From NCBI GenBank assembly GCA_021513715.1, contig CP084167.1, positions 2,208,001 through 2,272,000 of the forward strand: a stretch of 64,000 nt of DNA, given 5' to 3'. The notes under the pieces were generated by a model that was given only the letters and a program-made list of their open reading frames with translations, was not told the DNA's origin and ran no database searches. This stretch comes from Candidatus Heimdallarchaeum endolithica (GTDB lineage Archaea; Asgardarchaeota; Heimdallarchaeia; Heimdallarchaeales; Heimdallarchaeaceae). A program made the translations under genes and the position numbers. This document shows, piece after piece, positions 1 to 64,000 of this stretch. Each line of letters starts with the position of its first letter. Within the stretch, counting starts at the first letter, position 1.

Positions 1-3000
1 TTTTTGTTTCTCCAAAAAGTCCCTTTAGTCCTTCCGCTGTTACCAGGTAGTCTATTCTTCCATATTTTGTTATGTCTTTTTGTAAGTTTATTGTATCTCC
101 TGTTTGTATTTCTCCTATTATTCCTTTTATTTTTTCCAACATCTCTTTATAGTGCTTATTGTATAGTTCTTGGTTTATTTCTGCTACTTTTTTCATTTCT
201 TTATCTATTATTTCATTCATTATCTTTAGCACTTTTCTTGTTCCTTTTTCTCCCCCATGGAATGATATGCATATTGTATAATCATCTTTTGTTCTTTTGC
301 TTAATTTTTTTGTTTGTATTATTTCTACGAATCTATAATTATTCACCTTATTTTCTTTTAATCTTATTAAAAACACCATGTATAAACTTCTTGTATCTTC
401 TGTTACTTCTGGTATGTATACTCTTTCTCCAAATATACTCTTTAGTTTACTTCTTACTATTTCTAATTGCTCTTTGTACGTCTTATAATCTATTTTTTCT
501 CCTTCCAGTTCTCCACTGTTTTCTTTGTTATACCATTTACCCAACTTTGTCTCTAGTATTATTTTTTCTATTATTGCTCTTATGTAACCGTTCTCGTTTA
601 TCAAGAATTCCATATTCTTATCTAATACTATTTTATCTACATTACGCATTAGCGTTACCAGTTCACTTATTTTACTTTTTATTTTTACACTTCTTCCTTC
701 ATTATTAGCGGTATATCTTACTATCTGACTTTTTATTCCTGGATTTTTCTTTGTTAATTGTGCTAACAGATCATCATCTTCTACTAGTAGTGTTTCTACT
801 ACGTCTATTTCGTAGTTATATTCCTTTCTTCCTGTTGTAAAAATGTTTATTTCTTCTTCTGTTAACTGATCTTTAAACGCTTCGTAATAACCTATAGGTG
901 TCAACACATTTTCTAGTATTTGTGCTAGTTTATTGTTTACTTCTGCTGGTGATATTGGAGAATTCACGTTATTTACTATTAAAAAGCTATTAACCATTTT
1001 ATTTATCCTTTCTTTTGGGTTAAACAGGCTAGCCATTTCTTTTAATCTTTTTAGTTCTATTATTCTCTCGTTTATTTCGTTTCTTAACTTTATCATTAAT
1101 TCTTCATCTATTTTTGCTTCACTTGTAAAGAGTATTTTTGCTAATTGTTCTACTATTTGATAATCTTCTTCCTTTGCTTTTTCTATTTCTGCTTTATCAT
1201 CCATTCTGTTTATTACTTCTAAATATTTTTTCATTTCTTCTACTGCATCATTTACATTCATAGGTCTTTTATCTATGATAATCTTGCCGTCCTTATTTAT
1301 ATCCATCTCTAATGCTAGGACATTTTTATTTTTCAAAAATTTGCTAAAATAAAGGGCATTATCAGATATCGCTTTCCATATTTCCGCTTTACTTAATTTT
1401 AGATTCTTTTCTAAAATTGTAAATGTATCATAGGTACTTACTTCTTGTATATTATTTAGTTGTTGTGCTAGATTTACGATTTGTTGTTCTTTACCTGTTA
1501 GTGCATTTTTCCCATTTAATTTTGAATTTATTGGCCAATAAATCATTTCTCCTTTACTATCCTTAATTATTTTTCCATCCCTATCTTGTAATATTAGCAC
1601 AGGTATCAATTCATTATTTTTCTCTATTACTACTCTTATTCGTGCCCAAGTATCTAGTCCTATACCATTTTTCAGTTCGATTTCTTTTCCATCAAAGGAA
1701 TATAGTTTATAATTTATAGGTTCACTTTTTTCTATCTCTGTAATTCTGTTTTCGTCAACTTTTAAGGTGTATTTTATATGTTCTGTTGGTATATAATCCG
1801 TTTTTATTATACGCACACTTTTTTCATCTTTAGCATATTCAGAATTGAAACAGTCTAAATATTCTGCTTTACTTACTACTTTTTCTTGACCATTTTCAAT
1901 AGTCGTATAAAATACAATAACATATCCTTTTGTATGTGATGTTATAAAATATGCTTTAGCATTCTCCCCGAAATCAGTCCTGAATTTTTCATTCAAGCTG
2001 TTAGTATCTATTACATTTAATATCCCTCTAACAGCTATTTTGAGACGTTCTGTGCTTTTTATTGGTTGAAATTGTAAGTATTTTCCTTTTGCTGTTATAT
2101 CGTTATTTTTCTTATCTACTACCTGTACATAATCTAGTAATGTTGAATAACCCGTGCTTGCATGATAGCTTATTTTATATCCTAGCATCGCCATAGCCAT
2201 TTCATCTGTTGTAATCTTGTTAGTCTGGCCACAGAAAAGGTAATTTACTACTCCTAACAGAGTTGAAAATATACCCGTATTACTAGCTATATTTCTTGGT
2301 CTATAATCCACTTCCTTCTTTATTATATGATTTAGTAATTTTGAAGTTAAATATGCTTCCTTATTTGTATAATCATATGCTAAAGGAAAATTGTCTAGCA
2401 AACCTGCAGTTAGATAGTATGCAAAATTATACTTCCCCTTATGTGTGAATGAAGTTTGTAAATCATTATTAGAAAGATACTTTAGTTCTACAAAGTTTCC
2501 CCCTGTTGTTATAAGATCTATCCCCACGTAATTTTCTGCTATTTTGTCTTGGGGGTTAATTAACTCAATAGTACTTTTTAAGATCGTATTTTTCAAGTTG
2601 ACATTAAAGGGTTTTTTTTCTCCCTCTTTTAGAGATTCTTTAATGGAAATAAATGGATTCTTAGAATCTAAAGTATTGTAAAGTATTTTATCTGTTTTTC
2701 TTAATAATTCTTTCAAGATGTTTATTGATTTTTCTGCTGCAACTTTGGTTGTGGATGTAGATTCTTTTTCTTTTATGTTTTCGAATAGTTTTTGTGTAAG
2801 TTCCTTGTATAAGAACATTCGTTGTAATAAGGTAAAAAGAGGAATAACAGACTTAAGTTGGGAGTGATAAGTAAATTCTTCAGTGCCATCTGTTGTTGGA
2901 TCAAACAGCTTAACTAGTAAACTTTGTCCATAGCCATTTTCTTTTAGCCAATTGAAAAATTTCACATCTAGGTTTTCTGAGAATATGTCTAGTAATTCTT

Positions 3001-6000
3001 CTTTATTTATTATTCCTGCCAATCTATCAGGAAGTTCAACGTAACGAATAAAAAATTCAGGAGATCTACTATGTGTTCTTTTTAGTTCTTTTATTGTTTT
3101 TTCTGTTATTTCTTCTAGTTCTTTTTCTGTTATTGTTGGATTCAGTTTTCTTTTCATTTCTTTTACATTTTCAATTGTTTTATCCCAATCTACGAATGAA
3201 TTACGAACTAAGCATATTCCTTCACTTTTTATTGCTTCAAAAACATTAAAATGATCCAACAGATCAAGACTTTCTTTAAAGGACAGTTTACTATCTATTA
3301 TCCCTGCTCCAGTGGTTTTCAGGTCTTGAATTTTATCTATTTTTGTTCCTTCTGGAGTAACTGAGTATACTGGGTATACTCCTTCATTTTGCACGTTTAG
3401 AGCCGTTATATAACTTAATGACAAGTATTTTAGTGGAGCCTCCATTATCAAATTTTGAGTGTTTTGCATTATCAATTGGGCTGTTACTCTTGATTTCAGC
3501 ATTAGTTCTACTAGTTCTTGTGCTTTTATTGGCTTTCCACTTAGCAGTTCGTTGTTTACCCATTTTCTGAGTACGAATGCCGCTACTACATCTATATCAG
3601 TTGCTTTGCTGAAAAGTTCTGCTGCTTCTTTTACTATTGTGTTTATACCCATTAAAGGTGCAGAATAAGTAAGAAGTAACAATTTCTGTGGTAGAAAAAT
3701 AGTAATTTGGGCAAAAGTGTTGACATATTTCAATAATCTTAGAGTGAGAGCAATTTTACCTCCACTATCTAAAAGACTCAAGAATTTGTTGCGTTTAGTG
3801 ATAAATTTAATTATCCGTCTTTCAGCAAAACTTCCAACATTGCTTATGAATCTTATAAAACCTTTTGTTGTTTTTGTTGTAATTCTTGAAGCTTTTGTCA
3901 TTGAATTCAATAAATCTTTTGTTGGAGATTGTGTAGGTGTGGGGGCAAAGAAACAAATAATATTGATAATATCCATTGGTATTTGGGATAAAGCCATTGC
4001 TCTAACAAAAGCGTCAGGAGCACAGACAGAGTCTCTTATATCAGCTAGCAAAGCTGTAACACTGAAAGTATTAACTAGCATTTCCCAGAAAGCTAAAGCT
4101 TCAAAATCGGAAAGTTTGGTCTTTTTTCCATTGAAATAGTGGAAGTAATCTAGGCTTACATACCAATCATAATCTCCAGAATCAGTTAGAGAAGGTACGG
4201 CTATAATGAAGTAACCATCATCAAAATCTTCATGTCCATCAGAATAAGCTTCTTGTACTGAATAGACTTTAATAGAATAAGGGCCATATTTCATTAATTG
4301 TTCTTTGAAATGGTAGTACATGTAAGCATCTCTTTTATTCATGTTGTAGTGTTCAGGAGTGTACTCTTCATTTGTCATCCAATCAATCATTTTCCAGTTA
4401 CCACTTTTTGCCCAATCTTGTAATATTTCCTCCATTTCGTAGTCAGGTACAAGGGGTAAATACTTAGAAGGTTCAGAACCATCACGTGGTTTAAGTTCTG
4501 GTTCATTTTTAACTAAAATGGAGTCGAGATACCAGTCCCAATAATCATTTATACAAAGCAATGATTTAGTTTTTTCGCTAGTGTCAAATATTTCTCCTTT
4601 TGCCAATCCTGCTCCACGGGTTGTTCCTAACATCAACCCCCAAAGCAAGATAAAAGTAGACTTCCATCCTCGATAATCTTCTTCAGAGAGGACAGAGTCA
4701 TCTCCATCATTACCTCTCCAATTACCAAATAAACCTTTGATCAATCCGCCAGAGCGGAAGAAAATACTAAACATCTGTTTAAGAGGGAGTAGAAAAGATT
4801 TCACTCCCATAGTGAATTTTGACCAACCTTTGAGCTCTTTGGTTCTATCCCAGAAAGTGAGAGGATAACTAGTGGTGAAATAGGTAAGGATGTCTGATGA
4901 ATGTATAGCAAACTCTATTATTCCTGCAGAAACATCATAGATAAGTGTACCATTCTCGTCATAAAACTCTGCGGGGATATCTTCCCAAGTATAATCTGCA
5001 CCTAGAATTTCATCAAAAATAGTCAAGCTCACCACATCTGTAGGTAAATCCATATCTACTAACATAATATTCTGGTGAAGATAAGCGATTGCGATCTGAA
5101 AAGAGCTAATGAAATCGTTTTTTACATTCCCATAAAGAGAGGGAAGAATGTTGGTGTTTGTCCACACTTCAGGAGTAGCTAATCCTTCTCCTATCGTGCG
5201 TTCTGTTGTTTCATTTATCCATTCTCTTACAAATTCGCAGTTATCTATTTGATTAGCGGAAGGAAGACCAAACATTGCGTTAGTATTATAAGCATATACT
5301 CTACCTCTAGTGTTAACCATCTCTAGACCATAGCTTTCTTTTGAAACTAGGTCAGTATGATAGGTGTAGAGAGTGTGGCTTTGTTCATCATAAATGTAGT
5401 TACGAGAATAAGTTTCATTTTTTTCCGTAAGGTATAAGTAAGAGGAATCGATTTTGGGTCTATACATTTCTAATTCAAAATTATCAAATTGGACAGTTGT
5501 GCGAAGAGCATAAGTTTGAGTCAAATTATTATTATAGTCTAACGTATTTTCAATAAGATAATCTTTTGTCAGTTTGAAATCAGTAGAGTTAAGAGGGTCA
5601 ATAAAGGTTAAAGTTTCTTTTTCTTCTTCTTTTTCTAAATCTATGGATATGGAACGAGCTTCAGAGATGTCGACATTAAGACTAGAGTTATATTGAGAAG
5701 AGAGATCGAGAGAGAGACCTGCAACTGTCTCTAAATGAATTTTATCTCTAGAACTTGTAGGTACACCATAACGGTATGCACTAGTAACAGGGTCAACCAA
5801 TGTTTCATTTGCTCCAGGAATAATAGAACAGTCTTCAATATCTGGGACACCAAAACCGTCGTAAAGTTTAGGTATCCACTCAGAATCTATTCCTGGGTCA
5901 TATTGACTGTTGTTGTTTCTATCTTGGAAATACCAGTATTCGACAAAACTGTACATTCCCACCAAGAAAGAAAAAGGTTGAACAAAGGAGTGACTTGTTC

Positions 6001-9000
6001 CCTTATCTAATACTATTGCATAATTCATCTGGAAAAGAAGAAATTTCCAGTTGTATTTGGTACCATTAGTAGGGGTGATAAGATTACCTTCTTCATCATA
6101 CCATTTCTTACCTTTGTATAATTCCTCAACTCCTGAAATACCAGTGAAGTAAACTCTCCAATGGTGGTATGTTCCATAGCTATCGACATAGAATCCTCCT
6201 TTGTAAACATTGTAGGGGTTGAGAGGAATAGTATCTATAGTTTGCATTTTAGAGTAGGCAAAAGTTTTAGTATCAGACTTTTTGCGAGTAAAATCGACTT
6301 CTAGTTGGTTATTAAACCGAATAGTATTTTTAGCTAAAACATTAGAATAGTCGACATGCACTTCATCAGGTTCTACAAAGTTGTGAATTAAATCCCAACA
6401 AGGTTCAATTATTGCTCCAAAAAAGGCGTTTTCTTCACTTACACGTTCTAAGATTAGACTTATTTGATGAATGCCCTTTTTATTTAGGAATATGGTAGAA
6501 GGAGGAGAACTGTAGTGATCTAAAACTGAACTTTCATTTACTTCTCCTTTTGCTACTCCTGCCCACAAAGCAACTTCGCGGTTATCCCTTATATCTCCGT
6601 ATACTTCCCAAGGTTCAGTTTTTCTATTTAACCCTTCACTATTGAGAGGAATAAGTAGTTTATCTCCGTAAAAGGTTATTTCATTCCACATAGCTTCGTT
6701 GTCCATAACTAAGGGGATACCATCAATCATCAACTGTTTAATAACTATTGTTTCATGAGTAAAAGCGATGATAAGTTCGCTTTCATTTATATCTTGTGTA
6801 AAGTCTACACAAGTAACAAGGGCTACTTGTTGTCCCGCATGAACAGAATAAGGCAATTCTCCAAGACTGAAAACTCCATATTCATCTTCTAAACTTATTT
6901 TTTCAAAAACGAAACGTTCTTCATTATTCAAGAGAAAAGTTTCTCCTTCCAAAGGCATAGTTCGAGAAAGTAGATGAGTTATAGCTGCTGTCGATTCCCC
7001 GTCGTTGTAATAAGCATTAGAGACTAACCACTCACGTATACGGTTATTATTCTCTCCTGCATTAAGTTGTACTATTCCATCGCTCATATAACTTATTCTT
7101 ATTTTCTTGGGGAAAGAATAAACAGGAAAGATAAGGTGAAGGAATAAAGGAGTGAGTTCAGTTTGAGGGGTGAAGAAACGAGTAGATGAACCCATTCCTA
7201 GTTCTTGTTTTTTCATTATAGTTGCAAAACCTGTGGAAAGGACAAATATACCGTTTGTTTCTATTTCAAAAAAGACTTTACTTGAAGTGAAATCAGAAGT
7301 AAGATAAAGAACAAGATCGTAAGTTATGTGAGTTTGATTGTCTATAAACTCATGATAAACGAATACTTCATCCAGATTTATCCATCCATCAAGAGAGACG
7401 TTATATTGTTGCCATTTTAGTTCTCCAACAAAAGATTGAGTGTCTTTATTTACTGCAGAAACTCTAGCTCCAGCATAAGGATATCTTCCAGCTACTAAAT
7501 TGTTATATACACGAAATTCAGTGAGGTAGAAGGTTGTGTCAGGAGTAACGGTGAACTCTACTTTTTGTTTTTCCGTTGAAAATCCTCCGTATCCATAGTC
7601 GGCATAAGTTTCATATTCTGAGAGATCAAAGGAAGCAGGATAAGTGTCAGTCTTCTTGATGTAAAGAATAAGTTGGAAAAGATCTATTCTGAAATAACTC
7701 CACTTTCCTTCCTCTTTTGTACAAGTAAGAGTAACAGTGAAAAGGTTACTTTGTGAATCGTAAGAATATGCTCCTGTATCTCGTTCAGAATCATTCATAC
7801 CAAAATTGAGAGTGAGTAAAACGGGGTATCTCTCGTTAGTATGTATATCTGTAAGGAAAAAGGGAGTGTCGAAAGTAATATTTCCTTTTCCTTTGGCAAA
7901 TCCTTCTAGTACAAAGTTCTCTCTTTTATCTGGTAGAGGAAGATAACCACCGATAGGTAGAGAGAATTTCGTTACTTTCTGTTGTAACTCTTGGTCATGA
8001 ACAATTTGCTGTCCTCCCGTGTATTTGACTGGGACATATTTAGCGCTCTCGTAGTCGTTTACTTGTGGAACATAAAGGAAAGAAGAGGCATGCTGCTCAT
8101 TTTCTATCATAAGGTGAAATATCGCGCTAATACGTTTGGAAGTGAGAGTAATTCGTAAAGGTTTCTTGTAATCGAACTCTGTTTCAAAAGTATAAGTATA
8201 CTTTCTCCGCTCCAAAGAAGAAGAGATTTGTTCCCACTTCAGAGTCTGAGTCTCGCTTGTTCTATGTTGATCTGTAACGGTTACTGAAACTTCAGAATAG
8301 ATATCATAAACGGTACATCCGAAAACGGTTATAACGACTTTCTTGAGTAACTTGTTTTTTATGCTTGTCGCTCCTGAAAGGTCTTCCTCTTTAACTATTT
8401 TTTCATCTATTTGGTCGTCATCAAAATCTTCTTCTATTCCTCCAAAATATAGATCATCTATTTCTGTTAGACCAGCTCGACTGTGTATTTCGAAAGTGAA
8501 ATGAGGGTAGTATGTTAAAGGTTCATCGAGAGTAACATTGTACATCTCTCCATTGATGTAGATCAAAAGTTCATAAATTTCTACGGTGTAAGTTGCGTTG
8601 AGTGTTTCATCAAAAGAAAGATAACTATTATTCACATATCTGAAATAAATTCTATTCCACTCGTCTAAACTAAATGTGTGATTAACAAAATAACCGTCAG
8701 AATAGGTCATAGAAGAGGAAACGTCTTCCCCATAACTGAAACGAAGTTTCTTTCCTTCTATAAGTATACTTCCAACAGTATAATCTTTTATTCCCGAATA
8801 ATAACAACCAAATACACTCAAAGATAGTTTGGTGTATAAGGTAGGTTTAATATCAAGTGCAAAATCTACAGGTAAGTTTTCACCTAAAACACTATCTACT
8901 GTAGTGCTAAGTTTAACTTCTCCGGAAACTTCCAAAATATTATCTATAGGAGGTTGGATGTAGTAATCCCCTAATGTTCCTTCTCCTAAATAAAAGTCCT

Positions 9001-12000
9001 CTTCCATACCTTCTACAGTCTCTTTAACATGATGGAAAGAAGAAGAGTGTATTCCTTCCATTGTCAGACCGGTTAATTCTCCAGTTTGGAAAACTAACTC
9101 ACATTCTTGCAAAGTAGAAAAAGTGGGGACAGTAAAAGTGAGCATATCACTTTCTCGGTCTAGTTCTTTCCACAAATCAAACTCAATATACGATTCTTCT
9201 ATCCTTACCCTCATGTAAAATTGCTGATACAAACTATTATAGCCGAGATCAACAGGAATAGGAACCCACGTTCCTATCTGCTCTTCATTTGCACCTATTA
9301 TTTTTCTGAAAACTCCCACTTCAAATCTGTTCTCTGAAACACTACTGAGTTTAAACCTTAATACATACTCATAGTTCGATTGTTGGAAAACACCTAAATC
9401 TACAAAATCCTCTTCAGTAATAGCACCTAAAATATAAGGAGAAAATTCAATAACTGTTGCACTTCCAGCTTTAATTACTCTGTCTAATAACGTTTTACTC
9501 TCAGGTTGGATAATTATTCTTTCTCCATCATTTATCCAAGAACTATTAGAATAATCCTCTGCTTTCTTTATTACAGAAGATTTTTCATTTTCTGCTAAAG
9601 TGTGGATGAATACATCTCCAATACTTATACCCAAGTCATTTAAGCCAAAACCAAAACAATTAGGAGGTAGAAGAGAAAAAGTATGAGTATAGTAAGATGA
9701 ATTTAGATAAAATCTATTTTCAAATTCGATAATTTTGTGCCCACTATAGTATAAAGCCAAGTTTTCCTCTGGAATAGCGTATTCCTTTGTATAATCTTCA
9801 CATATACTTCCATTCTCATAAATCCCACTTCCTACATACTCATCGTTTTCTCCTTCAATCAAAGTAAAAGTATAAGCACTATCGCTTATTCCCCCCTCTG
9901 TTAGAGGATCAGAATTATCCCAAGTAATAATGTGTCTATAATCATCTCCATCTCCATCTTCCATCCAGCTATTGATATAGGTTTGTTGTTGTAGATACAT
10001 TGGTTCATAATAGTATTTGTTGTAACCATCATGACTTAAAGTAATAATATATTTGTAAGAATCTTCACTAATTTCTTCCATGTAAATGTTAAAATGCAAA
10101 GTTAGATCTTCGATATTTCTAAATGCGCCTAGACTACTTCTTCCAATGTAAACATGGTAGTAAGGTTGAAAATCTACAACCTCATTATCTAAATCTCCAT
10201 AACCATCAAAATAGTTACCAGAATCATAATAGACAAAGATTCGGAGAACTTTGGGATGATTAGAGTCGTGAGAAGGAAGGAATATTGGTATTGTTTTATA
10301 AAAAGCTAACCTTTCTTCTTCATTTATTCTATTGTCAGAATTAATGCTGAAATATCCTTGTTCCCACAAATCTTCTACTGACCAAGAATCAATTTTGACA
10401 TCAAACTCAAATAAGTTTTTATTTCCCAGATAAGTTCCAGAATAAAATATTGGTAAACTATTGTATTGGTCAAATATCATCATTTCATTAGTAAATATAT
10501 TATCATCGTCATATGTTTCTGTTCCTGATTCACTAAAATATTCGGTATAGGTTATACTATTCTGTCTTAGCATAGCAGGGTAACGGAAAATGAAAGCCGA
10601 GTTGAAATCATCGAAATCATACAGTTCATACTTAGGAATCCTTACCCAAGTTTCACCAAAGGGGAGAGTATATGAATTATAATCAATCGTGGTTCCTGTT
10701 TGATGAGGCTCTACTGGTGTTATGTGAGGCCATACCTCTAAAGACTCTTGTGTTCCATCATGATCTTCATCGTCAAACATCTGCCATCTTAGATTCTCTG
10801 CATGAGAAAATTCCATGTTGGAATAAGAATCGACACTGAAAATTAATCCATTATAACTTGCAAAAGGACTTACGTGAGTTAAAGGATTAACACGTATCCC
10901 TTCGTCTCCATCTATCAGTCCATTGCGATTTTTATCTACCCAATCGTTTTCGAACCAAAGCCCAGAAGAAGGAACAACCCAACGTTCATCTGGTGATTCT
11001 CCATGTCCAAAAAGGTAAGAAGCAGTGTCTATCGCTTTGAATTCATCCCACCAGAGATAATCTATACAAGAATAAAGTTCTTGTCCATTTAGATTTGTTA
11101 AATATTGGGTATGATTAATTTGTAGATCATACCTTGTTATTTTTCCATTATAATCGAAATTATATTTTATGTTTTGGTAATCATTAAAAGTCAAATCTTT
11201 GGCTATAATGGGCGAAGAATCGTCGGTGTTATTATAGAAACTGATTTTACCTAATACATAGAAGGGACTGCTTAATCCATATCTAGATATTTTTTTCGAT
11301 GCAAAGGTTCGAGTAAGATTAGAGTTATTAGGAATGAATAAGTATTCTCCTTTTCTGAATTTATAGATTTCAGGGTCGGTGAAATCTACTTTGAGAGGAT
11401 AGTTTGCTACAAAAATATCTTTATTTTCTAACAAATAGGGTGTGCCGTAAAATAGACAATAAGCATTATATTCCTCTACTAGAAGTTCAGGTTTCCATTC
11501 AATTGCCCAAGTGGTAGGTAAACCATAAATAGACAAATAGCTTTTTGCATAACTAGGTAAAGAATCTGTAGAGTAAAAAACAAGTTTGCCTTTTTCATCA
11601 TTTACATTTTTTAGTGTAACAAAGAATGCATCATAATCTGCTTCAAAATCGTCGGTGTAGTCTCTTTTCAACTCTTCTGTTTGTCCAAAGTGGACACTTA
11701 GCACTAAAGTTTCATAATCTCTTACATCTATTCTGCTACCTAAAAGTACGCAATGTTCTCCTGATAAATCCTCATAACTAAAACTAGGAGTAAGAGTAGA
11801 GGAGGGGTCAGTCCACTTTTCAGTTATATCCTTATCAGAATAGATAGTTTGGTTCCACCCGTAGGTCACCATATCGCTTTTTCCATCTCCATTTGTATCA
11901 GGATTAGACGGAAAAACAAGAAAAACTTTCAAGAATCCAATATAGTCATACCCTTTGTTTCTTACAAAAGTTTGATTATAAGGATAAAATTTTACAATTA

Positions 12001-15000
12001 TTTTGGTATTATCTAATATCTTAGAAGGATCTTTATACGCTTGTGAATCAAACATGCGTAAACTATATTCTAATAATGTTATTCCTTCAGGATTAATCGT
12101 TGTATTATCTACAGGTTTAACTTTTTTCCAAATATCTTCTATTGAGCTGTTACTAATCTGAAAATAAATATCTAAGTTAGTTAATACAGAAGAGAGAGTA
12201 AACAATCTAGATTGAGGATTAACTCTGAAAGACGTTTTGTCTAATCCTTCTGGAGCGTTTTCTGGAAGAGTGTTGACGTACCAAGGTGTGAGAGGGTTGT
12301 CGTTAGGATCGTTAGTAAAGGAAGGTTGTAACTCGGGGTCAATAAGTGTATATAAGTAAGGGTTAGTGTAAAGACTAACGGGAGTATCTAAATAACTTTG
12401 GATATTGTTTTTAATTGAAGCAACAAGTCTGCTGTCGCTGAGGAACGGAACAGAGTGAGTTTTCTCTCTCGGGATAGAAAAATCGATTGTTCCTTCACTC
12501 ATGTCGATCTTGTAAATAATGATGTTCTTAATAACCATAAAGTCTGCAGAACGAAAAGTTATATCTTTTAGTACGTTTCCTCCTTGAATACCTGTTGTAT
12601 CAGCTATGTTTTCGATGTTGAAAGTTATTACTCTCTCTTTAGTTGAAACGAACTCTTTAGTTATAGTACTGGTAGCGGGAATAATATTATCTTCACTGTT
12701 TATGATATTGAAGTCAACAGAAACACTTATGTTTAAAGGAGGATAAACAAGAGTGTAGTTTTCTTTTAATGAGTAAATAGTCAATCTCATGTATTTGAAT
12801 TGTGTTAAATCTACATTGACGTTGGGTATTTTTACCTCTCCATTAAAAGCGACCAGATTGTTTCCAACTATTTTGTATTCCGCATCTATAAACTCATAGT
12901 CAGAGACAACATCGGTTATACCGTCTCCATCCAAATCTTCATTTATCAATGAAGGACTGAATAAAGTATAACCATACGTTTCATACCATTGGTCGTCAAA
13001 AGAAAGATTTTCTGAAGTTTCCTCATCGTAAAAGTTGTAACTCCATCCATCATCACCTAAATTCAACCCGGAAGCATCTTCTAAAGCGTTAGCAGAAAAA
13101 CCGATAGGTGCTGTCATTAGAGATTGTATCTCTATAACTTCAGGAGTAACTTCAAGAGAGTAATGTCTTTCTAACCTTACCTCATAATTACCAGGAATAA
13201 GATCAAGATAAAGACTGTGGGAGTAAAAATCTTTACTTCCATGCTCGGTCCAAGAGATAGTGCCGTAAAAAGTAAAAGTCTCAGGAGCGTTTAATCTTCT
13301 AATATATACATCTATTTGTGTGTTTGGAAAAGTGCCTTGACTTTTAGCTTTAACTTTAAGAAGACAAGGTTCTAATATTTCCATGTCGTAAGAAGCAATA
13401 AAATACTGGTTATCTACATCATTTAAGACCAGATTACCCTCTTCTACATGACTATACTCTGATTTGGAATAATAATCATAAGCGTTGACTACCTCTCCAA
13501 AAGCATGTACTCCACTCCATTCGATAGAGAAGAGTTCAAAAGGCGTCTTCAAGGGTTCGTAAGTTTGGGTTTCTTGATTATAACCTTTTACAAAAATATG
13601 AATATAATTATACATGTATAATGTGGTAGGAAAGGCCAAATATTCTATAATACCTTTCTTTAACAGTTTTTCTCCTATTAGCTCTAATTTGGGTACACCA
13701 TTCAACCCATATGTGGTCATGTATAGTTCTACCATCACATCTTGGTAAGAATGAGCTACAATCAGTAATCTATTCGCTTTTTCGTAATCTGGAGCATCAA
13801 GAGAAAGATAATCAAACTTTACTGTTGCTCCTCCACTTTGTTTTGCTACCACGTTATCAAAAACAGAAAAGATACCTACATCACCGTGAAAACCGTAAAG
13901 TGTAGGCATGTTGATGATTAGGTCTTGACTATTAATGCTTACCTGGTAAGCTCTTAAACCTTTTAGCGATTTTACACCAAAGGAAACGGATTCGTTAAGA
14001 GTAAAATCATCTATCTTTTCAATTTTAGTTATTACTCCATCTTTGTAAATAACTAAAGCAGGATAAAAATACGACTTTTCCCCGTCGTTAACTTCTAAAA
14101 TGTAACCTATTCCGAATTCTACATCTGCCATATAGCCATATATACCTATACCGCTTACTATCCCTTTTTTCTCTATTATCATACTGGTATGTATCTGGAA
14201 TTCTGCTACTTCTGAATCATTTTTGATAATTCTACAACTATCATGCATAACTACTGTATCATCATAACTAACTAGATTACTAGAGAGAATATTTTCATCA
14301 GAATAATATGAACTGTTAATTGTTTCTTCGTTTAAAGTATCATGAAAGATACTTTCTGTTATTTCAGTAAGATAAGAAGCGACATACCCATCTCTATCAG
14401 TACTTAAAGCTAAAACGTCGCTTCCATACATATCTGTAACTATCGTTTTGGAGCGAGGGTTCTTGGCTAGATATTCGGTAGGGTTGATAACTTTGTTATG
14501 CATTCCTGTATAATAGAAGGTCTTAATACTTAATTCGCTGAAATAAATCTCTATAGGGTTAGTTTCTTCATGACCATAATCTATCTCAAACTCAAACTTG
14601 AACCATATTGTTTTTCCTCTTAAACCTTCTAAATCAGTACTATCAAATAGCAAATCTTCATCTATTGTCCCATCGTCCCAGCTCTCACTTATTATTACCT
14701 CTCTTACATTTCCATAATAGTCAACATAACAATATTTTACAGTGAAATAAATTGTATGGTTATTTTCTTCTATTGGACTAATCATAAATCCATTGTAATC
14801 TAATGTCACAACAGGAACATTAGGAATATAGACAGCATCACTTTCAAAACTGTTGAAAGCGTATAAAGTTACAATATTTGAATCGTTATCGTTGTTAAAT
14901 GTCCCATCGAGTAAAAAGTTGTGATAGTATAATTTTCTAGTATAAACTTTTATTTCTCCTATCCTAACTTTTCCATAAATCTTTATTTTCATGGAGGTTG

Positions 15001-15484
15001 TATCTCCAAAAACATACATGGATAAATCTAAATCTAGTTCAGTTGAACTTTCTAACATTGATCTAGTGATAGTATACAAAACTCTAGAATTATTCGCGTC
15101 TAATAATTGTATTTTAGAAGAATAAGACAGATAAGTAGTTTGTATATTTTTAATAGATATTTTTGGGGCCATCTCACTTCCCCAGATGAGTTCGAACTTT
15201 TCACTTACTGCTATTTGTCCTTCTGAAACTTCTAGCACCCATCCATCTGTGTCAAGAACGAATTTCCTGTGTCCCCCATGCCATAAGGGAAGAGTAGAGT
15301 TGCTGAAATCGTCATAGAAGAAAGTGTAATCGGAGTCTCCCTTTATAGGAGTAGTAAACATGGTAATACCTTGAAAAATAGTAATAAGTATAATACCAAG
15401 AACAATAAATTTGATTTTTTTATTGTTAATATTTTTCAAATTGCTTAATAGATCAAATTTGTTAGAATGTATTTTTTTAGACAT
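1..15484 (-). CDS. Giant secreted/surface protein, >5,160 aa, 3'-truncated by the window edge; C-terminal region carries PD-(D/E)xK-like motifs
   Basis: ATG at 15484 overlaps the upstream TAA (TAATG) and follows GGAGGT. Manual translation begins MSKKIHSNKFDLLSNLKNINNKKIKFIVLGIILITIFQGITMFTTPIKGDSD (signal peptide). The frame was open in every segment I translated, down to ...GRIDYLVTAEGLKGLFGETK at position 2, and its absence from the ORF track fits having no in-window stop. Dx[DN]xDG-type motifs: DLDGDGITD (~12920), NPDTNGDGKSD (~11890), DKNRNGLIDGDE (~10920). Confidence 0.9.
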   Translation of the reverse strand, partial: MSKKIHSNKFDLLSNLKNINNKKIKFIVLGIILITIFQGITMFTTPIKGDSDYTFFYDDFSNSTLPLWHGGHRKFVLDTDGWVLEVSEGQIAVSEKFELIWGSEMAPKISIKNIQTTYLSYSSKIQLLDANNSRVLYTITRSMLESSTELDLDLSMYVFGDTTSMKIKIYGKVRIGEIKVYTRKLYYHNFLLDGTFNNDNDSNIVTLYAFNSFESDAVYIPNVPVVTLDYNGFMISPIEENNHTIYFTVKYCYVDYYGNVREVIISESWDDGTIDEDLLFDSTDLEGLRGKTIWFKFEFEIDYGHEETNPIEIYFSELSIKTFYYTGMHNKVINPTEYLAKNPRSKTIVTDMYGSDVLALSTDRDGYVASYLTEITESIFHDTLNEETINSSYYSDENILSSNLVSYDDTVVMHDSCRIIKNDSEVAEFQIHTSMIIEKKGIVSGIGIYGYMADVEFGIGYILEVNDGEKSYFYPALVIYKDGVITKIEKIDDFTLNESVSFGVKSLKGLRAYQVSINSQDLIINMPTLYGFHGDVGIFSVFDNVVAKQSGGATVKFDYLSLDAPDYEKANRLLIVAHSYQDVMVELYMTTYGLNGVPKLELIGEKLLKKGIIEYLAFPTTLYMYNYIHIFVKGYNQETQTYEPLKTPFELFSIEWSGVHAFGEVVNAYDYYSKSEYSHVEEGNLVLNDVDNQYFIASYDMEILEPCLLKVKAKSQGTFPNTQIDVYIRRLNAPETFTFYGTISWTEHGSKDFYSHSLYLDLIPGNYEVRLERHYSLEVTPEVIEIQSLMTAPIGFSANALEDASGLNLGDDGWSYNFYDEETSENLSFDDQWYETYGYTLFSPSLINEDLDGDGITDVVSDYEFIDAEYKIVGNNLVAFNGEVKIPNVNVDLTQFKYMRLTIYSLKENYTLVYPPLNISVSVDFNIINSEDNIIPATSTITKEFVSTKERVITFNIENIADTTGIQGGNVLKDITFRSADFMVIKNIIIYKIDMSEGTIDFSIPREKTHSVPFLSDSRLVASIKNNIQSYLDTPVSLYTNPYLYTLIDPELQPSFTNDPNDNPLTPWYVNTLPENAPEGLDKTSFRVNPQSRLFTLSSVLTNLDIYFQISNSSIEDIWKKVKPVDNTTINPEGITLLEYSLRMFDSQAYKDPSKILDNTKIIVKFYPYNQTFVRNKGYDYIGFLKVFLVFPSNPDTNGDGKSDMVTYGWNQTIYSDKDITEKWTDPSSTLTPSFSYEDLSGEHCVLLGSRIDVRDYETLVLSVHFGQTEELKRDYTDDFEADYDAFFVTLKNVNDEKGKLVFYSTDSLPSYAKSYLSIYGLPTTWAIEWKPELLVEEYNAYCLFYGTPYLLENKDIFVANYPLKVDFTDPEIYKFRKGEYLFIPNNSNLTRTFASKKISRYGLSSPFYVLGKISFYNNTDDSSPIIAKDLTFNDYQNIKYNFDYNGKITRYDLQINHTQYLTNLNGQELYSCIDYLWWDEFKAIDTASYLFGHGESPDERWVVPSSGLWFENDWVDKNRNGLIDGDEGIRVNPLTHVSPFASYNGLIFSVDSYSNMEFSHAENLRWQMFDDEDHDGTQESLEVWPHITPVEPHQTGTTIDYNSYTLPFGETWVRIPKYELYDFDDFNSAFIFRYPAMLRQNSITYTEYFSESGTETYDDDNIFTNEMMIFDQYNSLPIFYSGTYLGNKNLFEFDVKIDSWSVEDLWEQGYFSINSDNRINEEERLAFYKTIPIFLPSHDSNHPKVLRIFVYYDSGNYFDGYGDLDNEVVDFQPYYHVYIGRSSLGAFRNIEDLTLHFNIYMEEISEDSYKYIITLSHDGYNKYYYEPMYLQQQTYINSWMEDGDGDDYRHIITWDNSDPLTEGGISDSAYTFTLIEGENDEYVGSGIYENGSICEDYTKEYAIPEENLALYYSGHKIIEFENRFYLNSSYYTHTFSLLPPNCFGFGLNDLGISIGDVFIHTLAENEKSSVIKKAEDYSNSSWINDGERIIIQPESKTLLDRVIKAGSATVIEFSPYILGAITEEDFVDLGVFQQSNYEYVLRFKLSSVSENRFEVGVFRKIIGANEEQIGTWVPIPVDLGYNSLYQQFYMRVRIEESYIEFDLWKELDRESDMLTFTVPTFSTLQECELVFQTGELTGLTMEGIHSSSFHHVKETVEGMEEDFYLGEGTLGDYYIQPPIDNILEVSGEVKLSTTVDSVLGENLPVDFALDIKPTLYTKLSLSVFGCYYSGIKDYTVGSILIEGKKLRFSYGEDVSSSMTYSDGYFVNHTFSLDEWNRIYFRYVNNSYLSFDETLNATYTVEIYELLIYINGEMYNVTLDEPLTYYPHFTFEIHSRAGLTEIDDLYFGGIEEDFDDDQIDEKIVKEEDLSGATSIKNKLLKKVVITVFGCTVYDIYSEVSVTVTDQHRTSETQTLKWEQISSSLERRKYTYTFETEFDYKKPLRITLTSKRISAIFHLMIENEQHASSFLYVPQVNDYESAKYVPVKYTGGQQIVHDQELQQKVTKFSLPIGGYLPLPDKRENFVLEGFAKGKGNITFDTPFFLTDIHTNERYPVLLTLNFGMNDSERDTGAYSYDSQSNLFTVTLTCTKEEGKWSYFRIDLFQLILYIKKTDTYPASFDLSEYETYADYGYGGFSTEKQKVEFTVTPDTTFYLTEFRVYNNLVAGRYPYAGARVSAVNKDTQSFVGELKWQQYNVSLDGWINLDEVFVYHEFIDNQTHITYDLVLYLTSDFTSSKVFFEIETNGIFVLSTGFATIMKKQELGMGSSTRFFTPQTELTPLFLHLIFPVYSFPKKIRISYMSDGIVQLNAGENNNRIREWLVSNAYYNDGESTAAITHLLSRTMPLEGETFLLNNEERFVFEKISLEDEYGVFSLGELPYSVHAGQQVALVTCVDFTQDINESELIIAFTHETIVIKQLMIDGIPLVMDNEAMWNEITFYGDKLLIPLNSEGLNRKTEPWEVYGDIRDNREVALWAGVAKGEVNESSVLDHYSSPPSTIFLNKKGIHQISLILERVSEENAFFGAIIEPCWDLIHNFVEPDEVHVDYSNVLAKNTIRFNNQLEVDFTRKKSDTKTFAYSKMQTIDTIPLNPYNVYKGGFYVDSYGTYHHWRVYFTGISGVEELYKGKKWYDEEGNLITPTNGTKYNWKFLLFQMNYAIVLDKGTSHSFVQPFSFLVGMYSFVEYWYFQDRNNNSQYDPGIDSEWIPKLYDGFGVPDIEDCSIIPGANETLVDPVTSAYRYGVPTSSRDKIHLETVAGLSLDLSSQYNSSLNVDISEARSISIDLEKEEEKETLTFIDPLNSTDFKLTKDYLIENTLDYNNNLTQTYALRTTVQFDNFELEMYRPKIDSSYLYLTEKNETYSRNYIYDEQSHTLYTYHTDLVSKESYGLEMVNTRGRVYAYNTNAMFGLPSANQIDNCEFVREWINETTERTIGEGLATPEVWTNTNILPSLYGNVKNDFISSFQIAIAYLHQNIMLVDMDLPTDVVSLTIFDEILGADYTWEDIPAEFYDENGTLIYDVSAGIIEFAIHSSDILTYFTTSYPLTFWDRTKELKGWSKFTMGVKSFLLPLKQMFSIFFRSGGLIKGLFGNWRGNDGDDSVLSEEDYRGWKSTFILLWGLMLGTTRGAGLAKGEIFDTSEKTKSLLCINDYWDWYLDSILVKNEPELKPRDGSEPSKYLPLVPDYEMEEILQDWAKSGNWKMIDWMTNEEYTPEHYNMNKRDAYMYYHFKEQLMKYGPYSIKVYSVQEAYSDGHEDFDDGYFIIAVPSLTDSGDYDWYVSLDYFHYFNGKKTKLSDFEALAFWEMLVNTFSVTALLADIRDSVCAPDAFVRAMALSQIPMDIINIICFFAPTPTQSPTKDLLNSMTKASRITTKTTKGFIRFISNVGSFAERRIIKFITKRNKFLSLLDSGGKIALTLRLLKYVNTFAQITIFLPQKLLLLTYSAPLMGINTIVKEAAELFSKATDIDVVAAFVLRKWVNNELLSGKPIKAQELVELMLKSRVTAQLIMQNTQNLIMEAPLKYLSLSYITALNVQNEGVYPVYSVTPEGTKIDKIQDLKTTGAGIIDSKLSFKESLDLLDHFNVFEAIKSEGICLVRNSFVDWDKTIENVKEMKRKLNPTITEKELEEITEKTIKELKRTHSRSPEFFIRYVELPDRLAGIINKEELLDIFSENLDVKFFNWLKENGYGQSLLVKLFDPTTDGTEEFTYHSQLKSVIPLFTLLQRMFLYKELTQKLFENIKEKESTSTTKVAAEKSINILKELLRKTDKILYNTLDSKNPFISIKESLKEGEKKPFNVNLKNTILKSTIELINPQDKIAENYVGIDLITTGGNFVELKYLSNNDLQTSFTHKGKYNFAYYLTAGLLDNFPLAYDYTNKEAYLTSKLLNHIIKKEVDYRPRNIASNTGIFSTLLGVVNYLFCGQTNKITTDEMAMAMLGYKISYHASTGYSTLLDYVQVVDKKNNDITAKGKYLQFQPIKSTERLKIAVRGILNVIDTNSLNEKFRTDFGENAKAYFITSHTKGYVIVFYTTIENGQEKVVSKAEYLDCFNSEYAKDEKSVRIIKTDYIPTEHIKYTLKVDENRITEIEKSEPINYKLYSFDGKEIELKNGIGLDTWARIRVVIEKNNELIPVLILQDRDGKIIKDSKGEMIYWPINSKLNGKNALTGKEQQIVNLAQQLNNIQEVSTYDTFTILEKNLKLSKAEIWKAISDNALYFSKFLKNKNVLALEMDINKDGKIIIDKRPMNVNDAVEEMKKYLEVINRMDDKAEIEKAKEEDYQIVEQLAKILFTSEAKIDEELMIKLRNEINERIIELKRLKEMASLFNPKERINKMVNSFLIVNNVNSPISPAEVNNKLAQILENVLTPIGYYEAFKDQLTEEEINIFTTGRKEYNYEIDVVETLLVEDDDLLAQLTKKNPGIKSQIVRYTANNEGRSVKIKSKISELVTLMRNVDKIVLDKNMEFLINENGYIRAIIEKIILETKLGKWYNKENSGELEGEKIDYKTYKEQLEIVRSKLKSIFGERVYIPEVTEDTRSLYMVFLIRLKENKVNNYRFVEIIQTKKLSKRTKDDYTICISFHGGEKGTRKVLKIMNEIIDKEMKKVAEINQELYNKHYKEMLEKIKGIIGEIQTGDTINLQKDITKYGRIDYLVTAEGLKGLFGETK

Positions 15485-18400
15485 TATTTTTTACCTCCAA
15501 AAGATTTGAAAAAATGACTGAATTTTCTTCCCCTAGTTTGAGAAAGAGTAGACCAATTACTGGTCAAGAAAAACTTTGCTTTTAACAATAATTTTGGTTT
15601 TTTTATTATTATTAGAGTAATTGTTACTAATAACAAACTTCCGCTAACCAATAAAGGTAATAAAAGCGAATATTTTTGTGAAGAAGACAGGTTAACTATA
15701 ATTCTGTATATTTCACTTACTTGTTCGTTAAGATTCTTATCTCTTGCTATTATTTGAATATAGTAACCAGGAGAGTTTTTAGCTTTAAATCCGATTAGGA
15801 AGAAGGAAGAAAGCATTTCTTTCATATTTTTAGTTTTGATTACTTTCCATCCTTTTTCTGTAGGAGATAAGAAGAGTATTTTTATTTCTTTGATGTTTTT
15901 ATCGACTATTTTGGCGTTGATAGTTATTTGTTCTCCTACACTATAATAATCCGCATAAACTACCTTTACTATCTTTGGTTTGGTTAGATCACTAATATAT
16001 AATGAATAATCTTCTGATGACCATATTCTTCCGAACCAGTTCTCAATTGTAAACATATACTCAAGGGTATCTATTTCGTAACTATCTATAAGCGAAGAAA
16101 GAGGTAAGATGTATGTTTTTCCTTCCTCATCCAAAGGAGTGAGAATAAGCTTACGAGTAGTATATTGATCTACTTTCAAAATGATAAAGGGTCGATAGTT
16201 CTCTGAAGCAAAAGCTTTGTTGAATTTAACAGTTAAGGTTTTTCTACTTTCATTAAATTCTATTTCTTCTACTTTAAGCTCTAAATCCATTGCTCCGAAT
16301 AGACCCTTGTATTCTACATATTTCCAACTACTCCAAGAACTATATTGTCCATAATCATTTCTTACACGGTACTTGAAGTATACCCTTTCTCCTATTCTAT
16401 CTCCTCCAGTTAATTGCTTTTGCCAATAACCATCTCTTGCTGTCCCTGAGTATCGAGATATACCTGAACTCGTTGTGGTATAACTTGAAGTGGTAGGGCC
16501 ATATCTTATTTGGATATAATTGATATTATCAGTGCTACATTTAGCATGTACCCTCGCATAAAAGAGGTCGTTCATAGTTCTATCATTATAACCATAAGCC
16601 CAGACACTTATTATACTAGGAGCGTAATGGACTTCATTTACTTGTAAATAGAAAGCTGAAGAAGTTTGAACATTTCCTGCTTTATCATATGCTACTGCTC
16701 TCCATTCTATCAATTTTCCTGAATAACTGCTATCAGGAACAAAATATACTTGGTAAGTGTTACCAGAGTAATGTGAAATGCTATGGTATACCCAGTTTCC
16801 TGAAGGATCTTTATGTTTAATATAACAAACACGATTAGGTGGAGTACCCGCAAGATCCAATCCACTTGCTAAACTAGAAAGGTCGCTGAAATCTGCACGT
16901 ATATATGTGCTATGTCCTACATCTATTGTATTTCCTGAACTACTAATGGGTTTGGTAACGGAAGGTTTGATGTTATCAATAACTGTAAATGCATCGTTCC
17001 AAGTGTATGAACCCGAGTGCCCATGTGCATCCGTGTAAGTGAATTTAACATCCCATGCCCCACTGTACCATTTGAGATTGGAAAGAGTAAAAGTGGGTGT
17101 TTTAGTATCTTCAGGAGTAGTAGTAATTGTACCATAGACATAGTTAGTAAAACTACTTTCCCCAGGATGTTTGTAGTAGCACTTATATTTTGTATACAGG
17201 GTGGATACACCTCCATCATCAAAAACGTTGATACTAAGTTCAATTGTTGAGCCATATACTGGAGTAGAGTCGTCTACCGAAGGATTGGATCCAGAAGGAT
17301 TAGTAGCATCGACCGAAACTGTAAAGCTATCAGTAATTTCAACTAGATTAATACCATCTGAAGCAGTAATAGTAATCGAAAAAGTATCTTCGTAGTTTAA
17401 TATAGCATTATCAATATAGGAATAGAACTCGTCTTCGAGTGATCCAGAATGAACAGTTCGATAATGAGCTGTTCCTTCTCCATTTTCCTTATAACTGAAA
17501 GTAACCATACTAGGTTCGATATTTACATAATTATCAGAAATAAAGTAAGATATTTTTAAATCATAGGCTTCATTGTTACTTACACCATTAGGGGGAGTAA
17601 AATCAATCGTGGGAGGAGTTTTATCTGATACAATATAATCAAAACTGTAAGTTGCTGAATTACCCGCTTCATCAGTTCCTTTAACTTCAACTATGTATGT
17701 TCCAGTAGTAATTTGTCCAGGTATGGTAATAGAATAATAATTATCTTCTAATAAAGTTCCATCTGTTTGCCATGTCGTCCAATCATCGTTTTCATTTTTA
17801 TATCTATATTGATAATCCATGTAAGGATAAGGAGTTATCTCATCACTAATTTTACAATCAAAAGATAAATCTTCACCTACATCTTTAACAGCTCCATCAG
17901 GACTTTCTTTAAATACGATTCCAGAAGGTGGTTCCTTATCCACTGCATGTAAACTTACGGAATCAGTCCCAAAATATGTTCCTGTTTCATCACTCGCTCT
18001 AACTTCAATATTTATATACTCATCTATCCTATACTCCGTTTTAGGTATAGTGAAAGAGTAAGTACCACTTGAACCTGTTGCACTAGTCCATTCTGTATAA
18101 CTACCAGATTCAATAGAATAACGATATTGAGTATTGTAATCTCCATCTTCATGTTGAACAGAAAAAGTGATATCTATATCTGAAGCATAGTTAATCTCAT
18201 TGTTAGAATAACTAGATGTAATTGTGACAGTAGGAGAAGCTTGGTTAATTCTATATCCCAAACCCGTGTCGTCATTTATATCATCATTATTATCTAATCT
18301 ATATGTTGCTGTGTTTCCACAGTTATCTTGTAAAGTTATAGCTAATGCAACTTTATCCCCTATGTTAAAAATCGAACCATCTATATTTGCTACAATCATT

Positions 18401-21400
18401 TGCCATGAAGAATTAGTAGGATGAGGTTCTGTACCTACGACAGTTCCAGAATAAGACATATCTTGAGTAGGTTGACTGACATCGTCATATTTTATAGAAA
18501 CAACATTTGTTGAGGTTAATGTTGTTGTATCATCATATACTGGAATCTTTATTTGTGATGTGTCTTGATAAACAACTATTTGTGCATCAATTTCATCTGC
18601 TAAGGGGGGTAAATATTCAGTAATTAGAAAAGATAGGGGGTTATTTGTACCTTCTCCACTAACAGAGTTTATGATTAGTTTATTATTACTTTTTGTATTT
18701 TCATCATAGCCATCAAGAATAGAACAGTAAACATAAACATCAATATAGAAGTTTATTCCCACATAGCTAAGATCTAATTGGGGGAAGTCTCCTTCGTATA
18801 ATCCTGTCGAAGGGTTAAATGTATCAAATGTACTGGAAGAGAAGAGAACGTTATCTGAACTTCTTCTAAGATAAACAGTTATATATTCAAAAGTGTAAGG
18901 GGTAGAAAGGTCGACAGTAACTTTTGGAGGATTATAATAATCTACTTCTCCACCCTCTGTTACAACGGGGTTCGTAAGATGGACACTCAACAAGGAAGGA
19001 GAACCATCTTTTATTTGTGTATCATAGTAATATTGAGTTTGAACATTATCGTTAATATCTACAATTTTTGGTCTAATACGAATATAGTTTCCTACAATAA
19101 AATCCGCAGAATCAAATAAACTAGCTTCAATTGTAATATCGTAGGCTTTCCAGTATCTTTCTACCCATTGTCCGGTGGAATTGTAATCATCTAAATCAAA
19201 ATCAGCACAGATACCTATTGAAAAAGAGTAGATAGAACCCCAATTTGAGCCATCAGTTGAGAATTGTATCTCTACAACTGAAGAACAAAGATTGATTCCT
19301 GAAATATCAGTAGCTAAAATAACAATATGTGTCTTACCCTGATAAGTTATTGCAATGGAAGGATCGTATGGTTCTTGAATATCATTTGCCCCTGCCACAA
19401 TTGGGTTAAAGAGAATCCCTACTCCAGTCGGTATATTTGTCTTATAATCAGGAGCTCTTTTATCAACTAAATCAAAAGATTTACTAGTTATTGTCTCATA
19501 ACCATGTATATCTGAAGCTTTTACAATTATATTCAAAATCATGGGTGTTGGGTGAGAACCTTTAGGAATAATGAAGGAGAAGGTATAGATATTATCTATT
19601 CCTTGTATAAAAGTAGCTACTCCCCAATCAGACCACAAACCAGTATAATCTTGATACTTAAAGTGAACATCATTTTCACCTATCACATTATCATCTGTTG
19701 CCAAAATTTTGATATTTGTGTCAAAATCGTATCTAGAATCAGAAGAAGGATCATTTAAGAATAAAGATAAAGAAGGACCTTGAGCATCCGTAATATATTT
19801 TCTGATAGTAGTGTTAAGTATATTTACTCCATCGTCAATTGTAATATGAACAGCGTATTTAGAATTATCATCTAATATTTCATGCCATAAACTTGCATTA
19901 ACAGTCGTTTCAACAAAATAATGCGTATTGTTGACTTTTGTAATAGAAAGTTGGGGGAAAAGTTCATTTTGTTGAGTGGTAAAATCGGATAAGTCAGACC
20001 AAATACCGATTATTGTGTTGCTTGTATCTAATAAAGCTATATCTTCAATTACATAAAAGGATATATTTGTTCCATTAATAAAATTAGGAATGCTCTCTGG
20101 ATGAAAGTTTGCTATTTCAGGGGCATATTTGTCTGTTATTTTGAATTCAAGTTCAAAGGGGTCTTTAGAATATAAATCAACATAAACAATCCCTCCTTGA
20201 CCATCATCAACTTCAATTGTTTGTTTAGCAAATATTTCAAGTTTGACTTTATCACCCACATTTATTCTACTATCTCCGATATGATCTACTTCAAAAATGC
20301 ATTCTGTGCCTTCTATAACATTAGGATACGCAACTTCATTTATTATTTCGTTCCAATCTTCTCCAGCCCAAACAGAAACTCGTTTATATAAGTCAACAGG
20401 AAAAGCGCCATTGTAATGCTCGATAAAAGGTAAATTGCTAGAAGGATCATTAAGTAATTTTACTTTCAAATTATGAAAACCATGGATAGCATTTTCTACA
20501 CCTTCAAGCTTATGTCCAGAGATAATTTGAGGAGTAGATGACCATTCGAGTCTATTGTCTGCAAGAACAATATTCATACTATTAACAGTTCCTTCATTTC
20601 CGAACCTGTCTGTAGCTTTTACTTCACTTACAGAGTCAGGTCCAGTTCCTTCTGGAATATCTACTCTTGATCCTAAGCTATTATCCCAATAATCAATAAA
20701 TTCATCATTTGTACCTGCAATTAGAGTAATATCGTAGTAAAGCACATGGTCATAAATTCCATTATCTATTTCTTCAATAGTAATTGCTTTACACTCTAAT
20801 AAGAATAAATCTATCTTTGTTGCCCAATCTCCAAAAATGTATCTTCCTGGAGAACCAGTATTTCCTTCTCCTACTAAACTTATGGAGGGAACAAAAAAAT
20901 AGTTCAAATCATCCCACAACCAAACTGTTTCTTGAACAAACAAATCTATAAGAGCGAAAACGGTCAAATTACCGTTGTTGGAATTTATGTCATCTTCATA
21001 TGCTGCATCTCTAACTTTTGCAGAGAGTACTAGATCTCCTACATTAGGGTCTGGTTCTCCTCCTGCTTCTCCTTGTAAAGTTAACCAAGTTACCTCAGGC
21101 CCATAGGTATCTTTATAGTATATATCATAATATTGTGAGGAAATGGAATTTCCATAAACATCTTCAACAATGTATCTAAATTGTACATGCTCTGGAGCAA
21201 TAGAATTATATTTAGATTTTAAAAGTTCATAAATATTTACACTGCTATTCTTGTACTTTTTATATGCTGAACCAGAAACATAGTATTTTACAGGTTCTCC
21301 TCCTATCTCTTCAAGTTCCAAATGTAAGTCGGTTATAGAAACCAGCTCAAAATCCGGCGAAATATCAAATCTATCTACATTTATCTCTAAGTTAACACTT

Positions 21401-24400
21401 GATATATCATTTCTATCATTTACCAGAACTGATATTTCGTCTAAAGCACTATCATATGGAATCTCATTTCCCAAAGATCCAGGTTCTCCATGAAGATAAT
21501 CACTATAAGTATAACTTGTGTATAATCTAGGCTGAACTGAATCAGTAACATTAAAGTAAATGGTTTTGACTTGTTCATTATTATAGTAAGAAAGGTCAGA
21601 AGCCTTAATTTCAATAGCAATATAAGAAGCATAAGTTTGTATCCAATGTCCATTCTCATCAAGGACGAAATCGTTAACTGTAACAGAAGGAGTTATTGAG
21701 AAAGTATATCCTTCATTAATTATTCCTAAATCTGCAAGAATAGGAGATTCAATATACTTCTCGTTAAAGTGGTCATATTTTTGTGTATAAATATAATACT
21801 TTACACTCTTTAATTCTGCTCCTGAAATATCTGTTAAGCCTATCTCAAAATACCATGTTGTATCATCAGCACGAATATAGTCTCGACTATCTGGCATGCG
21901 AGGATAATCTATCCAGCAGTCTATCTGAGGAGGAGAAAAATCGTCTACTACTATTATCCGAGGTATCTCTGAACTATCTACATCTAATCTTAAGTCATAA
22001 AAAGAAACTTTGAAATTATAAGAAGACTGAACAACAGTCGAATTAATTTTGAAGACAATTTTGAAATTTTTAACCATCATATAATACTGTGAATTATCTT
22101 CTCCATAGGTATAATTTTCATCACTCCCCCATGAGAGAGGGATAGATAGGAGAGTACGATAATGTTTGATAGAATATAGAGTGATATCATCACTTTCATT
22201 ATATTTAAAGACTAATAGTTCTGTACCGTTAGTAGATGTAGCATAAATTTCATCTACATAAATATAGGAAATGTTAGTAGAAGTTGTATAGTTGAGTTCT
22301 GCATCAATAACTAAATCGCTTATTCTATCACTCAAAATATATGGAATGTTATTAGTTTCTTCAAAATCATTTGTTTGTAGTGTAATATAATTTGTAGTAA
22401 GCATTGTAGAGTAAGAATGACGATTATACCTGGTACTATAAGAATAAGATAAATTGTTACTGAATGGACTTTCGCTTTTCTTCATCCAGCCCTCATAATA
22501 TTGTGGTAGTTGGAAAAGAATGTATCCAGTACCGTTGTTATCCACGTTCTTTGTAGCAGAAATATGATAATGAAGATTAGAATAACTTGAAGCGGTGGAA
22601 ACACTTTTTTCATTATCAAAAATGTACCAATCAATCGTGTTGGGATTTACTGAAATAGAACGATGAATAAGATTATTATAATCATTTAACAATTCTATTA
22701 TGATATTTGTCTGTATTAATGTTCCATTATAGAAGTATTCTGTATTATTAACCCAACTAATTTTTGTTTCGCTTATTAATTCTCTCCAAATATTGTGTTG
22801 TTCCTTAAAATCTTGAACAGTTGTAGAATAGTAAGAACTTAATTCATTTAAGAAATAATTTTCAGTGCTATAATCTGTTCTTGAAGAATTTAATATAATC
22901 TCAAAGTCTAGCCCTTCAGGAAGGTTTACCAAGTCGTTAAGATCTATATCGATAACGGGAGCATTACATTCAGTATCAAAATAATAATCATTAATTATCT
23001 GTTTATTATTAGGCTTAATAAAGAAATCAACAAAATCAAAATATAGTTTTTCATGTAATTCTGGATAGACATATTCAGGTACTGAAGGATCAACCCATTC
23101 ATACAGGGGTTTGAGTAAATCGCCTGTTCTTTTATAGAAATCATCATATATTTTACCGTATAATGCAGAAAAAGACATATCTTTTATTTCAAAATGATTG
23201 AATTCGTCAAAAGTTATGAACATCCAGCTATATCTATTTTTATTATAAGTGTCAATTATTGTGCTATTAGACCATGTAATTGAGGAAAGATAATCCATCG
23301 GTGGCATCGTACTGTTTCCACTATCGATCAGCAATTTTTCCGAAGGAGTGAGACTTTCATAATATACATCATAAGCATCACATACCATTTCTTTAAGCTT
23401 ATAATGAATGCTTAAAGGATTAGTAGGAAAGGGTTCGAACCAACTTTCAGAATAGTGAGACATTAGATCCAAATATGGTTGTTCAAATTGCGGACCTGAA
23501 TAAGCTTGATAATCACTTATATTAGTTTCATAAAATTGAAGCATTAAACTTCCTTGATAGTCTATTGAGAATTTGGAAGCAAAGTAAAGAGGGTTATAAT
23601 ACCCATTTCTGAAATTTACAAAAGTAGGTAGAGAGAAAAGAAGAGCAATTCTTCGAGGTAAGGTTTTATCAAAAGGACTATCTTCTGGATAGGCAAAAGT
23701 CCGTAAATTCTTATCTTCATCAACGTATAAACAAGGTAATAACCTGTTTCTTGACGATTCCGTTGTATCTTTTGTTTCTTTGATAGCTATATAGTTCCAC
23801 TTTGTTATCTCAGGATTTATTGATAGTTCTTCTGTCACATTAGCCAAAAATTGGTCTATTTCAGTGGAAGTATAATATTCTGTTCCTTTATCATGAATGA
23901 AACGATACAAGTTTTGGAAATCGTCAAAATCTTGATGAGCTGACTGATCTATACTGTAAAATATTCCATAATTACGAATATTGTAAACGTCAAGATAATA
24001 ATTATATTTTGAATCACCATCTTGAACAAAAGACCATAGTCCACTTGTTTCATTATATTCTGTTTTAGGAACAACTTCTACAATTATATCTCTATATTCA
24101 TAATTACCATTTATTCCCATTTTTATTAGTCCAGGGTGAGTATAATACCCCGAAGCGACCGATTCATAGGAATTATAAGGTAATGAAATAGGTGCACTCA
24201 AATTGAAAGTATAAGGATAAACATTGTTTGTAGGTTTAACTGCCCATAATTGTATTTTCTCTATTGTATTGGTATCAAAATCTATTATTGTATCAACAAA
24301 ATTGTGGTAGAGGTTTAAAGGTATTTTAAGATAATGTACGGGTTTTGAAGTAAATAATGGCTCATTTTCACTTGTTACATTCAATTCATATTTCAGATGT

Positions 24401-27400
24401 AGTTTACCATCCCATAATCTTTGTAACCCACTCGTTGGCTCTAAATAGGGATATAATTTCTTTTCCCATGTGTTAAACGTATCATCATAATTTACAGCTC
24501 CTCCCCCGAAATCTACTGCAAAAGTATCCCAATATTCTAATCTATTAACAGCATAAAGAGCGTTTTTTGTATATTCATCTATAGAAGTTGATGAAAAATC
24601 CCAAGAAAAGAATCTTGGTGTTCCTGAAACATTAAGAATAAAATGACTATTAATTACAGGAAACTCTTTATAATTTCCAAGATCTATAGAATATTCTTCA
24701 TATTGTATATTTGCACGTTTAAGGATCTTGGGATTTTCTAAAATATCAGGAACCGAATACCAATTAGGTAAAGCATTACTTCCTTGTCCTCCATAATAAT
24801 AAAATTGTTCTGTATTTCCCGCTCCATCGATACATTCTATATAGTAAGTTGTCACAGAACCTAACCCTTCTGTTTCAACAGTAAATGTTTGAGAGAAGGT
24901 GTGCACTCCATCTGTTAAATCAGAGTCTATCAACTCCACAAAACCACTATTTATACCGTTCTTCCAATATAGAATTGCAGAAATAGGTGTGGTGTCTTCA
25001 TCTACTGTTATTGTCACTGTAGCGTTATAAGGTCCTGTGGGATAGGTTTCAAAGTCGGTATTCGTTATCAGATCTCCTCCTGTAAGTATAGGATTAGTTA
25101 TGTCTCGAATACGAACAGCTGTAGGAATGACTTTGGTCATGTAGTTTCCATAAACATCACTTGCAGAAATGGTGAAACGTAATTCATCGTTATTTGACCA
25201 ATATGAAGCTTGAGGGATAATGAAAGTATAATAGGTAATATAACCGTCATAATGTGTTTTTGCCCAATCAATTATTGCAATATCATCATCTACATTTGTT
25301 ATGGCTGTACTTAACTCTCCGTTATCTGGATCAATATAACTATAAGGAGTGAACTCATAGTGATGATACTGTAGAGAAACAGAATGAATGTTACTTGCGT
25401 CATAAATCCCAAAAGTTACTTCTCCATTTTTTTTAGTGCTAATAAAATGAACAATTTGACCTTTATACTCATCTTCATTTTCGATCTTGAATAAAGTATC
25501 CGTATGGTCATAATTTTCTATTTCTACAATTTTTGGTTTAACATGGTCTAATAATTGTACATCTTGAGTGGAAGTAGAAAAAACATTTCCTACCCAATCA
25601 GCAACAACAACATAGTAGTGTAAAGTTCCAGAGTGATTGAAAAACCCAAATGAAGGAGTAGTAATAGTGTCATTTGTTATAGGAGTAACAGAATCATAAT
25701 TTGTATATTCGTAGGTGAATTTTTCTCCAGTATCTAAATACCAGAAGAATTGGACATAAGCTATTCCACTATCCACATCTTCAACAGTAACAGTTATGGT
25801 AGCTGTTTCATTATATTCCATTGAAGTAAAAGTACTGAGAATTATAGCATTAGGCTTATTATATTCTTCTACAAAAATAGTGTAACTGTTACTTATCCCC
25901 AAATTCTCATATGAGTCTAGTGCTGTGAACCAATAAGTGATTAAATCTCTATATTTTAACAAATTTTCAATATTATAATCGAAATAATATACACTTGTTA
26001 TTTCATCTTTATAACAATCTGCTATCTGTTCTGATAAATACTCATAATATGTCCCATCTGTTACATTATATCTATCTATTTTATAATGTACTTGGATATT
26101 GAAAACGTTAGTAGTATCATGTATAGCTGAACTAAACCTTATATTTTTATCGTTTATATCTATCCCAAATATTTTAGCTACATCAAATGTAGGTGCAACT
26201 CCATCTATTACAAGAATACTGTTATTTTCTTTTGGTTCATATGAAACATAGTTTCTTCCATCACTTGCTTTGATAATATAATGTAAATCCACACCTACTT
26301 TTACAGGTTGATGAGAACCATAATAATAAACAAAATCGTGATCTAATCTTTTATCGTATTTATTATTATTCGTTCCTCTTTGGTATAAACGTATAGAATC
26401 TATAATAATTGTATCATTGAAATGGAAAACTTCTCCAATAGGCTCGATTTTTATATAAAACTTGTTTATGATACTTTTTGTTACATCAAAATTATAAAGA
26501 CATGAAGTAGTTTGATTAGTTGATATATCTACATCTAGGTTATATGACGAGTTATAACAATAGTTATTATATCCTTCATCTATATATTCCCAGAATATGC
26601 TATCTGTTTTATTGAATTCTGTATATAATCCTGTAATTCTAAAACTTTTTCCGCTGTCTGTCCTGCTATTTATTACAAACTGATTCCATTTAGAGAGAGA
26701 GACAGGTTTTTCAGTTATTACTTCTATCCATGCTTCTGATAAATTATTATTTAAAAAGAGTTTTAATTTACTATTTCCCTCTTCTTCTATTTCTTGTATA
26801 TAACTAAAATACGAAGAACTCAATCTTAACCCATCATATATTATAGAACCATAATTTGATAAATTAAGATTGATAGAATTAAGCTCCTCAAAACTTATCC
26901 CATCATCGCCGTATTGATAATATTGGAAGTATTCTGTATCATCTCTCAGAAGTTGATACCCAGCTAAATAGTCATCATAAAAATAAGCTGTTGCACTTAC
27001 TGTTTTAAAATTATCTTGTATAGCTACTTTGATATTTACTTCATCTGTTTCTTTTACACTAGTTTTTGGTGTAATCTTAAAATTACTTAACTGTAATCCA
27101 CTAATTCCGCCAGAATAAAATCCAATTTTTCCATTAAGTATTAAAGGTGAATATTTTTCTAAATCCAATATTTTTGAATTTCCATTTAAAATTGATACTT
27201 TCAATAAATCATTATATATCGATCCATTGAGCGTATACTTCAAACTATTATCCCTAACCCAATCAACACTTTCCAATAGAGTTAGTGTATGATTATAAAC
27301 ATAAAATAATTGTAATTTATCTACAGATTGTATATCTCCTGAATAACCTACTTGATCCAGTGTTACAATGGAATTTGTATGCGCCAATAAATAATATTCA

Positions 27401-28911
27401 GGAATACCATCTGTTTTTCTATATTTGAATATTAGACCAAACATTCCATCTGATGTAGGTTTAATATCTATATTGAAATCAAAATCGTCATATGTATGAT
27501 TCACTGTAGATGATAAAATGCAATAATCCCAATCATCATTATTAACAGTTAGTATACCATTTTCATAATACCAATCATCAATTGAATGCGTTCCAACACT
27601 ACTAGTATCTACATTGGTATATTCCCATTCTGTAAATGGTAAAGGAGAACTATTAGAAAGAGATGAAAAATCATATTCTTGTCCCAATTGTGTCCATGGA
27701 CTATATTCAGTAGAAAGAACTTCTGGTTCACTATTATCATTAATACTTATTTCCTTAATGAAGGATTCTTCTCTTGTTTGAGTATTATTGATAAATCCAT
27801 TAGAATCATAGTTTATTATTTGATAACGGATGAGTAAAGAAACTGTAGCTTTTCCTGGATAAACAATAGGTTGTGTGGTTGTTCCATTGAAATAATATTT
27901 TTGCTTTGTAGATTCAACTATCGGAACGTTGTAAATATACTGTTCAAAAGGAGTGTTCTCATTTATTGAAAAATTGGCATAAACTGCTGATATCTTTATA
28001 TCTGTTCCATTAACTGGCCCATCTGCACCAGGAAGAACAGTGGAATAATATGAATCTTCTCTGTAGAGGATTCTGCAACTGATGGAGATATTTTCATCAA
28101 TAGAAGGATAATAAGGAATAGTACGAAACTCTTCTAAATACGGTTTATCTTCTATTACTGGAATATAAAGGTGTTTACTTTCTCCTTCTTGTCCATAACT
28201 ATCTGTTGCATTAAACCATATTTCATAAGTATCCCCTTCATTGAATTTACTTTTATCTGCAGAAAAAGTAAAAGTAAAATTGTTTTCACCAATTTTTGTT
28301 GCTCTCCCCTCTAAAATTATTTCATTATTTATTTTTGATACCGCATCTACTTTCTCACTCCCATCATCCTCTAATCCATCTTCATCATAAACATTAAAAT
28401 TGATTGTTTTAGATTCTCCACCTATTATAAAAAATTCAGGAATATTTTCAGGAGGAATATAGATCTCTGGTGAACCATCTGCTACAACAGTATAATCATA
28501 GATTAACGATTGAGCATAATTGTGATTAGTTGTTGAATCATTAACTTCAATGAAATATCTTACATTAGTATTTGGTTTATATTTGCCTAAACTAACTGCA
28601 TAGGTTTCTATCCTTGTGTCATTGCTAAAAGGAGTAAAAACATATTCCATTTCTTTTTTATATTCCACTCCATCTACAAAATAGATCAAGTATATTTCTC
28701 CTATTCCCGTCTCATCTTTAACGGTAGTAACAACAGTTACTCCCTCGAACTGGTTAGGTATATGTGGAAAATGGTAAACTTTCAGAAATTCAGGAGGAGA
28801 AGTGTCTACAATCTCCCCCTTCACAAGATCCAATCCATTCAAAGAAGAGATAAGAAAAAGAATAATAGTTACAAAAGTTAAATACTTTATTTTTTTATTT
28901 TTCTTCTTCAA
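15484..28911 (-). CDS. Giant (4,475 aa) membrane-anchored surface protein with many Ig-like repeats and a LamG/DUF1080-like jelly-roll segment
   Basis: N-terminal basic plus hydrophobic signal. Recurring D-x-x-P-P linkers and Y/F-x-x-x-A-x-D-x-x-G-N domain ends are typical of bacterial/archaeal Ig-like domains. DFDFNIDIK...GMFGLIFKY...GKIGFYS resembles a concanavalin-like fold. C-terminal TM helix (LLLPLLVSGSLLLVTITLIII) with a basic tail. TTG start behind GGAGG. Confidence 0.88.
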   Translation of the reverse strand: MKKKNKKIKYLTFVTIILFLISSLNGLDLVKGEIVDTSPPEFLKVYHFPHIPNQFEGVTVVTTVKDETGIGEIYLIYFVDGVEYKKEMEYVFTPFSNDTRIETYAVSLGKYKPNTNVRYFIEVNDSTTNHNYAQSLIYDYTVVADGSPEIYIPPENIPEFFIIGGESKTINFNVYDEDGLEDDGSEKVDAVSKINNEIILEGRATKIGENNFTFTFSADKSKFNEGDTYEIWFNATDSYGQEGESKHLYIPVIEDKPYLEEFRTIPYYPSIDENISISCRILYREDSYYSTVLPGADGPVNGTDIKISAVYANFSINENTPFEQYIYNVPIVESTKQKYYFNGTTTQPIVYPGKATVSLLIRYQIINYDSNGFINNTQTREESFIKEISINDNSEPEVLSTEYSPWTQLGQEYDFSSLSNSSPLPFTEWEYTNVDTSSVGTHSIDDWYYENGILTVNNDDWDYCILSSTVNHTYDDFDFNIDIKPTSDGMFGLIFKYRKTDGIPEYYLLAHTNSIVTLDQVGYSGDIQSVDKLQLFYVYNHTLTLLESVDWVRDNSLKYTLNGSIYNDLLKVSILNGNSKILDLEKYSPLILNGKIGFYSGGISGLQLSNFKITPKTSVKETDEVNIKVAIQDNFKTVSATAYFYDDYLAGYQLLRDDTEYFQYYQYGDDGISFEELNSINLNLSNYGSIIYDGLRLSSSYFSYIQEIEEEGNSKLKLFLNNNLSEAWIEVITEKPVSLSKWNQFVINSRTDSGKSFRITGLYTEFNKTDSIFWEYIDEGYNNYCYNSSYNLDVDISTNQTTSCLYNFDVTKSIINKFYIKIEPIGEVFHFNDTIIIDSIRLYQRGTNNNKYDKRLDHDFVYYYGSHQPVKVGVDLHYIIKASDGRNYVSYEPKENNSILVIDGVAPTFDVAKIFGIDINDKNIRFSSAIHDTTNVFNIQVHYKIDRYNVTDGTYYEYLSEQIADCYKDEITSVYYFDYNIENLLKYRDLITYWFTALDSYENLGISNSYTIFVEEYNKPNAIILSTFTSMEYNETATITVTVEDVDSGIAYVQFFWYLDTGEKFTYEYTNYDSVTPITNDTITTPSFGFFNHSGTLHYYVVVADWVGNVFSTSTQDVQLLDHVKPKIVEIENYDHTDTLFKIENEDEYKGQIVHFISTKKNGEVTFGIYDASNIHSVSLQYHHYEFTPYSYIDPDNGELSTAITNVDDDIAIIDWAKTHYDGYITYYTFIIPQASYWSNNDELRFTISASDVYGNYMTKVIPTAVRIRDITNPILTGGDLITNTDFETYPTGPYNATVTITVDEDTTPISAILYWKNGINSGFVELIDSDLTDGVHTFSQTFTVETEGLGSVTTYYIECIDGAGNTEQFYYYGGQGSNALPNWYSVPDILENPKILKRANIQYEEYSIDLGNYKEFPVINSHFILNVSGTPRFFSWDFSSTSIDEYTKNALYAVNRLEYWDTFAVDFGGGAVNYDDTFNTWEKKLYPYLEPTSGLQRLWDGKLHLKYELNVTSENEPLFTSKPVHYLKIPLNLYHNFVDTIIDFDTNTIEKIQLWAVKPTNNVYPYTFNLSAPISLPYNSYESVASGYYTHPGLIKMGINGNYEYRDIIVEVVPKTEYNETSGLWSFVQDGDSKYNYYLDVYNIRNYGIFYSIDQSAHQDFDDFQNLYRFIHDKGTEYYTSTEIDQFLANVTEELSINPEITKWNYIAIKETKDTTESSRNRLLPCLYVDEDKNLRTFAYPEDSPFDKTLPRRIALLFSLPTFVNFRNGYYNPLYFASKFSIDYQGSLMLQFYETNISDYQAYSGPQFEQPYLDLMSHYSESWFEPFPTNPLSIHYKLKEMVCDAYDVYYESLTPSEKLLIDSGNSTMPPMDYLSSITWSNSTIIDTYNKNRYSWMFITFDEFNHFEIKDMSFSALYGKIYDDFYKRTGDLLKPLYEWVDPSVPEYVYPELHEKLYFDFVDFFIKPNNKQIINDYYFDTECNAPVIDIDLNDLVNLPEGLDFEIILNSSRTDYSTENYFLNELSSYYSTTVQDFKEQHNIWRELISETKISWVNNTEYFYNGTLIQTNIIIELLNDYNNLIHRSISVNPNTIDWYIFDNEKSVSTASSYSNLHYHISATKNVDNNGTGYILFQLPQYYEGWMKKSESPFSNNLSYSYSTRYNRHSYSTMLTTNYITLQTNDFEETNNIPYILSDRISDLVIDAELNYTTSTNISYIYVDEIYATSTNGTELLVFKYNESDDITLYSIKHYRTLLSIPLSWGSDENYTYGEDNSQYYMMVKNFKIVFKINSTVVQSSYNFKVSFYDLRLDVDSSEIPRIIVVDDFSPPQIDCWIDYPRMPDSRDYIRADDTTWYFEIGLTDISGAELKSVKYYIYTQKYDHFNEKYIESPILADLGIINEGYTFSITPSVTVNDFVLDENGHWIQTYASYIAIEIKASDLSYYNNEQVKTIYFNVTDSVQPRLYTSYTYSDYLHGEPGSLGNEIPYDSALDEISVLVNDRNDISSVNLEINVDRFDISPDFELVSITDLHLELEEIGGEPVKYYVSGSAYKKYKNSSVNIYELLKSKYNSIAPEHVQFRYIVEDVYGNSISSQYYDIYYKDTYGPEVTWLTLQGEAGGEPDPNVGDLVLSAKVRDAAYEDDINSNNGNLTVFALIDLFVQETVWLWDDLNYFFVPSISLVGEGNTGSPGRYIFGDWATKIDLFLLECKAITIEEIDNGIYDHVLYYDITLIAGTNDEFIDYWDNSLGSRVDIPEGTGPDSVSEVKATDRFGNEGTVNSMNIVLADNRLEWSSTPQIISGHKLEGVENAIHGFHNLKVKLLNDPSSNLPFIEHYNGAFPVDLYKRVSVWAGEDWNEIINEVAYPNVIEGTECIFEVDHIGDSRINVGDKVKLEIFAKQTIEVDDGQGGIVYVDLYSKDPFELEFKITDKYAPEIANFHPESIPNFINGTNISFYVIEDIALLDTSNTIIGIWSDLSDFTTQQNELFPQLSITKVNNTHYFVETTVNASLWHEILDDNSKYAVHITIDDGVNILNTTIRKYITDAQGPSLSLFLNDPSSDSRYDFDTNIKILATDDNVIGENDVHFKYQDYTGLWSDWGVATFIQGIDNIYTFSFIIPKGSHPTPMILNIIVKASDIHGYETITSKSFDLVDKRAPDYKTNIPTGVGILFNPIVAGANDIQEPYDPSIAITYQGKTHIVILATDISGINLCSSVVEIQFSTDGSNWGSIYSFSIGICADFDLDDYNSTGQWVERYWKAYDITIEASLFDSADFIVGNYIRIRPKIVDINDNVQTQYYYDTQIKDGSPSLLSVHLTNPVVTEGGEVDYYNPPKVTVDLSTPYTFEYITVYLRRSSDNVLFSSSTFDTFNPSTGLYEGDFPQLDLSYVGINFYIDVYVYCSILDGYDENTKSNNKLIINSVSGEGTNNPLSFLITEYLPPLADEIDAQIVVYQDTSQIKIPVYDDTTTLTSTNVVSIKYDDVSQPTQDMSYSGTVVGTEPHPTNSSWQMIVANIDGSIFNIGDKVALAITLQDNCGNTATYRLDNNDDINDDTGLGYRINQASPTVTITSSYSNNEINYASDIDITFSVQHEDGDYNTQYRYSIESGSYTEWTSATGSSGTYSFTIPKTEYRIDEYINIEVRASDETGTYFGTDSVSLHAVDKEPPSGIVFKESPDGAVKDVGEDLSFDCKISDEITPYPYMDYQYRYKNENDDWTTWQTDGTLLEDNYYSITIPGQITTGTYIVEVKGTDEAGNSATYSFDYIVSDKTPPTIDFTPPNGVSNNEAYDLKISYFISDNYVNIEPSMVTFSYKENGEGTAHYRTVHSGSLEDEFYSYIDNAILNYEDTFSITITASDGINLVEITDSFTVSVDATNPSGSNPSVDDSTPVYGSTIELSINVFDDGGVSTLYTKYKCYYKHPGESSFTNYVYGTITTTPEDTKTPTFTLSNLKWYSGAWDVKFTYTDAHGHSGSYTWNDAFTVIDNIKPSVTKPISSSGNTIDVGHSTYIRADFSDLSSLASGLDLAGTPPNRVCYIKHKDPSGNWVYHSISHYSGNTYQVYFVPDSSYSGKLIEWRAVAYDKAGNVQTSSAFYLQVNEVHYAPSIISVWAYGYNDRTMNDLFYARVHAKCSTDNINYIQIRYGPTTSSYTTTSSGISRYSGTARDGYWQKQLTGGDRIGERVYFKYRVRNDYGQYSSWSSWKYVEYKGLFGAMDLELKVEEIEFNESRKTLTVKFNKAFASENYRPFIILKVDQYTTRKLILTPLDEEGKTYILPLSSLIDSYEIDTLEYMFTIENWFGRIWSSEDYSLYISDLTKPKIVKVVYADYYSVGEQITINAKIVDKNIKEIKILFLSPTEKGWKVIKTKNMKEMLSSFFLIGFKAKNSPGYYIQIIARDKNLNEQVSEIYRIIVNLSSSQKYSLLLPLLVSGSLLLVTITLIIIKKPKLLLKAKFFLTSNWSTLSQTRGRKFSHFFKSFGGKK

Positions 28912-28913
28912 TT

Positions 28914-31031
28914 CTAACCCCCTCCAATCCCTTTTCTTCTAAAAAGAATCCATAGTATTGCCCCTATACTAATTACCCCTACACTAACAAGGGTAATTTG
29001 AACGATTAGACTATCGCTTATTTTTTGTTTTTCTTCTATGATGGTAAAATTCCACGTCCGCGTATATTTCCACTCTTCTGACCAAGAACTATTGGAACTT
29101 TTGACAGTAAACTCTAACGTGTGCTCTCCTATTTCTAAACCTGAATAACTGAAATAATAACGTGTTTCTTGCGCTTCAGCGGTTATATCTCCTCCATCTA
29201 AAATAAGGCTAGGAAGACCGTTACCATAAGAGATGTTAAGGTAAAAGCTTTTTCTAGTCGTGTACTCTTGAATGTTGGTTTTATGCACTATCACCCAAGC
29301 TCGACGAGAACTGATGAGTGAACCTTGAATGTCAATAGCTTGACTATCATTCATTGAACGAAAAACAAGATACTTGATTTCACCATAACCGAATAAATTA
29401 AACGTCTTCTTCATATTGCTTGTTAAAGAAACATCTTCTACTATTAGGTCTCCATCCTCATCTGTCTGCTCAGAGACGAGAGCAACGACTGCAGTTATAT
29501 TTGTTTCTACATTAATAGTATAGTTATATTCTTCTCTAGTTTGTATGGCGTAAACTCTTACAGCATCACCATTTTTGCGGTCTAAAACAGTTTGAAAATT
29601 AACCGTATCACCAATATTCTCAATAGCTAGCTCTATGGGTAAACCATATTGGTATATTCCCCACCCTTCAAAGTTATCTTTTCCAAAATAATCTTTAGTA
29701 GGCTCAGGATAATTATAATAAGCTGTTCCAGAGGATTCGTAGGTGTGTAATAAAATAATTTGCTTTACTTTTGCTACTTTTTCCCAGGTATACTCCCAGT
29801 TAGAAGCAGTCATAGACAAAGCAACTGCAGATATGTATGCACAAGATAGATCTGGAGAAGCTTGAGGGATTACATCATATTCGTTTTTAGCATCTGCAAC
29901 TAGAGCATATTGTGTATAACCCATTGATCCCCCGAAAGCCATGAGATCAGGTTTTAAGCCATAATAGGTGTTACCGTGAGCTGAAGGTTCAATTTTTCCA
30001 TTTTTATTTGCATTTCCTACAGTTATAGCTTTTTTAGCTGTTCCAGGAGAATTAATATAAGAGTTAGACCCTTCGTCACCAGATGTAGCAACAACCACTA
30101 GCCCTTCATCAGCTAACTCATTAATTTTATCATCTATATTCATAACTTGTGAATCTAACCTAAAACTAAGGTTAACTACGGTAATGTTATATTGCTCTTT
30201 GATCGTTTTCAAGTAATCTAGAGCATCTAAAACAGTATCATATGTCGTTTTTCCTTCATCATCAAGAACTTTTAGCGCAATTATTTTTGCCCCAGGACAA
30301 ATACCAGTATATTCCTCTAACAAGGGATAATGGATTGTTCCGTTAATGTATGCACCGTTCTCTTCATCTAAATTACCAACACTTAATTCAAGATATCTTG
30401 TTTTTTCTTCTTTGCTAGTATAAACATAGTGATATTCTCCAGTATCCACCCTAACAGAATCTATATTTTCTATTCCTCTTCCATCCACAAGAAAAATTCT
30501 TATTTCTATCCCTTCTTCCCAATGAAAAGAACAGTCTAAGGTTTCATTAGGTCGAAGATAAAATTTTTTTACAGGAACAAAGTATCGTGGTTCAGTATAA
30601 AAAGAGAAACTATAATTTAAGGCTGAATTGTTCTTACCTGCAATAATAGAAGATACGGCAGTTCCATGTCCATTAACATCAGTTGGCTCATCATAAAGGT
30701 CATTTTCTTCATCAACAGATGAACCTACAAAATCTTTCCAATGAACGAGCTGTTCCTCATCAAACATAAAATGGTTAAGGTTTATTCCCGTGTCCAGTAT
30801 AGCCACAGTCTTATTTCCTGGATCTAACTTTATCCATTCATCTTCTGTTAATTTTCTTACGTTTTTTCCTGAACTTGATTCCTTTGAATTGAGAATATTT
30901 TGTCTATCTTCTCTTTCATCCTCAATATAAGAATATGAATCATTCTCTATATTTATTTGATAAATCGAACTTACGCTTGAAAAAAATATCAGGACTATAA
31001 TAATTGTTATTGCTAATTTGCTTTTTACCAT
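28914..31031 (-). CDS. S8 subtilase-family protein, membrane-anchored, probably catalytically inactive
   Basis: VAILDTGI (Asp), DVNGHGTAVSSIIAG (His), GICPGAKIIALKVLD, SPGTAKKAITVG and KPDLMAFG are present. The oxyanion motif reads ATSGD, and the GTSMA position aligns to SPDLS. Signal peptide at the N-terminus; TM helix plus RRK at the C-terminus. Confidence 0.88.
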   Translation of the reverse strand: MVKSKLAITIIIVLIFFSSVSSIYQINIENDSYSYIEDEREDRQNILNSKESSSGKNVRKLTEDEWIKLDPGNKTVAILDTGINLNHFMFDEEQLVHWKDFVGSSVDEENDLYDEPTDVNGHGTAVSSIIAGKNNSALNYSFSFYTEPRYFVPVKKFYLRPNETLDCSFHWEEGIEIRIFLVDGRGIENIDSVRVDTGEYHYVYTSKEEKTRYLELSVGNLDEENGAYINGTIHYPLLEEYTGICPGAKIIALKVLDDEGKTTYDTVLDALDYLKTIKEQYNITVVNLSFRLDSQVMNIDDKINELADEGLVVVATSGDEGSNSYINSPGTAKKAITVGNANKNGKIEPSAHGNTYYGLKPDLMAFGGSMGYTQYALVADAKNEYDVIPQASPDLSCAYISAVALSMTASNWEYTWEKVAKVKQIILLHTYESSGTAYYNYPEPTKDYFGKDNFEGWGIYQYGLPIELAIENIGDTVNFQTVLDRKNGDAVRVYAIQTREEYNYTINVETNITAVVALVSEQTDEDGDLIVEDVSLTSNMKKTFNLFGYGEIKYLVFRSMNDSQAIDIQGSLISSRRAWVIVHKTNIQEYTTRKSFYLNISYGNGLPSLILDGGDITAEAQETRYYFSYSGLEIGEHTLEFTVKSSNSSWSEEWKYTRTWNFTIIEEKQKISDSLIVQITLVSVGVISIGAILWILFRRKGIGGG

Positions 31032-31038
31032 TTCTCTT

Positions 31039-31242
31039 TCACCTATTACCTAAAACGATTATTTTCTCCTTAAACTGATTATTCTCTAATTTATTTTTAA
31101 ATGAGGAAAAAAATTCAGAATATTCAGACTGGAAAAGTTTTGACTCTATTCTATAATTCTTATACGAAAAAACAAGTGTAGTGATTCTTTTTTGTTCTAG
31201 TTCTGTTTTAGTTAGAACACCTCTTCTTAATAAACTGACCAT
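31039..31242 (-). CDS. Small hypothetical protein (67 aa), possibly the first gene of the giant-protein operon
   Basis: ATG at 31242 is preceded by GGTGG, and the stop lies 7 nt before the S8 start. No recognisable motif. Confidence 0.3.
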   Translation of the reverse strand: MVSLLRRGVLTKTELEQKRITTLVFSYKNYRIESKLFQSEYSEFFSSFKNKLENNQFKEKIIVLGNR

Positions 31243-31954
31243 TTTTCCACCTGAATATAAATAGAGTAAAAAGGGAGAGTGTAGAAAGTGAACAATGTCC
31301 ACTTTCTATTTGTTTTTGTTTGCCCATATCCACAGAAATCCCTATTGGGTCTAAAAGGAAGTCAATTTTCTGTATCAGAAACAAGGCAACATGAGCCAAT
31401 TTAGCACTACTCAAGTACTTGGGGTTGGTATTAGACAAGAGTTCGTATCCAAATTGACTCATAAAATGTACGCTTATCGTTCTCTTTAAAAAGCTAACCC
31501 CTATATATAAAGATGCACAGAATTTAGATATTTGACTATTTAAAAAAAAATATTTAGATTCCCATAACAATGTGTAAATATAATGCTCTTCCGCCAAAAA
31601 TGTTATGTTCAGAAGGTGAAAAACTATTTCCATTTTTTTAGAAATACCACTATCTTTTATATAAAAATGTGTATATGTAAAACACTTTTATAAAAAAAGT
31701 TATTCTCGGAAGGTAACAAAACGTTCTATATTTTCAAGAAAAGTCAATCCCATCCCTTATACTGATATATAAACATATGCACGAGGCTTGTAAAAGGGAC
31801 AAAAATGTACAGTATAAGGTATAAAGATCATATTTCAAAAAATAAATTGAAATTAATAAATATTCAATCATCATTTACTTATATTATTAATAGTCAAAAT
31901 TTCTATAGTTTTCACTATATGTATTTAAATATTAATTTCACAATAGTGATCTAC

Positions 31955-32863
31955 ATGCCTTTAGATGATAAAACAAAAGATGAAATTATCAAGTCTTTCA
32001 ATAGTTTTAGTATAGTACAGGAACATAAAATATTGGAAAAAATGAGAAAATGTTCTTTTACTGAAGAAGAAATTGAAAATATTATAAAAACGAATATAAA
32101 AGAAGACATATCTCTTGAACAAAAAAATAGAACTATTAATTATTTACTAAATACTTTCAGTCCAAGTGTTTCTCGTTTTTATTATGAAGGTATTGATGAC
32201 CGTTCTGGAATAGAAAGCAAGAAAATCAGAGAAATTGATTTTAGATTTAATTTCAATATATTTAAAAAACTAGAAACTAGTGTCATTAATTCACAAATTT
32301 TTTTTGCAGGCGATATTAAAAACAATGATGAATATTTGTGGGTTTTTAGCAGTATAAAAGAGAATTTTGGTTTTTTTCCCATATACTTTGAAAATGCTGA
32401 TAATGAACAATTATTGAAACATTTCCCCATCATATGGAATAAGAAACTTCCTCTTCCTTTTACTGTCGTAGAAAATATGATCCCACTACATAAAAATGGT
32501 AAAAGAATAGCTAAAAAAGAAAAAAAGAAAGAACAACGGCCTAGAGATTTTTGTAATCAAGTAACAAGTGGAATAGACGGTTTGATACTTACCATTCAGC
32601 GATATGCGAATATTGGAGGAATTAATACTAAAAATCTCATAGTTCCTCTGCTAATTTTATCTAATAAACCTATATTGATTTCTAAAATTCCTCCTAGAAA
32701 AGAAGATGTTAAAGAAACTGAAGCTCTTATTTACCTTTTTCAACCAAATTTTACTCCAACAACGACTAGTAGATGGCTTATTCCTATTCTAGTTGTACAT
32801 CAAGATAGTCTGTTAGATGTAATCAAAAAATTAACCGTTATCTTTACAATTGAACTAATATGA
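31955..32863 (+). CDS. PD-(D/E)xK nuclease-superfamily protein
   Basis: E-x-x-I...YYEGIDD...KIREIDF...FAGDIK...LWVF matches the REID...(D/E)xK...WVF restriction-endonuclease-like pattern. Start moved to ATG 31955 (after GTGAT) from the ORF-track 31805. Confidence 0.6.
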   Translation: MPLDDKTKDEIIKSFNSFSIVQEHKILEKMRKCSFTEEEIENIIKTNIKEDISLEQKNRTINYLLNTFSPSVSRFYYEGIDDRSGIESKKIREIDFRFNFNIFKKLETSVINSQIFFAGDIKNNDEYLWVFSSIKENFGFFPIYFENADNEQLLKHFPIIWNKKLPLPFTVVENMIPLHKNGKRIAKKEKKKEQRPRDFCNQVTSGIDGLILTIQRYANIGGINTKNLIVPLLILSNKPILISKIPPRKEDVKETEALIYLFQPNFTPTTTSRWLIPILVVHQDSLLDVIKKLTVIFTIELI

Positions 32864-33055
32864 AGAGAAAAGATTTTCTACTTTATATATTTATAAAATT
32901 ATAACATTTCTGAAGGTTATATTTATGTTCAACCTTTTTATATTTCGCACGAATGTTTAACAACTTATTTTTTGTCTTTTTTTGTTTCGCCCAATCTTTT
33001 TCTTGCTTAATTATTTGAATTTCCTATGTTTTTATATTTATCAAATTTAATTTTT

Positions 33056-33973
33056 TTACTTCTGTTCTTGTTTAACCAGTATTTTTTTCCAGACAATTTC
33101 TTCATTTTTGGTAATTTTTTTATTTTTTCCAAAGATCTCATTTATGAAATCACACATTTTACATTTTTCTTTACAAAAAGCTTTTTTCATGATTTTACCA
33201 GGTAATTGTTTTTCCGATTTTACTCTCTCAACGATAGATACAATATTACTAATCCTCTTTAATTCTATGTCCTCCTTAGGAAGATCTAATATTCTTTTTT
33301 TCTTTTCATCATTATTTAAGTACCATAACTCTGGAATAATTTCGATATTAGGGTAGCTCTTTCTAATAATTTCAGAATAGGTAAGCACTTGCCTTTTATC
33401 TCTGAGAGATGATTTTCCTGTTTTTAGTTCTATCACTCTTACTGCTTTTCGATCTACTGTCCAAGCTAAAATGTCTATTCTGCCTGTTAAAATAAATTTC
33501 TCTGATAATTCATACTCAATTTTGTATTCAACTCCGATAACAAGAGAAAATAATCTATTATTATTCTCTTCAACTAAAGAAGAACAAAGCATAGCCAAGG
33601 AGCGTAAATTAAAGTAAAGCTCATCGTCATACTTTACTTCTTTCTCTCTCTCAATTATGCATTCAAAGTCCTTTATTCCATCAGGGAAGAAAAAACGTTC
33701 TGTCAACTCGTTTAAAGCAGCAAAAAAAGACTCTTCTATTGTAAGTTTTTCGTTATTGTAAAAATATTCTACAATGTCAAAATTGTTTGAAAAAACCGAT
33801 TGAAGAAGTAGATGATAAAAAGATCCAGCATTAAGGGCAAACGTAGATGGAGCATATTTTTTCAATCCTTTCATCTTCAGTAGAACAGCCGTATATGGTC
33901 TTCTTTCGCATTTATCTTCTTCAAGGACATCAGTAACGCAAATTCTAATTGGCCTTGCGAACATGATACTCAC
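33056..33973 (-). CDS. Cas4/AddB-like PD-(D/E)xK nuclease (solo)
   Basis: KCERR, GSFYHLLLQ, VEYKIE, LTGRIDIL, VIELKTG, QVLTY, and C-terminal CKEKCKMC (1+3 Cys, Fe-S staple pattern). Confidence 0.8.
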   Translation of the reverse strand: MSIMFARPIRICVTDVLEEDKCERRPYTAVLLKMKGLKKYAPSTFALNAGSFYHLLLQSVFSNNFDIVEYFYNNEKLTIEESFFAALNELTERFFFPDGIKDFECIIEREKEVKYDDELYFNLRSLAMLCSSLVEENNNRLFSLVIGVEYKIEYELSEKFILTGRIDILAWTVDRKAVRVIELKTGKSSLRDKRQVLTYSEIIRKSYPNIEIIPELWYLNNDEKKKRILDLPKEDIELKRISNIVSIVERVKSEKQLPGKIMKKAFCKEKCKMCDFINEIFGKNKKITKNEEIVWKKILVKQEQK

Positions 33974-34218
33974 GCTAATCTATAATCTCTTAATTAATTT
34001 ATAAAAAAGGAAAAAGTGGATTATTAAAAAGTAAATAAAAAAATTAATTGAGTAAATAAACAAACATTGGATATGAACAAGTAAAAAAATCTTCTTGTAT
34101 CACTTGTAGCTAATTATGACTCAAAAATAGGACAAACAACTCATTGTGAGTGTTTAATAGAACTTTGTTTTTAATCTTCCTTTATTTCCCCTTAAATTTC
34201 ATAGTATGAACTTAACGT

Positions 34219-34275
34219 GTGTCGATAAAAAGTATAGACAAAAAATCTAAGTGTCGATAAAAAGTATAGACAAAA
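34219..34275. repeat. Tandem direct repeat, 2 x 25 bp GTGTCGATAAAAAGTATAGACAAAA, each copy internally palindromic
   Basis: Identical copies at 34219-34243 and 34251-34275 with a 7-bp spacer. The core TGTCgATA-N5-TATaGACA is an inverted repeat with one mismatch. Confidence 0.9.
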
Positions 34276-34327
34276 TAACAAAATCAAAAAAGAATAATGT
34301 TTTTTTTAACTTCAATAATAATATCAA

Positions 34328-35143
34328 TTATAATTGAATGGGCGGTTCATTTGGTTCTTTAGTATACGATAAAACATAATTGAAAATGTTACTGTATAAC
34401 ACGTAATCTTTTTCTGGATCTAAAAAAAATTCTTTTCCTGTTACCACATCGTTAAAATAAGTAGTAGAATGTTCTAAAATGATTATTTGATTAACAAAAG
34501 ATAGATTCAATATATCCATTATTTTTTGTTTTATTTCATTTGGTGTGGATGTGTTTTTGAAATTATTTATGATGATGTCCAAAGGTTTGATTTTAACATA
34601 CTCTGGGAAATGGGCTATTCTTTCCGCATTCGCTTTCAGCAAGAACAAGTTGGGACTTGCGACTAATATTGGTTTATCAGCTACAAATAGTGCATTTACG
34701 CTATAAATATTCAAAGTACTAGGGCAATCTATGATTATAAAGTCGTATTTTATTTTCATTTCTACAATCAAACCCATCAAAAAATCTAGGAATGTGTCTG
34801 CAGTGAGTGTAGTATATCTATTATTTATTTCATTGAGAGTCAAAACAGGTTCTACAATAGCAAAATCTATTCCTGTTTTGTGTTCTATTATACATTCATC
34901 GAAAGATTCATGTTCTGAAGAGTCTGAAACATTTCTTTTCAACAACCAATCGGTTAAATATTTTTCCTTTACCACTTTTCGATTCAGCAAATATTGATAG
35001 CTAGGATTAAAAATATCCAGTTCAACGACTAGTGTTTTCTTTTTTTCTCGCACAAACATTTTTCCCATATTGAGTGCGAGCATGGTTTTTCCTGTTCCCC
35101 CTTCAAATGAGAAGAGAGTAAGTAATTTACTTTTTCTTGTCAT
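34328..35143 (-). CDS. ParA/MinD-family ATPase
   Basis: SFEGGTGKT deviant Walker A, VVELD, YDFIIIDCP, ALFVAD, IIINN. Confidence 0.88.
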   Translation of the reverse strand: MTRKSKLLTLFSFEGGTGKTMLALNMGKMFVREKKKTLVVELDIFNPSYQYLLNRKVVKEKYLTDWLLKRNVSDSSEHESFDECIIEHKTGIDFAIVEPVLTLNEINNRYTTLTADTFLDFLMGLIVEMKIKYDFIIIDCPSTLNIYSVNALFVADKPILVASPNLFLLKANAERIAHFPEYVKIKPLDIIINNFKNTSTPNEIKQKIMDILNLSFVNQIIILEHSTTYFNDVVTGKEFFLDPEKDYVLYSNIFNYVLSYTKEPNEPPIQL

Positions 35144-36263
35144 CTATTTTCACCAATGAAAAACAAGTTTTGCCATTGACTGCAGTAATCCTTCTTATTA
35201 TCCCCTTTTCCAATAAATACAATAGAGAATGCGTGATATATTCCTTATCACTGATATCATATTCCTTTTCCACATATTCTTCTATCTCATCTCTAGAAAT
35301 TGTATTATTAGTGTTCAGAGCAAGAATGGACTTGAGCACATAGGAAGAAGAATGATCCATTATCTCAAGCATAGTCCTAGTTGAAAAGTAGTTGTCTATC
35401 TCTTCCTCTTCTTTTCTTAACCTAGAACTGAAAGAGTCATAAACTATTTTTTCTACTTTTTTTTCTAATTCGTATAATTTATCTCTAACAGTATAAATAT
35501 TCAATTTTGAAGTAAGAAATCGCTCAAACTCTTTGACTATTTTTGATGCTAATAGGAATTTATACAACCCATGCGTGGTAATAACCATTAAACAAACGTA
35601 TACAGTAATTGGTTCTTGATTCTTAATTAATAAATAATAATCCACAGGATAGAAACTTTCCATTTGCTTAAACAAATTATACTTTTTCATTTTTATGAAA
35701 AAACGAGTAGCTGCATGATCATTATACATCTCAGTTTGTATTTTTATTCTCTCCATACATCTTCTTGTTTTTTCTGGGGTGAGTAGAGCATATGTATCTT
35801 CTATACTTTCTAGTTTCTTCAATTCTTCTTCTTTTTCGTATTCGCTAGCAATTAAACCTTTATTTTCTCCTATTTTATAAAGAAAAACAACTGACAATTT
35901 TTTTCCTAAAAAGTCTGTTAGCTCGTTTGGTTTTTCATTATAAAGGTTATTAGGAGTATAAAATTCTTCCGTAGTGCTAACAACTTTAACTTTTACTTTG
36001 TCTCCAACACTGAACAACTTCCTCAATCGATGAGAAAGATTGAATTCTAGCTTCCCACCTTTTGTTCGAATGATAGGTAAATCAACTCCTTGTTTGCCTA
36101 CTGTATCCTTACTCAAATTTTCCAAGTATATATGATACTCCTTTCCTCCTTCAATATCGCAGATAATCTCTTGTGGAAAACGAATTTTGAATCTGGTCAA
36201 TACAGTTGTAGTGAACTCTATAGGTGATTCATGCTGTATTGTTTTATTCTCTGTTACTGTCAT
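35127..36263 (-). CDS. Hypothetical DNA-binding protein: N-terminal AbrB/MazE-like segments, C-terminal winged helix
   Basis: N-terminal KIRFPQEI...GKEYHIYLE and EFNLSHRLRKLFSVGDKVKVKV resemble swapped-hairpin domains. C-terminal ISRDEIEEYV...ITHSLLYLLEKGIIRR is wHTH-like. Overlaps the ATPase start. Confidence 0.55.
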   Translation of the reverse strand: MTVTENKTIQHESPIEFTTTVLTRFKIRFPQEIICDIEGGKEYHIYLENLSKDTVGKQGVDLPIIRTKGGKLEFNLSHRLRKLFSVGDKVKVKVVSTTEEFYTPNNLYNEKPNELTDFLGKKLSVVFLYKIGENKGLIASEYEKEEELKKLESIEDTYALLTPEKTRRCMERIKIQTEMYNDHAATRFFIKMKKYNLFKQMESFYPVDYYLLIKNQEPITVYVCLMVITTHGLYKFLLASKIVKEFERFLTSKLNIYTVRDKLYELEKKVEKIVYDSFSSRLRKEEEEIDNYFSTRTMLEIMDHSSSYVLKSILALNTNNTISRDEIEEYVEKEYDISDKEYITHSLLYLLEKGIIRRITAVNGKTCFSLVKIDDKKK

Positions 36264-36535
36264 TTCTTCTGCCCTCCATGTGCTGAACGAAAGATGAAAA
36301 AAATTCTTTCCAAAAATGTAATATGTAAAATGCTTTTTAAAGAAAGCAAAAAATCTCGGACGATATCAGAGAATCGAAAAGTAAAAGTACTCCCAGGACT
36401 AAATATGATTCTGTCCTTTATAAATTGTTTAAGAACTGAATTGTAAGTAAATTTTCCTTCTTCTTTTTTATCAGAAGCGACTAAATATAAATGAATAGAT
36501 GTTTTTTTTCCTTTTCCTTTTTCTTTTTTTCGCAT
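36260..36535 (-). CDS. Small basic hypothetical protein
   Basis: ATG after AAGGAG; overlaps the start of the next gene. Confidence 0.4.
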   Translation of the reverse strand: MRKKEKGKGKKTSIHLYLVASDKKEEGKFTYNSVLKQFIKDRIIFSPGSTFTFRFSDIVRDFLLSLKSILHITFLERIFFIFRSAHGGQKK

Positions 36536-36701
36536 TTTTTTCTCCTTGCATATTTTATCACTTCCGTCGCTCTGAGTATATATTATACTAAAGAATAAAT
36601 ACTCATTTAGTTTATTTACAACATATTATTTAAACTTTTGTTTTTATAAATACGGTAATTGAAAGGTCGAAGATATGTTTTATATATTCTAATGGTGTTA
36701 A

Positions 36702-37001
36702 ATGCGTATGAATGGCAAAAAAAACTATTCTCTCGAAGAATTAATCGCTACACTTGAACAAAAAGGAGCAATACATATACTCATTTATTTAGAGGAAAAG
36801 AAAAATGCTAATTTAACAAGTATTATGGAAAATACACCTAAAGTTGGACAAACAGCTATTTATACTGCTATTCGCAAACTGTTAGATCAGGAACTGATTA
36901 ATGAAAAGAAAGAACCCCCTTACAATCGCAGATTTTTTTCTCTAACCGATAGAGGAAAAAAAGTTGTTGAAATATTAAAAAAATTAAAAGAAATCACTTA
37001 A
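36702..37001 (+). CDS. Winged-helix transcriptional regulator (HxlR/MarR-like)
   Basis: ILIYL...LTSIM...TAIYTAIRKLLDQELI...RRFFSLTDRGKKV; divergent from the ATPase operon. Confidence 0.8.
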   Translation: MRMNGKKNYSLEELIATLEQKGAIHILIYLEEKKNANLTSIMENTPKVGQTAIYTAIRKLLDQELINEKKEPPYNRRFFSLTDRGKKVVEILKKLKEIT

Positions 37002-37414
37002 TTTCCTAACTTTACTTTATACGTCCAATACATGATTTTTACAACTATTATTATGTTTAAGTCAAAAGTCCCTTCCTATTCTCTTTATTGCTTAGAATTA
37101 TTTTAATTATTGTTTTTTTATAATCTTAAACTCATTTTATCTCTTCTTTTTTTCCTCTAATTCTTTTATTTCTTCGAAAAAATAATGAAGAAAATAAGGT
37201 AAAAAGTCTAAATTAAACATATATTCTTTTTATTGATTTTATAGAGTTCCAACAATTTTCTTTTCTTTTATTTTCTTTACTTTCAATAGGATATATTTTA
37301 CTTTTTCTTTATTATTATTTGAAGCACTGACAGTTGTTAAAAACGTGAAAAGGTACCCAAGAGGAAATTTTAGATGAATGAAAAGAAGACAAGAAAAATT
37401 GAGAAAAAAAAAAG

Positions 37415-37456
37415 TCCAATGATAACAAGAACTCCAAGCAATGAAAAACAGAGAGT
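37415..37456. repeat. 3' arm of the 16S processing stem
   Basis: TCCAATGATAACAAGAACTCCAAGCAATGAAAAACAGAGAGT is nearly the reverse complement of 39136-39177. Confidence 0.85.
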
Positions 37457-37499
37457 AAATAAAGAGAATAAGAGGGAGGAGCCTGAGGCCCCCAAACAT

Positions 37500-38977
<1,478 letters not shown>

Positions 38978-39135
38978 CTTTTTGACGATTTTTTTTTGTT
39001 TTGTTTGTACGGTCTTTATTTCTTACCTTTTTCGCTTTTTAAAACTTGAATTAACTTTTTACGCACACTCCAAGTGTCACGCTTTTTCTGTACTTTACTA
39101 CCAAAATTTTTTTTCTTTTGGCCTAAAATTCTCTA

Positions 39136-39177
39136 ACTCATCTGTTTTTCACGCTTAGAGTTCTTGTTATCATTGGA
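39136..39177. repeat. 5' arm of the 16S processing stem
   Basis: Pairs with 37415-37456 over ~41 bp with only G-U pairs and two single-nt bulges. Confidence 0.85.
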
Positions 39178-39445
39178 GGTGATGCTTTTTTTTGTTTGTT
39201 TGCAATTTTTTTGTTTTTGCATCGTTTTTAAATTATTCGTTCGTTGGCTTTTTCTTTTTTTTTTCTAACGCAACGAACGTTTCTTTGTTATTGCTTACTA
39301 ATATTATTATTTCTCGACAGCTATTAAAAATTGTTGTTTAGAGTCTTTTTAGATTGATAAATAAGTTCTTTTTCCTATCCTCTTACTTTTTATTTTAATA
39401 TCGAAGTCTTTTTAACTACCTATCTTCATCGTTGTTCGATAATTT

Positions 39446-40165
39446 ATGGTTAGTGATTCTGGTTCTTTAGTTTTACGTGATTTAATTCGTCTTGATGGTA
39501 GATCCAAGCATATTTATTCTCTTTATTCTTTTCTTGTTGTTATCCTTTTGACCTTTTTACTGTATATCATTCCTGACTACTATTTTCTTGAGGAAGTTAC
39601 TTACAGTACTGCTTTTTCTATTTTAAAGTTTTATCGCTTCAATGTTCGTTATGATGGTTTATTTGTTGACACTAGTTCTAGTGGTGATAGTTCTTTTCTT
39701 GTTTCTCTAATCGACTTTTTTTCTAAATTTGATTTTCATAACGGTCGTTCTCCTGTTATTAAGGCTCTTACTGTTAACAAGCGTTTTGCCATTGTTCGCG
39801 CTTGTACTGCTATGCAAGCCGGTGCTTTACTTATGGCTCTTATTATTGTTACTCCTGCTCGTCCCTGGGATAAGGTTAAAGCTACTAGTTTTACTATTAT
39901 GGTCCTCGTTCTTACTAATTTTTTGCGTATCGCTTTAATTGTTGGTATGACTGTCACCTTGATGGTTAATTATGGTACTACTTATGATGCTGCTTGGATG
40001 TGGTCTCATGACGTTTTAGGTAAACCTATCGGTTTTTTTGGTACTATTTTGTTTGCTTTTATAATTGAAGGTCAGAATGTTCCCATCCTAAACACTGTCT
40101 CTTTATGGATTGACAGTTTATTGGACCTCTTTTCCTCTAAAAAAGACTCTAAAAAAGACGATTAA
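39446..40165 (+). CDS. Archaeosortase/exosortase family protein
   Basis: Multi-TM protein with the Cys (RACTAM), Arg (NFLRIA) and His (WSHDVLG) triad. Confidence 0.85.
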   Translation: MVSDSGSLVLRDLIRLDGRSKHIYSLYSFLVVILLTFLLYIIPDYYFLEEVTYSTAFSILKFYRFNVRYDGLFVDTSSSGDSSFLVSLIDFFSKFDFHNGRSPVIKALTVNKRFAIVRACTAMQAGALLMALIIVTPARPWDKVKATSFTIMVLVLTNFLRIALIVGMTVTLMVNYGTTYDAAWMWSHDVLGKPIGFFGTILFAFIIEGQNVPILNTVSLWIDSLLDLFSSKKDSKKDD

Positions 40166-40290
40166 ATAATCTCTTCTCTTTTTTTTCTTATTTCTTTCTT
40201 CTCCTTTATCTAAAATTCTATCCTGGGTCTCTTCTTCTTATTTCTTTTTCTTTTTCTTAGAATTCTTCTTGGATTTATTTTATCTAACTC

Positions 40291-40581
40291 TTATCCACCG
40301 TGTGAAATTGGAATTATTCTTATAGTTAAATCTCCCTCTATTTTACTTTCTAGTTTTCCTGTTGTCTTTAGTTCTATTTTGTTATTTAAGATTAAAAATC
40401 CTGGTCTTATTTTTTCGTTCTTTACTAAATAATTAAATGCTTCTTCGTTTTCCTTTAGTGTTTCAATTAGTGCTTGTCCTATCGTTAGACCCTTTTTCAC
40501 TCTTTTCTCCATTTTCTTTTGACTAATTGGAATTGAAGGGTGAAAAAGAATTTGTAGAGCGGCGTATTCTTTTATATTCAC
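40291..40581 (-). CDS. Urm1/SAMP-like ubiquitin-fold modifier (MoaD/ThiS family)
   Basis: IRPGFLILNN and C-terminal IIPISHGG resemble Urm1 (RPGILVLIND...LHGG). Confidence 0.85.
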   Translation of the reverse strand: MNIKEYAALQILFHPSIPISQKKMEKRVKKGLTIGQALIETLKENEEAFNYLVKNEKIRPGFLILNNKIELKTTGKLESKIEGDLTIRIIPISHGG

Positions 40582-40629
40582 CCTATCACCCTGTCACTTT
40601 ATCTACTTCACTTTTAATTTGTTCTTTTT

Positions 40630-41580
40630 TTATCCTATGTCTATCTCAAACATACTTAAGATATCTTCAATATCTTGAGCTATTTTTTCGTCTTCCTCGC
40701 TTAATTCTGCTCCTTCCTCTGGTTTAAGGAATTCTATTGCTCTTACAATTCCGTTTTCACATATCATTCTTGGCACATGCGATCTAGAAAAGAATACTCC
40801 TTCTGGTGGTTCATCTAATTCTTCGAATGAACCATCATATGATTCTGTATATACGTTTGTTCCAATAATTATTAGGTCTCTATAAAATCCCTTTGGGACA
40901 CCTAAATCTTTTAAAATTTCAAAAGATTTTTTGAGCAAATCATCAGCTTGTTCTTGCATAGCTCTTTTTGTTGAGATCTCCACTTCCTTGCTTACTTGTT
41001 TTGTTTTTGGGATTGGTGGTCCTTGTTCGCCCTCTTCTTCTAGCGAATCAAGTGCTGATAATATCGATGGAGTAGGTCTGTTCCCTGGTGCTCCCATCTT
41101 GGCCATTTTTGCTGGCAATTGTGAAGTAGGCACTTGTCCTGGCCGATCTTTTATTCTTGCTACTTCTTCATCACTAATTGATGCAGTTAATTTATGTGGC
41201 TCTTCGTCAACTTCATCAAAAACGTTTATTCTGCTTTGTCTTTCCATTAGTTCTTTTGCTTTTCTCAGGACCTCACTACTTACTAGGTCTTCTTTTCCCA
41301 TTTTTTGTAACATGGCAACAAATTCTGCTGTTTCTTCTCCTTGGTCGCATGTTTGGGGTATATATGCAAATCCATATTCTTTTTTCCTTAGATCTGATAG
41401 TGCTCTACTTCCAATAAACTTCTTTCTTATTTGACAATTTTGGCCCTTCCATAACCACATCCTTTTATCTACTTCGTCTACTATAATAATAACGCTTTCT
41501 GGCTTTAATTGTAAATCAGGAAGTTCGGTTAATGAACCATCTTCATTCACTTCTAATACTTTCATGTATTTCACACTCAA
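40630..41580 (-). CDS. Gelsolin-domain protein (one gelsolin repeat, low-complexity linker, acidic C-terminal domain)
   Basis: ESVIIIVD...MWLWKG...IRKKFIGSRA...DQGEETAEF matches the gelsolin repeat consensus. Confidence 0.8.
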   Translation of the reverse strand: MSVKYMKVLEVNEDGSLTELPDLQLKPESVIIIVDEVDKRMWLWKGQNCQIRKKFIGSRALSDLRKKEYGFAYIPQTCDQGEETAEFVAMLQKMGKEDLVSSEVLRKAKELMERQSRINVFDEVDEEPHKLTASISDEEVARIKDRPGQVPTSQLPAKMAKMGAPGNRPTPSILSALDSLEEEGEQGPPIPKTKQVSKEVEISTKRAMQEQADDLLKKSFEILKDLGVPKGFYRDLIIIGTNVYTESYDGSFEELDEPPEGVFFSRSHVPRMICENGIVRAIEFLKPEEGAELSEEDEKIAQDIEDILSMFEIDIG

Positions 41581-41725
41581 CGAATTATCTCTATATTGTC
41601 CATATTTATATTTTATATATATTAATTTTGTTTCTAAAAAATCTCAAAAGTTTACTGACTATTATTTACTTGTCGACTTTTTTTATGTCTGTTTTTAAGT
41701 TTTTGAGACTTTTATTTATGTACTG

Positions 41726-41962
41726 ATGAACGAAATAATATTATTTACTTCCAATGAATGTTTGTATTGTTCAATTGCCAAAAAGAAATTAGAGGAAGTT
41801 ATCAATGAATATGGGGGCTTATTTGAATTGAAACTCAAAAACATTGAGCAAGAAAGCTCTGAGACACCAATAACTGTTTTACCTACTGTGATTATTGGGA
41901 AAAAGAAATTTGAAGGCGTTTTAGAAAAAGATCAAATCCATACTGCTCTTTTCTCTTCTTAA
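41726..41962 (+). CDS. Thioredoxin/glutaredoxin family protein
   Basis: CLYC active site, VLPTVIIG cis-Pro loop, FEG. Confidence 0.85.
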   Translation: MNEIILFTSNECLYCSIAKKKLEEVINEYGGLFELKLKNIEQESSETPITVLPTVIIGKKKFEGVLEKDQIHTALFSS

Positions 41963-41972
41963 AATCTTATTT

Positions 41973-42218
41973 TTATTTCTTGAAGAATCTCTCGTAGTCT
42001 ATTACTTCTTTTACCGTTTTTCCGACTGATTCATCTAAAATTGAAAGTTCTTTTAAGTATGCTTCCCATGATAATATTCCATATGCTCTAAGCCAGAGTT
42101 CGTATCCTTCTAAAAGTGACTTTTTGGCTTTTTCATGTATTTCGCAGAAAGTATCTTTTCCACTTTTTTCTTTTTTACAAATTGGGCAGTATTTCAAACT
42201 ATTTTCCATTTTTATCAC
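41973..42218 (-). CDS. Small Zn-binding hypothetical protein coupled to topA
   Basis: CPIC...FCEIH; overlaps the topA stop. Confidence 0.65.
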   Translation of the reverse strand: MIKMENSLKYCPICKKEKSGKDTFCEIHEKAKKSLLEGYELWLRAYGILSWEAYLKELSILDESVGKTVKEVIDYERFFKK

Positions 42219-44301
42219 TCTTCTTTGAAGGACAATCCATTGATATGCAAGAAATTATTGTCTTTCTCTTATTTTCAATTTTTATCATTGGAAGGTTGTC
42301 ATATTCGCAAATTTCTTCTGTTGGATAAATATTACCATATTGAGGTAAAGGGAAAGTAGCCTTACATTGTATTTTTGGATCCTTAAACGCCGAACAAGCA
42401 ATAAAACGTTTTTTTGTTTTTTTATTTTTTACTATTATTAGTTCTCCCTTTTTGCATACAGGGCATTTTCCTAACACAATTAGTTGTTCATTATTGTTTG
42501 GCATTAAGTGGAGATCAGTTGCTAGTTCGTATCCTATTAATTCTTCTTTTTTATGGAATCCTTTCAATGTTTTTGTTAGTTCTTGTTGAATAGAAATTAA
42601 CTCTGTTTTTAGTTCTCTTTTTTCCTCTTGTATCTTGTCCATCTTTTCTTCTAAATCCCTTGTCATGGATGGTGTTATTATGAGCGGAAAATTTTTTGAC
42701 AAAACTCGTATGATTGATTCTCCAAGTAGAGTAGGTTTTATTTCAATTCCTTCGATGTATTCTCTGGTGTAAAGTGTTGTTATTATTTCTGCTCTTGTTG
42801 CTTTTGTTCCTAGTTTTTCGTCTTCCATTTTCTTTAATAGCGTTGATTCGTTAAACCTATTAGGCGGTTTTGTAAAATGTTTTTCATGTTTTATATAGTT
42901 AAAAATCACTTTATCATTTAATTTGACATCTGGTGTGTTTTTTTCTTCAAATGAAACATAGGGCTTATAATATCTCATCCACCCCTCTTCTATCAGCTCT
43001 TGTCCTTTAAAATAAAATATGTGTTTGTTTACGCTTATTTCTACTCTTTTCTCTATTTTTTTACCAGGCCCAGCAAAAACAGAGAGATATTTTTTTACTA
43101 TTAGATCATATAGGTTTTTTTCATCTTTCGTACTTTGATTATCTAGTGGTAATCCTGTTGGATGAATGGCTGGGTGTGCAGCATCTGTTTTTTTACCTTC
43201 AAATGGTTTGAATCTCTTTTTATCTAAAATTTCTTCTGCTAGATTCTTATATTTTGATATCTGGCTAAGTTTACTTAAGATGTTTTTGTGTCCAAGTGTC
43301 ATAGGAAGTTTTTGGCTATCCGTTCTTGGATAAGAAATAATACCTTTAAGGTATAGTTTTTCTGCAATTTTTAGTGTTTTACTTGGTGAAAATTTGAAAA
43401 ACCAGTATGCTTGTCTTTGTAATTCACTCAGATTAAAAGGTGGTTGGTTATATATGGGTTTTTCTTCACTTTTAATATCTGTTATAGTTCCCTCTAAAGA
43501 ACTACATTCAGAAGAGATTTTTTGTGCTTCTGCAAGAGTGTCAATTTTATCTTTAAAATATAATACACTAAAGTTATTTCCACCCATTTTAACTTCTGCA
43601 GCGATTTTCCAGTAAGGAATGGGAACAAACAAGTTGATTTTCTCTTCTCTTTCAACGATAAAAAAAAGTGTGGGACCTTGAACTCTCCCAATTGATAAGA
43701 GTTTAAATTTTCCTGTAATTCGTTTGTACGAACTAGAAAGGGCAGTTGTGAAATTTATTCCATATAACCAGTCAACATAATGTCTTAAAAGTCCGGCGTT
43801 TAAGAAACCTATGTCTAAGGATTCTTCCATTGCATCAAAAGCTTTGTTTATGTCACGTTTTGTTAGAGTTGAAAACTTCATTCTTTTTGCATTTTCCTTT
43901 TCAAAAACATATTTCAAAATTAAGTATCCGATTACTTCTCCTTCTCTGTCGTAGTCTGTCATTATAATTATATCTTTTGTTCCGCTTCGTAATGATTGGA
44001 AAACTTCAACATATTTTTTTGTTCTCTTACTTTTTCCTTCCTTGTATGTAGGTAACCATCGAAAATCTAAAGCTGGATATAACCAATTCTCTCCAATTTG
44101 GGACAATGTGAATAGATGCCCTATTGCTGGGACAATAATAATTTTTTTTCTATCTCTCTTACATAAATAAACAGAAACTCCCTTAATATCAACTTTTTCT
44201 GGCTTATTTTTTTCATCAATGGCCCAAGCTAGTCTATTAGCAGCTTGGGGTTTTTCTGCAATTCCTATTATATATGGTGGAGTTATTTTTGTTGTTGGCA
44301 T
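42199..44301 (-). CDS. topA: DNA topoisomerase I (type IA)
   Basis: AEKP TOPRIM, TDYDREGE, SIGRVQGPTL, ISYPRTDS catalytic Tyr, AHPAIHPT, LGTKATR, C-terminal Zn ribbons. Confidence 0.97.
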   Translation of the reverse strand: MPTTKITPPYIIGIAEKPQAANRLAWAIDEKNKPEKVDIKGVSVYLCKRDRKKIIIVPAIGHLFTLSQIGENWLYPALDFRWLPTYKEGKSKRTKKYVEVFQSLRSGTKDIIIMTDYDREGEVIGYLILKYVFEKENAKRMKFSTLTKRDINKAFDAMEESLDIGFLNAGLLRHYVDWLYGINFTTALSSSYKRITGKFKLLSIGRVQGPTLFFIVEREEKINLFVPIPYWKIAAEVKMGGNNFSVLYFKDKIDTLAEAQKISSECSSLEGTITDIKSEEKPIYNQPPFNLSELQRQAYWFFKFSPSKTLKIAEKLYLKGIISYPRTDSQKLPMTLGHKNILSKLSQISKYKNLAEEILDKKRFKPFEGKKTDAAHPAIHPTGLPLDNQSTKDEKNLYDLIVKKYLSVFAGPGKKIEKRVEISVNKHIFYFKGQELIEEGWMRYYKPYVSFEEKNTPDVKLNDKVIFNYIKHEKHFTKPPNRFNESTLLKKMEDEKLGTKATRAEIITTLYTREYIEGIEIKPTLLGESIIRVLSKNFPLIITPSMTRDLEEKMDKIQEEKRELKTELISIQQELTKTLKGFHKKEELIGYELATDLHLMPNNNEQLIVLGKCPVCKKGELIIVKNKKTKKRFIACSAFKDPKIQCKATFPLPQYGNIYPTEEICEYDNLPMIKIENKRKTIISCISMDCPSKKSDKNGK

Positions 44302-44344
44302 TATTTAATCTCCAAGTGTTTACTTTCAAAGAAAAAGCACTGAA

Positions 44345-44430
44345 TGGAGCCAGGACGGGGATTTGAACCCCGGATCTCAGAGAGAACTGATTTTCAAGAC
44401 CAGCGCCGTAGTCCGCTTGGCTATCCTGGC
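44345..44430 (-). tRNA. tRNA-Ser(TGA), CCA encoded
   Basis: Acceptor GCCAGGA/TCCTGGC, anticodon arm CTGGT-CTTGAAA-ATCAG, long variable arm, GGTTCAAATCC. Confidence 0.95.
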
Positions 44431-44544
44431 TCGTGTTTCTATAACTTCTATTATATCATTAAATATTCTTCTGCACTTATAATTGAAAAAACGATGGCTA
44501 ATAAAAATTTATCTTTACCCGATAGAGTGATTGTGATACTTATT

Positions 44545-45843
44545 TTAATCAGAGATAATTCTGTTGTATTCATTTTCATTTCTATTTTCTTTTTTTGTAG
44601 CATCAATGATTACCTTAATACTTGTATCATCATTTTTATTTCGAGAAGGATCTAAAGATGAACCTCTTATATTATCTATTATAATAATATCTCCGGAACC
44701 TGCTCTTGTTATTGTTGCCCATTCCACGCTTGAGGGATTATTTACATCAATATCTTCATTGACTACTGTGCACCATTTTAATGATGGATGAGCTGCAAAA
44801 GCAGCTAAAGCTACATTTTTTGCGTCTCCTGTTTTTCTTTGTGTAATAGAAATAACTGCATGTAACCATCCGCATCCTCCTGATGTTAAAACTAAATCAT
44901 GAACTTCTGGGACTATCTTCTTAACATATGAGTATATAGCAGCTTCTTTTGGGAACCCCATCAGAAGATAATGTTCTTCATGAGCTGGTAATATTGTTTG
45001 AAAAACCGCATTTTTTCTGTGATATAGCTTTTTGAATCTTATTACAGGTTGAATTCTTTTTGTATCTAAAGTTCCTGTAATATCTACAAAAGGTCCTTCT
45101 TCCTCTGTTTCATCTGCAATTATCTCTCCTTCAATTACAAACTCAACATCTACAGGAACATCAATTCCAAAAATTGGTGTTCTGATAACCTTTATTCCGT
45201 TTTCTAATAAAGTATTTGCAACAGAAAGTTCACTTTCTCCATATTTAAGAGGTGTTGATGCTGCTAGAGCAATTAATGGATGATAACCAATAATTAGTGC
45301 AATTGGTGTATTTCTCCCATTTTTACGATTTGAATGAAATATTTGATACAAATCACGTGGTACCAAGCGAATAATTCCTTCATTTTTTGATAAAATCATG
45401 ATTCTATGTATACTAGCATTGACTTTGCCTGTCTCTGGGTTTTTTGCGATAACAATGGCAGAGGTTAAATACCTTCCACCATCTTTCGGAAAAAATTTAG
45501 GGATAGGTAGCTGGTTAAAGTCGACTTCAGTTTCAACTTCAAAACTTGTTGAAAAGTCAGTTTCTTCGGGATATTTTGCTTTTGTAGACGCATTATTGAG
45601 TTTTTCATACATTTCCTTTTTATTTGATTTTAATAATAGATTAAACCAGCTTCTTGATTGTAATAAATTTCCAATTAATGGGTATTTTGTATTTTTCACT
45701 TTTTTAAAAAGAATTGCGCTATTACTATACTCCTTCATGAGTTTGGCAATTTCTAAATTTGAATCAACAGTATCATCAATTATGGTTAAAAGTTTTCTTT
45801 TTTCTAATTCATTGATATATCCTCTAAGACTCACTTTAAACAC
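44545..45843 (-). CDS. UbiD family decarboxylase
   Basis: DGGRYLT, NASIHR, EEGPFVD, GGCGWLHAVISI, VEWATITR, GSSLDPS. Confidence 0.93.
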   Translation of the reverse strand: MFKVSLRGYINELEKRKLLTIIDDTVDSNLEIAKLMKEYSNSAILFKKVKNTKYPLIGNLLQSRSWFNLLLKSNKKEMYEKLNNASTKAKYPEETDFSTSFEVETEVDFNQLPIPKFFPKDGGRYLTSAIVIAKNPETGKVNASIHRIMILSKNEGIIRLVPRDLYQIFHSNRKNGRNTPIALIIGYHPLIALAASTPLKYGESELSVANTLLENGIKVIRTPIFGIDVPVDVEFVIEGEIIADETEEEGPFVDITGTLDTKRIQPVIRFKKLYHRKNAVFQTILPAHEEHYLLMGFPKEAAIYSYVKKIVPEVHDLVLTSGGCGWLHAVISITQRKTGDAKNVALAAFAAHPSLKWCTVVNEDIDVNNPSSVEWATITRAGSGDIIIIDNIRGSSLDPSRNKNDDTSIKVIIDATKKENRNENEYNRIISD

Positions 45844-46060
45844 TCATTTTGTTTTAATAAAAGATGTAAATAAACCTTTTAATTGTTCCTTATTATTCCT
45901 TGATTTTTTTTCTATTTATAATGATTTCATTTAATGTTGATAGTATATCGTCAAAAATATAAATATTTTCAATGTTTAAGGAAACAAGAACCATTTTCCC
46001 AGTTATTTTGGAAAATCTCTCTCCTATGATTCTTACAAATTGTTCGTTTTTCATTCCATA

Positions 46061-47845
46061 ATTTACTTTTTGCGTAATTTTGCGAACATTAGGATAGAGA
46101 GTATGGATGAAAAAGAAAAAAAGGAAAAGAAGAGGAAAAAAGATGGAGAAGATAGTCAAAACTTTGAAAGTAAAAATAAAAAATGAAGTTTTGACGAGGA
46201 GAAAAAAGGAAAGATTAAGAAGAATAACAGGGAGAGACACAAGGATAATAGAAAATATGTAAAAATTATTCATCACAACAGAAGAAGACTGTGTATGAAA
46301 ACAAAGAAAGGAGAAATAAGAGTACATAGAGGAAAACTAGATGAACTAACATTGACAACATCAAGGCTAAAAAAAGTAGAAGAGAGACTGTTCCTCATGA
46401 CCTTAAAAAGATGTTCCCTTACTGTTCTCACGATGAGTTTCAAGAGTGTAGAGACATAGCAGTACAACTGTACGAGCAAGGATATAGACCTGAAGCCACT
46501 CGTCCTCCAAAAAAGAGACCCAGAAGACAACTAATCAATAAGAATAGGTTTATTCTTACTAATTTGCCAAAAGAGAAAAACAACTCCATTTCTCGTTGGT
46601 GGGTAGGAATAAGAGACTCATTAGACACGTGGAAAAGAAAGACAAGGTATCATCAACGATTATGGTTGCCTTTAGAGATGAGCACTTTTCATCAAAAAGA
46701 ATTGAAAAAAGGACAAATAAAAAGTTTAGAACTGAGATATAAACGTTCTACAAGTGAGTGGTGGGTGTATTTTCAATTAGAAGTTCTTCCTCCTTCTTCT
46801 TTTCCTTGTCCAGTTGATAATTCTTCTTCTCTTCCTCCAGCTGTACTGGGGATAGATCTAGGGATAAACATTCCTGCTGCAGGAGTGTTATTAACGCCCA
46901 AAAGGAAATTAACTATTAAAGAGATAAAATTCTGGCATACCAAACAGTGGAATAGAATCAATCATAGATATAAACTCAAGCTTTCCCGTCTTCAGAGGAA
47001 AGGGGCTTTAAATGACCAGTCGGGTAAAAAACACCAAATTTATCGTTTTCTTGGATATCTTCGTCGGAGATATAGAAACGTTAAACGGTCCTATATTCAC
47101 CAATTTGTAAGAGATGTTGTGCAGACGATAGAGACCTATGCTCAAATGTATGACTTTTTCGTCGTCGTAGGTTACCCCAAAAATGTTAGAAAAGGAAAAG
47201 GAAAAGAAAAAGGGAAAGAAAAAAGTACTCGTTATTTTCGTAGAAAACTTCACCAGTGGAATTATGCTCTTGTTCTTTCTCTTCTCCGTCGAGCACTTAT
47301 ACTTCGAGGTTTTGCTCCTCATCGTATTCTTATAATAGACGAAAGAGGAACATCTTCTCATTGTTCCCGTTGTGGAAAAGAAGTTTCTCGTCCCGTTAGA
47401 GGATTAGTACACTGTCCCTTTTGTAACTATACTTACCACTCTGATTTAACAGGGGCTAGAAATATTGCTCGTAAGTTCCTTAGTCATCTTTTTCGTCCCC
47501 GTGCTACAACTATTGCTGATTACTTTACTGGTCAAAAATTCAGTCTTACTCATTACACTGTTTGCCGAGGACTCAGCCATTGGTTGTAGTCCCAGTAGAC
47601 AAAAAGAAATAATTACTCTTATATTCAAGGGCTAGTTATTCTTTCATTTTTGTCTCTCGTGGAGTGAAGAAAAGAGCTTACAACTCTTTTTTTCTTTATG
47701 ATTCCCCCGATTCGTGTATGACGTCTGTCTTAATCTCCTTCTTCTTTCATTGTATGTTAGGATTAAGTTCTCAAGAAACTGACAATTATCTCTTATTGTT
47801 TTTTTCTTGAAAGACTGAGTTCGACAAACTTCGCAAAAAGTAAAT
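46061..47845 (+). mobile_element. Non-autonomous TnpB element with imperfect terminal inverted repeats
   Basis: Left end ATTTACTTTTTGCGtaaTTTtgCGAAC versus right end (reverse complement) ATTTACTTTTTGCGaagTTTgtCGAAC. Flanks are CATA and CATG. Removal restores the host reading frame. Confidence 0.88.
46143..47589 (+). pseudogene. tnpB: TnpB RNA-guided nuclease; N-terminus broken by two frameshifts
   Basis: MEKIVKTLKVKI start at 46143, with frameshifts near 46255 and 46385 leading into the 46411 ORF. LGIDLGI, IDERGTSSHCSRC, CPFC, HSDLTGARNIA. Confidence 0.85.
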
Positions 47846-47865
47846 CATGTAAAAGGCTAGTTGAA
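47590..47865 (+). ncRNA. Putative omegaRNA (TnpB guide scaffold plus flank-derived guide)
   Basis: Non-coding stretch between the tnpB stop and the right end, conserved in the second copy at ~59898-60078. Its position matches TnpB right-end RNAs. Boundaries approximate. Confidence 0.55.
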
Positions 47866-48017
47866 GAAGAAAAATCGATTGGAGGGTATGATAAGCCTAT
47901 AGTACCTAATTTCGGTGATTTTTCTGATATAAAAATAGATATTCCATTATCAAAAAAAATTACTGAAAGAAAAAATAAATTATCTTTTATTTCAACATCT
48001 TTGTTTACTATTTCTAG

Positions 48018-49030
48018 AAGCATGTCCAAAAATTAATTTTTATTGATATGGGGGTTTATGTCGGAATTATCACACATTTCCAGATTTTAGACTCCCACAA
48101 AGTAAGAAAATTCACAGTCATTAATGGACCTTTCCTTAAGAAACTGGTGAAAGTGGAACCGAGAGAAAGTAAGAGAGGGAGAAAGAGAATAGCAGAAAGG
48201 TGGGTAATATTAGCAATAGCAATCATTGCTAGAATAGAAGGGATAGCTTGGAGGAAGTTAGAAGAAAAGTTGTCTCTATGCGCTTTTTTGATAGAAGAGG
48301 GGTGGATGAGGAAGATTCCTTCTAAATCCACTTTTCATGCTGTGTGGAGAGCGACAGAAAGTAAAATCTTAGAGCAGTGGATAATAGAGTTGGGGAGAGA
48401 AATAGTGAGAAAAAAAGGGTTGAAAGCTATGTCGGTGGGCAGTTCAGGTTTTAAAATTCGTCAAGCTTCTGTTTTGCGTTTTCTCAAATGGTCAAGAGAG
48501 ACACTAAAGAAAACCTCCCAACTAAACTTTTCTGGAAGATACACCTTATAGTTGGTTTACCCTCCAGAGCTATAGTCTCTCTAGCTCATTCTGCTAGTAA
48601 CACTCACGATAGTAAAGTCTTCGGTTTGCTATGGCAGAAACTTCCTTCTGTACTCTTGAGACCTTTCTTGAGATTCTATGGTGACTGTGCCTACTGGATA
48701 GAAAATATCGTCGGTCTTCTTAGACAACATTCCTTTTTTCCCTGTTATTTGTTATTCCCCCAAAAAGTAATGTTCGTTATCCCTCTCCTCCTCTCTGACC
48801 AATAGTTCAAGCTCATCTTCTCTACCCTTGTCTCTATCGCCATAATCATCACCCCGAGTATCGTAGTACTATTGAACACGTCTTTGGTCTCCTCAAACTC
48901 TCTCTTCTCCCATCCTTGATCGTTTACCCTCCACCATCCTCTCTACTCTTTTTAGTTTTCTCCTCTGTTACAACTACCTTTTACTCCTTCGTACCGTTTA
49001 GTAGGCGAAAAAGAATTTTTGGACATGCTT
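48018..49030 (+). mobile_element. IS5-like insertion sequence, 1,013 bp
   Basis: Perfect 17-bp TIR AAGCATGTCCAAAAATT (48018-48034 / 49014-49030) and 7-bp TSD TTTCTAG (48011-48017 / 49031-49037). Family call from the transposase motifs. Confidence 0.92.
48048..49001 (+). pseudogene. DDE transposase, frameshifted
   Basis: Fragments in several frames: IPSKSTF, SVGSSGF (first Asp replaced by Gly), WKIHL, HDS, YGDCAY, RSTIEHVFGLLK. Confidence 0.85.
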
Positions 49031-49180
49031 TTTCTAGTTTTATAATCAAAATTTTTTTTCTATCATTGTAAATTTTTTTATTATTTGAAGTTCTCTTGAG
49101 TCTATTTTCTCTAAAATTTTGATATTTCTCGTAATTAAAAGTAAAAGTTTTTTAATGTTAAGAAGTTCGCTAATGCAAGA

Positions 49181-50101
49181 TTGACAACTTCAAAGTATAC
49201 TGCTAATTTTCTTGTTGCATTAACTGCTCTTATTTGGGGAACCAGTTTTGTTGTTATTCGTTTTGGATTGAATTATTTTGATCCAATATCTTTTGTCTTT
49301 TTGAGGTTTCTATTTTCTCTTTTTTTGTTTCTTCCTGTGATTATAATTAAAAAAATAAACGTCAAAAAAGTTCTTTTTGATAAAAAAATAATAGGAATTG
49401 GTTTTTTTAATTTTATTGCATTTTTCTTTCAATATCTTGGCCAAAATTTGACTACAGCCGGGAATTCTGCTCTTTTTGTTAACTTTTATGTTGTAATTGT
49501 TCCTATCTTTTCACATTTTTTTCTGAGTGAAAAGATTAGTATTAAGACCTATATCAGTGCAGTTATTGGTTTTATTGGAGTCTTTTTTGTAAGCACTAAT
49601 CTAAATTTTCACGAATTAATGTCTGGAACCTTTCTCGGAAATGTATTAACATTTGGTGCAAGTTTGGGTTGGACTGGATATATAATAATATCAAAGAAAT
49701 CACTTAACGAAACTAATAATGAGTTAGAAACTTTTTTTGGCTCTATTTTTTGGACTACTGTCTTTTTGCTCCCAGAGTTTCTTTATTTTTTAGTGATAAA
49801 GAAAAATGCAACTATAGGTTTTTCTTTAATTTCTATTCTATCTTTACTCTATTTGGTTGTTTTCTGTACGGTTGGAGCATTTAGTCTTTATTTGTTTGCT
49901 TTAAAGTTTGCTAACGTGGGTCAAAGTTCGATCTTTCTTTTACTAGAAATTGTAGTAGCTTTCAGTCTAGAAATTCTTTTATCTATTTTTTATTCTTCAC
50001 TGTTTCCTCATTCTACTCCTGGTTTTTGGTCTCTTTTTGGAATTTTTCTCATAATTTTATCAATGTTTCTCGTTTCAATTAAGTTTAACAGAAAAAAGTG
50101 A
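49181..50101 (+). CDS. DMT/EamA family transporter
   Basis: LIWGTSFVVIR, FLRF, TTAGNSA, LSEKI; about 10 TM helices in two repeats. Confidence 0.92.
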   Translation: MTTSKYTANFLVALTALIWGTSFVVIRFGLNYFDPISFVFLRFLFSLFLFLPVIIIKKINVKKVLFDKKIIGIGFFNFIAFFFQYLGQNLTTAGNSALFVNFYVVIVPIFSHFFLSEKISIKTYISAVIGFIGVFFVSTNLNFHELMSGTFLGNVLTFGASLGWTGYIIISKKSLNETNNELETFFGSIFWTTVFLLPEFLYFLVIKKNATIGFSLISILSLLYLVVFCTVGAFSLYLFALKFANVGQSSIFLLLEIVVAFSLEILLSIFYSSLFPHSTPGFWSLFGIFLIILSMFLVSIKFNRKK

Positions 50102-50435
50102 AATCATATTCTAATTGATTTTTTTCAAAAATTGTGGTCTATTTATAGTTAATTGTTATTACATTATTAATGCTATTAGTAAATTCTATCTCTTTTGTTA
50201 TTTATTTGATGGATTTATTTTCTAGAATCTGTTTATTTCTTGGAGTAGAATTTTTTATATTTCAAACAACAAAACGGATTTTTTTGAAAAAGAAAATATA
50301 CTTTGTTTGGTGGAAAAGAATAATCATATTGTTGATACTTTATGTCATCTGCCAAATAATTGTAAAAATTTTAAGTGGATATTAACCTGATTGCAGAGAG
50401 CAATGCTAGAAGTAAGAAAAAAAGAAGTAAAGTTG

Positions 50436-50984
50436 TTATTTCTTTTTCATGTACTCTTTAACTAGTTCTTCACCCTTTCCGATCTTATATGTGCATGGTG
50501 TCGGAAAACGATCTGCTCCTCTTTTTAGAGCATCTAAGACAAGATTATAGTTTTTTGCTTCTGTTCGTACTGTAATTAATTCTTGTCCGACTTTTACCCT
50601 TGCAGCTCGATCTGTAGGCTTTCCAAATGATCTTCTCATCCCATCTTGGATACGATCTGCCCCTGCAACAGCCATCATTTTATTTTCTCTTAAAATATGG
50701 TGTGGGTGAATTCTGATTGTCATGTGATAATTTTTTGTTCCAAGATTTCTTGACAATATTCTGTTTACTGCAATACGTGCTGCTTCTAATGCAGTATGTC
50801 TTATTTGACATTTTTCTTTAGCTACTAAATGGATGTGAACAGGAAATTTACCTTTTCTATTTCCTGCATCATATGCTCTTATTCTTGGGTCTGGCACACC
50901 TCTAACAAATTTGTCTGTACGTGTGTTTGCTGGCCCACGTGTATATCTATAACAACTTGCTGGTCTCTTTCCCATATTTCTCAC
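50436..50984 (-). CDS. rpl10e: 50S ribosomal protein uL16 (L10e)
   Basis: RPASCYR, QIRHTALEAARI, LRENKM, GADRIQDGMRRSFGKP. Confidence 0.97.
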   Translation of the reverse strand: MRNMGKRPASCYRYTRGPANTRTDKFVRGVPDPRIRAYDAGNRKGKFPVHIHLVAKEKCQIRHTALEAARIAVNRILSRNLGTKNYHMTIRIHPHHILRENKMMAVAGADRIQDGMRRSFGKPTDRAARVKVGQELITVRTEAKNYNLVLDALKRGADRFPTPCTYKIGKGEELVKEYMKKK

Positions 50985-50985
50985 C

Positions 50986-51588
50986 TTATCTTGCTGATAG
51001 AGCTATTCTCTCTACTTCAGCTTTCTTCTTTACTGCTGCAGAATTAAGATCGTTGTTAGATGCTAATATTAACTCTTCTGCTACGATTTCGTCAACACTC
51101 TTGATGTTATTAAAAGACTTCTGTTTGATAGCTTCTGCTAAATATCTTAAAGCTAAGTCCACTCTTCTTTGTGGGGCAATGTCGACGCTTGAATGTTGAG
51201 CGACTCCTCCCCATGTGATTCTTGTTGTTTCTTCTCTTGGAGCAGAATATATTATTGCATCAACTAATACTTGAATTGGATTTTTATTTGTTCTTAAGTG
51301 AATTATTTCAAAAGCAGTTTTTACAATATTAATTATTCTCTGCTTTTTACCAGCATTACGACCTTTTCTCATAAGTTTATTAACAAAGCGTTCTACAATG
51401 TTCATCTCTGATTTTTTAAATCTCTGGTCTTGAAATCTTCCTCCACTATGAGGAATTATTACTGGACGTAAACTAATATATCTTTGTAAGCCTAAATCTG
51501 CAATTTCTACTTCATCAAAGCTCCATTTATTAAATAGGCGAATGTTACTTTCACTATTAGATTCTGCACTCATTACTCTCAGCATCAC
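50986..51588 (-). CDS. rps7: 30S ribosomal protein uS7
   Basis: LFNKWSF, NIVERFVNKLM, NPIQVLVDAI, APREETTRI, SVDIAPQRRVDLALR, ERIALSAR. Confidence 0.97.
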   Translation of the reverse strand: MMLRVMSAESNSESNIRLFNKWSFDEVEIADLGLQRYISLRPVIIPHSGGRFQDQRFKKSEMNIVERFVNKLMRKGRNAGKKQRIINIVKTAFEIIHLRTNKNPIQVLVDAIIYSAPREETTRITWGGVAQHSSVDIAPQRRVDLALRYLAEAIKQKSFNNIKSVDEIVAEELILASNNDLNSAAVKKKAEVERIALSAR

Positions 51589-51707
51589 CCATCAATAATT
51601 TACTTAAAAATATACTGTTCAAAGACAAAGATTGTCTACTTGTATCTCTAATCTGAATAAAAATTCTTCCCAAAAAAATATATATCTCTCGTTTCATTTC
51701 GTATTCT

Positions 51708-52733
51708 ATGAAATTGAAACATTGGATTTCCTTATTTCTTCTATTATTGGGCTCTTCTTTAATTGTTGCAGCCCTTACAATTGTATATTCTACTTATCCT
51801 GTTAGAAATAATATTGATCAATCAATTACTAATTATTTTTATTCAAACAGAAATGATGCAATCTCCCTCATTTTTTACATTATTACTCATTTGGGAGAAG
51901 AGCTTGTATACATAGGAGTAATTACTATACTTTATTACACGTGGGATAAATCAAAAGCATATAAGATTATGGCGGTTGTTTTAAGTTCTGCTGTTGTAAA
52001 TGGGATTTTTAAATATTCATTTAAGCTAGAGCGACCTAGTCAAGAGTTTTGGTATAAAGGCGCAGAAGAAACTTCACCAGGTCTTCCAAGTGGACATACT
52101 CAAATAGCAACTTCATTTTGGGGAAGTTTTGCTTCAATAGTTAAAAAATGGTGGGTCTATGTACTATCTGTTTTATTGGTTCTGCTAATCGGACTGAGTA
52201 GAATTATTCTATCCGTACACTGGTTTACTGATGTAATAATGGGCCTTGGTCTTGGACTAATAATATTAGCACTTTTTGTTGAATTTGAAGATACGATAAC
52301 TAGTTATGTTAATTCATTAGCAACAAGATATAAGATAATGTTAAGTTTTTTAGTTTTCATATTCCTTATTATTCCAGTTGTTATTGTATTGCCTTCCAAT
52401 CTTATGGTTGGGGATAATCAAGTTTTTCCTCTTCTTGATATGTTAAAACTCGTTACATTATTTTCCACTGCAACTCTCTCTTATGCAGTAGAAAAAGACC
52501 TTATCAATTTCAATTCTAAACCTGATAAGTGGTGGAAATATATTATTCGCATAATAATCGGAGTAGTTATGCTTTTTTTGTTTTATTTTGGGCTTAAAGA
52601 GTTATTTAAGCTAATTATTCAATCTGTTACCTGGACTGGGATTAAACCTACTCTAGATCTTATTCGTTATGGATTATTAGGACCTGTTTTAATTCTTCTT
52701 TCTCCTTGGATAATGAAAAAGATTGGAGTATAA
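51708..52733 (+). CDS. PAP2 family membrane phosphatase
   Basis: KYSFKLERP, PSGH, SRIILSVHWFTDV. Confidence 0.92.
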   Translation: MKLKHWISLFLLLLGSSLIVAALTIVYSTYPVRNNIDQSITNYFYSNRNDAISLIFYIITHLGEELVYIGVITILYYTWDKSKAYKIMAVVLSSAVVNGIFKYSFKLERPSQEFWYKGAEETSPGLPSGHTQIATSFWGSFASIVKKWWVYVLSVLLVLLIGLSRIILSVHWFTDVIMGLGLGLIILALFVEFEDTITSYVNSLATRYKIMLSFLVFIFLIIPVVIVLPSNLMVGDNQVFPLLDMLKLVTLFSTATLSYAVEKDLINFNSKPDKWWKYIIRIIIGVVMLFLFYFGLKELFKLIIQSVTWTGIKPTLDLIRYGLLGPVLILLSPWIMKKIGV

Positions 52734-52761
52734 ATGTAGTTTCTCAATTTTTTATTTTTTT

Positions 52762-52956
52762 TTATTCTAGATCTTCGAGAAGTAAAATATTAATCGCTCT
52801 ATCGATAGATGTAGTGAAGATTTTTCTATCCGGCTGCTTGAAAATAATGACTTGATATATTCCAGGAGCTACTTGTAAAATCTCTCCTTTTTTTTGTGTA
52901 GCTCTGATGTCTTCGTTTTTCAAATTTTCTTTTGGAATTATCTTTTGGATGGACAT
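52762..52956 (-). CDS. Small hypothetical protein
   Basis: 64-aa ORF filling the gap, co-oriented with its upstream neighbours. Confidence 0.5.
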   Translation of the reverse strand: MSIQKIIPKENLKNEDIRATQKKGEILQVAPGIYQVIIFKQPDRKIFTTSIDRAINILLLEDLE

Positions 52957-52993
52957 GCATATTATACTATTTTGTGATATTTAAACACAACAA

Positions 52994-54181
52994 TTATTTT
53001 TTCTGTAGTTTAGCAATAAAAAACCCAACAGTTTGATCAATTCCAGGAATAAACCTTTGTATTCCACATTGAATCTGACTCTGACTTAAGTAGGTGTTTC
53101 CAAATTGAAATTCTTGTTCCACTAGTTTTAAATCAGAGTTGTTAATTATATATTCAATAACCTCTTCATTTTCTTCTTTTGTTATTGTACATGTAGAATA
53201 AACTAATATGCCTTTAGTCTTAAGCATTTTACTGCAAGCTTTTAAAATCTTTTTTTGATATCTTGAACTTTCTTTGATAATTTTATGTGAAATGCTTATA
53301 TGAAGCCTAGGTCTTAATCCTAATGCTGTACAAGGAGGATCTACAAGAATTTTGTCGAATTTAACTTGCCAATTTTTACTCATTTCAACAATATTGCCCT
53401 TAAGGGTTGTAATATTACGTAATTTGAATTTTTCAATTCGTTCGTTTAGTTTCTGTAGTCTATTACTGGATCTATCCACTGCAAAAATTTTGCCTTTCCC
53501 ACCAGAGAGTTCATGAAGATGAATAGTTTTGTTTCCTGGAGCTGAGCAACAATCCAAAATTTTATCTTCAGACCCCGGGTCTACGTTTAAAGACGTCAAG
53601 TATGCTGGGAAACTTTGAAAGAACAGAGGTTCATTTTCCATTTGTAACTCAAGTAATGAAGGTACTTTATATGGTGATAGTATATTTTTCGCTGCGATTC
53701 CCCTTTTTTTAGATAAAATCTCATTATGACTCATTAGAGCTTCTGCTTTAGCAACAAGAATCTGTTCTAGACTAACAATTTTCACTTGATCGTTTTTTCT
53801 TACTTTGTTTGCTCTTTTAATTCCTGGTATGAAAACATCAGAGCCTTGATAGATCATCTCAGAAGCTCTGTTGTCCACTACAATCTCTTTTAAATCTTCT
53901 TCCACTATTAACTTAAAAGGTCCTTTGGGTTTTACTTCGATTAGATTCTGGAATCTTTTATTTATACGCGCTTTATATCCTAAATTCTGTAGATTTCTAA
54001 GTATTATATCTATTTTTTCATAATTTTTGAAAATATGAAGAGTGTATTCTTCCATTGGTGTAATTATTGATTTAAGATATTTTTTTCTTAGTTTTTTTCC
54101 AAGTAGATCATTTAAATACTTGGATAACTCTTCTGAAATAATCGGTAACTCTTGATGATATGTTTTTTGCATGGTTTTCAA
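52994..54181 (-). CDS. RsmB/NOP2/NSUN6-like RNA m5C methyltransferase with PUA domain
   Basis: GSDVFIPGI (PUA), ILDCCSAPGNKT, ILVDPPCTALG, LVYSTCT, ENEEV. Confidence 0.93.
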   Translation of the reverse strand: MKTMQKTYHQELPIISEELSKYLNDLLGKKLRKKYLKSIITPMEEYTLHIFKNYEKIDIILRNLQNLGYKARINKRFQNLIEVKPKGPFKLIVEEDLKEIVVDNRASEMIYQGSDVFIPGIKRANKVRKNDQVKIVSLEQILVAKAEALMSHNEILSKKRGIAAKNILSPYKVPSLLELQMENEPLFFQSFPAYLTSLNVDPGSEDKILDCCSAPGNKTIHLHELSGGKGKIFAVDRSSNRLQKLNERIEKFKLRNITTLKGNIVEMSKNWQVKFDKILVDPPCTALGLRPRLHISISHKIIKESSRYQKKILKACSKMLKTKGILVYSTCTITKEENEEVIEYIINNSDLKLVEQEFQFGNTYLSQSQIQCGIQRFIPGIDQTVGFFIAKLQKK

Positions 54182-54187
54182 CTTTTG

Positions 54188-54697
54188 CTATCTGTATAAA
54201 TGAAAGAATTTTACTGAATTTGTTTTTGTATCTAAAATTGCAACAGATGGATCTCCATACAAATCATAAACTTCTCCAGGATTAATGGCTAATGTATTTT
54301 CTATTTTTTTTAGCACTTTTTTGTGTGAATGTCCATAGATTACATAATCAAATCTTTCTTTTCCATAAATTAAACTGTTTAGTACTTCTGTTTTTGTACC
54401 GTGATACAAAGCAAATTTCTTATTATCTATACTGAATTTACCTATTTCTTCGAAGAAATATCCTTTTTCTTCTATTTTTTTCTTGATCAACACTGTATCC
54501 CCTTTGTTATTTCCTGCGCACAAGTAAAATCTTCCCACATAATTGCTGAATAATTCTATACAAAAAGGAGAAATTAGGTCACCAGCATGAATAATAACTT
54601 CTACGCCATTTTTTTCAAAAATTTCTAATGCTCTTTTTATATTTTCTCTTTTATCGTGTGAATCACTCATTATTCCAATTTTCATTGAATCACTCAA
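54188..54697 (-). CDS. YfcE/MJ0936-type metallophosphoesterase
   Basis: SDSHD, HAGD, GNN, YHG, GHSH, INPG. Confidence 0.92.
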   Translation of the reverse strand: MSDSMKIGIMSDSHDKRENIKRALEIFEKNGVEVIIHAGDLISPFCIELFSNYVGRFYLCAGNNKGDTVLIKKKIEEKGYFFEEIGKFSIDNKKFALYHGTKTEVLNSLIYGKERFDYVIYGHSHKKVLKKIENTLAINPGEVYDLYGDPSVAILDTKTNSVKFFHLYR

Positions 54698-54714
54698 AAT
54701 TCTATTTCTTCTCT

Positions 54715-54799
54715 TGGTGCGGGGAGGGAGATTTGAACTCCCGAATCACTAAGAATATGGGCCTGAACCATACGCCTTTGACCGCTTGGCTATCCCCGC
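54715..54799 (-). tRNA. tRNA-Leu(CAG), CCA encoded
   Basis: GCGGGGA/TCCCCGC acceptor, TATGG-TTCAGGC-CCATA anticodon arm, long variable arm. Confidence 0.95.
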
Positions 54800-54948
54800 T
54801 TAAATAATCATCATTACTTCTTTTAATTTTATTTTAAATCTTATTCTATTGGATAAAAATAACGACTATGTTTTGTACTTTAAATGTTAACTTTTTTTTA
54901 AAAAATATTTATTAATTAAAAAAATAGAAAAATATTGATTTTTGGGGA

Positions 54949-57900
54949 TTAAGCTATGTCTTCAAGTTCAATATGCGGTGCAATACCTAGGGACATTAAC
55001 TCTTGTAGCAATAATTTGAAGGCGTAACTTATTATTACTCTTGACACAGTTGTTTCTTCTTTACATACTGGACAATGATATCTGTCCTTATTTTTATCAT
55101 GCATTGCTAAAAATCCACATTTTGAGCAGATAAAAGCTTCAGTTTTGTCAGATTCATCTAGTAATCTTTCTTTCAAAAGGATTGATGTTCCATGTCCAAT
55201 TAAACAATCTCTCTCCATTTCTCCAAATCGTAGACCACCTTCTCTAGCTCTTCCTTCTGTAGGTTGTCTTGTTAGCATTTGTATTGGTCCTCTAGCTCTA
55301 GCATGTATTTTATCTTGTACTAGGTGATGTAATTTCTGATAAAATACTGAACCGAAAAATATTGTTCCCTCGAGTTTTTTACCGCTTTTTCCATCATACA
55401 TTACTTCTCTACCTAATGGATGTAACCCCATAGTTTCCAAAATATCTTCTAAATCTTTAATTGAAACTTCACTAAAAGCTGTTGCATAGATCTCTTTTCC
55501 TCTTTGTGCTGCAGCTTTTCCTGCTAAGAGCTCCATAAGCATTCCCACTGTCATTCTGCTTGGTACTGCATGAGGATTGATTATAATGTCTGGGACAATT
55601 CCATTCTCTGTGAAAGGCATATCTTCTTGTGGTATTATTAATCCAATTACTCCTTTTTGACCATGTCTTGAAGCAAATTTATCACCAATTTCAGGTATCC
55701 GATCTGAACGAACTCTAACCTTAACTAATTTATTACCTTCATTTGTATCTGTTAGAATAACCATGTCGCTTATTCCTTTCTCTCCATGTCTCATTGCTTT
55801 ACTTGTTTCTCTTCTGTTTTGTGGAGGTACATCGAATTCTGTGTATTCTTCTAAAAATCTTGGTGGGCTAGTTCTTCCAATCAATACTTCTCCTCGATTG
55901 CCATCTACTTCTATCTCTGGTTCTATTATTCCATCTTCTCCAAGATGAACATACTGTGAGACATCTTTATATCCTCTTACTGTATCATCTGGAACTTCAA
56001 ATGTATCCTCTTGTCCATTTGGATATTTTCGCTCTTCAGCTTCGTATGTTCTATAGAATGTACTTCTTCCTAATCCTCTTTCAATTGATGCTTTATTTAT
56101 TAGGAGGGCATCTTCCATATTATATCCTTCATAAGAGAGTACAGCTACTACGAAATTTTGTCCAGCTGGTCTATTGTCAAAATGTATTGCATCCATTCCA
56201 TGTGTTTTTACAAGAGGTTTTTGTGCATAATGAAGAATATGTGCTCTTGTGTCGACTCTGTATTTGAAGTTAGCTGCATATACTCCTAAAGCCTGCTTAG
56301 CCATACCAGCCTCATAGACATTACGATCTGAACGGTTGTGTTCTGGATATGGAATTAAGGAAGCACAGATTCCTAATATTGTACTTGTGGTAATTTCCAT
56401 GTGAGTTGTTTCTTTAGAAATACCTTTTTCATCTAGAGCAATAAGCAGATTTTCTTCTTCTTCAGCATCTACGTATTCAATAACACCCATTTGAATTAGT
56501 TCAGACCAAGTTATTTTTGCGACTTTGGATTCTGGTATTTTAGATGTTAAAGGAACACCATTTTCAACAACAATTAGTGGTCTTCTTACTCTCCCTGCAT
56601 CACAGTTGATAATTAATTCGTTAGTTTCTTCATAGAATGAAACATTAACTTCGTGGTGGAACTCTCCCTTTCGTCTATTTTCAATAAGTTTGTTTCTGAA
56701 ATCCCAACCGTCTTTTGCTATTCCAATAAATCTTCCATTAAGAAAAACTTTTGTGTTTTGTGGATCTTTTAATAGATCCATTCCTTGAGAATTAGGTGTT
56801 GTCATTTCTTCATAATTAATAGGCACTAAGTTTAGTAGTTTAATGAGTTTTTGTTCAACTACTTTTTCGTCAATTCCAACGCTTATATATGCTTGTAAAG
56901 CTAAATTCTTAACTAAACCACAATTGGGTCCTTCAGGCGTTTCATTGGGGCATATTTTTCCGTAATGTGTGGGGTGTAAATCTCTTGCCTCAAAGTGAGG
57001 TTGGCTTCTGCTTAATGGACTTACTACTCTTCTTAAATGACTTAAAGCTGACATATAGTTTGTTCTATCTAATAATTGGCTGACTCCAGATTTTCCTCCT
57101 GTCCAATTTCCTGTAGCGAGAGCATGTCTTAATCTTTCTGTAATTAAATCGGCCCTAACTGCTGTTTTTAAGTTTGGTTTTTTTCCTCTTACCGTAACTC
57201 TTTCTAATTGATATTTTATATCCCTACAGAGAGCATGAAAAGCAACTCTGTATAACATTAGTAGAAGATCTCCTGCTAGTTTCAACCTTTTGTTTGCATA
57301 ATGATCTTTATCATCTTTTGGACGAATTCCTGCTTCTAGTTCTAGCAATCTTTGTGCCATTCTTGCTAAGAAGAATGCTTTTCTTATTCTAGATTTTTCA
57401 TCACTACCTAAATGTGGTAGTAAATATTTATCTAAAACTTGTTGGGCTCTGTTTATTCTATATTCTTTGGTTTGTCCAACGGCTACTCTTTTTCCAATAT
57501 AGTCAAGAGCACTTTCTGTTGAATCAATATCTGAATCTTCTCTCATGAGAATTGACATTACACGTGATCTAAGTTTTGGAGTTGGGCTTATCGCCATAGC
57601 AATCATATCATCTCTTTCTATTCCAAGAGCTCTCATGAGAAGAATCAGCGATATTTTTCTTGGCATGCTTGGGAAACTTACTCTTAATTGTCCATCAGCT
57701 GTATGCTCAGCTGTAACTGGCGCTCTAAATCCATGAATTACACTAAATACCTTAGCTTCAGAGGTTATGTTTCCTTTACTTGATACATCTTCAATTAGGA
57801 TTCTATTGGGAGCTAAATCTTCTTGTGTGACAATTACTCTTTCGCTTCCATTAATTATAAAATAACCACCTGGATCGCTTGGATCTTCACCATTTCTAAT

Positions 57901-58353
57901 TAAACTTTCTTTTGATAGGTTGTATAAAGAACATTTTTTTGATTTTAGCATTATGGGTAAGTAACCAATAAATACTCTAGCTTGTTCCTTTGGAGTATCT
58001 ATCTCTCCTTCTGCTTCCCTTTTAATTGGAGTCATATATAAAAACATTCGAGATGCATAAGTCAAATTTCTGATTCTTGCTTCCATTGGATAAATTGTAC
58101 TTTGAGACCCATCTGCTTCACGAACAGTCGGTTCTTCAACTTCTATTTTATCTAATCGAATATAATAGTCACTGTCTTCAGGTTCAATGATTTTTATTTC
58201 TTCAAGAACTGATTGTAAACCGTGTTCAATAAAGGAATTGAAGCTATCGAGATGTTGCCTTACCAATCCAAGTTCGTCAAACATTCGATTTATGTAAACC
58301 CACCTATCATTGTTATTTTTTTGTGAGCTGCTATTCAATTTAGTTTTAGACAT
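54949..58353 (-). CDS. rpoB: DNA-directed RNA polymerase subunit B (Rpo2), unsplit
   Basis: GYFIINGSERV, ETPEGPNCGLVKNLA, GDKFASRHGQKG, RQPTEGRAREGGLRFGEMERD. Confidence 0.99.
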   Translation of the reverse strand: MSKTKLNSSSQKNNNDRWVYINRMFDELGLVRQHLDSFNSFIEHGLQSVLEEIKIIEPEDSDYYIRLDKIEVEEPTVREADGSQSTIYPMEARIRNLTYASRMFLYMTPIKREAEGEIDTPKEQARVFIGYLPIMLKSKKCSLYNLSKESLIRNGEDPSDPGGYFIINGSERVIVTQEDLAPNRILIEDVSSKGNITSEAKVFSVIHGFRAPVTAEHTADGQLRVSFPSMPRKISLILLMRALGIERDDMIAMAISPTPKLRSRVMSILMREDSDIDSTESALDYIGKRVAVGQTKEYRINRAQQVLDKYLLPHLGSDEKSRIRKAFFLARMAQRLLELEAGIRPKDDKDHYANKRLKLAGDLLLMLYRVAFHALCRDIKYQLERVTVRGKKPNLKTAVRADLITERLRHALATGNWTGGKSGVSQLLDRTNYMSALSHLRRVVSPLSRSQPHFEARDLHPTHYGKICPNETPEGPNCGLVKNLALQAYISVGIDEKVVEQKLIKLLNLVPINYEEMTTPNSQGMDLLKDPQNTKVFLNGRFIGIAKDGWDFRNKLIENRRKGEFHHEVNVSFYEETNELIINCDAGRVRRPLIVVENGVPLTSKIPESKVAKITWSELIQMGVIEYVDAEEEENLLIALDEKGISKETTHMEITTSTILGICASLIPYPEHNRSDRNVYEAGMAKQALGVYAANFKYRVDTRAHILHYAQKPLVKTHGMDAIHFDNRPAGQNFVVAVLSYEGYNMEDALLINKASIERGLGRSTFYRTYEAEERKYPNGQEDTFEVPDDTVRGYKDVSQYVHLGEDGIIEPEIEVDGNRGEVLIGRTSPPRFLEEYTEFDVPPQNRRETSKAMRHGEKGISDMVILTDTNEGNKLVKVRVRSDRIPEIGDKFASRHGQKGVIGLIIPQEDMPFTENGIVPDIIINPHAVPSRMTVGMLMELLAGKAAAQRGKEIYATAFSEVSIKDLEDILETMGLHPLGREVMYDGKSGKKLEGTIFFGSVFYQKLHHLVQDKIHARARGPIQMLTRQPTEGRAREGGLRFGEMERDCLIGHGTSILLKERLLDESDKTEAFICSKCGFLAMHDKNKDRYHCPVCKEETTVSRVIISYAFKLLLQELMSLGIAPHIELEDIA

Positions 58354-58553
58354 TAAAACACCTATTTTATGAATTCATAAAAATTATTTCTCTTGTTTGT
58401 GAATTCTGTGTTGTAATAAAAAGCTGTTGTTTTTTGACATGTTTTGTAAAAAATATTTGAATACAAAGAATTAAAAAGCTATTGAAAAATATTCATAAAT
58501 ATAAAGCATATTGCACTAATTAAGTTACTTTGGTAATGCAAACTGATTTGTGA

Positions 58554-58997
58554 GTGAAAATGACTGGTAATGGAGTTAAACTTTCTATTGATGAAATGCA
58601 ATTTATTACAATTTATCAAGGCATTGTAAATATAAAGATAAGAGATTGTATAATAGAAGAGAGTGAAAATAAAGTTTTGTTTGTAGTTGAAGAAGGACAA
58701 GCTGGATTAGCTATAGGAAAAAGAGGAACAAATATAAACAAATTAAAGGAATTAATTGCTCGTGATGTGGAAATTATTGAATACTCAAGCAAACCATCCA
58801 TCTTCATAAAAAACTGTTTCCTTCCTATTATACCTAAAGACGTTTCTATTCAAAACAGAAAAAACGGTCGTGTAGCCGTTGTAACTGTAGATCAAAAGGA
58901 CATTGGCCTTGCAATAGGGCGTGATGGTCGTACAATAAAAAAGGTTAAGCAATTAGTTGCAAGACAGTTTGATATAGTTGATGTAGTAATAAAATAA
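58554..58997 (+). CDS. nusA: Archaeal NusA (KH domains)
   Basis: GLAIGKRGTNI, VEIIEYS, GLAIGRDGRTIK. Confidence 0.93.
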   Translation: MKMTGNGVKLSIDEMQFITIYQGIVNIKIRDCIIEESENKVLFVVEEGQAGLAIGKRGTNINKLKELIARDVEIIEYSSKPSIFIKNCFLPIIPKDVSIQNRKNGRVAVVTVDQKDIGLAIGRDGRTIKKVKQLVARQFDIVDVVIK

Positions 58998-59018
58998 TAT
59001 TGGCGACTGAGTTTAAAA

Positions 59019-59426
59019 ATGATAGTTGATTTTGGGACAAGAAATAAAAAAATAAAAGCATTGTTCAAAATAATTAAAGAAGAAAAAATCTTTTCTGAAT
59101 CATTGGAAAATGAGGTAATAAGTTTATTTGGAGATCGAGGAGAAAAAGCAATAAAAATATTAAAAAATAAAAGATTGGTAAAACTAAAAATAAAATCTAA
59201 TCTCTGTTTTTGGATTGTAAAGGGAAAAAACAGTGATTATGTAATCATTGATACTCTCTATTGCGATTGTAGAGATTTCTATATGCGTATAATTAACAGG
59301 AATAATGATGAACCCTGTTACCATTTATTGGCTAAAATAATAGGTGAAAAATTAAACTTATATCAAGAACAAGAAATGGGTGAAATAGAATATAATTCAT
59401 TAATTTATGATCTTTATTATAAATAA
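59019..59426 (+). CDS. SWIM zinc-finger protein
   Basis: WIVKG...Y...YCDCRDF...PCYHLLA. Confidence 0.85.
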   Translation: MIVDFGTRNKKIKALFKIIKEEKIFSESLENEVISLFGDRGEKAIKILKNKRLVKLKIKSNLCFWIVKGKNSDYVIIDTLYCDCRDFYMRIINRNNDEPCYHLLAKIIGEKLNLYQEQEMGEIEYNSLIYDLYYK

Positions 59427-59631
59427 TAGAATTTTCTGGGTTAAATAAAAAAGTTGCCTTTATGCAATTTAAATGTTTTAAATGTTATAAACAGTCGGTT
59501 CTTATAATTAAGCTGCGTTTAATGTGTTTATGGCTTAAAATAAGCGTTCAAAATCAAGTCACTAATATTTTTGTATTATTTTAAAAATGGAAGTAGAATT
59601 GTTTTCTGACAAACCGCATTAACTTTTTTAT

Positions 59632-59748
59632 TGGTGGCTCGGGGGGGTTTCGATCCCCCGACCTCAAGATTTCTCCTCGCAAGCCTTAATCTAGCCCTTT
59701 AACATAAGATTATGAGTCTTGCGCTCTAGCCTGCTGAGCTACCGAGCC
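59632..59748 (-). tRNA. tRNA(CAT), probably elongator Met (Ile2 not excluded), with a 40-nt intron at 59671-59710; CCA encoded
   Basis: GGCTCGG/CCGAGCC acceptor; CAAGA-CTCATA^A-TCTTG after removing the intron at 37/38; relaxed bulge-helix-bulge. Confidence 0.9.
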
Positions 59749-59760
59749 TATAGGTTTGTA

Positions 59761-60078
59761 ATTTTCCTTTTTGTAATTTTTCATATTATTGTATATTTAT
59801 TTCTTTTGTTATGTTGGATTTTTTGTAAAAAGTGAAAGAAGATAGTTGTTTTTTATAACTTTAGAGATTTTTTGATATACACTATATTTTATGTGCTGTG
59901 GAGTGAAGGTGAAAAAAGGAGATTTTCTTTTTCTTCCTTCTTTATAATTCACACGATTCGTGTATAGAGTCTGTCTCATTTTCTTCTTTTATGTAGGTGT
60001 GGTTGAGATCTCAAGCACTAAACTTTTCTTTTCCCTCTTGAAAGACAGAATGTAAAAAACTTATGAGAAAAAGTAAAT
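59761..60078 (+). mobile_element. Miniature (MITE-like) relative of the TnpB element retaining both ends and the putative omegaRNA
   Basis: Shares GTGGAGTGAAG, CGATTCGTGTAT..GTCTGTCT, TCTCAAG, TCTTGAAAGAC and AAAAAGTAAAT|CAT with 47659-47848. The left end ATTTTCCTTTTTGTAATTTT resembles 46061. Confidence 0.75.
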
Positions 60079-60128
60079 CATAAATAAAAAATAATATAAA
60101 GCATATTTTTTAATCCACTTTGAAAGCA

Positions 60129-60320
60129 ATGAGTCGAAGACAAACTAAAAGAAAAAGTCGTGATACTAGTCCAATGCCTGCAACAGGAGCAGGATTAATG
60201 CGTTATTATGATGAGGACTTACCTGGTGTTAAAGTAGGACCTTGGTATGTAATCGCTTTTGCATTAATATTAATTGTAGCAGTTTTTATGGGTAACATCT
60301 TCACTCCAAATTTAAGTTAG
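60129..60320 (+). CDS. Preprotein translocase subunit Sec61beta
   Basis: GAGLMRYYDED..GVKVGP followed by a TM helix. Confidence 0.92.
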   Translation: MSRRQTKRKSRDTSPMPATGAGLMRYYDEDLPGVKVGPWYVIAFALILIVAVFMGNIFTPNLS

Positions 60321-60436
60321 AGGTTATTAAACTCTCTTTTACATTTTAATTCAGTAAAGTATCTTATGAGGAAGATAAAAAAGGTTTTTTCATCAATAAG
60401 TTAAAAAATGGAGAGAATAATTGTTTACTAATCAAA

Positions 60437-60916
60437 ATGACAAAAGCGATAGTAAAAACTAATAAGGGAACATTTGAAATTGAATTTTATGATAAGCAGA
60501 CTCCAAATACTACCAAAAATTTTGTAATGCTAGCAAAAAAAGGATTTTATAATGGAGTTAAATTTCACAGGGTGATACCTGATTTTGTTGTCCAGGGTGG
60601 TGACCCTACAGGAACAGGTCGAGGGGGACCTGGTTACAAATTTGCTGATGAGTTAAATAATGATGTCCAACATCATGATTTAGGCGCTGTTTCTATGGCA
60701 AATGCGGGACCCAATACAAACGGTTCACAGTTTTTTATTGTTTTAAATCCAAAAAACTGTAAACATCTAGATGGTAAACATACTGTTTTTGGAAGAGTAA
60801 TAAAAGGAATTGATGTAGTAAATACAATAGTTCAAGGTGATACGATGCTAGAAGTTTCTATTGTTGAGGAGTCAGATATAATAAAAAACCATGAATTTCA
60901 GAAATTACCAATTTAA
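60437..60916 (+). CDS. Cyclophilin-type peptidyl-prolyl isomerase
   Basis: [44 protein letters not shown]. Confidence 0.96.
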
Positions 60917-61205
60917 TTTTTGTTCAAAGCAATTGTAAGTTAATCTCGCTCTCAGGTAAGTTACTTCAATAGAATAAACAAGAGGAACTAACCATTCATT
61001 GAAGCAGAAGAGAGAGTTAACTACTTCTCCATTAACTTAATTTATGAACTGTTTTAGAAGTGTGACCGCAATGAGAACAAGTCTAGCTATTTTCTGAGGG
61101 TCAACTGTTATAACTGGTTATGCTGGTGAGATAAGGAGATCAAGAACGAGAGGAAAAAGATGTAAGACCACTTATTTATTTCTTGTAATTGAAAAATTTT
61201 TTTGT

Positions 61206-62147
61206 TTAAAGAAGAATTACCTTATTAATACTGTCGATTAAATATTGTGTGTCATCAATAAATTCGCTTAATTTTCTAGTTATTTCCGACTTTAGAGAAA
61301 ATTTATTTAAAGCTATTTTCTCTTCTAACATTAAAAGATTGGTTTTAATGTTAGTAATCTCGGTATAAACTGTGATCAAATCATTTTCTCGAAGCGCATT
61401 TAATAGCGATTCTAAAATATCTAGGATATAATAAAGTTGTGTATTAATAGATCCAGATTCATCGAAATCTTCCATCATTAGATTAAATGATATCTCCTCG
61501 ACAACTGAGTAGATGTCTTCATAAGCTATTTCAAACATTGATAATACTAGTTCGTCTATTTCAAATTCTTGTTCATCATTCAAATCTTTTACATTAAGTT
61601 GTTTTTTTATGAGATTCAATTCTTCATCCAACCAATTGGTAAATGAAGGTGTAATTATGGGATTTGATTTTTGAAGTGAACTAGCAGGGATAAAATCTTT
61701 TAACGGTGGATATTTTTTATAATACTCTGTTTTAATTTCTGAATTTACTATAAACTCAGGATAGTTTTCATAGACATACTCAATTAACTGTCTAATGCTA
61801 TAGTTTTTGAAATCATAGCATAGATCTTGTATAACCTGTTCATAAATTTCCGGGATGTCATGTTCTAGTAAATATTCTTCTCCATATTCTGTTAATTGAT
61901 ATCTATGAATTACTTCTCCGTCTCCTCTGTCTTCCTCAATGTGGAAAATATAACCATATTCTATTAAATCCTCTAAATCTTCTTGCAGTGTTTGGCAGTA
62001 TGGTCCATATTTAAATGGGATAAAGGAGTATCCTGTATTTAAGTGATAATTATGCTCCAAAAGAAAAACGTACTTTTGAAACTGGATCCTTCCATGTATA
62101 TATCCTGCATGTTTAAGTAGCGTAAGAAGGATAAGATTACGAGACAT
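61206..62147 (-). CDS. SocA/Panacea (DUF4065)/YwgA-like protein with an acidic helical C-terminal extension
   Basis: GRIQFQKYVFLL...FIPFKYGPYC...YQLTEYG...LIEYVYENYPE. Confidence 0.7.
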   Translation of the reverse strand: MSRNLILLTLLKHAGYIHGRIQFQKYVFLLEHNYHLNTGYSFIPFKYGPYCQTLQEDLEDLIEYGYIFHIEEDRGDGEVIHRYQLTEYGEEYLLEHDIPEIYEQVIQDLCYDFKNYSIRQLIEYVYENYPEFIVNSEIKTEYYKKYPPLKDFIPASSLQKSNPIITPSFTNWLDEELNLIKKQLNVKDLNDEQEFEIDELVLSMFEIAYEDIYSVVEEISFNLMMEDFDESGSINTQLYYILDILESLLNALRENDLITVYTEITNIKTNLLMLEEKIALNKFSLKSEITRKLSEFIDDTQYLIDSINKVILL

Positions 62148-62389
62148 TCTACTAGTAAATATTAGAAAACACTATTTAAACTCAACTAAGAAATTTATCA
62201 ACCAAAGAATTTGGTATAGTAATTAAGAAATACTACGTCATCCTATCGTTTTTAACTATTTTGTTATTATAAACTATAATGGCCAGTTTGCTTAAAATTT
62301 CTGACCATTATTACTTTAATACTTTCAAAAAGTAAAAAAACGATAAGTTTAAATGAAATATGAATCTAAAGGGTGTAGAGTTAAAAAAC

Positions 62390-62467
62390 GGGGCAGTAGT
62401 TTAGCTCGGTCGATGATCGTGGACTGTCACTCCATGGACCCGGGTTCAAATCCCGGCTGCCTCGCCA
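62390..62467 (+). tRNA. tRNA-Asp(GTC), CCA encoded
   Basis: GGGGCAG/CTGCCTC acceptor, GTGGA-CTGTCAC-TCCAT anticodon arm, GGTTCAAATCC. Confidence 0.95.
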
Positions 62468-62503
62468 CTCATTTCTTTAGTTTGTTGTTTTGTTAATGTG
62501 TGT

Positions 62504-62686
62504 TTATGAGAAGAAAAAGTCTTTAATATTTTCTTCAGCCCAATCTATCATACTTGATACTACTGTAAAAACTATAATAAAAATAAAAATGGCAATGCCT
62601 ATAAGTAATATTTCCTCTAAAATTGGTGAACCTTTTTTATTTTTTAGTATGAGTTTAAAATTTTTTATTATATTCTTCATTTTCAC
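62504..62686 (-). CDS. Small type IV pilin-like protein (class III signal peptide)
   Basis: KNKKG|SPILEEILLIGIAIFIFIIVF: basic leader, Gly at -1, Glu at +5, hydrophobic helix. Confidence 0.75.
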   Translation of the reverse strand: MKMKNIIKNFKLILKNKKGSPILEEILLIGIAIFIFIIVFTVVSSMIDWAEENIKDFFFS

Positions 62687-62739
62687 TAGTTATTATGGTT
62701 AAAGAATTATATAAGCACCACATTTTTTATTTATAAAAA

Positions 62740-62824
62740 TGGTGAGGAGAGGGAGATTCGAACTCCCGAACCACTAAGGACTGGGTCCTCATCCCAGCGC
62801 CTTTGACCGCTCGGCAATCTCCTC
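62740..62824 (-). tRNA. tRNA-Leu(GAG), CCA encoded
   Basis: GAGGAGA/TCTCCTC acceptor, CTGGG-ATGAGGA-CCCAG anticodon arm, long variable arm. Confidence 0.95.
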
Positions 62825-62935
62825 TTCTCTTGTATTATGAGCCAAAAGGAGATTTTTAAGTTTGTCGGTACTTAATTAAGTTGTTTTAATTTTCAAAGTT
62901 GCAGTTTAATTAGATGAAACTTTTAAGTTAGTTTT

Positions 62936-63565
62936 TTAAAAAGTAACGACACCTCCAAAGAGTATTTTTATACTTAAAACAATTGCGACATGAACTATGG
63001 AGGTTATAATTAATTTTAAACTAATTCGGTTCTCTTTGCTAATGGATAATAAAAAATAATTATTCAGTAGATTAATTAGTAGGAAGGATATTGACATTGG
63101 AGAAAGTAGATTAAATGTATATTTTGAATATCCGTTTTTTAAAAAAGAATAAATTCCTGAGAAAAACGGGGCTATTCCCCCAATAATGGCAATAGTTACT
63201 AGAGTAATGATTCTAATGATTTTTAATCTTCGATTTAATATTTTTACTAGATTTTCCTTTTCTTTTATTGCTTCATTTCGTTTTTTTATAAGATTAGCTA
63301 CTGTTTTTATCCTAGTTACATTTTCCCTGTAATCAGCATTAGATGCTGAACCAAGTAAACTAATAATAACTGGATATTGAAACTCTACAAGTGACAGAGC
63401 TTCTATTGGATTAGACCCAAGTTGTATCTCTAATAATACATCTCTTGACATGTACGGAATCCCGAATATTGCTTGTTCAATATTATAACCCTCTTCTAAC
63501 AAAGTTGCTATATCGTTTAGAAAAGTATCATCAGAAATGTTCAGTTTTATCATTTTTTTCACCAA
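62936..63565 (-). CDS. Membrane protein, TadC/T2SS-F-like
   Basis: FLNDIATLLEEGYNIEQAI...EIQLGSNPIEAL followed by three TM helices; next to a pilin-like gene. Confidence 0.55.
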   Translation of the reverse strand: MVKKMIKLNISDDTFLNDIATLLEEGYNIEQAIFGIPYMSRDVLLEIQLGSNPIEALSLVEFQYPVIISLLGSASNADYRENVTRIKTVANLIKKRNEAIKEKENLVKILNRRLKIIRIITLVTIAIIGGIAPFFSGIYSFLKNGYSKYTFNLLSPMSISFLLINLLNNYFLLSISKENRISLKLIITSIVHVAIVLSIKILFGGVVTF

Positions 63566-64000
63566 AATTATTAAATTGTATAAATTGTAGAATTAAGGAT
63601 CCTATTAAGGAATACAATAATGGAAATAGAAAAATAAGAAAAGAATCACTAGAAAGAACTATAGACACAATAAGGCTTAAAATTAAAGGTAGTAGTGAAG
63701 AAAAAGCGATGAATATTGATATATTATCTTCAATAGCATTCATCTCTCTTTTTATTTTATTCAGAAAATAAGGGTCTGATTCAATAAAAGATTCTTTTCT
63801 CGCTATTCTTGAAAATGCTTGTTGATATTCCTTATATTCAAAAAAGTTTTTTTCTTCTTCCAAGACATGTGTTTCACTTTCGTTTAAGTTTAATTGAAAC
63901 ATCAAGTTTTTTTGGAAATTTTTTAATTTCAAATTTTGAACATCAAAATCATTAATCATCTCAAGAGCAAAAGGTAATGACTGAATCGCTGTCATGCTCA
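63531..64000 (-). CDS. Membrane protein, possibly TadB/T2SS-F-like (5' part probably outside the window)
   Basis: Helical domain then two TM helices; overlaps the downstream gene. Confidence 0.45.
   Translation of the reverse strand, partial: SMTAIQSLPFALEMINDFDVQNLKLKNFQKNLMFQLNLNESETHVLEEEKNFFEYKEYQQAFSRIARKESFIESDPYFLNKIKREMNAIEDNISIFIAFSSLLPLILSLIVSIVLSSDSFLIFLFPLLYSLIGSLILQFIQFNNFGEKNDKTEHF

Follow-up and report, generated by a model that had tools for sequence, protein, structure and literature searches.

Relocation of the RuvC-II glutamate, with Gly in its place, has been described for a whole major clade of TnpB proteins and for several other branches (PMC10691335), some of them nearly all archaeal, and a relocated Glu is also present in TvTnpB, an IS605 protein of Thermoplasma (PMC10530073). 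Pro-Fanzors are defined by such a relocated Glu in addition to a DPG motif (Yoon 2023, PMC10711439). TIR-bounded TnpBs and solo TnpBs are already known in general (PMC10691335). The transposases of IS607 act at a core dinucleotide and are characterized by short inverted binding motifs, a TAM that overlaps the core, and tolerance of mismatched junctions; the core at the left junction is of donor origin and that at the right of target origin, and the elements are described as being without inverted repeats (bioRxiv 2023.11.20.567912).

The window, by which is meant the whole 64,000-nucleotide stretch of Candidatus Heimdallarchaeum endolithica DNA that was analysed, contains at positions 46060-47846 a decayed copy of a multi-copy TnpB mobile element, one of a non-autonomous and recently active kind of insertion element of the Heimdallarchaeaceae. 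Its TnpB belongs to the same clade as those of the aCas1-TnpB loci (Cas1H-Asgard-1/-2; Altae-Tran 2023, PMC10691335; SH-aLRT 99) and likewise has a rearranged RuvC-II, and the right-end motifs are related (GTTCACTCA in the Thorarchaeota aCas1-TnpB loci, AACTCAT/AATCAT in the Heimdall elements). In contrast to those loci of 7-8 kb, however, the window element is 1.8 kb in length, lacks aCas1, has inverted ends with an AT core, and is of a kind dispersed over CATG sites rather than inserted preferentially at tRNA genes. With the RuvC-II-rearranged TnpBs (RIIr branches; TnpB2, TvTnpB) it shares the Glu-to-Gly exchange, a Glu that precedes the Zn finger by six residues, and a D-hydrophobic-G RuvC-I motif, but whereas TvTnpB is part of a hairpin-ended IS605 element of the Y1 type, the window element has neither TnpA nor hairpins.

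Structure, junctions and copies of the element

The host genome is closed (3,326,783 bp); two primers published for Ca. H. endolithica (PMC8813620) match it, and those for H. aukensis do not. The features of the element, in window coordinates, are as follows.

46057..46059, + strand: target-derived C and AT core, predicted TAM (CCAT, possibly CCATG, in this subfamily); from the empty H. aukensis site and insertion junctions
46060..46086, + strand: left end, an imperfect inverted repeat in which two TTTTGCG-like units stand in tandem; from comparison of copies
46109..46110, + strand: site of a 58-bp deletion that has taken the TATA-like box (TTTTTATA) still present in sister copies; from the 12-copy alignment
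46143..47589, + strand: tnpB pseudogene with two frameshifts, 485 aa when intact
46411-47589, + strand: open 392-aa frame with RuvC and Zn finger; from ORF translation
46855..46857, + strand: RuvC-I Asp in GIDLG (DLG, not DPG); invariant in 84 homologs
47170..47172, + strand: Gly in VVVGYP, at the canonical RuvC-II Glu position; invariant in 84 homologs, at the end of strand 339-346 of the model
47341..47343, + strand: relocated Glu in IDERGTSSHC (E-x6-CxxC); invariant in 84 homologs, after strand 395-399 of the model
47443..47445, + strand: RuvC-III Asp in HSDLTG; invariant in 84 homologs
47590..47846, + strand: non-coding 3' region conserved between copies and predicted to form the omegaRNA scaffold, continuous with the right end; from the consensus fold of 10 copies
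47820..47846, + strand: right end, inverted repeat terminating in AAAAAGTAAATC; from comparison of copies
47847..47869, + strand: second AT core and right flank, predicted guide; conservation between copies stops here

An initial annotation of this DNA had proposed imperfect inverted ends of approximately 27 nt and the absence of a TnpA, and both were borne out: 22 of the 27 nt match, a value reached by none of 200,000 random genomic pairs at equal spacing, and no transposase is encoded within the element. While the ends it recognized stand, its exact limits shift if AT is read as the core, in which case the element extends one base further outward on each side, to 46060 and 47846. The left end of the window copy begins with A, as opposed to G in most copies; an initial A is seen again in MITEs none of which is the nearest relative of another. 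The true start of tnpB is at 46143, and both frameshifts, a 1-bp loss near 46252 and a 7-bp loss near 46378, lie in the 5' part of the gene. A sigma-70 promoter scan was disregarded as inapplicable to archaea. Upstream, a UbiD-family decarboxylase-like gene occupies 44545-45843 on the minus strand, with the element in the intergenic region beyond its start, and 170 bp downstream is a frameshifted IS5-like element (48020-49028; ends GCATGTCCAAAAA; about 26 copies), the ends of which are unrelated to those of the TnpB element.

The site in H. aukensis that matches the window is empty and reads TTC-CATG-TAAAAGG; the window junctions are CATA on the left and CATG on the right. At a second locus (L013) the empty site is CATA and the left junction CATG, and at a third (L015) the junctions are GAT on the left and CAT on the right. 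Removal of a MITE from the start of the sole Y1 gene of the genome restores ATG CCA TCG. Among 39 insertions, C-A-T precedes the element on the left in every case, AT followed by G is present on the right in 31, and the base after AT is mismatched between the two junctions in eight. CAT is preceded by C in all six copies of the subfamily to which the window element belongs, by A or G in a second subfamily, and by T in all seven cases of family C and MITE-357. Insertion thus occurs at C/AT/G targets, with AT alone present at both junctions; that the C is not duplicated follows from family C and MITE-357, which end in GAT. A 4-bp CATG duplication was ruled out by the empty sites and the eight mismatched junctions. 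Methylation-driven decay of CATG to CATA was also rejected as the origin of the mismatches, given that its mirror, TATG, is absent from the left junctions. The AT fits either a recombination core or a 2-bp duplication, the two being alike in sequence, and on the IS607 model, with its left core of donor and its right core of target origin, a TG core would be an equivalent reading. The earlier prediction, a TAM ending in CAT(A/G) or CA, is supported by the left junctions in the form CAT or CATG.

Twelve full copies, 79-97% identical, are found at unrelated sites in the closed genome, and eight of these retain an unbroken frame of 480-500 aa, among them the copy at genome 2641324-2639484 (minus strand). 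With dN/dS values of 0.13-0.18 between intact copies, tnpB is under purifying selection. At least nine copies are present in H. aukensis at sites other than those of H. endolithica; a copy at 26307-28778 is followed there by a tandem repeat of its own 3' 700 bp. A profile built on 84 homologs has matches in 80 of 301 Asgard genomes. Ends of this type also bound a 504-aa relative (two copies, 99.2% identical), the canonical-Glu 445-aa TnpB of family C (26% identical over 305 aa; a pair 99.2% identical to one another), a third TnpB of 414 aa (genome 597976-599493), and two MITEs of approximately 385 bp (about 19 copies) and 357 bp (about seven copies). The right end carried by MITE-357 is that of family C (80% over 164 nt), and a conserved motif is common to MITE-385 and the 3' region of family A relatives. 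A single end type is common to TnpBs of three distant lineages and to two MITEs that bear a predicted guide RNA, and no transposase is encoded by any of them. This multi-copy mobility, together with the 99% identical copies of related families, marks the element class as recently active.

Elsewhere in the Heimdallarchaeaceae, family A and C elements share these CAT...AT junctions and likewise lack a second gene. In one genus the inverted repeat is only poorly developed, and hence the junction rule holds more widely than the TIR. In all families, near-identical copies have a fixed right end but differ from one another in the outer 7 bp on the left. A HerA-like ATPase upstream of some relatives (L019) was considered as a component and rejected, as it is a flanking host gene hit by insertions.

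The 257 nt past the stop codon adopt a consensus fold of 64 pairs over 10 copies, eight of them with compensatory changes, as would be expected of an omegaRNA; the region had no match in Rfam. By analogy with known TnpB systems, the right flank would supply the guide sequence.

Candidates for the mobilising enzyme

The initial annotation had further proposed that a non-Y1 enzyme mobilises the element in trans. This is likely, as the ends lack hairpins (no ssDNA hairpins were detected, end folds having z values of -0.5 to +2.1) and the sole Y1 gene is disrupted. The transposase sharing these TIRs that it envisaged was found on no element in the genome, and when the genome was searched for longer, autonomous members (up to 12 kb) bounded by ends of the AT-core type, chance or MITE pairs only were returned. 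As the closed genome lacks an evident mobilising enzyme, this would be either a gene of the host or an enzyme that has escaped recognition. The single tyrosine integrase of the host is located at the HeimV1 site, and IS110/IS1111 DEDD recombinases are absent from the host genome and from H. aukensis, being present in three of 31 family genomes.

The reading favoured here, at somewhat short of an even chance, is that the element is moved in trans by IS607-like serine recombination. A dsDNA circle would be excised and then integrated through a dinucleotide core, catalysed by a serine recombinase for which only two candidates were found, S1 (genome 316728-317450) and S2 (405348-406097), stand-alone resolvase-type proteins of 240 and 249 aa that are possibly the mobilising enzyme. 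Intact TnpB, with the right-end omegaRNA, would cut empty donor sites beside a CAT(G) TAM and so retain the element, as IS605 and IS607 TnpBs do. The predicted circle junction is a near-palindrome centred on AT, and a near-palindrome about the core is the layout used by serine recombinases. The element resembles IS607 (serine TnpA, GG core; CboIStron) in the dinucleotide at both junctions, the short overlapping target motif, the short repeated subterminal motifs and the mismatch-tolerant junctions, but its core is AT (or TG) rather than GG, and its ends are clearly inverted, which counts against the reading given the description of IS607 elements.

Both stand-alone recombinases are conserved across the Heimdallarchaeaceae only, S1 having homologs in 26 of 28 host-family genomes and in none of 272 other Asgard genomes. 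This co-occurrence lends weak support, since any family-specific gene would show an equal pattern. S1 and S2 are host-like and lack the N-terminal HTH of IS607 TnpA, no element with these ends carries a recombinase, no TnpB or element ends lie near S1 or S2, and none of the extra serine recombinase copies in relatives adjoins either; the link of S1 and S2 to the element is accordingly circumstantial. An HTH-serine TnpA is not encoded in the element and none was detected in the host genome; no copy has a second gene that could be an IS607 TnpA co-encoded with TnpB, the two resolvase matches lying elsewhere in the genome, and an IS607 TnpA query of viral contigs gave no match. Alternatively, the true enzyme may reside on an element outside the assembly. 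The S1 region (genome 316728-317979) also includes two small conserved genes, of 121 and 149 aa, that precede S1.

An undetected DDE transposase, if it duplicated the 2 bp AT on insertion, would fit the junctions equally well. Such cut-and-paste movement, IS630- or ISL2-like and with the enzyme provided in trans from a divergent gene or an absent element, is considered unlikely, if the least so of the alternatives. The symmetric G...C ends about AT in family A would suit it, several DDE families are active in the host genome, and there is precedent in the DDE-associated TnpBs (DDE-1 to -6, PMC10691335), which have inverted ends and include solo TnpBs moved in trans. Unlike with those systems, no cognate DDE was found here and the ends are common to three distant TnpB lineages: neither IS630 DDE_3 nor DDE_Tnp_4 (ISL2-type) had a match in the closed genome, the resident IS5-like, rve/IS481-like, DDE_1 and IS6-like families have ends that differ from those of the TnpB element, and no larger member was found in the host genome. 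The variable outer 7 bp of the left end, and relatives with hardly any inverted repeat, also argue against this mechanism.

Peel-and-paste transposition by a Y1 enzyme of IS605 type, with CAT as target, TCAT/TGAT as right-end motif and the repeats incidental, is improbable. The invariant C on the left, the variable base on the right and the subfamily-specific base before CAT form a Y1-like asymmetry, and more distant relatives within the clade do sit in IS605 elements with Y1; nevertheless, the ends lack hairpins, AT is followed by G at most right junctions, and the only Y1 tnpA of the host is interrupted at its start by a MITE-385 (genome 925884-925502, minus strand), a member of the same class. 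That disrupted gene sits in an ordinary IS605 with its own GC-rich hairpin ends. The TnpB of this IS605 also has a relocated Glu.

The partner of the sister clade is of another kind. A divergent gene of 1,400-1,900 aa lies upstream of approximately twenty Thorarchaeota-type TnpB loci, and the N-domain of its product, with invariant Glu, His and Asp, has the fold of Cas1 (Z 12.9, rmsd 3.8, 174 aligned), all of the top 12 structural matches being Cas1. This relationship was revealed by the fold search alone, a search of PDB by sequence with the aCas1 profile having missed Cas1. The right ends of these loci carry GTTCACTCA, the motif reported for aCas1-TnpB loci (PMC10691335), and their assignment to the aCas1-TnpB groups of that study is based on this motif and the aCas1 link. 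The gene is present in 44 of 76 genomes of the Thorarchaeota-type family and in three of 11 of one family in the host's order. Between aCas1 and tnpB in the Thorarchaeota-type loci L165 and L197-L216, GAGTTCAAAA is followed by about 21 variable nt and GAGTGAACTC, resembling a repeat unit with one spacer, and several of these elements lie in or adjoin tRNA genes, parts of which are duplicated. Directly upstream of related TnpBs at two other loci (L321 and L322, genomes G050 and G091) is a conserved 185-aa gene, possibly a further mobilising partner.

Casposase-type integration is known for long duplications, not for ones of 2 bp. It is scarcely probable, and slightly less so than Y1 transposition, that a highly diverged aCas1-type integrase moves the window element in trans: the junctions show 2 bp, the same ends are used by unrelated TnpB lineages, and the aCas1 profile found nothing in the host genome, in any of 28 Heimdallarchaeaceae genomes or beside any copy, against which are set the sister position of the TnpBs, the Cas1 fold of the partner and an ACTCA motif common to the right ends. 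The CRISPR Cas1 genes of the host were also rejected as mobilisers; they are inside cas operons, with no element ends.

The TnpB protein and its distance from Fanzors

The RuvC motifs were correctly read in the initial annotation: the Asp residues of RuvC-I (GIDLG) and RuvC-III (HSDLTG) are intact, and Gly replaces the RuvC-II Glu, the alternative being six residues ahead of the first Cys of the Zn finger. The protein is hence a RuvC-II-rearranged TnpB, and the invariance of the Gly, the relocated Glu and both Asp indicates that the intact enzyme is probably active. The spacing of the motifs fits the D-nonP-G pattern (PMC10711439). PF07282 was matched above its cut-off and guided_TnpB below, placing the protein in the TnpB/Cas12f superfamily. 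The structure model (pLDDT 90) best matched AsCas12f (Z 19.9, rmsd 5.4, 374 aligned), ahead of ISDra2 TnpB (Z 17.6) and Fanzor2 (Z 14.9); Fanzor1 was not listed among the fold matches. Profile scores were 78.6 bits for Cas12f and 42.4 for Fanzor2.

The same annotation had taken the Glu relocation as a mark of Fanzor kinship and the family as pro-Fanzor-like, neither of which was supported. Relocation is common among prokaryotic TnpBs, occurring in a major clade, other branches and TvTnpB, and so does not mark Fanzor kin, and DPG was found in none of 171 relatives, all classifiable ones being D-hydrophobic-G. A RuvC tree with SH-aLRT support was built by quick searches from 110 sequences and approximately 260 columns, without Fanzor1 and with 13 rows skipped by a motif filter; DPG proteins of giant viruses were included, as was a protein of pro-Fanzor type from Nostoc. 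The Heimdall proteins grouped with the aCas1-linked Thorarchaeota-type TnpBs (SH-aLRT 99-100) and not with Fanzor2, which formed a separate clade with the giant-virus and Nostoc proteins (100, branch 1.41). A clade of Heimdall proteins and Fanzor2 was rejected (AU p=0.018), while the wider Asgard clade as a distant sister of Fanzor2 gave AU p=0.18 but was not the best tree. Thus, although the relocated Glu and TIR-like ends recall Fanzors, some of which lie in TIR elements, and the wider sisterhood survives the AU test, the view that this is a pro-Fanzor near the source of eukaryotic Fanzors is very improbable in light of its DLG motif, its lack of an IS607 TnpA, its separate branch, and its preference for Cas12f in both profile and fold (compare Pro-Fanzor/Fanzor2 in PMC10711439).

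Significance for the Heimdallarchaeaceae

The element brings no Fanzor origins into the Asgard archaea. What it represents is an active class of TnpB elements with ends typical neither of IS605 nor of classical IS607. Its intact copies would be compact nucleases, for which CAT-type TAMs are predicted that vary between subfamilies (CCAT, RCAT, TCAT). In the literature searched, neither this AT-core class nor a loss of aCas1 from the Heimdallarchaeaceae was found described.

Across the clade, TnpBs occur with Y1, with aCas1 and with neither, so that the partner has changed at least twice; partners have been swapped within one phylum among Y1, aCas1 and a further enzyme. A more comprehensive proposal can be offered tentatively, and as a whole it is doubtful: a transposase-free class of Heimdallarchaeaceae elements would have acquired TnpBs of at least three distant lineages and given rise to guide-RNA MITEs, with host-conserved stand-alone serine recombinases, in place of the aCas1 of Thorarchaeota, driving movement at an AT core. 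If true, this would be an RNA-guided selfish element driven by a domesticated recombinase of its host.
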